Of a stretch of DNA of 64,000 bases, positions 1 through 64,000 are shown piece by piece; the stretch's first letter is position 1; each line of letters begins with the position of its first letter. A program made the translations under genes and the position numbers. The DNA is taken from contig CM102289.1 of the NCBI GenBank assembly GCA_046563655.1, positions 2,480,001 to 2,544,000 on the forward strand, read 5' to 3'. The DNA is from Yuukianura sp. NJ FZ-2021. Lineage: Eukaryota. A model generated the notes under the pieces. The model made no database searches. It had not been told where the DNA came from and worked only from the letters and a program-made list of their open reading frames with translations.

Positions 1-365
1 TCCACTGACTTCCAGATTCCTCTGAATGGAAATCATCGATACGATACCAGCATAGGAATTTAATTATTATGACAGTTAACTAAATCTTATGTTATTCATT
101 CTTTATTCATTCAGGAACATAAATTGAACAACGCCAACTGTTACATCAATACTTTTTGAAATTTATATTAGTTATGTTCCATAAGTAGCGAGAGCTAATT
201 TATGCATTTGTTTTGTCTATCTGCCTGTCTGTCTGGTCGGTTGATCAACGTAAAATCTAGTAAAATAAATTTGCACATAGAGGATTGAAAAAGTTATGCT
301 GAAAAAAATTGTTTTTCTGTCTTTCATGCCATGGCCATTGTTGAGAAGTTTAAATTCAAATCAAA

Positions 366-1774
366 TTAGAACATTTGTAGCAGCATAATAGTGTTGGTTA
401 CGACAACTGAAAGAAATGTGAGAATAGTTGAAGAAGAAATGCCGTACAATTTCCCACTCCAGTACTGCATAGGCGTGAAACCTTGCAGAATGGCAAGTTG
501 TCTCATTTCAAGTGCGTCACTCCCAACGTTGTTTGCAATTACTTGTTGCAACGATTCTTTCAACGTCACACCCAAAGTGTGAACTCTGCCCATGAGAATC
601 ACCGCAGTGTAAAATCTAAGGGAAGGAACCAATATGGCTAATGCAAGAGGAGTTAACACCCCGCTCAGTATTTGGTTTGAAAATTTAGCAAATGCGTACA
701 GTACACCGCACATGCTTGTACCCGCAGCTACGCTAAAGAAGAGAACAAAATTTGAGAAAATGGCGTTGAAGGAGGTAACAAGCTTTTGAATTCTTCGGTA
801 CAAGTACAACATGCTCTTAAGGTTCAACATGCTCCTGAAGTTTGATGCGTTGTTGAATCTGGTTGAAATTCAATTTGTGGGGTAGTTTCATCCATTTGAT
901 TTGCAAATGCGGTCATTGTCTGCAGACATTTTTCAATTCTTAAACAGAAAGTCAAGAATGCAATGTCACATACCCCAGAAGAAATCCAGATCAATTCAAC
1001 GAACAGAAACGTTTCTAATGACGTCAGAATGTAGATGGCGCTGGATGTAACTGAAGGTTCCATATGTTGTAACCCAAATAGCCAAAACGAATGCCCAACT
1101 ACCATTAAGCCTTCTGGTTGTAAAACCAAAATCAAAATGGGCAACAAGTATGTGATCAAGTTGAGTACGTTAAATCTCCGTAAAGTTATTCTTGCACTTG
1201 CCGAAAAGTCGCTCTCAACAGCGTCAGATTCAGCTACACCTTAAAATTTATTTATAAACGTAATTGCATTAATCCAATTTTTAATTTTAATAAAATTTCA
1301 ACCAAAAAAAAGTTCAAATTTTGGTAGCAAAATGGTCATACCTGAGCTCCACTTTTTGAATTCTTGTTCCTGAGGGTGCCAGTTGTTTAGAAATGTGACA
1401 AGCTTACTTAAATATCTTCTCAGTGTTAGAATCCACACAATAAAAGCTACCAACATTATTGCGAAGATAATAGAAACTACATTTATGTGTGGATGGCTAT
1501 CTTCCGATAGGTAGCTTGGAAGAAACCGCCAAAAAAAGAGCAAACATCGTACAATAATGTAGCAGTGGACGACAAACGCAAAAGTTGTCCAGAATTTGCT
1601 CTGACTCTGCCGCACTCCGATGAATACTTTTTCCGTTTTCTCAGTTTCTGGTAAAGTGGTCCATGCCTGTTGTTCATGCTTTGGCGGAGCGTAGATAAAT
1701 TCCAGTGGTAAAATTCCCGCCAATCGTTGTAAACTCATAATGAAAATACTATGCTCCACTGCTGATTTATCCAT
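366..1774 (-). CDS. Gustatory-receptor-like 7TM chemoreceptor copy 1, 2 exons (1774-1342, 1239-366), 1-bp frameshift near 830-845
   Basis: Phase-1 GT-AG intron joins WSS-G-VAESD; hydrophobic helices; C-terminus STILTFLSVVVTNTIMLLQMF resembles the GR TM7 motif and is shared with 6 paralogs; ORFs 824-1159 and 366-830 are in different frames. Confidence 0.8.
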
Positions 1775-2002
1775 GTTAAAATGGCAAATTTCAAAAATTC
1801 AAATATTTCAAAAGTTTAAACTTTTAAACAAAAGATGGCAAAATACTTTTTACGAATTCAATTTCGAAACGTTTGTATTTTTAGTTTTAGAACTAAACGT
1901 CGTGTGTAGTTGGTGCTTAAAGTGCAAATGTGAGCAGCATTTTTTTGCGGCTTTCTAATAAAGTGAATGCTTTGTCTACAGTAACAAAAGACTTCTGCAA
2001 AA

Positions 2003-2783
2003 TTAGTACAACACTAATTTTACACAAAAGGATTTTTTTTTGTTAAATATTTGTTTTTGGACAAAGAAAAAAAAAACAAATTGCAAACGAAAAGGCTTAC
2101 ACCAATTCCAGTGAAGTACAAACAAAACAATCCAATGACGCTATTGATTAAAACGCTTAACTTAACTGGACCACCATCAAATTCCTTTTATTACACACCC
2201 TAACTATAGTCCTGCCTGTATTTCAAAGTCTTCCAGCAAAATTTCTCAATTCCTGATTCAACTAATGACTGAATGTGGCAATTAAGTACACTCTTGGGAG
2301 AAAGTTTCAATTCGCTATAATCCAAATCTTGAAAAAACTGTTTTGTTTGATTTTGAATTTTTGACTTCTGCAGTTGAACTTATCTGTGTTACGAAAGCAC
2401 TTTTGTTACAATCCAATAGGCTGAAGTGTGTTCTTCTTAAGAAAAGGCGGCAACTCCAATAAGAAGTTGCATGTTAGACCATCTACTGTTTTTCATATAA
2501 GTGTCCACCACAGATCGCAACTATGCGAATTTTGTGGGTTTGGACACAATTGATAGTCGATACGACATTTTGCTCCGTCCGCACCAAAATGAACGCCAGT
2601 GGATAGATGGTGGGAAGGTATAAGTTCTCGCTGAAAATTAATGTTTTTGTATTCCTTTGAGTTGCTTCGTGGTGCAGTATCATTCTGATCAATTTCTTTT
2701 CGAAGACAATTTTTAAAATTTGGAAACGGCTGGGCTCGTATGCCAGTGAACAGCAGGTTCGAAATTACAATAACAAAATTCAA
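2003..2783 (-). pseudogene. Degenerate ionotropic-receptor fragment
   Basis: 2003-2420 aligns by eye to the 3' end of the IR at 5067-5530 (e.g. aaaaggcttacaccaattccagtgaagta, ctgtgttacgaaagcacttttgttacaatcca) with deletions and no long ORF; extension to 2783 is tentative. Confidence 0.7.
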
Positions 2784-3454
2784 ATCTTAAGGGTTGTTGT
2801 TGTCAATGTTGTCAATTTTTGTGGAAGCTGACGAGCGGTTAGCAAAACGATTATCCAGAAATTTAGCAAAAGTGTGGAGTTTTTTTCTGTTTTTTTTTTG
2901 TCAGCGGAGCAGCACTCTTTTGTAAATAATTGAACTAGATTGATAGTTGAACTTACTCCAGGCTACAAAGCCTATAACCTTCAGTTGGCAACAAAAGGTT
3001 TGTTCATTATTAGCATTAAATTTACAACGACCAAAGGTGAAAGGTCGTTGGGTTTGAGTCAGGATTGAAACAAAAGCTTTTCGCTGATGATGAATTTTTG
3101 AATACTGCGCTATGAAAATAACAAATTGCGATGTTTGCAATCTTTGATTTGGTTATCAATTCAGTATTGTAAATTGATCATATAGTTTGTTAGTGAACCT
3201 TACTTAGGAAAAACTAATGGTGATCACCGGTTGCAACCAACGGAAAAACCAATAGATAACATTGCAAACGCAGTAACTGCAATATTACTCATAGTCATAG
3301 ATTATATTCAACATTTAGCCAATTCCTGTTGAACTTAATCAAAAACGATAATTAGCTTTAGTTAAAAATTTTACTCGAACGTTTTATGGAACTAGTGACT
3401 CATAGCTAATGCGCCGAACTTGTATTCAGTACGCCTTCTAAACCTGGCAAAAAA

Positions 3455-3700
3455 TATAAAACCGAAGAGTTTCAGCTCAAATTTCGTAGTATTTTGGTTC
3501 ATTTCGATTCAACTACATAAAAAATCCAAGGGCAACGAGAGCATTTGGTGCTTTAACAAGTACGTTAAGCAAAGTAGCTTTAGATACACATATTTTAAAA
3601 ATACTAAAATACATGCATTATAGAATATATTATTGTAGAATTCTTGAACTTTTTCGCTTTAACTTTGAATCATTGAATCGTATTTCAAATTTATGTTTAG
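3455..3700 (+). promoter_or_regulatory. Putative TATA box and 5'UTR intron of the hydrolase gene
   Basis: TATAAAA 3455-3461; donor GTACGT 3560; acceptor TTTAG ending 3700, 4 nt before ATG; AATAAA at 4253. Confidence 0.5.
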
Positions 3701-3704
3701 CAAA

Positions 3705-4097
3705 ATGGCAAACTTAACCACGACACAAGTTTTTGCAAGAACAATTTACGCCGAAGCTCACAGAGAAGACGAGGAAGTACAAGATGCTGTAGCATGGGTA
3801 ATCAAAAATCGCGCTGAAAACGACTACGGAAGTTCCAGGCTAACTTCTAAGAATATCGATCGTGTTTGTCGTCAATTTCCATGCTGGATTGGCAAAACTG
3901 ACATCAACACGAGCGATAAAGCAGCTTACAACACAGCTCTCAGGGTGGCGGGTAGAGTTCTTGGTCAAAATCATCGCCATGATCCGACTGAAGGTGCTGT
4001 CCGCTACAACAATCCTGACAAAGAAGGATATCCTGAATGGACTAAGAATTACAAAAGAGGTGTACAAATTGGAAGCTTCCAGTTTTACAATGAATAG
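3705..4097 (+). CDS. Cell wall hydrolase, SleB/CwlJ-like (Hydrolase_2 family), 130 aa, intronless CDS
   Basis: ARTIYAEA (catalytic Glu), AVAWVIKNR, QFPCW, DPTEGAVRY, QIGSFQFY match bacterial/phage Hydrolase_2 motifs; start CAAAATGG. Confidence 0.88.
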   Translation: MANLTTTQVFARTIYAEAHREDEEVQDAVAWVIKNRAENDYGSSRLTSKNIDRVCRQFPCWIGKTDINTSDKAAYNTALRVAGRVLGQNHRHDPTEGAVRYNNPDKEGYPEWTKNYKRGVQIGSFQFYNE

Positions 4098-4712
4098 TGC
4101 AGGGGAGTTTGATTGGACGTAACAGCAACAAGTTTCAAAGTCAAAAAAATATTGAATGAGTAAAAATGCTTTATTTCATTTTTACATTATATTCCAAACT
4201 TTTGTTTATGAAACAATTTGTTGTTAACATTTGGTTTTCACAAAAAAAATGAAATAAAACCAACGAAGAAACTAGAATTTGGTAACTTGATCTCATTTCC
4301 CTTTTCTACACCTTTTGCCATTCGTGGGATTGTGAACGCACTATTGCAATTTTGTAAAAACAAGGATAAAGAAAAACTTATATTTATTACACACTAACTA
4401 TATAACCTAACACACTAACTGTTAACCAATAAAGACATGCCACGTGACCGCTCAAAATTTTTCCATTTTCTGTTACGCGTGCGTACATTCCCGCTTTCTT
4501 CAGTCGTTAGGCAATAATTTTGATTTTTGAATCTATAAAATAATAAATATAAAATAACTTGAATTACAAATGTGTCGCCTCTGGAAATGTATTACCAACA
4601 ATTAAAAAGAACTCATAAAATTAACTTATGAAAACTGAACGCGCTGTAGAATTTTCTCAGGAATGTCATGGTTAATGTTGGTAGGTAGCTGGCTAAGTAG
4701 TAATACGATTCT

Positions 4713-4848
4713 TTCAACGTCAAAGCCAAAGTGTGAACTCTACCCAGTGAGGGTAGAAAGAATTTAAAAAAGATCGCACGAGAAAAAAATCTACCGTCAT
4801 GGTAGAATTCCCGCCAATATACTATGATCCACAGTTGATTTATTCATG
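4713..4848 (-). pseudogene. Heavily deleted GR-like relic
   Basis: 4713-4746 encodes LGRVHTLALTL as in array genes; 4806-4848 matches the GR 5' end and the flank to about 5060 matches 1775-2000. Confidence 0.7.
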
Positions 4849-5066
4849 CCAAAATGGAAAATTTCGAAGATTCAAACATTCCAAAAATTTAAACTGAAAG
4901 GCAAAATACTTTTTTCAAGTTCAGTTATTAAAAACTTTTGCATTTTTAGTTTTAGAACTAAAACGTCTTATGTATTTGGTGCTCAAAGTGCAAATGTGAG
5001 CAGCATTTTTTCTATTGTTCTAATAAAGCGAATGCTTTGTCTACATTGACAAAAGACTTTTATCAA

Positions 5067-7405
5067 TTAGTACAACAGTAATTTGTGTAATGTGGGGAGC
5101 AGCAGGTTTACTGATTTTGCATAAAGAAGTTTTTGTCTTAAATATTTGTTTTTGTACAATAGAAAGTACTTTTCAACAATGGCAGCGAAAAGGCTTACAC
5201 CAATTCCAGTGAAGTATAAACTAAACAATCCGATAACGCTATTCATTAACACGCTTAGCTTAACTGGACTACCATCGAAATTTGTTTTGTCTAAAACACT
5301 AGAATTGTACTCCCGCCTGTTTTTAAAAAATTTCCACCAGAATTGCTCAATTCCTGATACAAGTAATGATTGAATGCGAAAATTGATAACCGCCTTAGCA
5401 GAAGTTTCAATTCGCCATAATCCAAATCCTGGAAAAACCATTTCCGTTCCTTTTTTCAATTTTGAGTTTTTAACAACTTCTGCAGTTGAAATGCTCTGTG
5501 TTACGAAAGCACTTTTGTTACAATCCAAAACAGCTTGAAGAGGATTGCTTTTGATATTTTCAGGCAACAACTTCAAATTTGACCACAACGAATCTATTTT
5601 CTTTTCAACTGGGTTCAAAAATGGCAGTTCTATTTCTACACCGTCAAGGTCTGTAGTGAACACTTTGTTAATAAGTGAACCTAGCTTAGTAGTGTTGACC
5701 ACTGTAGATCGAATGACGTCTTTCCAGTAAGTTTTGTTGCCCAAAGAGCGGGGTAGACCTCAGGTCGAAACCAGGCGTCGTTGGATTCGTTCAATGTTGC
5801 CAAGTATTCGTCATAAAGAAGTCCGTTTTCATCAAATGAGTTCCAGTCTGAGTAGAGGTCATACTTGAGGTCACTCAGTTCTTGAAATGTCGCTGGGTAT
5901 GTTTTAGAAGGGGGCGCTGTAACATCACTCGTCACAATTCCTTTATACGCGTTAGTCAACACGACTCCAGTAACAAGCCAACAAAGTAAGACAATACAAA
6001 ATGGTCGCCATGTTGCCAGTTTTGTTGGAACTGAGATGCTGTGCTCCAAAAGAAACGAAGGAAAAATGTAAATCAAATTATCCGCTGAAATGTTCAATTT
6101 GAATAGAGTAGAATACAGAAAAACCAAAGTTAGAGTTAGAGTGAAAATCAAACTGATCCACAAATTTGTCTGATATGGAATCAAATAGAATTTAAATGAA
6201 ATCGAAGTACTAATTTCAGCGCATGTCAAAAATTCAAAAGTGCTACTTTCTGACACGGCAACAATGGACGTTACCATGACAAAAATGTCATCTTGAGGTC
6301 GATTTTCAGGGAGTTTCATTAGAGTCAGATGTGGAATGTAACAAAATTTTAAAAAGTTAGCTGATACGTCAAAACCGTTTTGAACTGCGCGGGAAAAGTT
6401 AAATTTTGGACCGAGTAGGAGCGGTAAAATATAGTGGTAAATGTTTGAATTTGGCGGTGGTAGGATGTAATATTTTTCGGTAGAATATGGTCGTGCATTG
6501 TTATCATAAATATGCAAATATTCCAACCCTAGGTGGCTTTCAGCATTCAACTCTTCATCACAAAGTGATACGCGAGAATGTTGTAAATAAGAATCAATTT
6601 CTACTCCAGAAAGCATTGGTTTAAATAAAAATTTCAAATTTTTGTTCAAATCTTTCAGAAAAAGTTTGCCTATATACAAGAGCACGGAATCAACTTCGAC
6701 CAATGATAATGTGATATTGTCGTACTGTTGAATTTTTGAAATCCAAATTTGGCTCGAAAATTTAAAAGTTTTGAATTTGGTACTGAAGAAAAGGCTGGAT
6801 TTTGTCCAGATCTCAAATGTTGTCACTAGCGCAACAAAATTATCAGAACGAAACTCATAGTCCAAAGGATTTTGATCACAATGGTTCAAATTTTCCCGCC
6901 GTTTTTCTAGTCCAAATTCTCTATGATATGCTCTAATCAGTTGATATCCAAGAGTAATCCAAAGTTCGTGAGTCATTCCCTGGTCTCCAGAGGGCGCTAT
7001 AATTAGAATATGTGACATGGACGCTTTGGATCGACTGCGCACTGGACCAACTTTGTCAACTAAACTGTCACATGCATCGTGTTCCATGGTATTCAAAGGA
7101 TCGCCACATACATTCGGCCATAATGAGCGCTCACTTTTCAATTCGCAATGTTTAGTGTCAGGATGAGAACGGTAAGCAGCCAAGAACTTTTCCATTTCCG
7201 ATATCGTCGGGTTCAAGTCGGTAAGGCAAACCGGTACTTGAAACGGTAAAAATTCAATAGGTCCAACTACAAGTAGGTGAAAGTAGGTGAATGGATACAG
7301 ACCCAGTACTTGGTTTAGGTTTGTCAAAACTATGTCACTGTGAGTAGGTAACGCTAAACACGTAGTCAGAGTTAGAAATAAGAGCAGTTCAAATTGGGCC
7401 GCCAT
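5067..7405 (-). CDS. Divergent ionotropic receptor (iGluR-like), single exon, 1-bp frameshift near 5745-5755
   Basis: Signal peptide MAAQFELLLFLTLTTCLA; pre-M1 PYQTNLW, M3-like VLTNAYKGIVTSDVTAP, LLVSGIEQFW and terminal TM helix in the second ORF. Confidence 0.75.
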
Positions 7406-8198
7406 TTTTCTACCTTCAACATTCAATTTTAGAACGAATATGCTTTGTCTCCGTGTTAGAGTGAAATTCACCTTTTGACTTTAATTGACCTTGAAAACAG
7501 GTTGTTGATTTTGAAACACGAATTGGCACAAACTCCCGGGAGAAACTGACTTTGCAATCAACATTCTGATAAGAGCGTGAATCATAGCTTCAACGTACAT
7601 CTGAAAATACAATTTACTTAAGTGTCTTGGGACATTTGAAAACATGACAAATCTATTTTGGAACTAAAGTAAGGCGTGTAAGCATAACCAACGACGTTGT
7701 CCGTGAAAGAAAAAAACACGATTCAAAATGTGTGCTGTTAAATGAGTGTAATTTTGCAAGAATTTTTCGATAAAATTCCAAAATTTTTGCCCGGAAACTT
7801 TAAGTAAACTTAAACTGCAATAAACAGTTTGAGATGAACAATCGTTTCTTCATCATATCCGATGCTAAACAAATAAATTTAAACCATTTACAGTATGTCG
7901 TTTTCCTGTTGACGAATGCATGAACAGTACAGTCATTGCTAATTGAAAACTAACCACTTTTTCGATAACATTCAAATGCTGTTATTGCATTTTTCCAAAA
8001 ATTCCAAAAATGAAAACTTTTTTTTCAAAAATGAGTGTGTTCCTGGAAATAATTTGGGATTCCACACTCTCATTACTTGGTCATCGTCATTACTAAAACC
8101 CTATAAAAGCATAGGCAAGCACCCCAATCCTCAAACCATTAGCACAGCTTCCAAAGTCTGTTTAATTTTAAACTAAACAGTAGTTTTCAATTTGGAAG

Positions 8199-8684
8199 AT
8201 GAAGGTAGTGCTTGCGTTGTTTGCATTCGGCGTCTTTGGTAAGTTTACATAGTTCATCTAAGGAGGTTTAAGTTACAAATCAAAAAAATATTGTTATAAA
8301 TTTGAATTTTACTGTTTTAGTTGTGTGCAGCGATGGGTTGATTATCAACTGCTCTAGATCTGGCATTGGCAGCTGCACAAATTGTCCCCGTAAGTAAATT
8401 GTTGCTTGATTTGCAATACTTAAAACAAAAATGTAATACTGCACACATATATAGTTTTTTAAAAGAGGATGAAAAACATTGATGGTGGTGTGTCAAACAT
8501 TTTATTCGTAAATGGTAAACACATATTTTAGTAAAATAATTTTTGAAATTTTACAGTCAATGGTGGGAAGTTTGGAGACTGCGCTACGGCGTGTAGAGAG
8601 CATGGACTTGCTATTACTGCCTGCAAGAATAACATTCCTGGCACCGAAGCCAACTGTCGTTGTGATAAAAAGAAGAAACTCTGA
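8199..8684 (+). CDS. Secreted 8-Cys defensin-like (CS-alpha-beta) peptide, 78 aa, exons 8199-8238, 8321-8389, 8557-8684
   Basis: Spliced product MKVVLALFAFGVFVVCSDGLIINCSRSGIGSCTNCPLNGGKFGDCATACREHGLAITACKNNIPGTEANCRCDKKKKL; canonical GT-AG phase-1 introns; TATAAAA at 8102. Confidence 0.78.
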
Positions 8685-9116
8685 AAAAACTTATACTTTC
8701 CAATTTTAAAAAAATATTTGATTGTTTTTGAAAAATTCTGTCTAAAATAACACATTTTCCTGATTCGTCTTTTGTATCGTTAAGTATATCTTTAATTTCA
8801 GAAGTTTACCACAAACAAATGAGCTTAAAAAATCGGTTGGGTGCAAGACATAGTAATTAGCAAACAAACAGCATTGTCAGTTTATTAATAAATTTGTGCC
8901 TTCGACATGACGAAATTGCCAAAAAAAAAAAGTTTGAAGTGAATTTGGGGGTGGTAGCATGTCATTGCTCCGAATGAAATGTTCCGAAATGTAAATTACT
9001 CCGAAAGACACTTTGCTCCGAAATTAAATAAACTGACCGTAATGTGATTCAGTGCTAAGTAAGTTAGGTTATAAATTATAGTGCTAGGTTTGGTTAGAGT
9101 AAAAATTATTGTACAA

Positions 9117-10480
9117 TTAGAACATTTGTAGCAGCATAATAGTGTTTGTGACGACAACTGAAAGAAATGTGAGTACAGTTGAAGAACAAATACCATAAAA
9201 TTGACCACTCCAGAATTGTACATGCGCAAACCCTTGAACAAAACTTTCAAGTCTCGTTAGTTCAACTGCTTCAACTCCAAAGTTGTTTGCAATAACTTGT
9301 TTCAATGATTTTTCTAGCTCTACAGACAAAGTGTGTACTCTCCCCATCAGTATTACCATGGCGTAAAATCGTGCTGCAGGGAGAATTGAAGCTGCTACAT
9401 ACGGAATCATAACCCCATATGACATTTCGTTTGAATATTTAGCACAAATATAAAGTGAACTACACATAATTAACATTCCAGTAACATTAAAACAGAGAAC
9501 AATGTGTGCAAATATGTCATTGAACAAGGAAACAATGTTTTGGATTTTTCGGTACACGTACATCATGTTTTTGAGTTTTTCAAATATTGGTTTAAATTCG
9601 ATTTGTCGTGGAGTAGTTTCTTCCATTCGGTTTGCAAATGCAATCATCGATTTCAAACATTTGACAAGTCTTAAAATGAAAATCAAAAATACTATATCAA
9701 AACTTCCACTTTGAAACCAAAATATTTCAGAAAATGTGAGAGTTTCAAAAGTAGTGAGGAAGTAAATAACGTTGAATGCAACTGAATGTTCCAAGTGCTG
9801 TAATCCAAGGATCCAATACAAATGTCCGGCTGTAATTATACCAGCAGGTTTGACGATAAACACTACAACTGGTACTATTGATATCAGCAATTGAAGCGCA
9901 AACAACCTTTGTACTGCCTTTTTTCCACTTGCAGCAAAGTTACTGCCGGTTTCTTGACATTCCGCTAAAAACGTAAATAAAATTTGTATTAATATAATAT
10001 ACTACTTTATACTATATTTATATATATAAACTAAAAAACTTTTAAGACCATACCTGAGTGCCACGTGATAAATTTCTGCTCCAGAATATGCCAGTTGTTA
10101 AGAAATGTTACAAACTGTTTTCCACTTCTTCTTAAAGTTAAAATCCAAGCAATAATGCAACCCAACTCTAAAAGGTAGATGAATGAAACTCCATTTAAAA
10201 GGGGGTGCCTGTTTTTTAAGAACAAATTTTCAAAAAACCGCCCAAATATTAGAAAACTTCGCAAAATTAGGTAGCAGAAGACGCCCGACCCAAAAGTTGC
10301 CCAGCCTTTACTTTGAATTTGCTGCACTGCCACAAATACTTTCTTTGTTTCCATAGATCCTGTCTTTGTGGTCCAAGCTTTCCTGCCCGGGAAAGCATAA
10401 ATGAATTCGAGCGGGAAAACTCCTGCGTATCGTTGAAATTTAAAAATAGTACAGCAATGCTCCACAGTTGATTTGTCCAT
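9117..10480 (-). CDS. GR-like chemoreceptor copy 2, intact (10480-10054, 9964-9117)
   Basis: Same intron position and C-terminal motif as paralogs; frame continuous after splicing. Confidence 0.85.
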
Positions 10481-10988
10481 CCTGAAGTTCGAAACTTAGT
10501 TCTTCCGGGAATGAAAATCTGTATGTGTGTAGTTACTGCAGCGCTAGACTGTTATATTCGATGCACAAAAGAAAAGTAATGGCTTAGATCTTAATCTTAC
10601 CGATTTCCTCTTAGCTTGAGCCCTTGCTAATCGAAAAAAGAAATTGTCCATTTGTAGGGCAATTAAACTAATTGTGCACAATTGGGCGTGGCTTATTAAC
10701 TTTGATGCTGTAAAAAAAAGTTATTGTATTCATGTAAATTAGTGATTTGTTCATACCAATTCGCTAGAAAGCGGTATTGAAAGGTTTTACAACAGTTCAT
10801 AGGAAACAAAAACTCTTTAAAATGCAAATTATTCTAACATTTACCAAAAAGAAAACTCAGTTTTCCGTTCTAGCTGTGTTGAATTTGCAAGTGCTTAGCG
10901 TTTAAACGTTATTTTACAATTATTTTCAATCCATATTTTTGTTCTAATTTACCAAATTTAATCTGAGTTTATGCTTGAATTCACAAAA

Positions 10989-12407
10989 TTAAAACATTTG
11001 CAACAACATAATTGTGTTAGTGACGACAACTGATAGAAATGTGAGTACAGTTAAAGAAGAAATACCATAAAATTCCCCACTGTAAAACTGTACAGGCACA
11101 AAAAATTGAACAAAGCTTTTAAGTTGCTTGTATTCAAATGCTTCATTTCCAACGTTATTTGCACCAACTTGTTTCAATGATTTTTCCAACGTTAAAGACA
11201 AAGTATGAACTCTGCCCATTAGGATCATAGTGATGTAAAATCGCATAGCAGGAACAAATGCACCAAGTGTGTATAAAATCATGGCTCCACTTGACATTTC
11301 TTTTACGAATTTTGCAAAGACGTAAAGTGTGCCGCACATAATTGTCCCCGCGGTAATATTCAAAAACAGAACAAGATGGGCAAACATGTTGTTAAAAGAG
11401 GTAACAAGGTTTTGGATTTTTCTATATGAGTAAATTAGGACGTTAATGGAAACTATTTCAGGAATTTTGTGTGGTCTGGTGGGTGAAAGTAGTCCAACTT
11501 TTTGCAAACTAGGTTTTTCCATTTGATTTGTAAATACAATCAATGATTCCAGGCACGCAGCAATTCTTAAAAGGAAAGTCAGGATTGCAACGTCAAGAAT
11601 ACCAAAAGATATCCAACACAATTCGAAAAATAAAAAAGTTTCCAAGGACGTGATGATGTAGAAGGCGCTGAGTGAAACTGATGAATCCAAATGCTGTAAT
11701 CCAAAGATGCAAAAGGAATGTGTTACTGCAATTCCGTCTTCCAGTTTTACCAGAAAAACCAAAATGGGAAACGTGTATGTCGTCAACTGCAACAGAAGCA
11801 ACCTACTGATTATCTTTCTTGCACTTGTAGAAGATTTGCTCTCGGTATGTGTGGATTCTATTGTAATAATTTTAAACAAGGAAATACATAAGCCAAAATA
11901 CTTACTTTAAGAAAATCACTTATTTCTCGTTCACTTTTTGCAGCGTTTTACATTTTAATTTGCTTTGTTGCTTGCGCTTACCTGAGCTCCAATTGACAAA
12001 CTGTTGGTCCAGAATATGCCAATTGTTAAGAAATGTAACAAATTCATTTCTGTTTCTTCTCAAAGTTAGAGTCAAGAAAAGAATACTTGCGATCTCCGTA
12101 AAGAAAATGAGTGAAACAAAATTTAAGAATGGCTGGTTACTTTCCGAAGAGAAATAACTTAAAATAAAGTGTCCACAAACAGCCATGCATCGCAAAACCA
12201 AGTAGCAGAAAACGACAGAAACAAAAGTTGTTAACCATTTGCTTCGACTTAGCTGCACACCCACGAATACTTTGTTTGTGTCATTTTTTCTCCGGTAGCC
12301 TTCGCTGCCTGTTTTGGCAAATCGTAAATAAATTCCAGCGGAATCATTCCAGCCAATCGTTGCAATTTCAAAATAGAAATACTATGCTCTACAGCTGACT
12401 TGTTCAT
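10989..12407 (-). CDS. GR-like chemoreceptor copy 3, 1-bp frameshift near 12285-12295
   Basis: MNKSAVEHSISILKLQRLAG from 12407 is out of frame with ORF 11920-12264; the rest is intact. Confidence 0.75.
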
Positions 12408-13011
12408 GTTGAACTTCGACACTTCGGTTTTTGCCTTTACAAATAATTTGCCCCATTATCTAAACTGTTCGCTCGATGTTGATGTTCTGCAGTTTTTTAG
12501 AAATTCATGGCTTTGTTAATTATTTTTGTAATTTGTAAAAACAAAAAGTTTTGGCAATTCATAGAACAATGTAACCAATTTGTAGTAAATTGGGCGTGCC
12601 TACCTTTAGGGAGTGACAGAAGGAATTCATTAGTATTATTGTATTTTTAGAATAATAAATTTATTGAAGCGAGGCTGGTAAATAAACATTTTTACAAAGC
12701 TTGAAGTTGATTAGAATGTTTTGTTTAATTGTTCAATGCAAATGTAACATAACATCGAACATTCACTGATTGCACTATAAATTAACAAAATGCTGATTTC
12801 TTTTGAAATTTTGAAGGATTGTGTTGAAAGTTTTTGTGAAAACTAATTTGGGTGTAACGCGTGTGTTGAAAAACTTAAACACTTCAGCTCACTTTGTCAG
12901 CACCAATTTTTTTCTCAATGTTTACACTAAAGATGCTTTCTTAAGTGCAAAACAAAAATATATGTGAAAGTTTTCATGAGTGTGCAAATTTTGTACCAAA
13001 ATTTTATCAAA

Positions 13012-14407
13012 CTAAAACATTTGCAGCAACATAATAGTGTTGGTGACGACAACTGATAGAAATGTGAGGACCGTTGAAGAAGAAATACCGTAAAATTCAC
13101 CACAGCAGAACTGCACATGCGTAAAACCTTGTAGAAAGCTTTTTAGATGCTTTAGTTCCGACGCATTTTTTCCAAAGTTGTATGCTACAACGTGCTTTAA
13201 TGATTTTTTCAATGTTAACGCCAAAGTGTGTACTCTACCCATCAGGATTATCATGGCGAAAACTCGTGCTGCAGGGAGAATTGAGGCTACTACAATTGGA
13301 AGCATGACCTCGAGTGGCATTTCATTTGAATATTTACCAAAAATATAAAGTGAGCTACACACCGTTAACATTACAACAACATTAAAGAAGAAAACCATGT
13401 GTGCAAATATCCGATTGTACAAGGAAACAATGTTTTGAATTTTTCTGTACACGTACATCATGCCTTTAAGTTTTGCAATTCCTGCTTATTGATTCCAAGC
13501 ATTTGGCAAGTCTTAAAGCGAAAGTCAAAAATAAAATGTCAAAAATTCCGCTTTGTAGCCAAAATATTTCAAAAAATATAACAGTTTCGAAAGAGTGAGG
13601 ACGTAAATGACGTTGCATGCAACTGAAGGTTCCAAATGCTGTAATCCAAGAATCCAATAAGAATGCCCGGATGTCATTATGCCTGCAGGTTTGAAGGGAG
13701 ACGCTGCAATTGGCACAATACATATCACCAGTTGAAACGCAAACAGCCTATGTACTGTCTTTTTTCCACTTGCGGCAAAATTACTATCGACTTCTTGACA
13801 TTCCGCTAGAAATGTAATTGAATAAAATCAAAATAAAGTTGAATGCACAACAAAGATTTCACTTCAGTGTTAAAAATTTCAGATTTCGGACTAGGTTTCA
13901 AAAAATTGACTTCGAAATTTTAAGTTCATGGTGTACATCGGTTCTGTTATAAGTTTTGTTCAAAATTAAAATCGACATACCTGAGTTCCAGTCCATAAAT
14001 TGTTCCTCCAAAACATGCCAGTTGTTAAGAAATGTTACAAATTGCTTTCCATTTCTTCTTAAAGTAAAAATCCAAGTAATAATGCAACCCAACTCTAAAA
14101 GGTAGACGATCGAAACCCCGTTTAAAAGTGATTGGTTGTTTTTCAAATACAAATTTTCAAAAAACCGCCGAAAAATTAGTAGACTTCGCAAAATAATGTA
14201 GCAGAAGACGCCCAACCCAAAAATTGTCCAGCCTTTACTTTGAATTTGCTGCACTCCAACGAATACTTTCTTTGTTTCCGTACTTTCTGATGTGCTGGTC
14301 CAACCTTCTCGGCTCGGCAAAGCATAAATGAATTCGAGCGGGAAAATTCATGCGTATCGTTGTAATTTAAAAATAGAACAACAATGTTCAACAGTTGATT
14401 TGTTCAT
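13012..14407 (-). pseudogene. GR-like copy 4 pseudogene (paralog of copy 2)
   Basis: In-frame TGA at 14350-14348 (GGA in copy 2), frameshift near 13590, deletion plus frameshift near 13465-13490. Confidence 0.85.
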
Positions 14408-14914
14408 CCTGAAATTAGGAACAGCACTCTTGGAGATGAAAAACTGTATAAGTTTTATTTGTTAATAGAGAGACTGTTACACTCGAAGTGTGATACAATA
14501 AGTGTTGGTCTAGATCTTAATCTTAAGCGCTTTTTGTCCTAAGACGCAAGCTAGAAGAAAAGTGCAATTAACAAATTTGTTAATTGCAAAAAAAAGGTTT
14601 TATCGATTCGTAAAACAATCAAACTAATTGTGTACAGCGGGGCGTGGCTTAGATGCAGTCAACAAAAGTTATTGTATTCTTGTAACATTTAGTACTTTAT
14701 TCAAACCAATCCACTAATTAAACATTTTCAAAGCCGTATCGAAAGAGATGCTGCAAGCAATTGTCAAAACATTTATTAAAAAAAAACTCAATTTTCCACT
14801 GTTTTGGTATTGCAAGTGTTTAGAACTTCTACCTTAATTGCAATTAATTTTCAATCCATATTTTTTTTTACATAATTTTATCAAGTTTTTAAATTTAGGT
14901 TTGAATTCACAAAA

Positions 14915-16384
14915 TTAAAACATTTGTAACAACATAATAGTGTTGGTGACGACAACTGAAAGAAATGTGAGTACAGTTGAAGAAGAAATACCGTAAAATT
15001 CCCCACTCCAGAACTGCACAGGCGCAAAACCTCGAACAAAGTTATCAAGTTGTTTTTGTTCTAGTGTTTCATTTCCAAAGTTGTTTGCAACAACTTGTTT
15101 CAATGATTTTTCTAACGTCAAAGACAAAGTATGAACTCTACCCATTAAGATCATCATGACATAAAATCGCATAGCAGGAATTAAAGCGCTAAGTGCATAT
15201 GGAAACATAGCTTCAATTGACATTCCTTTTGAGAATTTAGCAAAGACGTACAGTGTGCCGCACATGATGGTTCCCCCACTAATTTTATGAAACAAAATAA
15301 AATATGCAAACATGCTGTTAAAAGAGGCAACAAGATTTTGAATTGTTCTGTATGCGTTTATCAGGACGTCAACGGATGCTATTTTTGGAATTGGCTCTGT
15401 TTTGCTTAGTTGCCGAAATTCAGTTTTCTGCAACGTAGATTCTTTTATTTGGTTTGAGAATGAAATCATTGATTTCAGACATTTCACAATTCGTAAAAGG
15501 AAAGTCAAAAACGCAACGTCAAAAATGGCAATAGAAATCCAAAACAATTCATAAAATACAAAAGTTTCCAAAGACGTAAGATTGTAGATGGCGTTGACTG
15601 TAACTGATGAATTGAAATGATGTAAGGCAAAAACCCAAAACGAATGTGTTAGTTGCAATACGTCTCCGGGTTTTACAACAAAACCAGAAATGGGAACCGT
15701 GTATGTCAAAAGCTGCAGCAGAAAAAATCTACGACTTATCCTTTTTGCACTTGTAGAGAATTCGTTCTCGGAATGTTGCCATTTCGCTGTATTAATTTAC
15801 AAAGAAAGTGATATTAATAATTATTTAACTAAACCAGAATTATTATTTTATCAAATTTAGCTTAAGCTTTAAGTTTAGATTTAGTTTCATCTAAATATAG
15901 TTTCAAATTTACTTTTGATGGTATATTTTTACATTAAATTTACTTTGGCTATACCTGGGCTACAGTCGATAAATTGTTGCTCAAGAATGTGCCAATTGTT
16001 AAGAAATGTAACCAATTCATTTCCGTTTCTTCTCAAGTTTAGAACCCAGCCAATAACACTAGCGATCTCCATCAGAAAGATGATTGAAACGATATTTAGA
16101 AATGGTTTGTTGCTTTTCGAAAAGAAAAAGCTCAAAAGAAAGTGTCCAAAAACACACAGGGTTCGCAAAACGAAGTAGCCGAAGACGACCGATGCAAAAG
16201 CTGTCCACCATTTGCTCCGATTTAGCTGAACTCCCATAAATACTTTATTGGTGTCACTTTTTTTTGTGGTAGCCGTCCATGCCTCTTTTGTTGGGAAATC
16301 ATAAATAAATTCAAGCGGGAAGATGCCAGCTAAACGCTGTAATTTCAAGATAATAATACTATGCTCCACTGCTGATTTGTTCAT
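14915..16384 (-). CDS. GR-like chemoreceptor copy 5, intact (16384-15955, 15786-14915)
   Basis: Conserved intron and motifs; closest to copy 3. Confidence 0.85.
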
Positions 16385-17045
16385 CTCGAACTTACAAACT
16401 CGACTCTTGTATGCGATCAATGGGTTTTAACTTTAAAAGTAATTTGCCGCACAATCTAAAATGTTTGGTAAAGTTTGATGTTTTGCAGTTTTGTAGAAAC
16501 TCAAGGTATTGCTTTAATAAATAGTTGGATCAATTAATATAACAATGCAACCAATTTGTAAAAATTGGGGCGTTCCTTTCCACCCCTTAGTGAATACAAA
16601 ACTGTTTCATTATTGTCGTTCCGGAGACAAATTTAAGTATTTTTCCAATTGGAAATTTATTGAAGCGGGAATTTATCTGCTAAGTCATCAGTAGAAATTT
16701 TTACGCAACTTAAGTTGATAGAATGTTGATAGATAGTTACAAATGTATTATTTAATTGTTCAGTGCAAATGTCCATCACATCGAGTTGGCATTAACTAAT
16801 TGCATTATAAATTAACAAAATGCTGATTCTTTTTACTTAGAAATTTTGAAGGATTACAGTATTGTACATTTGTGTTGAAACTTTTTGCGAAAAACTAATT
16901 TGGAGGTAATGTGTGGGCTTAACAGTAAAGCATTCGAAACTAAAACTCTATCAGTTTCGAATACTTTCTAAATGCTTTTCACTAAACAAAAATGTTCGTA
17001 AAAGTTTTCATGAGTTTGCAAATTTTGTGTGAAAAATTACGCAGA

Positions 17046-18765
17046 CTAAACCATTTGCAGCAACATAATAGTGTTAGTGACGACAACTGAAAGAAATGTG
17101 AGAACAGTTGAAGAAGAAATACCGTAAAATTCCCCAGAGCAGAACTGCACTGGCGCGAAACCTTGTAGAAAACTTTCAAGATACTTCAGTTCCAGTGCGT
17201 TACTTCCAAAATTGTTTGCAACGATTTGTTTTAACGATTTTTCCAATGCTAAAGCCAAAGTGTGAACTCTGCCCATTAGGATCATCATGGTGCAAAACCG
17301 TAATGCAGGTATGGATGCGCCAAGTGCATATGGAATCAAGTCTCCAATTGATACTCCTTTTGAAAATTTTGCAAATGCATAAAGTGTGCCACACATGCTG
17401 AGTACTGCAGCAATGTTAAGGAAAAGAACAAGATGTGCAAACATGCAATTAAAACAGGTTACAAGCTTTCTAATTTTTTTGTACACGTAAATCAAACCAC
17501 TAAGTTGTGATATTCCTGGAATTGGTTGTATTCTAGGTGGTTGAAATTCCATTTGTTGTGGAGTAGCCTCTTTCATTTGGTTTGCAAATAGAATCATTAA
17601 CTTTAAAGACTTTGCAACTCTTAAAAAGAAAATGGAAAATGCAACATCAAAGATGCCAATTGGCATCCAAAACAATTGAAAACATACAAATGTCTCCAAT
17701 GACGTCAGAATGTACATGGCATTGCTTGTTTCGGAAAGTTCCAGCTCCTGAAATCCAAAAATCCAGTACGAATGTGCCGTAAACATGATAGCTTCCGGTT
17801 TTAAAATAAGAGTGAGAGTGGGCATCGCGTATGCAATTAGTTGCAGCGACCAGAACCTGCGTAGTATCGTTTTCCCGTGTGCAGAAAATTCGCTTTGGAA
17901 TTCTTGATATTCCATTGCGTCTACAGAAATTCACATAAGAAATTGAACTAAAAGTCAATCAAAGTTTTGATTTCTCAATATCATCCGGCGTTTCATTCCT
18001 GTTTACTTTTAAATTGCCACTTTAAGGACGCCAAATTTTGATTACAGAGAAGTCTCTCACTTATGAAATGTAAAACCAATGGCAATTCAGAATACAAAAC
18101 TTGAAGGATTACCGTAAATCGAACTTATCGGTAGACAGATAACATGAAACCAAAACTACAAATGGGTGGATTTTGCAATAGAAATAGTAGACTAAGGGAA
18201 TTTTATGACCCCCCGTTTATGCAATTGCCATTTCTTTTGTATTTTGCACAAAAGGAATGGCAATTGCAAAAATTTTGCACATTTCATAAGTGGGAGACTT
18301 TACTGTATTACTATTATTTATTGAAGTAAAAGGAATACCTGAGGTCCACTTCATGAATTCCTGATCCAGAAGATGCCAGTCGTTAAGAAAGGTGACGAAT
18401 TGAGATCTGTTAATGCGTAACGTTAAAAGCCAGGAAAGACAAGAAGCAAACTCTATAACGAAAATGATAGAAATGACATTTAAAAGTCGGTGGTTGTTTT
18501 CCGAGATGAAGTTGGGAAGAAAATGGCCAAAAATAAGTAGGCCTCGCAAAAACATGTAGCATAACACTATCAATGCCCAAGTTGTCCAGAATTTGCTTTG
18601 ACTCTGCTGCACGCCGACAAATGTTTGCTTCGTTTCGATTTTTTCAGACTTAGTTGTCCAAGTTTCGCGTGTTGGCGAAGCGTAGATTAATGCTAGCGGG
18701 AAAATTCCTGCCAACCGCTGCAATTTCAAAATAGAAATGCTATACTCCACTGTTGATTTGTTCAT
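17046..18765 (-). CDS. GR-like chemoreceptor copy 6, intact (18765-18339, 17920-17046)
   Basis: Conserved phase-1 intron, C-terminus TNTIMLLQMV. Confidence 0.85.
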
Positions 18766-19160
18766 GCTGAAACGGCAGAATTAAAAAAAAGATGTTTCTT
18801 ATTTGCTCAAATCGGCTCCGCTTTTTTAGAACGTAAATAATTGCCACCGTCGTCCTCGGAATGTAAAGGTTAAATGTTCACATTAACCTCATTGAAACGT
18901 AGTTTTGATCCTAACGCTGACGTGTTTTGTGCGTGTAACGCTTTGTTAGTAATTACAATAGGCTAGATCGATTAGTACAACACTTGAACAATTTAATTTG
19001 TGTAAATTGACGCGCAACCCGACCATTATTAAATATTTTGTATTTCAGAAATTTTCTTTGCTTTTTAAGTTACTACGTTACAATAAAGAATATTCGTTAT
19101 AAGTATACGTTACAGTAAGTTTTCATGGGCGTGCTAGTTTTGTGTCAAAAATTTATCAAC

Positions 19161-20527
19161 CTAAAACATTTGCAGCAACATAATAGTGTTAGTGACGACA
19201 ACTGAAACGAATGTGAGAACAGTTGAAGAGGAAATGCCGTAAAACTCCCCAGAGCAGAACTGCACTGGTGCGAAACCTTGTAAAAAGCTTTTAAGATACT
19301 TCAGTTCCAGTTCGTCATTTCCAAAATTGTTTGCAACAACTTGCTTTAAAGATGTTTCTAACGCTAAAGCCAATGTATGAACTCTGCCCATCAGGAACAT
19401 CATGGTGCAAAACCGTATGGAGGGAATGGACGTGCCTATTGCATATGGAATCATGGCTCCCGTTGGCATTCCTTTTGAAAATTTTGCAAATGCGTAAAGT
19501 GTTCCACACATGCTTACTACTGCGATAGTGTTAAGGAAAAGAACATGGTGTGCAAACATGCAATTAAAGGAGGTAACAAGGTTTCCAATTTTTTTGTACA
19601 AGTAGATCAAGCCGCCAAGATTTCCTATTCTTGGAATTGGTTCTATTCTAGGTGGTTGAAATTCCATTTGTTGTGGAGTAGCCTCGTTCATTTGGTTTGC
19701 AAATGAAATCATTAACTTTATACATTTTGCAACTCTTAAAAAGAAAATCGCAAATGCAACGTCGAACATGCCAGTTGACATCCAAAATAATGCAAAGAAC
19801 ACAAATGTCTCGAAGGACGTGAGAATGTACATGGCACTGCTTTCAAAGCAAGGTTCCAACTGAAACCCAAAAATCCAGTACGAATGTGCGGCAACCATTA
19901 CAGCTTCCGGTTTTAAAATAAGAGTAACAATTGGCATCGTGTATGTCATCAGCTGCACCGACCAGAGCCTGCGCAGTAGCGTTTTCCCATGCGCAGAAAA
20001 TTCAGATACGAATTCCTGACAGTCCATTGCATCTAAAGCACAAAAACTATTGAACTGCGCATATAAACTTTGCAATTATCGATTCAATGAAAATAAATAC
20101 CTGAGATCCACTTCATGAATTGTTGATCGAGAAGGTGCCAGTTGTTAAGAAATGTAAAGAATTGGTATCCATTCATGCGTAATGTTAAAACCCAGGAAAG
20201 AATAGCCGCGTACTCTATTACGAAAATGATAGAAATGACATTTAAAAGTGGGCGGGTCTTTTCCGAAATCAAATTGTAAAGAAAATGACCAAAAACAAGT
20301 AATCCGCGCAGAAACATGTAACATACGACGATCACCGCAAACATTGTGCAGCATTTGCTTTGACTCTGCTGTACGCCGACTAATGTCTTCTTTGTTTCGA
20401 TTTTCTCAGGCCCAGTTGTCCAACGCTCCCGTGTTGGCGAAGCGTAGTTTAATTCCACTGGGAAAATTCCTACCAACCGTTGTAATTTCAAAATAGAAGT
20501 GCTATACTCCAATGTTGATTTGTTCAT
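19161..20527 (-). CDS. GR-like chemoreceptor copy 7, intact (20527-20101, 20032-19161)
   Basis: Conserved phase-1 intron; closest to copy 6. Confidence 0.85.
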
Positions 20528-21760
20528 GTTGAGGAGGCAAAATTAAAAATATGACGCTTCTTAGCGGCTCCGTGGTTTTCGTAAGTTTTTGAGTCCAACC
20601 TCCGTGCTCGGAATGTACCTAGAGGAGCATTTCGTTTGGGAAGTCCCCAAATGTTTGCTTTACCTTAACGGTTAATCGATTAACCTAACAGTAATTTTCA
20701 ACCTAAACTCTTTGATGATTAGCGCAACACTTGAAATATATAATTTGCAAAATTGAGGCGTACCCCCAACCTTATCGATTATTGACTATTTTCGGTCCTT
20801 TCAGTCTTTTATTTGCACTTTTTTGTTTGTTTTTTTTTTATTTATTCAAGAAATCCCCTAGATAAACATTTAGATGACGAGGGAAAGGTAGCATAGCGTT
20901 TGGCAGGTACAGAGATGTTAATCTTCAAGTTCAAGGTTAACTTGAAAAACTATGAGAAATAACACATGGGACGTAGCCGAACATTTTTTACTTTGAAATC
21001 GTAATATCGAAAACGTCATTTTTTATACTGAAAAATGTTTTTTTCTTTCACAAAATGTTAATGTCAAATCATGTGGTTATTATTATTATTTCTTGTAAAA
21101 GTTGGCAAATTTATAACGCGTCGTCGGATACAATGGCGGTGGCGGTCACCAAGCCTTACGGCAACCGATAGATGCAGAGCTTTCCGAGTAATCAGTGTAA
21201 TAGTTCCACATACAATTTTTACGGAAAATTTTTTGTGTTCAGGTAAGGATTAACTACACTTGTGTTGTAGCAGTAAATCGTAGCTACGAATACCATTTTC
21301 TGTGGCTATGACAAGAAACAACGGTAGAATGGCAACGCTTATATCCGTTTAACTTAACATGAGAAAGCAACTGAATGTTCCCAAACAATGTATGTATGTA
21401 CGGAATGGTTGTAACCGCTGGAAGACTATGCTATGCTTAGCGGCTGCTGCAATGATTATCGTCAATGGTAACTGCAACCACATTTTGAATTCAGAAACTC
21501 CTACTTTTACTAGAATTTACTGTTTTTAGTCAGCTGAGTTCTTCATGACATCGTTATTGTTGTCGCCTGCCATTACCATCTCCTAACGACTTGTTGTAAT
21601 CCCAAATTAATTGGCTGACTCGTTGACATCGGCGAATTGGTAAGTTGAACTGCATTTTTCATTAACCGGTTAATGCAATGTAACAGTATAATATGCCCTT
21701 GCTTTGTGTACTTTGTCTGAACGTTTCGTTCTCGCAGACAGCAGTAGTGAATCGATTGCA

Positions 21761-23836
21761 ATGGCTCCCGACGTGGGAATTCTTCGGGCGGTGTCGAAAA
21801 CTAACCTGGACGATGCTCTCGGAGTCTTGAGAGGCAACAAAATCCTAATTATTGAGTCCAAACTCACGCCAACGTTGGATTTAATCGCTAATTATCAATT
21901 CTTGAGGTAAATTTTGCCTTTTGTTCTTTGAGGTCGTCATGAAATACAACTCAACGGTGATTATAATCAACTTTTTGTTTTCTTAGAGATCATGGAGTGG
22001 TGAAAGTACTTTATCTGGAAGCAGGCGAAGTCCCACAGCCAACCCAAGATTGTACACAGGCTCTTTACTTCATTCGATCCAGTCTTGTCAGTGCCAAATT
22101 GGTTTGCGATCAGATTAACAGCAACAATTGCAAATTGAAACCGGGAGCAATGACTTACGGCGTTGTTGTGATTCCTCGTAAACTGCACATAATCACTGCT
22201 TTGTTCGAAGCTGAAGGAGTGTACGGATTAGTCAAACTGGAACAGTATGCCCATGAGTTGATTCCACTCGATGACCATATTCTGTCCCTTCAGTTTGATG
22301 ACATTGTGTCAAATTTCTGGCTGCATCGTGACACTTCATATCTTCCAGCAGTTGCAAGGTCAATATTCAATCTACGGGGGATATTTGGAGAGTTTCCACA
22401 TTTGGTAAGGAACTGAGTGGGATATGTCGTTTGTTCATCGTTTTCCTCACATCTTATTCATTTTTTTTTAATAGATTGGGCTCGGTCCTTACTCCCGTTC
22501 ACTTGTAAACATAATGGATGAATTTGAAGTTATTTTCAAAAACAGCCTTCCACGACGAAGTCAGTCGTCTGAAATTCCTACTGTGATAATTATGGATAGA
22601 GCTCTGGATATGGTCACTCCTCTACTCACTCCACTCACATATGAAGCCATGCTTGATGAAGTATTTGGAATCAAAGGGAAGATTATCACATTTGAATCAG
22701 ATGTTACCGGAAAACCAGAACCTGTAAAACACATGTTGACTTCTGCGGATGAAGTTTTTGAGAAAGTACGGAATCTCCACTTTTCTGCCGTTGTATCTCA
22801 ACTACTCACTGAATCCAAAAAGTTGAATGACGAACGGAAGCAGTGCTCCTCTGGCCTAATGGATGCCAAGTCCATGAAAGAATTTGTTGAGAAACGACTA
22901 AAATCTATTCAGATGTATCAGAAAACGTTAGGACTTCATCTCGGAGCATTAGACGTTATCATCAAGGCAAAAGCAAATCAAATCAGGAAACAAATGGAGT
23001 TGGAGGACAGTATCATTTCAAACAGTGGGCACAAGGAAATATACACTTTTCTGGAAGATTCAATGGCCAAGGGAACTGATCCAATTGCTATCCTTCGACT
23101 CATAGCGTTAACGACTTTGGCACAAGATGGAGTAAGGGATTGTCGTTCCATCAAGACCCAATTTATTCAGAGTTATGGCTTCAATCACTTGGCGACACTT
23201 CATAACCTTGAGAAAATGGAGTTACTGTACCCATTCCGTGGCGTGGAAGTTAATGCTAAAGGCGTGGCTCAAGTCCTGACGAAGGTTGTAAACACGACAA
23301 CTTCAAGTGTAACATCCTCAGGATCTTCTGGGAAGCCTGCAACAGTTCCATTCCAAACTGTACTCAAGAAGCTGAGTAAGTTTCGCTCAATTTTGAAAAA
23401 TTCAAAAAAGATTTTCAAGATTTTTTTTTTTAATTTTTTAGTACCGCCATCCAACGTGGAAGTTACTTTCGAGTCTCCTGAGCATTCCAGTTACGTGTTT
23501 AACGGCAAGTTTACTCCGCTGATTGGCAAATTAGTGGAGGAAATTCTTCCTGTACTGGCAGCTCCCAAAAACAACACTACCTTGATTGAAAAAAAGTTAG
23601 AAGATTTAATGAAATTTTATCACATCTCTGAGAATGTCGTCAGAATTAGCAAGGGAAGCGACGCATATGGACGTGGAAGGAATGCCTTAGTTTTCGTAAT
23701 TGGAGGCATCACACGAGTGGAAATTGCTGCCTTGCAACTAATTGGAAAGAAGAACGATTTGAATTTCAACATCATTTGCGGTGGAACAGATATTACAAAT
23801 GGAAAGAAAATCATTCAAGAACTCATGAATTTATAG
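21761..23836 (+). CDS. VPS33B: Vacuolar protein sorting 33B-like (Sec1/Munc18 family), exons 21761-21906, 21987-22404, 22475-23375, 23442-23836
   Basis: ELIPLDDHILSL, MDRALDMVTPLLTPLTYEAMLDEVFGI, SYVFNGKFTPL, VFVIGGITRVEIAAL are Vps33 motifs; LIIESKL..LDLIA and EGVYG favour the B paralog. Confidence 0.85.
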
Positions 23837-24535
23837 AAGAGTATTAAATTATGCTAAGGATTTTGAATTTTGATGAATTTAACGTCCACCAAACACATCC
23901 ACACCTTCATGACGTTCAAAATTTTCCACCGGTGAATGAAAGTAGAGACTTTCATCATCGGATTTGCCTGCAACTAGTAGACAGAACATGCCGCTTTTTG
24001 AAAACTCGAGTAGTTAGTAGTAGTATTTGGGCTACTTTCTTGAAATAATGTGTTTACATCTAAAAGTCCTGCAAATTATACATGCGCACTAAAGTTGTGT
24101 TAAGTATTTAGGTGATCCAGTAACATCCAAAGGTCATTTGTGTTAAATTTTAAGAGTTCTACCACATCCTCCCATTTTTTGTTTTGTCTATATTCGAATT
24201 AGTCGAAACTGAGGGGACGGACAGAGGGATGAGGGATGATGCAGAATATATGGAAATCCATAGCCTTCCGGGGTTATTCTGAAAGTTGCATTCTTGACAC
24301 ACAACTTTCGCCTTCTTTCGTCATTTTTTCTGCGTACTTGGAGGTGAATAGTGTATCACTCCCCACTTTTTCTTAACTGGAACTCGTTCTTTGCCGAAAA
24401 GATTTACAGTTTAAGAGAAAAATCACAAATTAGGTACTCTTTCAAGAAGTTTGGAAAAAAAATATTGCTTAAAGTCGAACATTGTAACTTTAGGTTTTAA
24501 ATTTTCAACCTTCTTTAACCGAGAACAAAATTAAG

Positions 24536-24879
24536 ATGAATAAATTGATTCTTCTTGTTGGATTGTTGGCACTCATGTATTTGACGGTAACAGTCCTCGC
24601 CGGAGTTGACGATAACAACTTTAAGTACTACGATGACTTTAAGAGGGTATGCAACAACGCAAATAATTAAATATTTATTGGAGGTAGTATTAAAATGTGA
24701 TGGGCAAGAAAGATCTTGGTGTAATTTTAACGAATTTTTCTAACTTTGGTTTCAAAATTTGTTTTTCGTTTTTTCAGTGCCAACTCAATGGAAATGGATG
24801 CAACAACAATCGGGACTGCTGTTCTGGGTCATGCATTGCTGGAGGACTCCTCGGATTTGGCAAAAAACGGTGTTGGTAA
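24536..24879 (+). CDS. Secreted inhibitor-cystine-knot (knottin) peptide precursor, 70 aa, exons 24536-24646, 24778-24879
   Basis: MNKLILLVGLLALMYLTVTVLA-GVDDNNFKYYDDFKR-CQLNGNGCNNNRDCCSGSCIAGGLLGFGKKRCW; C-x6-C-x5-CC-x3-C-x12-C. Confidence 0.85.
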
Positions 24880-25369
24880 ATGGACAATGTTTGACCGTTG
24901 ACATCAGCGATCTGTTCATAACACGGTTTTACGCAGACGCTGCCAAATTTTTCAGCTATAAATACTCAAATCAAGTATACTAGTTTGTTTTTCAAGTTTT
25001 TTTTTTTCGAAGCAACTCAAGAGCGTGGAAGAAAGAATTTCACCCATTTTTTATCCTAGATCAAATTTATTCGGTTATTAATAATATTAAGACACAGTTT
25101 ATACGACATTTACCGCTAAATAGTGTGAAATGAAGATTTAAATTTTTTACTACTATCGGTCCAAACACACAACATGTAGTTCCACGACCTATATTCTAAA
25201 TTGAGAAATAAAGTCAACACTAATTTCAGGAAACGCGTTCAACGTATTAAAACAGAAAGGGCAACTTTACTCTTGCACGCAGTATTATACCAGTTGTACT
25301 ACTTTGATGACACTTCCTCGGCATTTACCGTCTATTAAATGATAATTAGTAAATAATAATAATAGTATT

Positions 25370-28077
25370 CTATTTACATAGAGTATTTACCTGGATTCGA
25401 AATTTCTGTTTTTTCCAGTTCTTGTTTAACTTTTGTAGAAGCTTAGAAACAAACTCGGCCGCAATTGCAAATAAGGCAACGCAAACAGAAATACCAAAAA
25501 TGAAAAACAAAGTGCGTATTCGGGTATCGAGGTTGAGTACGTGTGGTAGTTGTGTATTATCTACAAATGTGCCATACTCTTTCCGCTTTAGTGCAATTTC
25601 GTGCAGTGCATATTTGTTGTCCGCCATAATATTGATATGCTGCAATATTCCGGACTCTACCATAGTTTGAATATCTCTCTCTGTTTTTTTACCGCCAAGA
25701 TTCAAAGGCCCAATTCCTATACCCCAAGTTGTTCTACTCAATATATCTGTTTTATCTTCCAAAATGTAATAACGTGGTTCTGTACTTCTTTTGGGATTGT
25801 ATTTGACCAATCCTACGACGTGCCTAATCCAGTTAACATCAAGGATAAGCATATTGTCGTTACATGTTCCAAGATCAGTCCAAAAGTCATTGTTAGATTC
25901 GCAACTTAGTGGGCGAACAAATCGTACCAGGTTAACCAATAGTCGCTCTCTTCTATTCCGTAATTTCGTTTCATCAACATGTAGCGACCCGTCCGACCCA
26001 CTTTGCAAAATAAAAATTTCATTTTTCAGACCACCTTCCAGATTTCCAAGAACTTTAATCTGTTCGGGCCAAACCAGGTACTGTTCACAGGTAAATGCGA
26101 TACCATTTTCTAAAGGTTGTAAATAAGGAGCGCTAATGCTCCAGTTCACATCTTTGAAATTTGACTTGAGTTTTTGAGGCATATTGCAACACTGGAATGA
26201 TAAGTCTTGGATTATTTTCAAATCTTCGTTTTTATAGAAAGCTAATGAGCTGTAGTTCAAAGTTATTGCAGCCTCTAGTGAATCTAAACGTTGTTCATCA
26301 AATGGTTTTACCAAAGACGTGATGACTACACCCTTGTAGCCATTGGACAACACAATGGCTGTAAAAATAAAGGCGCCAAAAATTGAGCGAAACGTGGAGA
26401 TTTTAAATTTTGAACCTGAAGTGTCGTAGGACACTTCAGTTAGAATTGATGCCAACAGAAATGGAATTTGAGTAAAAATTGGTCGGTAGTTTGGCATTAA
26501 CCAACAAGTAGTGCCAATTACAAAACATGTGACTAATAAGGCTAGCCATGCCGCTTCTGAAAATGGAGTTGCGTAGTCACCCAAAGAAATTTTTGTTTTA
26601 GTTCCAGAACAAGTTATGGCACTCATTTGAGATTCTAGAACTGAAAAAAAAATCATATTTGATCCCACACCCTCTAGCTGCAACATTCCAAAGCCTAATG
26701 CGATTTCCCAAACTCCCGCGTTGGAGATATTTTGAGAACTGCTTGTAGTACGAATTAGGGTGGAACTGTTGAATGGTCTGCCAAGGAACACAGGAATCGT
26801 TTCTTCAAATGCCTCTAATCCATGGTAAAATAATGTCTCAGCTTCTATTTGCGATTTCCTCAAGGTTGATTTTATGAGTAGCGAAATTTTAGATTTCTTG
26901 TGTTTTTCGGTCACAGACAAAAGCTTTTCAGCATCAAATCCTATAACAAAAGGTTAACTAATTTTTTTAACTCAGAATAATACTGTTAGTTTAATTTTGA
27001 GCAAGCTGACTTAAATTGATTGGAAAAGTTGATAACGTAAAAATGAGAATTCTTATTCATGTCAGATAATTAATTGATAGTCACAACCACAAAGATAATC
27101 AATGTGGTGCGGTATTATGTTTTACCTTGAATATAAAAATCAATTGGTAGTTTTATACATTTTCCATGTAAATTAATCGAATAATACACCTCCAAAATCT
27201 TGTTTGTGTGGCGATTGACTACTGCAGTAACTTTCGAAATTATTGAAAATGGTTCAAACTCTGGTGGAACGTATTTTCCAGTTCTCCAAAATACAGTTTT
27301 GTCCTGTCGTTTCCTGAGTTCAAATGTAACTTTAGATTGAATCACCTGTATTAGTATTAAAAACATAATTAAAATTAATAGTAGTTAATATTTTTGTTTG
27401 AGTATGTGTTAATAATCCCACAGATTAAATTTTGTGTATTAGGCAGTTAAACTGTAAGCTAAGATTTTTTTTATAAAATATACGTTTTTTTGATTTAAAA
27501 AAACTAATAATTTAGAAATTAGTTTTTTAAAATTCCTAACCTGGATGCTGATTCTTCCGGGAAAAAATGGCGGAAGCGAATCGGTCATAATCACTTCCCC
27601 TTCTAGAGTGTACGAAGCACCGATCCGTAGATCAGATCTACTCCAGTAGTGATTCAAGTACCAGTATATATCTTCTGTTTCGTTGTGTACATTTTTAGGA
27701 TACACAGCAATAACATTCAAGCACCTTACCCCTTTTACATGAAAACTATTTAGAACATGGCGGCAAATATCAGGGTTGTAGCTAACTTTAATCGCTCCAT
27801 AGAATACTACGGCACTCCCATTTCCAACTTTACACTCTAAACTATTTGCGTAGGAATCAAATTTAGGTTGCATGAGAACCAATGGGGTAAATGGAGGCGA
27901 AAAGTCAAAATCACGGTAAATAATTAGCGTGTCGTAGCATCGCATAGCTGACAGAAACGGATTTATATCAATAATAGTTTGGCCGGAAACGTAGTAAAGC
28001 ATAGACAACAAAATCGGTAAAAACTTAAACGGATCCAGTTTTAATATTAGCACAGCCATAGCTGTTAGCTGTAGCAT
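25370..28077 (-). CDS. Divergent ionotropic receptor, exons 28077-27541, 27345-27126, 26940-25370
   Basis: TPFSEAAW, IVLSNGYKGVVITSLVKP, MVESGILQH, terminal TM; splice phases join in frame; exact start codon uncertain. Confidence 0.75.
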
Positions 28078-29146
28078 TGATCACAATCTATCCTTAAAAT
28101 TTTAAATGTAAGAAATATAGTAAGAGTTTAATATCGGTTTCTAAAAAAAACTGCGCCATAAATTCACCGGGGAAATCACTAGCTGTCACGCAAACCATGT
28201 TTACTCAATGCTGCAAAGCCGCTTTGAAAACGAACTTCTCTAGAGAAGTTTTGGTCTCATGAGAACTAACCTTGAAAAAATATAAATTTCTAGAAATTAT
28301 AGTAAAATAATTTTCACAAAGTTTTCAAATTAATAGAGCACATACATTACGACACAACTACAGAAATGCAAAATGCAATTTAATAGATGATGTTTAATAG
28401 ATAAAGTATTCATCTGTGCACTTTGATTTTGACAACTGTTGTAGCCGCTAGTATTCAAGAAAAATGTTTTTTTACACTCTTTAAAACCTTGAATACACTT
28501 GCATGAATTTTTTTCACCTTCATCTACTTTCTGTTTAAAAAAGAAGCAAAGAAAAGCAACAAAGTTTTGAGTCAAGGTTCTTTGACAACCGAATTGTATT
28601 TCCTCCAAAAGGTTCTTCAATAACTCAGGGTTTGCAAAAATCCTACGTGAAAGCAATTTTTGCACCTAGTTTGTTCATGCTTTTTCCTCCAATTCTTTCC
28701 AAACTTTGATCACTTTAAATTGACATAGGAATAAGAAACAGTTTAAAATTGATATAGAAATGGAATTGAAGCTCAACCTGTTTCATTTTTGAAACTTTTG
28801 GCGAAAATTTGAAAAACCCAAGCTATTGGACAAGTTGCATGGAAAAAGTTTTTTTTGTTTAGGAAGCTTAGTTTTTAGTCGTGCAACTCCACAATTAATT
28901 AACAGAAATGTTATTCCATTTACTATGAATTCCGCCAGTTGGTTTTTTTACACGGAATAAAATGAACCAATCCTAAAACGCAGTTACACAAGCGTATTTA
29001 TGCTTCTGCGGAGTACAATTCTTTGTCGGTGGCTTAAGATACAACAATGTTGAGGGCTCGTACCTTGTGAGTGCCTAATTATTTAGGACCTTCATAGCCA
29101 AGACCTAAATGTTGGAACACACTATACGTCTGAACGTGTATGCCCC

Positions 29147-29393
29147 CAAGGTTCCTATAGCAACGAAATAGTTTTCTTTTAACAGGTTTGGCAATAAGTC
29201 CTGCTTACGAAAAATCTGCCTCGAACACTTTTTTGTGCCAATTTTCCGCCAATTTCATTTGATTACATATACATCATTGTCATAGAAATGCAGGTGAAGT
29301 AAGTTTTGCTATTTTTTTTAACAAAATTTAAAAAGTTCTAGTTATTACCTAACCTGTTGAAGAAAAAAACTTTTTTCTTGCTTAGGAACCTTG
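29147..29393. mobile_element. MITE with about 50-bp imperfect TIRs and 8-bp TSD (hAT-like)
   Basis: caaggttcct...aggaaccttg; flanks tatgcccc (29139) and tatgtccc (29394). Confidence 0.75.
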
Positions 29394-29437
29394 TATGTCC
29401 CTACGAAATTGCATTTTTTAATTATTAGTTCAGTAGG

Positions 29438-29740
29438 CTGCAATTTCCTAAAAAAAAGGTTCTTTCTTACTCTAATGTGCTACAATTTACTAAAAAAAAG
29501 TCTATTATTCTATTAGACTACAATTTAAATAAAAAAAGGTTTGAGACTCGGGTAAACTGCAGTTTACTGAAAAAAATGTCCATCACTCCAGCAGTCTACA
29601 ATTTACTGAAAAACAAGTTACTATTCCTGTAATAGTAAAATATAACAAAATTAAATTCATGATTCGAATGTGCTGCAATTAAATACAAGAAAAGTCTAAT
29701 ACTCTATTACGCTATAATTTACTAAAAAAAAGTTTTACTT
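29438..29740. repeat. Degenerate minisatellite, about 39-bp unit, 7-8 copies
   Basis: Recurrent ct(a/g)caattt(a/c)ctaaaaaaaag followed by a variable tail. Confidence 0.65.
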
Positions 29741-30244
29741 TTTGAAGCTTGAAAATTAAGGAGAACATATCATTAACTTCTAACTCGAGTTACTTACGGT
29801 TAGCAAAGGAAAGCATTAATTTACTGAAAAGCCTTGTATTAGCACAATAAGAATAGGTTTGAATACATATATATATATATATTACGAATTTTTCCATTAA
29901 CCAAGATTACCCAACCGCGAAGAAGGAAAAGAACTTTTGGTTTCATTATTTCGTTGTTGGAAATCTTTTTTAGTTTTTAAAGTTCTAAGAATTACTTTGT
30001 GATCTTAAGGACAAGCATTGTTGAATTTTGCATCCTCTGATGTTTTTTGAATGTTTTAGACATGTGCACATTTATATTAATAAAAACGTTTAGAAAAAGT
30101 GTTATTGCTGAAGTATAAACATGAAACAGCCGTGAAGAAGCCGTTCTACTTAATAGCTGTTACAGCTAAATTTTGATTTTTTTTAATTCAGATAGAAGGT
30201 AGATATTTTTTTATTCAGTTCAACATAAAATTCCAAAAGTTAAA

Positions 30245-31490
30245 ATGGACCGAACCAATTTGTGGGTAAAGTTAATGTATACTTGGACTAGATTTATGCG
30301 TTACATACCGGCAACATACCATTTTGGATATGGACAACCAGACACTCTTGTTCACACTAAAAACAACGGAATGTACAACGTGTTTGCAGTATTTTCAGCG
30401 ATTGCTTCTGGGCTACTAATAGTATATTGGTACTACGAAACCGTGTTTGGTGGTACGACAAAAATTGAAAAAATAATTGCTGTGGGATTGAACAGTGTCT
30501 TTAATGTATTACATACGTCACAATGGATTTTACTCATTCCGTCCACACGAAAGCGTTGTATTAACGTTACAAATATTAGTCTCAATACCAAGTTCCATTT
30601 ATCCGGAAAATTGCCGCGCTATTATGGAATGTTATGTTTCCTCTTATGTGTGACGACAATAATGTACCCGTTTATTGTACTGCCATTTGTATATGCTATG
30701 TCATGGGCATTACCTGGACTGTTCACAACAATTCAAAATATACTGACAGCTACTGCTGCACAACTCGCTATTCCGCAGTCCACCGCTTACGTCCGACTAT
30801 TCACCATATTCAAATTTATAGCTTTTGCTAGTATTGCTACTGGCATAGGTCATGCAGTAGTCACTACTGCTACGCTATTTCACTGGATTTTCTTGTATTT
30901 GTTCACAACTAACCGACAACTAAAGGATCTCAACTTGATCGGGTACGTAACATTTTTCCGTGTGTTGAACAAATTTTGAGTATTTTTTTTTTGCTTACAG
31001 TAAAGAACGACGCGAAGAAGAAGACACATGTTTTGAACATCAAATCTGTCCAGATACATCGCCGTATTTGAAAGTTAAAGTAATCGGTAAAGTATTTGAC
31101 GTGGCTTTTGGAGGTTTGATTACTATAATTGCAATTAATGTTTTGGTGGTTATAATAGTTTTTTCATTCTTTGTTATTCGTGCCAGTGGTGACTATCCTA
31201 TTGCGATAGTTTTTGTTATTGTTGATGCTGATTTTATGGTAACAGTATGTACAGCCCTCCTCTTGTCTATTGGGACTGATCAGTACTTTTTATCTAAAAG
31301 TTTAATTGAACTAGCCCGTCACCAAGCAAGAAAATCCGGCTCAGAATACAAATCAAAGTTTTGGAATAGCATGACTCCATTACGCATCAATGTTGGAAGT
31401 TTTTGCTCGCTTGAAACGAAAGAATTCATTTTGTTCATTTGGTCGCAAATAGTTATTGTATCAATTATAAATCTTCTCGTAGCATGCTAG
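30245..31490 (+). CDS. Multi-pass 7TM chemoreceptor-like protein (30245-30942, 31001-31490)
   Basis: Several TM helices; C-terminal SMTPLRINVGSF followed by a final helix, as in the GR/OR superfamily. Confidence 0.65.
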
Positions 31491-31960
31491 AATGATAACT
31501 GGTTACTATCAAAATTTAATAACATGATATAAGTTACAAGTTACAATTGCAGCAATTTTGTTACATTTGAATTCAAACCATCACTTTGGAAATCGTGAAT
31601 GAAAATGCGTGTTAGTTTTGTTTCTAAAGCTTCTTATGAGACTTGCTAAAATTTTCCGCTTTTTACGTTCTGTGCAATCAGTTTAGTAGACGCACAATGT
31701 GAATAGGAGTTCTGGCATAACCTGATAAGAAAAAATAAAAATTTCACTAAGGCTAAATGTGAATCTAATAAATTAATTCATCATTGTTAAATGTGGTTTA
31801 AATTATATGCTTTATATAATTGTGAACTAACGATAAGTTACAGCTGTAACTTTTGGATTTTTGAAAATTGGTTCGAAAACTAAGAGAATTTTTTTTGTCG
31901 TTGCAGGCAACGGTTGTATTCGTGCCATTTTTATTCAGAACAGTAATGGAATAAAAGAAA

Positions 31961-33275
31961 TTAATAATTAATTAACAGGAATGTAATTCCATTCACAAGG
32001 AAATCGGCAATTGATAGTTTAGCTTTCTTCTCCATGTAGTAGAAATGTCCAATCTGAAAGCGTAGCGGGAGCAGTGCTTTCATGCGTCTGCGCAGAATCG
32101 CTCGTTCACCAGAACTCAAGTCTATGAGTCCATTTTTCATGTTCTCCCGAAAAGAGTACGACATGTCAAATATTCTGGACATGGAAATGGCGGCGACTGG
32201 AATAACTATGAGCATACACACAACATCTAGTAAGCCTATTGCCCAGAGCCAGAAGCCCAAGTGCTTTGTGAACCTAATTGCAGTGTAAACTAGGAGCACA
32301 GCATTCATCAAAAATATCACTTTCATGGCTGGTCCGCAACTGCAACCGATTGACTTGTTAGCAAGCTGTGTCAAAACGCTCATCATGTGGTAAATTCCAA
32401 TGGACTCGTCTACCCATTTCTCACGGCGTGGAATTATTAAGTCATTTCTAAATTTAAAAAATACCTAAATAACACAACTAAATAATTAATATACTATTAT
32501 TATTTATAAAAAATGGTAAGTTTTTATATGCATTTATGTATTACTGTGCCAGTTTTAGCCAAGACGGAACCTCGAACAGTGACAAGGATGCATAAAAATT
32601 GAGTTGAAGGTCATGTCCATTTGTAATTACGATGATGGGAAACATAATGCAGTATGCAATGGCGAGAATAGGCATCGAAGTTATTGTGTTCATAGCAACG
32701 TACATTTCAAGCAATATCATCCATGGTACACTAATGTATCCAATGACAATTGATGCAAAGAACAATGTCTCTTGCAGTTTTGTATTTCTATGTGTGGGTG
32801 CTTCTACAATTTCATAATTCGTCATTTAATTTTTACAATTTGTTCTTTTTTTATGTTTTGAACATGTTCAACACGCTTTTACTCGGAATTTTAAATTGAA
32901 TTGTTCCTGATTTAACTTACCAAGACACTTATCCATGTGCACTACGCTGTTGATTGCGCTAGCGAGTTCATGCGGATAAAAAATTAAGTTCGTTCTGCAA
33001 ACGAACAGTCCGAGCGAATCGACAAAAAGAGTGCCCGGCCCAAGAATTTTATTGAGAACGGGAGTTCCGGGGAGTAGAGCTTCGCGAATAACCACGAAGT
33101 AGTGGATGGCTGCGAAAGAAAATTTTACGAAGGCTATGACCTTTGACCTCCGCAAAAGTCGGTCAGTGGTTTGAAGTGTGCGCCCTTTTTCATTATAAAC
33201 AAATGGATCCAGTTTCAATTTTGAAAATGCCCGTAAGGAGAAGTGTATCACGTCTACTTGCAACTTGGTTAACAT
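31961..33275 (-). CDS. Multi-pass 7TM chemoreceptor-like protein (33275-32921, 32803-32545, 32447-31961)
   Basis: Three exons join in frame; ALLPLRFQIGHFYYMEK before the final helix. Confidence 0.65.
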
Positions 33276-34337
33276 TTTCTATAGTAATAATATTTTGTTT
33301 TTTAGGGTCGTTAGTTCAATATGTTGTGCAGAAAAACTCTTTTGAAGGTTTCATACTTATAAGTACTAAATTAGGAAATAAAAAAGACGAAAATTTAAGT
33401 TGTTCCCTATAATGAAAAATTCTTGTGAAATTGTAGTGAAAGTTCAATGTATATTTTGGTTTTTTCTTTAATAAAAAGTAACTGCTTTAACTCATTTTCT
33501 GAAAATGGCCTACAAAATATACAAATTATGTTCAAGGCTTCTGAAAAATAATTTCAACAACAGCCCAAAATTGGCCAAAATTCTAGATAATTTTTAAAAA
33601 ACTCGTGAGCGTCCTTGTAGTAAATTGAAAAATTAGCGGTTGCTTTTCAATCTACTTAAGGTAGTGGGTTATAACCGATGAATGACCAAATTGGCATGCC
33701 GCGACTTATAATAATGTTTCCAGTACAGTTTACGTTAGAAAAAAGAAGAAAGGTTCTAATATTTGGAAGACACGATTGAAGATACAAAGAAATCGTAAGA
33801 AATAAATCGATCTAGATTTTTCAAAAACTGCCAAAAGTTTGTTGTTGCTTTTTTTTATTGTTAGACAACATCGAGCCGGCTTCGCAGTTCACTACTTAGC
33901 ACTTACCACATCAAAATATATTCATCAAACTAACTTCAAAATTTCCCTCTTGATCGGCGGGTTACAAACTTACTACAACTAGCAGTAATACAGAAGAAAG
34001 TATAATTTGAAAAATATGTTAAAATACTCATCTATGGCTTACTAAACAGCACTAATTTTTAGTAAATCCTAATAACACAATGTATATTCCAACCCTAGTA
34101 AAGGAAATCTCATAAAACTTGTAATCATAACTAGTACATAAAAATAATTTTGAATATTTGAGAGTACAATATTCTAGCAAATAATATGCATTCATGTGCA
34201 TTTGTGATTTCCTAATTACAAATCACATTGACGTCCAGAAATACATGTAAATGTAAAGCTTTTGCACTAGACTGTTTCTATTAATAACGCATTCACTTGC
34301 TTTTTTTAGGAACGTCTTCCGACTAATAACTTCGGAA

Positions 34338-37300
34338 TTAGGATTCCGTCTTTGAAGGTGCGCTTGAAGTCGAACTGGCAAGTTTTTTGGAATACTTCAA
34401 CTGTTCCTGGGCTTTCCACTCTCGTTTGGCAGGATACCTCTTCAGTTGTCCATCCCAATCTAGGTCAACGAGACCTCCAGCACGCGCAATCTCAGCCTTA
34501 ACCTTTAAAAAACGTAAAGTTAAAGTTCAAAATATTCTGTGTAAAACCACAGGAACAATTAGAATTCTAAAATCTAGTATGACTTACCCTGTTTGCAAAA
34601 CCAATGGCCGATTCTCCTTCCATTCTTTCCATGGGTGGCAGGTACCATACATCACAAACAATGGCCCAAGATGTCATCATCATGTACAAATACTGTAGCA
34701 TCGTCTGCTCACTCGAGTTCCAAAAGGCGTCGCCAAACCGTGGGTCATACTGTTGCATTAAACAATAAAAAAAAAAACAAAATTAAGAACTTTAAAAGCC
34801 ATAAAGCATATTTTCTCATATTTTAAGATTGAAAAAAAAAAAACTAAAGTTATTGGATTTCGGATTACCTTGATTGCTACTGGATAAACTATGCCTCCTA
34901 CTTCAAAGGAGCCTTTCTTGAATTGCATAACAGCGCTGTTATTTATGCAGGTGCCTTCCGGAAATATCAAAATTGGTAACTTGTTTAGGTTTTCCACATG
35001 TTGTTTCAACCTAGCAATCAGTACAGTTAGTAGCATTAATTATGAATAACCCTTCTAGATTTAGGTGAACAATCCAAAAACTCTCCTACACCACATATGG
35101 ACAAACCCTGTTAATGTACTTGTATCCAATTAACAGCTGATGGCAGTACAGTAAATTTAAATAACCCCTTTGATCTTACGATAATTTTAAAATAATTTTC
35201 AATCATATCCGACGATTTCCTGACCACGAATTAGCTTAGTTTTCTAAATTAAGTGTACTTTTGGAATGCCCATTTCCGTTTTAGGTTGTTGTAAAATATG
35301 TTAACACGCACACATGACCACAAAAAGAAATAGTTTTTTAATTACTGTCCATATGTGGTGTAAATGGTTTGCCCGCATGCGTTACCAAATCCCCTAACTT
35401 TTATTTGGTATCTGGTAGGTAATGCTACTAGTTTGGAAGTAAACGAACTAGTATTAGTTTCCTAATAATTTTAGTATTTTTGAACGAATGCATTTTTAAG
35501 CTAACTGCAATTGTGGTGTTACCTATTCGTAACAGCCATTCTGTCCTTTGCTTCTGCTCGCTCAAAGAAAATGTGATCCGTGGCTCTGCGCAGGACAGAT
35601 TGCAAAAACCCCAAGAATCCACCATGAATCTGGCCAATCTACGAACCAAACAAATGTGAAGTCAGAATGGTAACATTAATTTTTGTTAATGTCGGATTGA
35701 ATGGACACGACTAGTATGTCAAACTTACCAGAGCAAATGACGTTTCACATCCCAGGGGAACAATGTCCATTACTGTTGTGTGATTAGCCACGCAAATTCC
35801 ACCCGGCTTTGGTTTGTTCTCCGTTTGATGGTAAGTTGCAATCAGAGAGAATGAGCGCGAGAAGAGACGATGTGAAAATCTAGTCAAAACGTCATGAATT
35901 TCGCGTTTCCTTTCAAACGAATTCGGAACGAGTCCAATCAAGGCAGTAGTTATGACTAGCGTGAGCATCTATGAATCCCCAAAATTTTAAAGTTGGCATA
36001 CATGTTTAAAATATTTATGTACTTTTTTATCAGCGTACTGAAACTACGAAGAAAACCATGCGAATGGGAAGCAGAATCCAGTAGCGTAAAATGAAACCCA
36101 GGACCCATATGAGAGTGACACGGAAGGAAATAAACTCGTAGCTCCGATTTGTTCTCGTCAGCATATTCCATGACTAAAAAAAAATAAAAAATTACAAAAA
36201 TCATTAAAAACTCATTCAGGACTTCGGTCATCAAATTCGTCTTATTGCCCTTTACAATATTCAGAGTAAACTTATTTGTAATTTGATAGTGACTTTGGAC
36301 TTGGACTTTGATTATGAACTCCAAGGATACTTAAAATACTGTTATCAGGGAAATTGGTTTTGTGCGTCAATTGCACATTCAGACTTCAGACAAAAATAAT
36401 TGCGTGTGATAGTGAAATTAATGCCGCATGACATAAAAAACTGAAACCCAAGGGAAAAATCACGCGAAGCTCTAGATTTCTTTTTTTTCTGTGAATTTTA
36501 CGTCATGACACAAAATGCAATTAACAAACTCTAACGCTTGTCTCACACACGTTAGCGTTTGTCTTCGAACTAAATCATTCAGAAGTTAATTGGTACCTTC
36601 AACTCTTCCGTAATAAAACGTTGTGTCACTTGATCGTTGACAATCGCTTCAATTCCTGAGGAGACAAACTCAAAAATGTCGGTGAGTAAAAAGTCAGCCG
36701 TAGGTTCCTCACGTATCGCGTCCGCCTGAAACACAAATATGGTACAAATAGTAGTAATTAAAAGTTTTTTTTTACATTAAAAAATCCTATGAAGTTGACT
36801 GGAGTTCACAAAATTCTTGTACGTGGTTAGATTGATCGCCGAACACCACCGCAGTATGTTACTTTATTACACAGAACCATTTGTTGTTTCATGTCACGAA
36901 AACTTACCGACTGTGAATGCGCTACGCCAACCGATACCGTGTCATCTGATATGCTTAACCGTCGTTTTGTTGTTTGTAGAATGCTACTTGGCGGAGTATC
37001 GTAAACTGCAGATCTAGTTCTGGTTCTTGATCTTTGTACAGGAACAGGATTGACAACACGACTCTCATTTACAAACGTCGGGGTTGCTTGTTTTTCATTC
37101 TTATCGGAGTCTGAATCTGAACTTGTCCCGTAGTCATCTTCGTCACTCGTATTTTGATCTGGGGCGTGTTTTGATTTTCTGGCCTTGTCAATTCGTCTCT
37201 TGCCATACTATTTTCAAAAGTCAGTTTTTAATTGAGCCGTTCCACTTTTTCGAGAAAATATCTATATCAACAACTCTCACCTCAAACAAATAAATGAGGA

Positions 37301-37424
37301 CTCGGACATATAATCTTCTGAATCCAATCGATTTTCCAAATGCGGCTGGGATAAAGATCAGTATGAAAAATGCAAGCAATGGCCCATAGCAGAACGATTT
37401 CCACGCAATCTCAAAGGCGCCCAT
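34338..37424 (-). CDS. GPAT4: Glycerol-3-phosphate acyltransferase 3/4 (AGPAT9/6-like), multi-exon
   Basis: GICVANHTTVMD (HxxxxD), LIFPEGTCINNSAVMQFKKGSFE, YDPRFGDAFWNSS, MMTSWAIVCDVWYLPPM, GGLVDLDWDGQLKR; GPAT3 vs GPAT4 not resolvable. Confidence 0.92.
35087..35362. mobile_element. Small TA-flanked MITE in a GPAT intron
   Basis: Perfect 17-bp inverted pair tacaccacatatggaca / tgtccatatgtggtgta. Confidence 0.7.
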
Positions 37425-38119
37425 CCTGTTCTCTGTAAAAATATTCATACACAGGTTAGAAATTCATACATTACTGCCAGTAATTTACTGGTAACTCATA
37501 TAGTATTAAAAACGGAATGTATTTACCGCAAAATCAACTTAAATTATAGAAGTTAATGACAGTCTGATGTTTTGAATGATGAATTAATTGAACTATAAAA
37601 TGCGACTGATTACCAAACTACTACGACCGACCTTAGGTTAATTAGTGTGTCTTCTCTTGTGACTTGTGTGACTGTGATGTGATTTAGTGATTTACTATTA
37701 TGCATATGCAGTGTACTTTAATTTTAGTGAATCTTCATCTTCAACGTAGACCAATATCGAAGGGTGGGGAACAAAAAAACAGCAAAAAACACTTGAACGT
37801 GTTTTGAAGGTCTTTTGATTCAAATGTTTGAAAATTTTCTTGGCGCTGGAGATGAAAAGAGAAAAAATTTCAGAGTGGCGTTGCACGCAACAATAGTAAA
37901 GTTGCACTGAAAAAGAAATGTTTTTGTCACTAATTTGTACAAAAAAAAACTAGTTATCGGAAATAATTAACGTGGCTTGTGATTTGTTCAAGTACTTGAA
38001 AGATGAACGCAATCCCTAAAGCAAGACCATGCAGATACGATAAAGATTTTATCATCGTCAAGTTCATTGCAATTTTTTGCCAATATCATCTTGCTGCGTT
38101 AGCATTTAAAATCAATTTC

Positions 38120-39285
38120 CAGGAGCCGCGAGCTGTGCCTAGATAATCGGAATTTAGTTCCCGATTAAGAAAAAACGACGAGCACACCGAAACCACTAAT
38201 CGGAATTTTTCCGATTATCCCTAATCTTGAGATAATCGTCAGCTAACCCAAAAAAATCTGGTTAGGGTGTGATCACCCAGAAAATTAATACCGATTAAGA
38301 GTTTCAGAGATCACACCTTCCTAATCTAACCAGATTTTGATGCTGAAACAAAAACCACTCCGGAGCAGTTTTATCTCGGTAATAACGTGAATCTCCCTAC
38401 TACATCAAATCTCCATCGAGTCATGACCATTCTTTTGAGTCACGACCGATGCCGTTCTCCATATTTTCGTGTAACGTTTACATAAATACACCAAAAGGGC
38501 TGTTGGCCCGTCTCCGTTATGAACCCCCGGAGTACTAACGTACGATCTCAACTCTTGTCATCACTATTCGTTTCCATTCGGAGTCTACTCGGTAACTAAT
38601 GTATCATCATCATCCATCACTATTTAGTTCAATTCGGAGTCTACTCGGTACCTAATATAGCATGCATCACTATTCGATTCCATTCGCTGTCTACTCGGTA
38701 CTTAATGTATCATGCCACGTTATGTCGTCACTACAACTATTCATGTGGCCTTGACTCGTCTAAATAGACGGCCGTGACTCACATGAACTTGACTGATCTT
38801 TGTTCAGAAGGCAGACTAACGTTTTACTTACGTCCGTGTACTCCTAACAGTAAGGACGAGAGATGATTGATTATGTAATAACAAGGTCACCGATTTAGGC
38901 ATTAGCAATGAAAACGATGGCTACACTGCGAGTTACGGCCAACTAGTACTATGCTAGTTGAGTCACAACCGCAATTAAGCCAATGAGTGGTATCGGTACT
39001 CAATTAAATTGATCAGTGATTCCGTGGAGCGGTAGAACTAATGTGATGAGATTTGAACTTGATTGTGTATGTAAGCAGCTGCTGTTTGTTTACATTGTAA
39101 GTTTTCCAATCCCGCGCGTCCCGTGTCACGATGAAAAACTGGTTAGGTTAAGGGCTAAACCAGAGGTTGTCTTAATCTAACCAATTTTTGGAGTGTGATC
39201 TCCAAATGAAACCAAGTTTTTCTTCTGGTTAAGGTTAGATTACGCTAATTCACATTTTAATGCTCGGAGTGTGATCGTGGCTCCA
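38120..39285. mobile_element. Degenerate inverted-repeat element, boundaries approximate
   Basis: ggagccgcga / tcgtggctcc ends; taatctaacca, tggttagg and gtgtgatc motifs in both orientations at both ends. Confidence 0.4.
38559..38712. repeat. 3 tandem copies of a 50-56 bp unit
   Basis: catcactatt...attcggagtctactcggta.ctaat at 38559, 38615, 38665. Confidence 0.85.
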
Positions 39286-39672
39286 GAGTTTTGCCCACTA
39301 TACCCGAAATAACCTTTTTTTCATCTAGCAAATGGCAACTGAATTCACATATCATTTGAAAAAAAAAACTGTAACTACGAATACTATTAAATCCATGAAG
39401 TAGTGATAAATTCAACTTAAACCCAATTTGACTATTCAACAACTAAATTCAATTAAACGATACCAACATTTTGTTTGTTGGTGGTTTTCATTTGTTCAAA
39501 AATTTTCGGCGTCGTACAACAAAATTTTTTTGTAGACGGAGATTTGGTATGATAAACGTTAAAAACGTTATAATTCTACACTACAGGTTAACCTTGAACT
39601 TCACATTTTTATCATTCCAAGAAAGAATTTCGTCTTTAACATTGACAAGCCCTGTAAGAAGACATGCCACAC

Positions 39673-41025
39673 TAGGGCAAATTTTCAAATTGAAAATTTT
39701 AATTCTTAAAGTCTTACCCCCTCAAAACATTTCTATACGTTAAAGAAAAATCGTTGCAAAAAATGGAACCCCTACGACATGTCTAAGGGGTCCCTCAAAC
39801 GCCCTAATGAAAACCCAATAGCATAATACACTGCTATAAGCCTTCCCGCTATTTGAAGGCATTTATTTCAAAGGGTCTCACCACCCTGCATTGTCGCATA
39901 TATATAAAAAATTCCTGCAAGATATTTACCCGATCGGACACCTCTAAGGGGTCCCTCAATCATTTTATATGTAGAGCAGGGGTCCCTTATGAGTAACTAT
40001 TTTTCAAATCAACAATTTCCAATTCCTCCAAAAGCTACCGATTCGATTGAAAATTTGCGGGATGAAACGATGACAGTCCCCTATGGAATAGCTCGAACCC
40101 TTTAGTCGTTCGACCTTTGACCTCCCTATGCGGGGGGCAGGGGGGTTATAGTTCTCAAGTGGAGCATCCTTGCAAACCTTATAGCTTCATCAATTCTCAG
40201 CCGATAGAGATGGTACCGGTGGCATGTAAAAGCTACTTATAATATTTAGTAATGTTTTTAATTGTGATTTAAGGTCATTGACCTCCGAGGTGACCCCGTG
40301 ACCTTACCACAACCCTATGCAAGTGACACTTTACTACAAAGGTCTTGACAAGCTGAGTCAGAATATATATAAACGCTGATGCTATCGGCCAACCCTTTGA
40401 CCTCTAAAGGTCAAAACCGTGCGAAGTCATTCCGTGACCTCTGCAGGTCATGGGGTTGTTCGAAAGCGTCAATATCTATATACATTCTGAATCAGCTCGT
40501 CAAGAGATTTGTTGCGGGGTATCATATGCATAGGGTTGTCGTAAGGTCACGGGGTCACCTCGGAGGTCAATGACCTTGAATCACAATTAAAAACTTGTTT
40601 ACAAAATATGAGTAGCTTTTATATGCCACCGGTACCATCTCCATCGGTTAAGTATTGATGAAACTATAAGGTTTGCAAGGATGCTGCACTTGAGAACTAT
40701 AACCCCCCTGCCCCTCATAGGGAGGTCAAAGGTCGAACGACTAAAGGGTTCGAGCTATCCCATAGGGGACTGCCTTCGTTTTATCCTCCAAAATTTCAAT
40801 GGAAGCGTTAGGTCTTGTAGGAATCGGAAATTGTTGATTTGAAGAATAATTACTCATAAGGGACCCATGCTATGCCAATAAGATCCTTGAGGGACCCCCT
40901 AGAGTCAACAAAAAAATCTGAAAATTTTACTGATTTTTTTTTCTTATATAATGTAACATTTATAAGGGGTAAGACTTGAAAATTAAAAACGTAAGAAAAA
41001 TTACATGTATTGAAAATTTGCCCTA
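39673..41025. mobile_element. 1.35-kb foldback (Mutator-like) non-autonomous element with 9-bp TSD
   Basis: Termini tagggcaaattttcaa / ttgaaaatttgcccta; perfect direct repeat atgccacac at 39664 and 41026; internal arms 39942-40385 and 40465-40904 are reverse complements. Confidence 0.88.
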
Positions 41026-41198
41026 ATGCCACACGGACATCATCTTTGAAAGTGTGTATTTATTTGGTCTAATCTAAACAATTCTTTAAGATTATGACTC
41101 TATGAAAGTGGACTTTGTATCTCATAAAAATAAAGCGTCTCACGCCATCCAATTTTGTCGCTTGGTACAATCAGTATTCAAAAAATCGTCTTACTAAA

Positions 41199-43483
41199 AT
41201 GTTCAGGTCAAAGTTACTTTCTTACATTTTTAGAAGTCAAGGACAATGTCCTGCAAAAGTCATTGGAGCAATGACGCGGCGGTTACTTTCTGGGGAAGCC
41301 CGAACTTCAGAACTACTGAAGCGGAGAAAAGTTCGAACGGTTGATTTGGCCATTTTCAAAAAAGAACAAAAGCCAATTACCATGGTAACAGCCTACGACT
41401 ATCCATCGTCACTACACGTGGATTTGGCTGGTTTCGACATTTTGCTTGTTGGAGACTCACTAGGAATGGTTCAATTGGTGAGCACAAACTTTTCTAATGA
41501 CTTTAATTTTAGTGAAAAAGAAGTCACAACAGCAGCGTTCAGATCTTAGTGCATATAAACGACTTACCAAAAAGTTGTAGAATGTTTACGTTTAGAATTT
41601 TTTGTTGCAGGGAATGGACAATACAGTTCGAGTTACTATGGACGATATGATTCATCATTCAAAAGCGGTTGTACGGTGAGGAATTCGAAAGAATTTCAAT
41701 GAGTATTTTTGTAGTTTGACCTGAAAAGTATGAATGTGTTCGTTATAAAATTGGTTGCAATACTTGTTTTAGAGGTGTAAAACGAGCTTTAACTGTTTGC
41801 GATATGCCGTTTGGATCTTGCGAAGGAGACCCATATGAAGCCCTTAAGAATGCACAAAAATTGCTCAAGGTATTTCGTAATTAGGTTCCTTTGTCGTTGC
41901 TTTTTTCGGCAAAATTTCAACTGTCAAACCAAATTCACAAAGTTTTAAAAAAAAACAGTAACTAAAACACTTTACAGAAAAACTTTACGAGAAGTATAAC
42001 TAATATGAACATAAATCAAGATTAATTTTATTTATTAAATTCCATTTGTAGGAAGGCGGTGTAGATGCAGTAAAAATTGAAGGTGGCCTAACACGAGCTG
42101 ACACTGGTAAATGATATTATAACTTACTTGGTTAGGTTTGCTGATAGACATTTAGCCACACAGGATTTCAAAAAAGTTAAAGCTATGCTACACGTTATGC
42201 TAACTTCTTTTGGTAACTACAACTATATAAAAACATCATATTCGTTTTAATGCCCTTACTTTTCAAACTATGTTTTGGTAGTCAAGAAGATAGTTGATGC
42301 GGGTATAGCAGTTATTGGACATGTTGGTCTCCAGCCCCAGCACATAAGCGTCTTGGGCGGATTCCGTCCACAAGGACAAACCGGTAAGACCGTGAAACAG
42401 TTCGCATATTTAGAGCGGAACATTCAAAAGTCGCGCCAAAATGGCAATCGTAATGTTTTTGACATTTGATGGCTTTGGGCTTAGCGGACACAGCGGCATT
42501 GATAATAGAAGATGCACTTGCTATTCAGGTAAACTGATATGCTATTTACCACATTTTGATTTACTGTATAGTAATTCTGAGGAATTCGGGTTTTATTTAT
42601 TTAGGAAGCCGGAGCGTGTGCCATTGTGATAGAGTGCGTACCGTCGGTATGTTAATGTTTCTATGTATTTGATTTAGTGAAAACTGTTGACGGAATTGCC
42701 TAATCTTTAATTACATTTTAATACTTTGAATATAAAACATTATGATTCTACATGCTAATTAATTTGAATAGCTTAATTAATTCTATTTTGTAGATTATTG
42801 CACTCGCAGTGACTGAATTGTTGGATGTTCCTACAATTGGCATAGGAGCCGGACCGTATACAAGTGGACAGGTAGGTAGCACGCCGTTTATATCACTATT
42901 AGGTAGTGAAATACGAATATTGAAGTGAAAAGTTCGCTTAATTTTAGGTATTGGTATTCCACGATCTCCTGGGATTCTACCAACACAAACACAGCGTGGT
43001 ACAAACATTTCTATTGAAAACTGACAACATTTGCGGTACTAGCTTGGCTGAAGCAATTTTTTGTTACGCAGCAATACATGCCCAAGTTTTGTAAGCAGTA
43101 TGCCAATGTGAGTGAGGTCATTAGACTAGGACTGGAGGCATATCGAGATGATGTAGAAAGCGGAGAGTTTCCAGATAGACAGTACTCTCCGTACAAGGTA
43201 ATTGTAATTGGTAACATTGTAATTGACAAAATCATCGATTTTAAAAGTAGCACGTAACCTGATACAAAATTCCCTTTATGTGCGTGTCCTAAGTAGCTTT
43301 TTGTTAAATATTTACAAGATTTTTGTTTTCAACATCAACGTTACGTTCAATTTTTAGATGCACCCTGAGGAGCACGACGAGTTCCTGCAAATGGTTCAAC
43401 AGAAGTACGGTCATATGAAAAAGTTCACGAAAAAAGATGCTGGAAGTAGCTCAGACCATAACTCAATTCCACGCGGAGGTTAA
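41199..43483 (+). CDS. panB: Ketopantoate hydroxymethyltransferase, 11 exons (41199-41477, 41611-41675, 41773-41869, 42052-42106, 42282-42383, 42485-42528, 42605-42646, 42794-42871, 42948-42998, 43072-43197, 43358-43483)
   Basis: [74 protein letters not shown]; all introns GT-AG and frame-consistent. Confidence 0.95.
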
Positions 43484-44023
43484 ATTTTTAATAAATAGGT
43501 TCAAAACACGCATTTGTACAGTGTGTTAAACTTAACGTTACTCTACAACAAAACTCTACCAAACAGTATAGTCAGTTTTCACACTCTTACAGTTGTATTA
43601 AAAATAAGTTAATTTTAAAGTTGAAATGTTAGTCAGTTTTGCGTTTTTCTCCATTTTACAATATTTTTATTGTACAAATATAGCTCACAAAACCAAAACT
43701 TTTTTGCTTAGTGAGCGTTATCATTGATCACTATTGAGCGATTGAAAAATGAATTGTGGAGTGAAATATACGCAAATAAATTCGGTAGTTCAAAATGGCT
43801 GCGGAGGTAGAGCGTATTACCTTCAGCGTACGCACACTGCAACTTTTCATTGTAAATTGAAGGTTGGTTATATAAAATTACAATTAACAATGACTTTAGA
43901 AATGGCATTCGCAAAAATATTTAATTTTTTTTTGATTGTTTCCTTCAATGTTGCTCTTATTCCATCTTTGAGAAAGTTATGTTAGCAAACTGCTAAAATT
44001 CACGACAAAAGGAACTTTTCAAA

Positions 44024-45581
44024 ATGGAACTTTTGGGTTTCGTAAATTTTCTCTTGAGTTTTCTTGGGCTTTCTCTAACGTCTTATGAAAGCGGAAGTAA
44101 ACCTCGCTGTCTTAACGATACTGCCGGCATCGAAGGTTTGTAACGCATAATTTTTTCTTATTGTAACAGGTGATTAGCGCGAAAACATTATGCCCGAATT
44201 CAGCAAGTCAACTACAGCTGAACTGAATGTCACTGGGGTGTATAAGTTTTTTAAACGGCGTGTTTCCATTGGTAATTTAAGTTTATTGTTACCAACTTGT
44301 GGAATTCGCGCTAACGACGTATTTAATTTTTCTTATAATTGATTATTTCTTATTTCTTGTCCATAATTATTAATCCGTTAATTATTTTACGGGAAAAGGC
44401 GAGAAATTGTCTCCGATTGAAGGCAGAGTAGTGAACGGTGTACCCGTCCGGATTGAGCAAGTACCGTATCTAGCACAGATTGTAGTTGTGACGTCACCAG
44501 GACGAGGAAGAAGATGCGGAGGTAAATATGCAAAATATTAGTATACAAATGTTTTTAAGCATATTATTTTGTTATAATTGAAACTTTTACCTTACTTGTG
44601 TTGATTATTACCCAAAGGAACGATTTACTCCAAAGATTTCATTATTACGGGTAAGTTTTGTCTACAAATTGTACTTTTTTGAAAAAATATGGTAATTGAA
44701 AAGTCATTTTTCTCTTTGTAGCTGCACATTGTTTTGTGTATTCAGAGAATATATTACGAACGACCCCAAGTCAAGTGACTGTATACGTTGGAAAAACTCA
44801 TTTACAAGCGATAGACCCGGAGCAGGTCGAACTTAGCGTCACGCGAATTATTGTACATGAAAATTACAACAAAAGTGCCAGTTTGGATTCAGATATAACG
44901 CTTCTAAGAGTTTCGCCACCGATTCAGTTCAATAAGTACATGCAAAGGATTGAAGTCGCTTCGGAATATCCGGCGACGTTTCTATCAACGGGTAGACAAA
45001 TTTTTCAAATTTAATCACCTTCAAAAATTTTTTCTGAGTAGTCAAAAATCTCTGTTTTAATGCTCCCATGAGCTCAAATGTCAAAAACATTTTTTAGGAG
45101 CAATACTTGCAAGTATCTCAAAATTTTTTGTTTCATAAACCAAAATGTTTTGTGATTTTTAGGAAGTTCTGCTGCTCTTGTTAGCGGTTGGGGTTCCACT
45201 GAGAAACGATTTGTGGACAGCAGTAAAGCAAACCTCCGTCCGTCGGAAACACTCAATGCTGGAAGGCTAAGAATGATTACGCGTCAAAAATGTTCGGAAG
45301 AGTATCGGGCTGTAGATGCGTCGAAGGTTTATGAAAGTGGACGTTCTCCTGATGGAAAAACTGGAATAATAGATTTGGGAACACTTCCTTACACAGTTTT
45401 CTGTGCAACAACTACTGGAGTAAGCGCTTGCGATGGTGACAGCGGTGGACCACTTTTCTGTGACAATCCAATGAAGGTTTGCGGTGTTGCGTCATATTCA
45501 TTCGGTTGTGGCTACGGCGTGTCGAATGTGTTCACTGACCTCATACAGTTATTGCCTTGGATCAAACAAAACGCAATTTAA
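44024..45581 (+). CDS. Secreted S1A serine protease copy 1 (5' exon structure uncertain)
   Basis: IEGR-VVNG activation site, CGG, TAAHC (split by intron), SDITLL, SACDGDSGGPL. Confidence 0.85.
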
Positions 45582-45764
45582 AGAATTTGGACACATCACT
45601 TGCAAACAAAACAGGATTGAAATGAACAGTACAACTACAAAAATTAATTCGATTTCTGAAGTCGTTTTCTTGAAATTTAATTAAATTTACTTCAGCTCAT
45701 ATTTTTTTTTCAATTTGGAAAAAATAAAGCACGGCTTCTGTCGGAACTGAATTGAATTTTTTTT

Positions 45765-46640
45765 CAGTTACTGTTCTGCTCCTTGTACAACTTTCTTTTT
45801 TCCGATTTTGGAAGTAGGTTTCCCAGTAATGCAGAAATGGCCTAGCCTTCGGATGCACCAGCATCAGCATCCACTTCAGCTTTAGCATCCCCTTCACTTA
45901 CGATTAGATTTTCTGGCTGTTCGTTATTGTTCTGTGCGGGATCATGAACATCTAAAAATTTGAAACAAGAAATTTTGTAAATCTTAAAAAACCAAGTTAA
46001 AAGAATTTACTATATTTAGTTGCTAGGGCGTAGTTCCTGACTTACCGCAGACGTTACAAAATTTAGCGTAATTTGGCAGCATGTAGACAGGGTTACTGTT
46101 GCACTCTCCATGGGACGTCCAAGCCTCACAATATTGGTCCATGTCACAACAAGCACCAGCTTCAGCATTGACTTTTGACTCGGCTTCCTCTACCTCCTGA
46201 GCAGTGTTGGTGGATATCCACTTTTTCGACATTTCATCCACGGCTGGATATCCAGTGGTAGAAATGGACGAAATGGATGAATCCAAAGGGGCGGAGCTTT
46301 GCCCTCTGAATTTGAATTAATTGACTACAAACAACTAAAAAACGTGAAAACACAGTTCAAAAACTATTTATATATCGTTTTTAAATATGTTTTAAATAAT
46401 ATATTAACTATAATCCGGAACGTAAAGCTTTCTGGTATCATTTCGTAAATTTAAATTTGAATTGATTTGAATTTCGCGCAAAATTTGTGATTTCTTCCAT
46501 CCACTTTTAGTTTCGTCCATTTTGGGTGCGTTTCTTCCAGTGGATATCCACTGGAAGTGGCAATTAAGCCACTGGACGTTTAAGCGTCCACCAACACTGC
46601 TCCTGAGGCTCGTTGATGTTTCGAGCAGGAGCTTCTACGA
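45765..46640 (-). pseudogene. 5'-truncated ShK-domain gene copy disrupted by a MITE
   Basis: Matches exons 2-3 of the gene at 48646-49608; lacks exon 1; one Cys changed to Tyr (LPNYAKFC). Confidence 0.85.
46202..46599. mobile_element. 398-bp hAT-like MITE
   Basis: TIR cagtgttggtgga / tccaccaacactg; 8-bp TSD ctcctgag at 46194 and 46600; empty site in the paralog near 49073. Confidence 0.9.
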
Positions 46641-46867
46641 TATATTTTCAACTTCAAAATGCTTCACATACACTGCAACTGTTTATTGTAAATTGAAGGC
46701 AGATTATATAAAATCACAATTAACAATTACATTAGAAATGGCACACCCAAAAATATTTAAGCCTTTTGTATTGTTTTCTTCAATGTTGCTCTTATTTCGT
46801 CTTTGAGAAAGTTTTTGTTAGCATACTGCTAAAATTCACGACGAAACAAAGGATTTTTTTTTCCAAA

Positions 46868-48462
46868 ATGGAACTTTTGGGTTTCGTAAATTTTCTTTTA
46901 AGTTTTCTTGGGCTTTCTTTAACGTCTTATGATAGCGGAAGTAAACCTCCCTGTCGTAACAATACTGCTGGCATCGAAGGTTTGTAATGCCTAATTTTTT
47001 CTTATCGTAACAGGTCATTAGCGCGAAAACATTATGCCCGAATTCAGTAAGTCAACTACAGCTGAACTAAATCTCAATGGGTTGTGTACATTGTTTAAAC
47101 GGTGGGTTAAGTTCCACTGGTAATGTAAGTTTATTGTTGCCAACTTGGAATTCGCGCTTATTGTTTTCGCGCTAATGACGTATAGCTTTTTTTTATTATT
47201 GATTATTTCTTACTTCTGTCTCTGATTATGAATCCGTTAATTATTTTACGGGAAAAGGGGGGAAGTTGTCTCTGATTGAAGGCAGAGTAGTGAACGGTCA
47301 ACCCGTTCGGATTGAGCAAGTACCGTATCAAGCACTGGTTGTAATTGTGCTGTCACCACAACGAGGAAGAGCATGCGGAGGTAAGTATGCAAAGTATTCG
47401 TATAAAAATGTTTCTCAGAGTATTATTTTGTTATTAGTTTATTATTATTGAAATGCTTACTTTACGTATGTTGATTATTACGCACAGGAACGATTTATTC
47501 CAAAGATTTCATTATCACCGGTAAACTTTTTTTATAAGCAGTACTTTTTTTGAAATATTTTGGTTATTGAAGAATCATTTTCCTCCTTGTAGCTGCACAC
47601 TGTTTTGTGCATTCAGAGGATATATTCCGGCCAACTCCAAATCAAGTGACGGTATACGTTGGAAAAACTCATTTCACAGCGAAAGACCCGGAGCAGGTCA
47701 AGCTAAGAGTCACGCAAATTATTCTACATGAAAATTACAACAAAATCACCGATTTCTATTCAGATATTGCTCTTTTAAGAGTTTCGCCACCGATCCAGTT
47801 CAATAAGTACATGCAAAGCATTGAAGTCGCTTCAGAGTACCCGGCGACGTTCAACTCAAAGGGTAAACATTGCAAGATTGAATCACATACAAAATTTTAG
47901 TTTGAGTATTGTAGTCAAAAACTCAATTTCTGTTTTAATGCTCCCATGACCTCAAATGTCAAAAACATTTTTAGGAGCAATATTGAATTTTGTATAACTC
48001 AAAATTTTTTGTTGCATAAAAAATAATGTTTTGTGATTTTTAGGAAGTTCTGCTGCTCTTGTTAGCGGTTGGGGTGCCACTGTCAAACGATTTGTGGACA
48101 GTAGTAAAGCAAACCTCCTTCCGTCAGAAACACTCAACGCCGGAAGGTTAAGAATGATTACGCGTCAAAAATGTCAGGAAGAGTATCACGCTGTAGATGC
48201 GTCGAAAGTGTATGAAAGTGGACGTTCTCCTGATGGAAGAACTGGAATAATAGATTTGGGAACACTTCCTGACACAGTTGTCTGTACAACAACTACTGGA
48301 GTAAGCGCCTGCGACGGTGACAGCGGTGGACCACTTTTCTGTGACAATCCAATGAAACTATGCGGTGTTGCGTCATTTGGATACGGTTGTGGTAACGGAG
48401 TGTCGAATGTGTTCACTGACCTCATACAGTTATTGCCTTGGATCAAAGCAAACGCAATTTGA
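46868..48462 (+). CDS. Secreted S1A serine protease copy 2
   Basis: Same exon layout and intact H/D/S triad as copy 1. Confidence 0.85.
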
Positions 48463-48645
48463 AGTTTGATGGCAAATCAATTTCAATGCAACTAGAAAGT
48501 GTTAAAATGAACAGCACTAAGGAAAAAATTATTCCAATTTCTGAAATCGTTTTTAATAATTTTTATTTTTATTTCGACTCATATTTTTTTTTCAAATTGG
48601 AAAAAATAAAGTACGGCTTGTATTGGAACTGAATTGAGTTTTTTT

Positions 48646-49608
48646 TCAGTTACTGTTCTGCTCTTTGTACAACTTTCTCTTTTCCGATTTTGGAAGTAGG
48701 TTTCCCAGAAGTGCAGAAATGGAAGTCCCACCTTCGGATGCTCCAGCATCAGCATCCACTTCAGCTTCAGCATCCGCTTCTCCTAGATTTTCAGGCTGTT
48801 CATTATTGTTTTGTGCCGGAGCTGGAGCTTCTAAAAATTTAAAACAAAAAACAGTCGAAATTTCCAAACACCAAACTAAAAATTTTTTCCAAATTAAATT
48901 ACTATGGCATAGTCCATGACTTACGGCAGACGTTACAAGATTTAGCGCAGTTTGGCAGCATATAGCCGGGGTTATTGTCGCACTCTCCATGGGACGCCCA
49001 AGCCTCACAATATTGGTCCATGTCGCTGCAAGCGTCAGCATCAGCATCTTTTTTTGACTCGGCTTCTCCTTGTTCCTGAGGCTCGTTGATGTTTTGTGCA
49101 GGAGGTGCAGGAGCTTCTACAATACATTTTCAACAACAAAATGTTTCAACAATGTCAAAATTTTATTTTTTAACTTAGCAGTTGTAATTTCTCACTTACC
49201 ACAGACTTTGCATGATCTGGGACAATTTGGAAGCATGTAGCCAGGGTTGTTGTCGCACTCTCCATGATCAGCCCAATCGGAACAATATTGGTCCATGTCA
49301 CTGCAAGCGTCAAGTGGTTGTCCATTTGATACGTCAGCACAGGCGTTAGCGCAGAACGTTAGCATGTAGCCAGGATTCCTGGAGCATTCTCCAGTTTTAG
49401 CCCAATCGACACACTCCGGTTCTTCCTGGACTCCTGGCGGTGCTTCACCACATGAAGCTGCGCATTGGTCCAGCATAAATCCCGGATTCAAGTGACAGTC
49501 CCCACGAACAGCCCATCCTGCACAGTCTGCATGCTTGTCACTGCCTGAACCTAGAATTCCAGGAGCCGTTAGCCCCAAAACTAGCAAACAGTAGAACGAA
49601 ATCTGCAT
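48646..49608 (-). CDS. Secreted protein with four ShKT-like domains, 3 exons
   Basis: Signal peptide MQISFYCLLVLGLTAPGILG; repeats C..WA..GEC..NPG(Y/F)ML..C..SC; exons 49608-49200, 49116 to about 48925, 48830-48646. Confidence 0.88.
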
Positions 49609-50156
49609 TTTGAAATTTAATACCACCCAATTCTAATGCAAATTACGAAATGTTTCAAATTGAAACTGAAATCTGCTCAGCCACTACTCACTTTTTACCA
49701 CATTGCCCAACAAACGCAGCCTTATCTTGCAAAACCGAATTCGGTTAAATTGTACTTCACGCTTATACGTGGAAAGCATTCGGATAAAGTTAATTGCCAA
49801 ATCATGGTTACACACTGATACACTTTATTTGCACAAATTAACTTCAACCTCAAAATGAAATTTAATCTTCACAAATTACATGTAACAGGCTACACTTTGA
49901 GGATCAATTGCTTAGTCCAAATGAAATTGGAATAACGCACTGATGCGAGACTATGGAAAACGAAATACATATAAAAGTTTAGAATCATTTTGCATCAAAA
50001 TTTTTGTCAACATTTTTTAATGCAACTTTTGCAGCATAAACCAAGAAAAAGGAAAAGATCGAAGTACAACAAATTGAAAGTATTTTTTTTTTGAAATTGT
50101 GAAATAAATGGAAAGCTAAACTAAGAGTAATCTATAGGAATGTTAAATTAGTTGAT

Positions 50157-51392
50157 TCACAAGGTAGCATAGTACGTTTGCTTTTTAGTGTACTGGGCTA
50201 GATGAGGCAAAAGTTCATTCGACTTGAGTGCATGGGACAGTAAGTCTAAAATAGGATGTTGAATTGGCAAAGGTGCTGGTGCCACTGGCAACTCAGATGG
50301 AGCAACTGGATGGAACAAAATGAAAGCTTCCTTACGAGTACAAGCGGAATTTTCCGAATATTTCGGTGAAACGGCAACGCAAGTTCCGCTCAACTCATCC
50401 CTTGGAACGAAAACAGAATGTTCTCCACAAGTCTACGATCAAAATTATGCAAAAATGTAATTTCCGACAACGGATATCAACAATCGTTAAAATTCAAAAT
50501 TTTGAAAGAAAAAACTTTTTTTTGTGTATTAGTAGTTGCTTACTTTGATATGGGCGTAACCAAGTTCATCACATTCCCAGTAAAATTGACAGTCACATGC
50601 ATGTGGAAGAAGGCGTGCACCGACACATGGCTCTTCTAAGGCTGAAGTCAGATCAACATCATCTTCATCGGGTGCTGTTTGTGCTGCAACGGAATGCATT
50701 GGCGTATGATCTCTGAAATTATGTTTCAGTTGCACAGTCTCAGCTTCAAGTTTAGCTGGTGCTGGTGCTGGTGTTGTTGGTGTTGGGCACGAAGGAGGTA
50801 CTGCGCAACTGTCAGCACATCCGCAGTAGCTCACATCAACAGCATTGCTCAGTTGGCAAGCTCCACCGCCTAATGCATTTGGAATGAAAACTAACGGATC
50901 AGGACAAACCTGCATTAAAATACAAATTTTTTGAAAAATTGGGATTTAGCCAACTTTTTAATCAACCTATAGTTGTTAAATTTCTTTTGAAATATAATTA
51001 AATTTTAATAAGTTTACCTTTGGCACGGGCCATCCGTTGGCACATTCATAAAAAACTTGAGGCCAGCATGCGTCAACAAAGAAAGTTCCGTTTTCACATG
51101 GACCGTCGACTGGATTTGGACAAACTGGTCGTGTATCGCATCCTATTAAATACATTTTAATATTAAATATATGTTTAACATATTTTTATTCAGGATATAT
51201 TTTTGAAGTTTTGATTGAATTGAAAGAAATTTTGAAACTTAGTTTGGAAACTTTCACAAGTTTACCTGGTGCTGCTGGTTTCCCCACTGTTTGGATAGTA
51301 AGTGGGTAGCTTTCTACGAATAAGAGAAAGCTACCACCAATTACAATTAAAAACACAGCCATTTGAGTTAAAATTTCAAAGACTTTTGACAT
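50157..51392 (-). CDS. Secreted chitin-binding type-2 (peritrophin-A-like) protein B, 4 exons
   Basis: FFVDACWPQVFYECANG...VCPDPLVF and LPHACDCQFYWECD...TCGEHSVF; Pro-rich linker; an alternative last exon near 49890-49951 is possible. Confidence 0.68.
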
Positions 51393-52360
51393 GTTGCTTT
51401 TAAATTTGTCAAGCGGTCAAGGGCTAGAAGGTTTCGTGCTCCGCAGTGAGATACACAATGAATTGCTCCTCGAGAGTTTTTCAAAGAATTTTCTTCATTT
51501 TTTTACGGTAGCCTTCTCCCTAAGTTTTAAATAAAATTCACTTAAAGCAAATTCTAAAAATTATAAAAATAGAAGCTCTTAACCCTATTCACTTAAAAAA
51601 CGTTTTTTAAAAAAATGGCTTTTGATGAAGACAACCAGCGGCATTGTGCTTGAAAGCGTCACATTTTTTTTTTTGTAAAATCAGAATTTTCTTTTGTACC
51701 TCAAAAACATAATCCTTTCTGAGTGCCCTTAAAATTTTCACACATTTCAGGAATATGAAATTTTTTAGAACAAAGAAATCGAGTGTTTTCGAGTTTTTAG
51801 TGTATAATCTTTACCCAGAACTTCAATTTCGGATGTAAGCTTAATCCTGACCTTCTTAATTTAGCAACACTTTGACTGAACTCTGATAGGGCACAAAAAT
51901 GTAAATACGTGACATCGTTGAAACAATATTTCGGTCATACGTTACTATGTTTATTGGTGACGCAGGTCAATTTAGTACTTTTCTGTATTTTCTAGCTGGT
52001 TGTAAATTCTAGACATATTTTTTTTTCCCAAAAATTGACTCTTCAAAATTCAAACCATATTTTTAATTTCAATCGTCTGAAATAAAAAATTCATTTGATT
52101 TTATTTGCATTCTGAATGACTCTGAATCAACAAAGTTTGAAGCTAAACCAAGGAAACCAAGGAAGAAACGATGTAACACAATAAACTTCTGTTGGAAATT
52201 GAAATTTTCCAATACAGCACACACTGATATACTACAGAGATTTCGGTATGATCATAAATTTTTTTACTAAAACAAAACCCATGTTCAAAAAACACTTCAA
52301 GGTAAAAATTTGCTTAACTTTTTTTAAAATCTACATCCACATTTTTTTACAAAATAAAAT

Positions 52361-53187
52361 TTAGTTGTTCTGCTGTTTAGAAAGAGCGGGACGACGTTTC
52401 TTGATCCGTTGAAGACACGCAGTGGCTTCGGGAGCTCCACCGGAGGGAACGCAGTTGCCACTATAGTCGCCTCTTGGTCGAAAGTAAAATCCAGCACCAC
52501 AAGCCTAAATTCAAACATAAATTGTCGAAAAATTTCACAATGAAGTCAAATTAATTTTTAAGTAACTCAAATTTGTACCTGCAAATGAGGAAATTGCAGA
52601 ACATCGCACACCCAGTAAAATTGACAGTCACATCGGAATGGCAGGTAGATGGCTCCCTTGCAATCGTTGCAAACTACTTCTTTCTTAGGACAAGTAGGTG
52701 GGACATTGCATTGTGGACTGCAACCGCATGTCCGTGGTTCTCGATCATTGACCAAAGTGGATTCCAATTTGCCACCACCGGCGCCTTGTGGACGGTCACA
52801 TAATGCAACCGAAGTGTCTTCAGGATTTGCAATTGCCGCTGGATTCACCACCAGCCCATATGAACAAACCTGTTTAATAAAGTATAATGAAATATTTATT
52901 ATAACTTATTTTGTTTAAGTTTTCTTTTAATTATTTCAAATTTTTACCGCTGGAACAGGTTTCCCAAAAGCGCATTCCCAGTAGACGTTAGGGAAGCAGA
53001 CATCTTTAAAATATTGAGCATCTTTGCAGCGTTCGTCTGTAGTGTTTGGGCATGTTGGTCGATAGTCACATCCAGGCGTCGTCGTTAACTTTGCCAACGT
53101 TAATGGTCCTTTGTGATTGGCTGATCCATTTGCTTCAAGAGCAAATGCGACTATCAATGCCAAAAGTACAAAATGCGAAGAAAACAT
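52361..53187 (-). CDS. Secreted chitin-binding type-2 (peritrophin-A-like) protein A, 3 exons
   Basis: Signal peptide; YFKDVCFPNVYWECAFG..VCSYGLV and YLPFRCDCQFYWVCD..ACGAGFYF; paralog of protein B. Confidence 0.7.

Positions 53188-64000: not shown

Follow-up and report, generated by a model that had tools for sequence, protein, structure and literature searches.

A springtail ketopantoate hydroxymethyltransferase gene of probable oomycete origin

Animals are, by textbook account, pantothenate auxotrophs, and the exceptions known to us, arthropods and nematodes that feed on sap or parasitize plants, carry panB or panC from bacteria. The locus described here raises the question of how else such a gene can come to reside in an animal, and what it might do there. 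It lies in a 64 kb stretch of genomic DNA (hereafter the window) from the springtail Yuukianura sp. NJ FZ-2021, in which an intron-rich panB gene sits 41 kb from the start with host genes on either side. The recipient is thus a soil decomposer, and the donor indicated by the new analyses is a eukaryote, unlike in the known exceptions.

Gene model and family assignment

Splicing by coordinates, from the sequence only, yields a gene on the plus strand at positions 41199-43483 of the window, with 11 exons and 10 introns and a predicted product of 354 residues. The exons sum to 1065 nt, corresponding to 354 codons plus a stop, and the reading frame is intact and opens at 41199 with the first in-frame ATG downstream of a stop. 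All ten introns follow the GT-AG rule and measure 73-182 nt, and their GC content is 22-42%, compared with 45% in the exons. The individual exons, together with a candidate polyadenylation-type signal, are as follows.

41199..41477, plus strand: exon 1, residues 1-93; a putative mitochondrial presequence at about residues 1-31, a pre-domain motif also seen in oomycetes, and the first part of the PanB domain with G85-D86-S87; PF02548 profile positions 1-49, 46.8 bits
41611..41675, plus strand: exon 2, residues 94-115, phase 2 at its end; PF02548 profile positions 51-71
41773..41869, plus strand: exon 3, up to residue 147; D125 within CDMPFG; PF02548 profile positions 73-104
42052..42106, plus strand: exon 4, residues 148-165, phase 1 at its end; K155 and E157 within VKIEGG
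42282..42383, plus strand: exon 5, up to residue 199, phase 1 at its end; H179 and the [11 protein letters not shown] motif; PF02548 profile positions 124-156
42485..42528, plus strand: exon 6, up to residue 214
42605..42646, plus strand: exon 7, residues 215-228; E224 within IECVP
42794..42871, plus strand: exon 8, residues 229-254; PF02548 profile positions 187-211
42948..42998, plus strand: exon 9, residues 255-271; a 5-residue, His-containing insert that is absent in bacterial PanB
43072..43197, plus strand: exon 10, residues 272-313; [10 protein letters not shown] ... SPYK; PF02548 profile positions 225-258
43358..43483, plus strand: exon 11, residues 314-354 and the stop; a C-terminal tail without a Pfam match and without the oomycete ...KVY end
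43490..43495, plus strand: AATAAA, a polyadenylation-type signal by sequence, 7 nt past the panB stop

Family profiles were scored on the separate exon translations of the window rather than on the whole spliced protein. Six of the seven translations scanned (those of at least 20 residues) match PF02548 colinearly and cover profile positions 1-258 of 259, and three single exons score above the 28.7-bit cut-off (46.8, 38.1 and 30.3 bits). Together with the coordinate splicing, these colinear matches bear out the description of an intact enzyme gene with ten introns that a first-pass annotation of this DNA had given. Colinear matches to NCBIfam TIGR00222, the panB equivalog, come from all five exon translations scanned, and the nearest full-length homologue, P0035 of Globisporangium ultimum (68% identical), reaches 320.4 bits against a TIGR00222 cut-off of 207.55.

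The active site is conserved as well. With numbering transferred through the alignment of P0035 to the E. coli structure 1M3U, residues D86, S87, D125, K155, E157, H179 and E224 of the window protein correspond to D45, S46, D84, K112, E114, H136 and E181, which we take to be the metal-binding and catalytic residues of 1M3U. P0035 matches the E. coli and M. tuberculosis enzymes of this family (PDB 1M3U and 1OY0) at E-values of 7e-64 and 6e-69, and the alignment shows no loss among the active-site motifs GDS, D-x-PF, K-x-E-GG, GH-x-G and E-C-VP. The window protein is longer than the bacterial chains by some 40 residues at the N-terminus, by the 5-residue insert and by a C-terminal tail of 40 residues. 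Judged by these sequence features, the window gene is a ketopantoate hydroxymethyltransferase (PanB, KPHMT, EC 2.1.2.11, PF02548).

Phylogenetic placement and exon structure

Full-length comparisons place the window protein closest to oomycete enzymes. Identity is 63-69% for oomycetes (most full-length proteins; best 68.4% over 313 residues), compared with 58-60% for brown algae, 52-54% for green algae and 43-52% for bacteria. Among the matches listed in a cluster-representative search, none of the 148 new representatives exceeded 57% identity over at least 200 residues, none being nearer than the oomycetes. In a quick tree of 142 rows, the window groups with 31 oomycete rows at an SH-aLRT of 100, and in a careful tree of 68 rows it groups with 19 oomycete rows at 100/100 on a stem of length 0.8, in a sampling that took in no land plant, Dikarya fungus, hyphochytrid or named basal oomycete. 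The phylogenetic check proposed with the first-pass annotation thus found the window in the oomycete clade and not nested in bacteria. As to its position relative to that clade, a grouping of oomycetes alone, with the window outside, has a support of just 10 in the 142-row tree, and approximately unbiased (AU) tests retained all hypotheses that place the window inside or beside the oomycetes (H4 to H6). The terminal branch of the window measures 1.1 in the 68-row tree, against 0.05-0.6 for oomycetes, so that long-branch artefacts may affect its exact position.

Five placements outside the oomycete clade were rejected by the AU tests, which covered 39 of the 68 rows with fast searches under LG+F+G4; besides the green-algal, opisthokont-type and bacterial ones discussed below, they comprise those with ochrophytes and with red algae. 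The gene had been called plant-like at first pass, and a plant or green-algal donor is in keeping with shared motifs, such as ...GGFRPQ... and variants of PKFCKQYA... in Haematococcus. The motifs named at the time as shared with plants are indeed present, at residues 187, 259, 275 and 310, but they are common to the whole eukaryotic clade, oomycetes included. Moreover, grouping the window with five green algae, which stand in for plants in a sample that leaves land plants outside, is rejected (delta lnL 82, p-AU 2.6e-11). With the lower identity to green algae and the fully supported oomycete clade, the plant-like label proves too broad, and a donor of this kind is very unlikely.

Vertical retention, in which a PanB of the opisthokont ancestor was kept by the springtail lineage among few animals, must also be considered. 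PanB does exist in a unicellular holozoan (Corallochytrium-type, P0142) and in the fungus Ramicandelaber (P0159), the animal ancestor may have had one, and the window gene has many introns, as old eukaryotic genes do. Nevertheless, the window lies outside the opisthokont-type clade, and forcing it into a fungal or holozoan placement costs 114 lnL units (p-AU 1e-21); it belongs instead to the oomycete clade, with which it shares the oomycete-specific position of intron 1. The rare retention that the first-pass annotation had offered as a second possibility is therefore abandoned as highly improbable.

A bacterial panB such as that of mites and whiteflies, with introns acquired after the transfer, would agree with the available text of PMC7738191, in which every arthropod panB acquisition described so far is bacterial. 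For the window gene, such an origin is extremely improbable. In addition to the modest identity to bacterial proteins given above, the AU test speaks against placing the window with bacteria (delta lnL 110, p-AU 2e-4), the 5-residue insert and the pre-domain motif are of the eukaryotic or oomycete type, and the introns stand at the positions of the oomycete donor. The earlier expectation of a non-animal eukaryotic rather than bacterial donor, and of a gene unlike the bacterial-derived pan genes of arthropods, is thereby upheld.

The affinity to oomycetes extends to the details of the protein. Compared with the oomycete 3-methyl-2-oxobutanoate hydroxymethyltransferase (G. ultimum P0035 and its counterparts in Phytophthora, Pythium, Aphanomyces and Saprolegnia), the window protein shares, besides its identity level and clade, the pre-domain motif ..ART..LL.R.KV.T.D, the 5-residue insert ahead of PKFCK and coincident intron positions, those on the oomycete side being inferred. 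One source annotates the homologue of Phytophthora ramorum as mitochondrial. Differences are likewise apparent, as the window gene resides in an animal genome, has AT-rich codons and introns with a GC3 of 0.40, and encodes a protein with a long terminal branch and its own presequence. Its tail lacks the ...KVY C-terminus that is invariant in 10 aligned oomycete proteins, and its introns of 73-182 nt compare with retained-intron inserts of about 8-27 residues in oomycete proteins.

These inserts lead to the exon structure of the donor. The window introns fall at residues 93, 115, 147, 165, 199, 214, 228, 254, 271 and 313. Mis-annotated oomycete proteins show 73 indel boundaries, of which 44 are no more than one residue away from one of these positions, against a chance expectation of 9.3%; the proteins are mutually related, and binomial p-values overstate their independence. 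Each of the ten introns is backed by at least one such boundary, with one or two supporting proteins each for introns 6-9 and 10. In 20 of 59 exon-1-sized ORF fragments, among them those of Phytophthora fragariaefolia and P. citrophthora, similarity ends exactly at residue 93 and is followed by Val, as from a GT that is read through, and more distant ORF fragments break elsewhere, several at about residues 98 or 109. The oomycete intron positions are deduced from such mis-annotated proteins and ORF fragments rather than read in the genomic DNA of oomycetes. When metagenomes were scanned for genomic panB loci of oomycetes or springtails, 80 loci were kept, in all of which the match was unbroken (bacterial genes or cDNA-like contigs) and no introns were seen; the best locus, L001, reaches 76% identity with Globisporangium and 60% with the window.

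The comparison of intron positions suggested at first pass, run here against oomycetes, shows ten of ten window positions coinciding with inferred oomycete breaks. Since they coincide, the exon structure of panB would have been inherited from the oomycete donor and not gained, and a gain of the ten introns after transfer was dropped as an explanation because their positions match those of the donor. Taken together, these data make it probable that panB, a KPHMT gene of the springtail nucleus, came in with genomic DNA passed on horizontally by an oomycete or by a close, unsampled relative of that group.

Genomic setting and occurrence in springtails

The genes around panB in the window belong to the trypsin, ShK, Sec1 and acyltransferase families. 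Three of them serve as landmarks.

21967..23836, plus strand: VPS33B (Sec1 family), a springtail-like neighbour
34758..37207, minus strand: upstream host gene, with an acyltransferase domain exon at 34758-35039 (PF01553) and a further ORF at 36827-37207; joined to panB on one independent contig
44700..45581, plus strand: trypsin-type serine protease, the downstream host gene and first of a tandem pair, with PF00089 on both ORFs

VPS33B is 52% identical to its counterpart in Folsomia, 51% to that in Allacma and 50% to that in Orchesella, the next animal following at 31%. DNA contigs from four runs of two studies cover panB to the same depth as the host sequence around it, and an independent contig of 7932 nt, diverged by about 5-8%, spans 36001-37621 and 41027-44155 and thereby joins panB to the upstream host gene. 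The GC3 of panB (0.40) falls within the range of eight host ORFs (0.29-0.44), and this match in codon composition points to an old transfer. The springtail-like VPS33B and the bridging contig place the gene in an animal genome, and both this location and the age of the transfer accord with what had been proposed at first pass.

Springtails graze on hyphae, and libraries made from whole bodies could contain oomycete DNA, so that an oomycete fragment from gut content or a parasite might have been joined into a springtail scaffold. Contamination or misassembly of this kind is, however, hardly credible for a gene that lies 41 kb inside the window between host genes, has AT-rich introns and a host-like GC3, and is merely 63-69% identical to any oomycete protein, all the more as the coverage from two studies at host depth is complemented by the diverged 7.9 kb contig that reaches the upstream host gene.

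In the searches made, an oomycete-type panB came up only in the window genome and in two look-alike fragments, and P0283 is a probable ortholog, by sequence, with a homologous presequence. Annotated springtail PanB proteins were absent both from the best 120 matches listed and from the 59 ORF-fragment matches, which suggests either that springtails do not generally have the gene or that it escaped annotation. The supplements to the genome papers on Folsomia candida and Orchesella cincta, as far as these incomplete texts go, make no mention of pantothenate, pantoate or oxobutanoate, which is weak evidence.

Proposed role and precedents

The N-terminus of the window protein gives a first indication of where the enzyme might act. 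As had been noted at first pass, it is rich in arginine and free of acidic residues (4 Arg and 2 Lys in residues 1-33, the first acidic residue being at 33), and such a basic N-terminus without acidic residues before position 33 makes a mitochondrial location plausible. In the proposed mechanism, the PanB product would be imported into mitochondria through this presequence, possibly with cleavage near the TRRLLS motif, and would there use 5,10-methylene-tetrahydrofolate to hydroxymethylate alpha-ketoisovalerate, derived from valine, to ketopantoate, which would constitute the first committed step towards pantothenate. The conversion of ketopantoate into vitamin B5 within the animal itself depends on ketopantoate reductase and pantoate-beta-alanine ligase, and so would the partial vitamin B5 autonomy suggested at first pass; PanB alone makes no vitamin.

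This dependence leaves room for a different role of a gene of the same oomycete origin. PanB may stand alone and supply gut microbes or an endosymbiont with ketopantoate or pantoate, it may be part of a pathway shared between organisms, or it may be an expendable relic, in each case without a complete B5 pathway encoded by the animal. A split pantothenate pathway is documented for cyst nematodes in the available text of PMC9582021, and among the matches listed no annotated ortholog appears in other springtails. The survival of the reading frame, the splice sites and all aligned active-site residues through full compositional amelioration, together with the probable ortholog P0283 and its homologous presequence, speaks against a relic, though it cannot tell a complete pathway from a shared one. 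Overall, such an alternative role is possible, if unlikely.

Precedents exist for both the pathway and the donor. Bacterial-derived panB and panC are described for tetranychid and eriophyoid mites, a whitefly and a mealybug (PMC7738191, available text), and bacterial-derived panC for cyst nematodes (PMC9582021, available text). Like the window gene, those of these two sources, as far as available, are horizontally gained pantothenate-pathway genes integrated among host genes; in contrast, they come from bacterial donors, include panC and occur in plant-feeding or plant-parasitic recipients, whereas here a eukaryotic donor appears to have passed on a gene with its exon structure to a soil springtail. 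A literature search returned no report of an oomycete-derived KPHMT transfer, nor of pantothenate-gene transfer or ketopantoate in Collembola, and nothing that was relevant, by title or abstract, on pantothenate in springtails. What is new here, then, is a eukaryotic (oomycete) donor of an animal pantothenate gene, the arthropod cases being known only with bacterial donors.

The donor has a closer parallel. A preprint (10.64898/2026.06.01.729305), in the parts available, reports a springtail AOX from an oomycete donor and finds this oomycete-derived gene in 48 springtail species. The two cases share donor and recipient groups, a nuclear gene with introns that is embedded among host genes, a mitochondrial presequence (presumed for panB), and a placement beside or within oomycetes that does not pin down the exact donor. 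They differ in enzyme and pathway, pantothenate being unmentioned in the available text of the preprint, and in range, with 48 species on record for AOX against this genome and the two look-alike fragments for panB.

The arrival of a full exon-intron structure with the gene would be rare direct evidence for DNA-level transfer between eukaryotes, and the gene model predicts an animal spliceosome able to handle ten foreign introns. Tentatively, and with clear doubt as to the whole of it, one may picture an early springtail that took up oomycete chromosomal DNA and kept the entire 11-exon gene with its ten donor introns correctly spliced, panB and the AOX of the preprint both stemming from one oomycete associate, perhaps a parasite. 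If this scenario is true, and if a reductase and panC are there as well, panB would let a detritus feeder make vitamin B5 for itself from eukaryotic parts. The gene is also well suited to the question whether springtails can do without vitamin B5 in their diet. After AOX, panB would be the second oomycete gene in springtail genomes, which would provide a specific, testable link to an ancient oomycete associate.

Gene structure and predicted function of panB

The panB gene encodes an intact member of the ketopantoate hydroxymethyltransferase family with its active-site residues in place. Specifically, splicing by coordinates (41199-43483, + strand; window 40800-43900 read) yields 11 exons with a coding length of 1065 bases, enough for 354 residues and the stop codon. 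The frame opens at 41199 with the first in-frame ATG downstream of a stop, and an AATAAA lies 7 nt past the stop codon. All ten introns, of 73-182 nt, carry GT-AG ends and have a GC content of 22-42%, against 45% in the panB exons and 36.6% in the window. Seven exon translations of at least 20 residues were scanned against Pfam: six match PF02548 (ketopantoate hydroxymethyltransferase) colinearly over positions 1-258 of 259, and the C-terminal exon has no family match. The NCBIfam panB equivalog shows the same colinear pattern across five scanned exons; P0035, the PanB of Globisporangium ultimum and nearest full-length homologue, scores 320 bits against its cut-off of 207.55. Residues 1-33 contain four Arg and two Lys, and the earliest acidic residue is at position 33. 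Splicing, colinear PF02548 matches and frame thereby bear out the first-pass annotation, which had described an intact gene with ten introns and a basic, acid-free N-terminus.

The solved E. coli structure 1M3U, aligned with P0035, supplies the numbering of the active site: window residues D86, S87, D125, K155, E157, H179 and E224 correspond to D45, S46, D84, K112, E114, H136 and E181, with the motifs kept; we take these E. coli residues to serve magnesium binding and catalysis. The basic N-terminus may target the protein to mitochondria; a homologue from Phytophthora ramorum carries a mitochondrial annotation in one source. In that compartment PanB would have both substrates, methylene-tetrahydrofolate and the alpha-ketoisovalerate that derives from valine, and would make ketopantoate from them. 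Conversion of ketopantoate to pantothenate would require a reductase and a pantoate-beta-alanine ligase. We put the chance that the host encodes the complete pathway at slightly short of even, and consider it rather unlikely that PanB is a lone or shared step.

Donor lineage and intron positions

The similarity data consistently lead to oomycetes. A search with exon 1 against longer proteins gave 824 matches; among the best 120, which were listed, no protein bears an animal name, and the first 60 are oomycete proteins save a few unnamed ones. Compared at full length, the window protein shares 63-69% identity with the majority of full-length oomycete proteins (68.4% over 313 residues with the best), against 58-60% for brown algae, 52-54% for green algae and 43-52% for bacteria. 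No closer relative than oomycetes was found among 1.84 billion cluster representatives searched with P0035, where no newly listed representative exceeds 57% identity over at least 200 residues.

A quick tree of 142 rows unites the window protein with 31 oomycete rows (SH-aLRT 100). The more careful tree, built from 68 rows under LG+C20+F+G4 by PMSF, groups it with 18 named oomycetes and a cDNA-like metagenomic sequence (100/100, stem 0.8). Outside this clade are the named members of all other groups: red and green algae, ochrophytes, thraustochytrids, Amoebozoa, bacteria, a fungus and a holozoan.

AU tests of alternative placements of the window protein (39 of the 68 rows, fast searches, LG+F+G4)
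With green algae: delta lnL 82, p-AU 2.6e-11, rejected
With the fungal/holozoan type: delta lnL 114, p-AU 1e-21, rejected
With bacteria: delta lnL 110, p-AU 2e-4, rejected
With ochrophytes: delta lnL 38, p-AU 0.005, rejected
With red algae: delta lnL 34, p-AU 0.04, rejected
Outside the sampled oomycetes (these monophyletic without it): delta lnL 0.1, p-AU 0.57, retained
With Saprolegniales: delta lnL 2.1, p-AU 0.52, retained
With Peronosporales: delta lnL 11, p-AU 0.22, retained

Since the outside placements are rejected and three placements in or beside the oomycetes are retained, the sequences point to a donor among the oomycetes or their close, unsampled relatives. The non-animal eukaryotic donor proposed earlier thus holds, with the bacterial placement rejected (p-AU 2e-4), whereas the plant-like reading is not supported: green algae, which represent plants in the trees, are rejected (p-AU 2.6e-11), and the nearest proteins are those of oomycetes (63-69% versus 52-54% identity). 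The long terminal branch of the window protein (1.1) fits an old transfer and cautions against finer placement.

The introns carry a related signal. Oomycete intron sites were inferred from indels of mis-annotated oomycete proteins relative to the oomycete majority. Of 73 such boundaries, from 27 proteins, 44 lie no more than one residue from an intron of the window gene (chance 9.3%; these proteins share kinship, so that binomial p-values are indicative only). Each of the ten introns is matched by at least one boundary, with 11 proteins matching at residue 147, ten at 165, two each at 214-271 and one at 313. Furthermore, in a search of exon-1-sized proteins, 20 of 59 matches, including named entries from Phytophthora fragariaefolia and P. 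citrophthora, lose similarity to P0035 exactly at window residue 93 and continue with Val and then unrelated residues, the signature of a read-through GT donor. Globisporangium splendens and Phytophthora nicotianae show the same Val read-through at residue 147, as does Aphanomyces astaci at residue 313. Fragments from distant eukaryotes (P0309-P0312, P0314, P0320, P0322, P0332, P0339) break elsewhere, at about 98 followed by QV or about 109 followed by CKV, so the position of intron 1 is not general to eukaryotic panB; these breaks suggest lineage-specific intron positions that could be used as markers. In a metagenome scan for panB loci, every locus returned matches as one unbroken stretch. 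The window introns coincide with the oomycete-inferred positions, as the intron comparison proposed in the first-pass annotation could reveal, and by this comparison they arrived with the gene; its special feature would be that the donor's entire exon-intron structure was kept.

Host integration, age and spread

The domains encoded by other ORFs of the window are Sec1, ShK, acyltransferase and, in two tandem genes, trypsin. The large exon of VPS33B shares 52% identity with Folsomia candida, 51% with Allacma fusca and 50% with Orchesella dallaii, versus 31% and 27% with the next named animals, which identifies the host, as judged from this exon, as a springtail not close to these three species.

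Contamination or a chimeric assembly could place an oomycete-type gene on an animal contig, but both are unlikely because DNA contigs from two studies, four runs in all, cover panB at a depth equal to its flanks, because a bridging contig exists and because the GC3 of panB (0.40) falls inside the interval spanned by eight host ORFs (0.29-0.44). The bridging contig, 7.9 kb long and differing from the window by about 5-8%, covers 36001-37621 and 41027-44155 and so ties panB to the upstream host gene and to the downstream spacer, confirming the expected linkage to animal genes. The window panB is a real, old transfer from a eukaryote to an animal. Its age is indicated by host-like codon composition, the long branch and introns that are AT-rich and longer than the donor's.

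The fragments P0283 (from a metagenome contig) and P0297 have derived residues in common with the window protein (E before ART; L after YPS-x), and their read-through tails are enriched in residues of AT-rich codons. The P0283 alignment starts at the first Met and spans the presequence and the TRR-x-LS motif (59% identity, 104 columns). Both are probably orthologues in other animals, in which case panB predates this species. No annotated springtail PanB is among the matches listed (120 of 824 in the exon-1 search; 59 exon-1-sized), so the gene is either patchy among springtails or unannotated.

Among arthropods and nematodes, transferred pantothenate genes with bacterial donors in every case are described for spider mites, whitefly, mealybug, a russet mite and cyst nematodes (PMC7738191, PMC9582021), whereas the window panB has an oomycete-type eukaryotic donor. 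A springtail alternative oxidase of oomycete origin is described in a 2026 preprint (10.64898/2026.06.01.729305), which makes no mention of pantothenate. We found no report of panB in springtails in the literature or in the searched parts of the supplements of two springtail genome papers. As such, the gene combines two known themes, arthropod pantothenate genes and oomycete genes in springtails.

Neighbouring features and other PanB proteins

Further features of the window
366-20542, - strand: tandem array of at least eight two-exon, seven-transmembrane chemoreceptor-like genes with the shared tail ...VVVTNTIMLLQM(F/V)
3669-4097, + strand: bacterial-type cell-wall hydrolase ORF within the receptor array
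37835-41063: polymorphic spacer upstream of panB
43700-45581 and 46471-48462, + strand: two trypsin-type protease genes in tandem, with upstream sequence that is duplicated too
45909-46642: region of raised depth adjoining the ShK-domain gene at 46023-46316
57890-63998, + strand: very long ORFs (656, 174, 473 and 365+ residues)

The one chemoreceptor-like gene tested scores 21.9 bits with 7tm_6, below the cut-off of 25.8. Two stretches of the spacer, 38110-39315 (1204 nt) and 39670-41063 (1392 nt), are skipped by contigs, and depth across the spacer rises 3- to 10-fold; the two are probably transposon insertions that the assembled haplotype alone carries. ORFs 43746-43985 and 46471-46806 of the trypsin-type pair have a motif in common. 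Across 45909-46642, summed contig depth in run X1 climbs from about 200-400 to about 57,000-70,000, a rise that recurs in the three remaining runs, and there are dozens of loose ends and alternative joints; the region resembles a repeat or transposon present in very many copies. The long ORFs, with weak P-loop matches and a Gly-rich stretch at 60215-60739, appear to form a large gene of no assigned family continuing past the window end.

A second animal-labelled PanB, P0146 (UniRef, amphipod Hirondellea gigas), is 48% identical to the window protein and unrelated to the springtail PanB: it joins an unnamed sequence (100/99) and then a heterolobosean (95/87), and may reflect an independent transfer or a transcriptome contaminated by a protist. 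Additionally, many protist PanB proteins, from Amoebozoa, Fabomonas, Diplonema and unnamed sources (representatives P0136, P0139, P0149, P0171, P0151, P0160 and others), have 600-1100 residues and so far exceed PanB in length. Some of their cluster members are named 'pantoate-beta-alanine ligase/...hydroxymethyltransferase' by their sources, and these double-enzyme names suggest PanB-PanC fusions; PanB of the springtail and oomycetes has a single domain.
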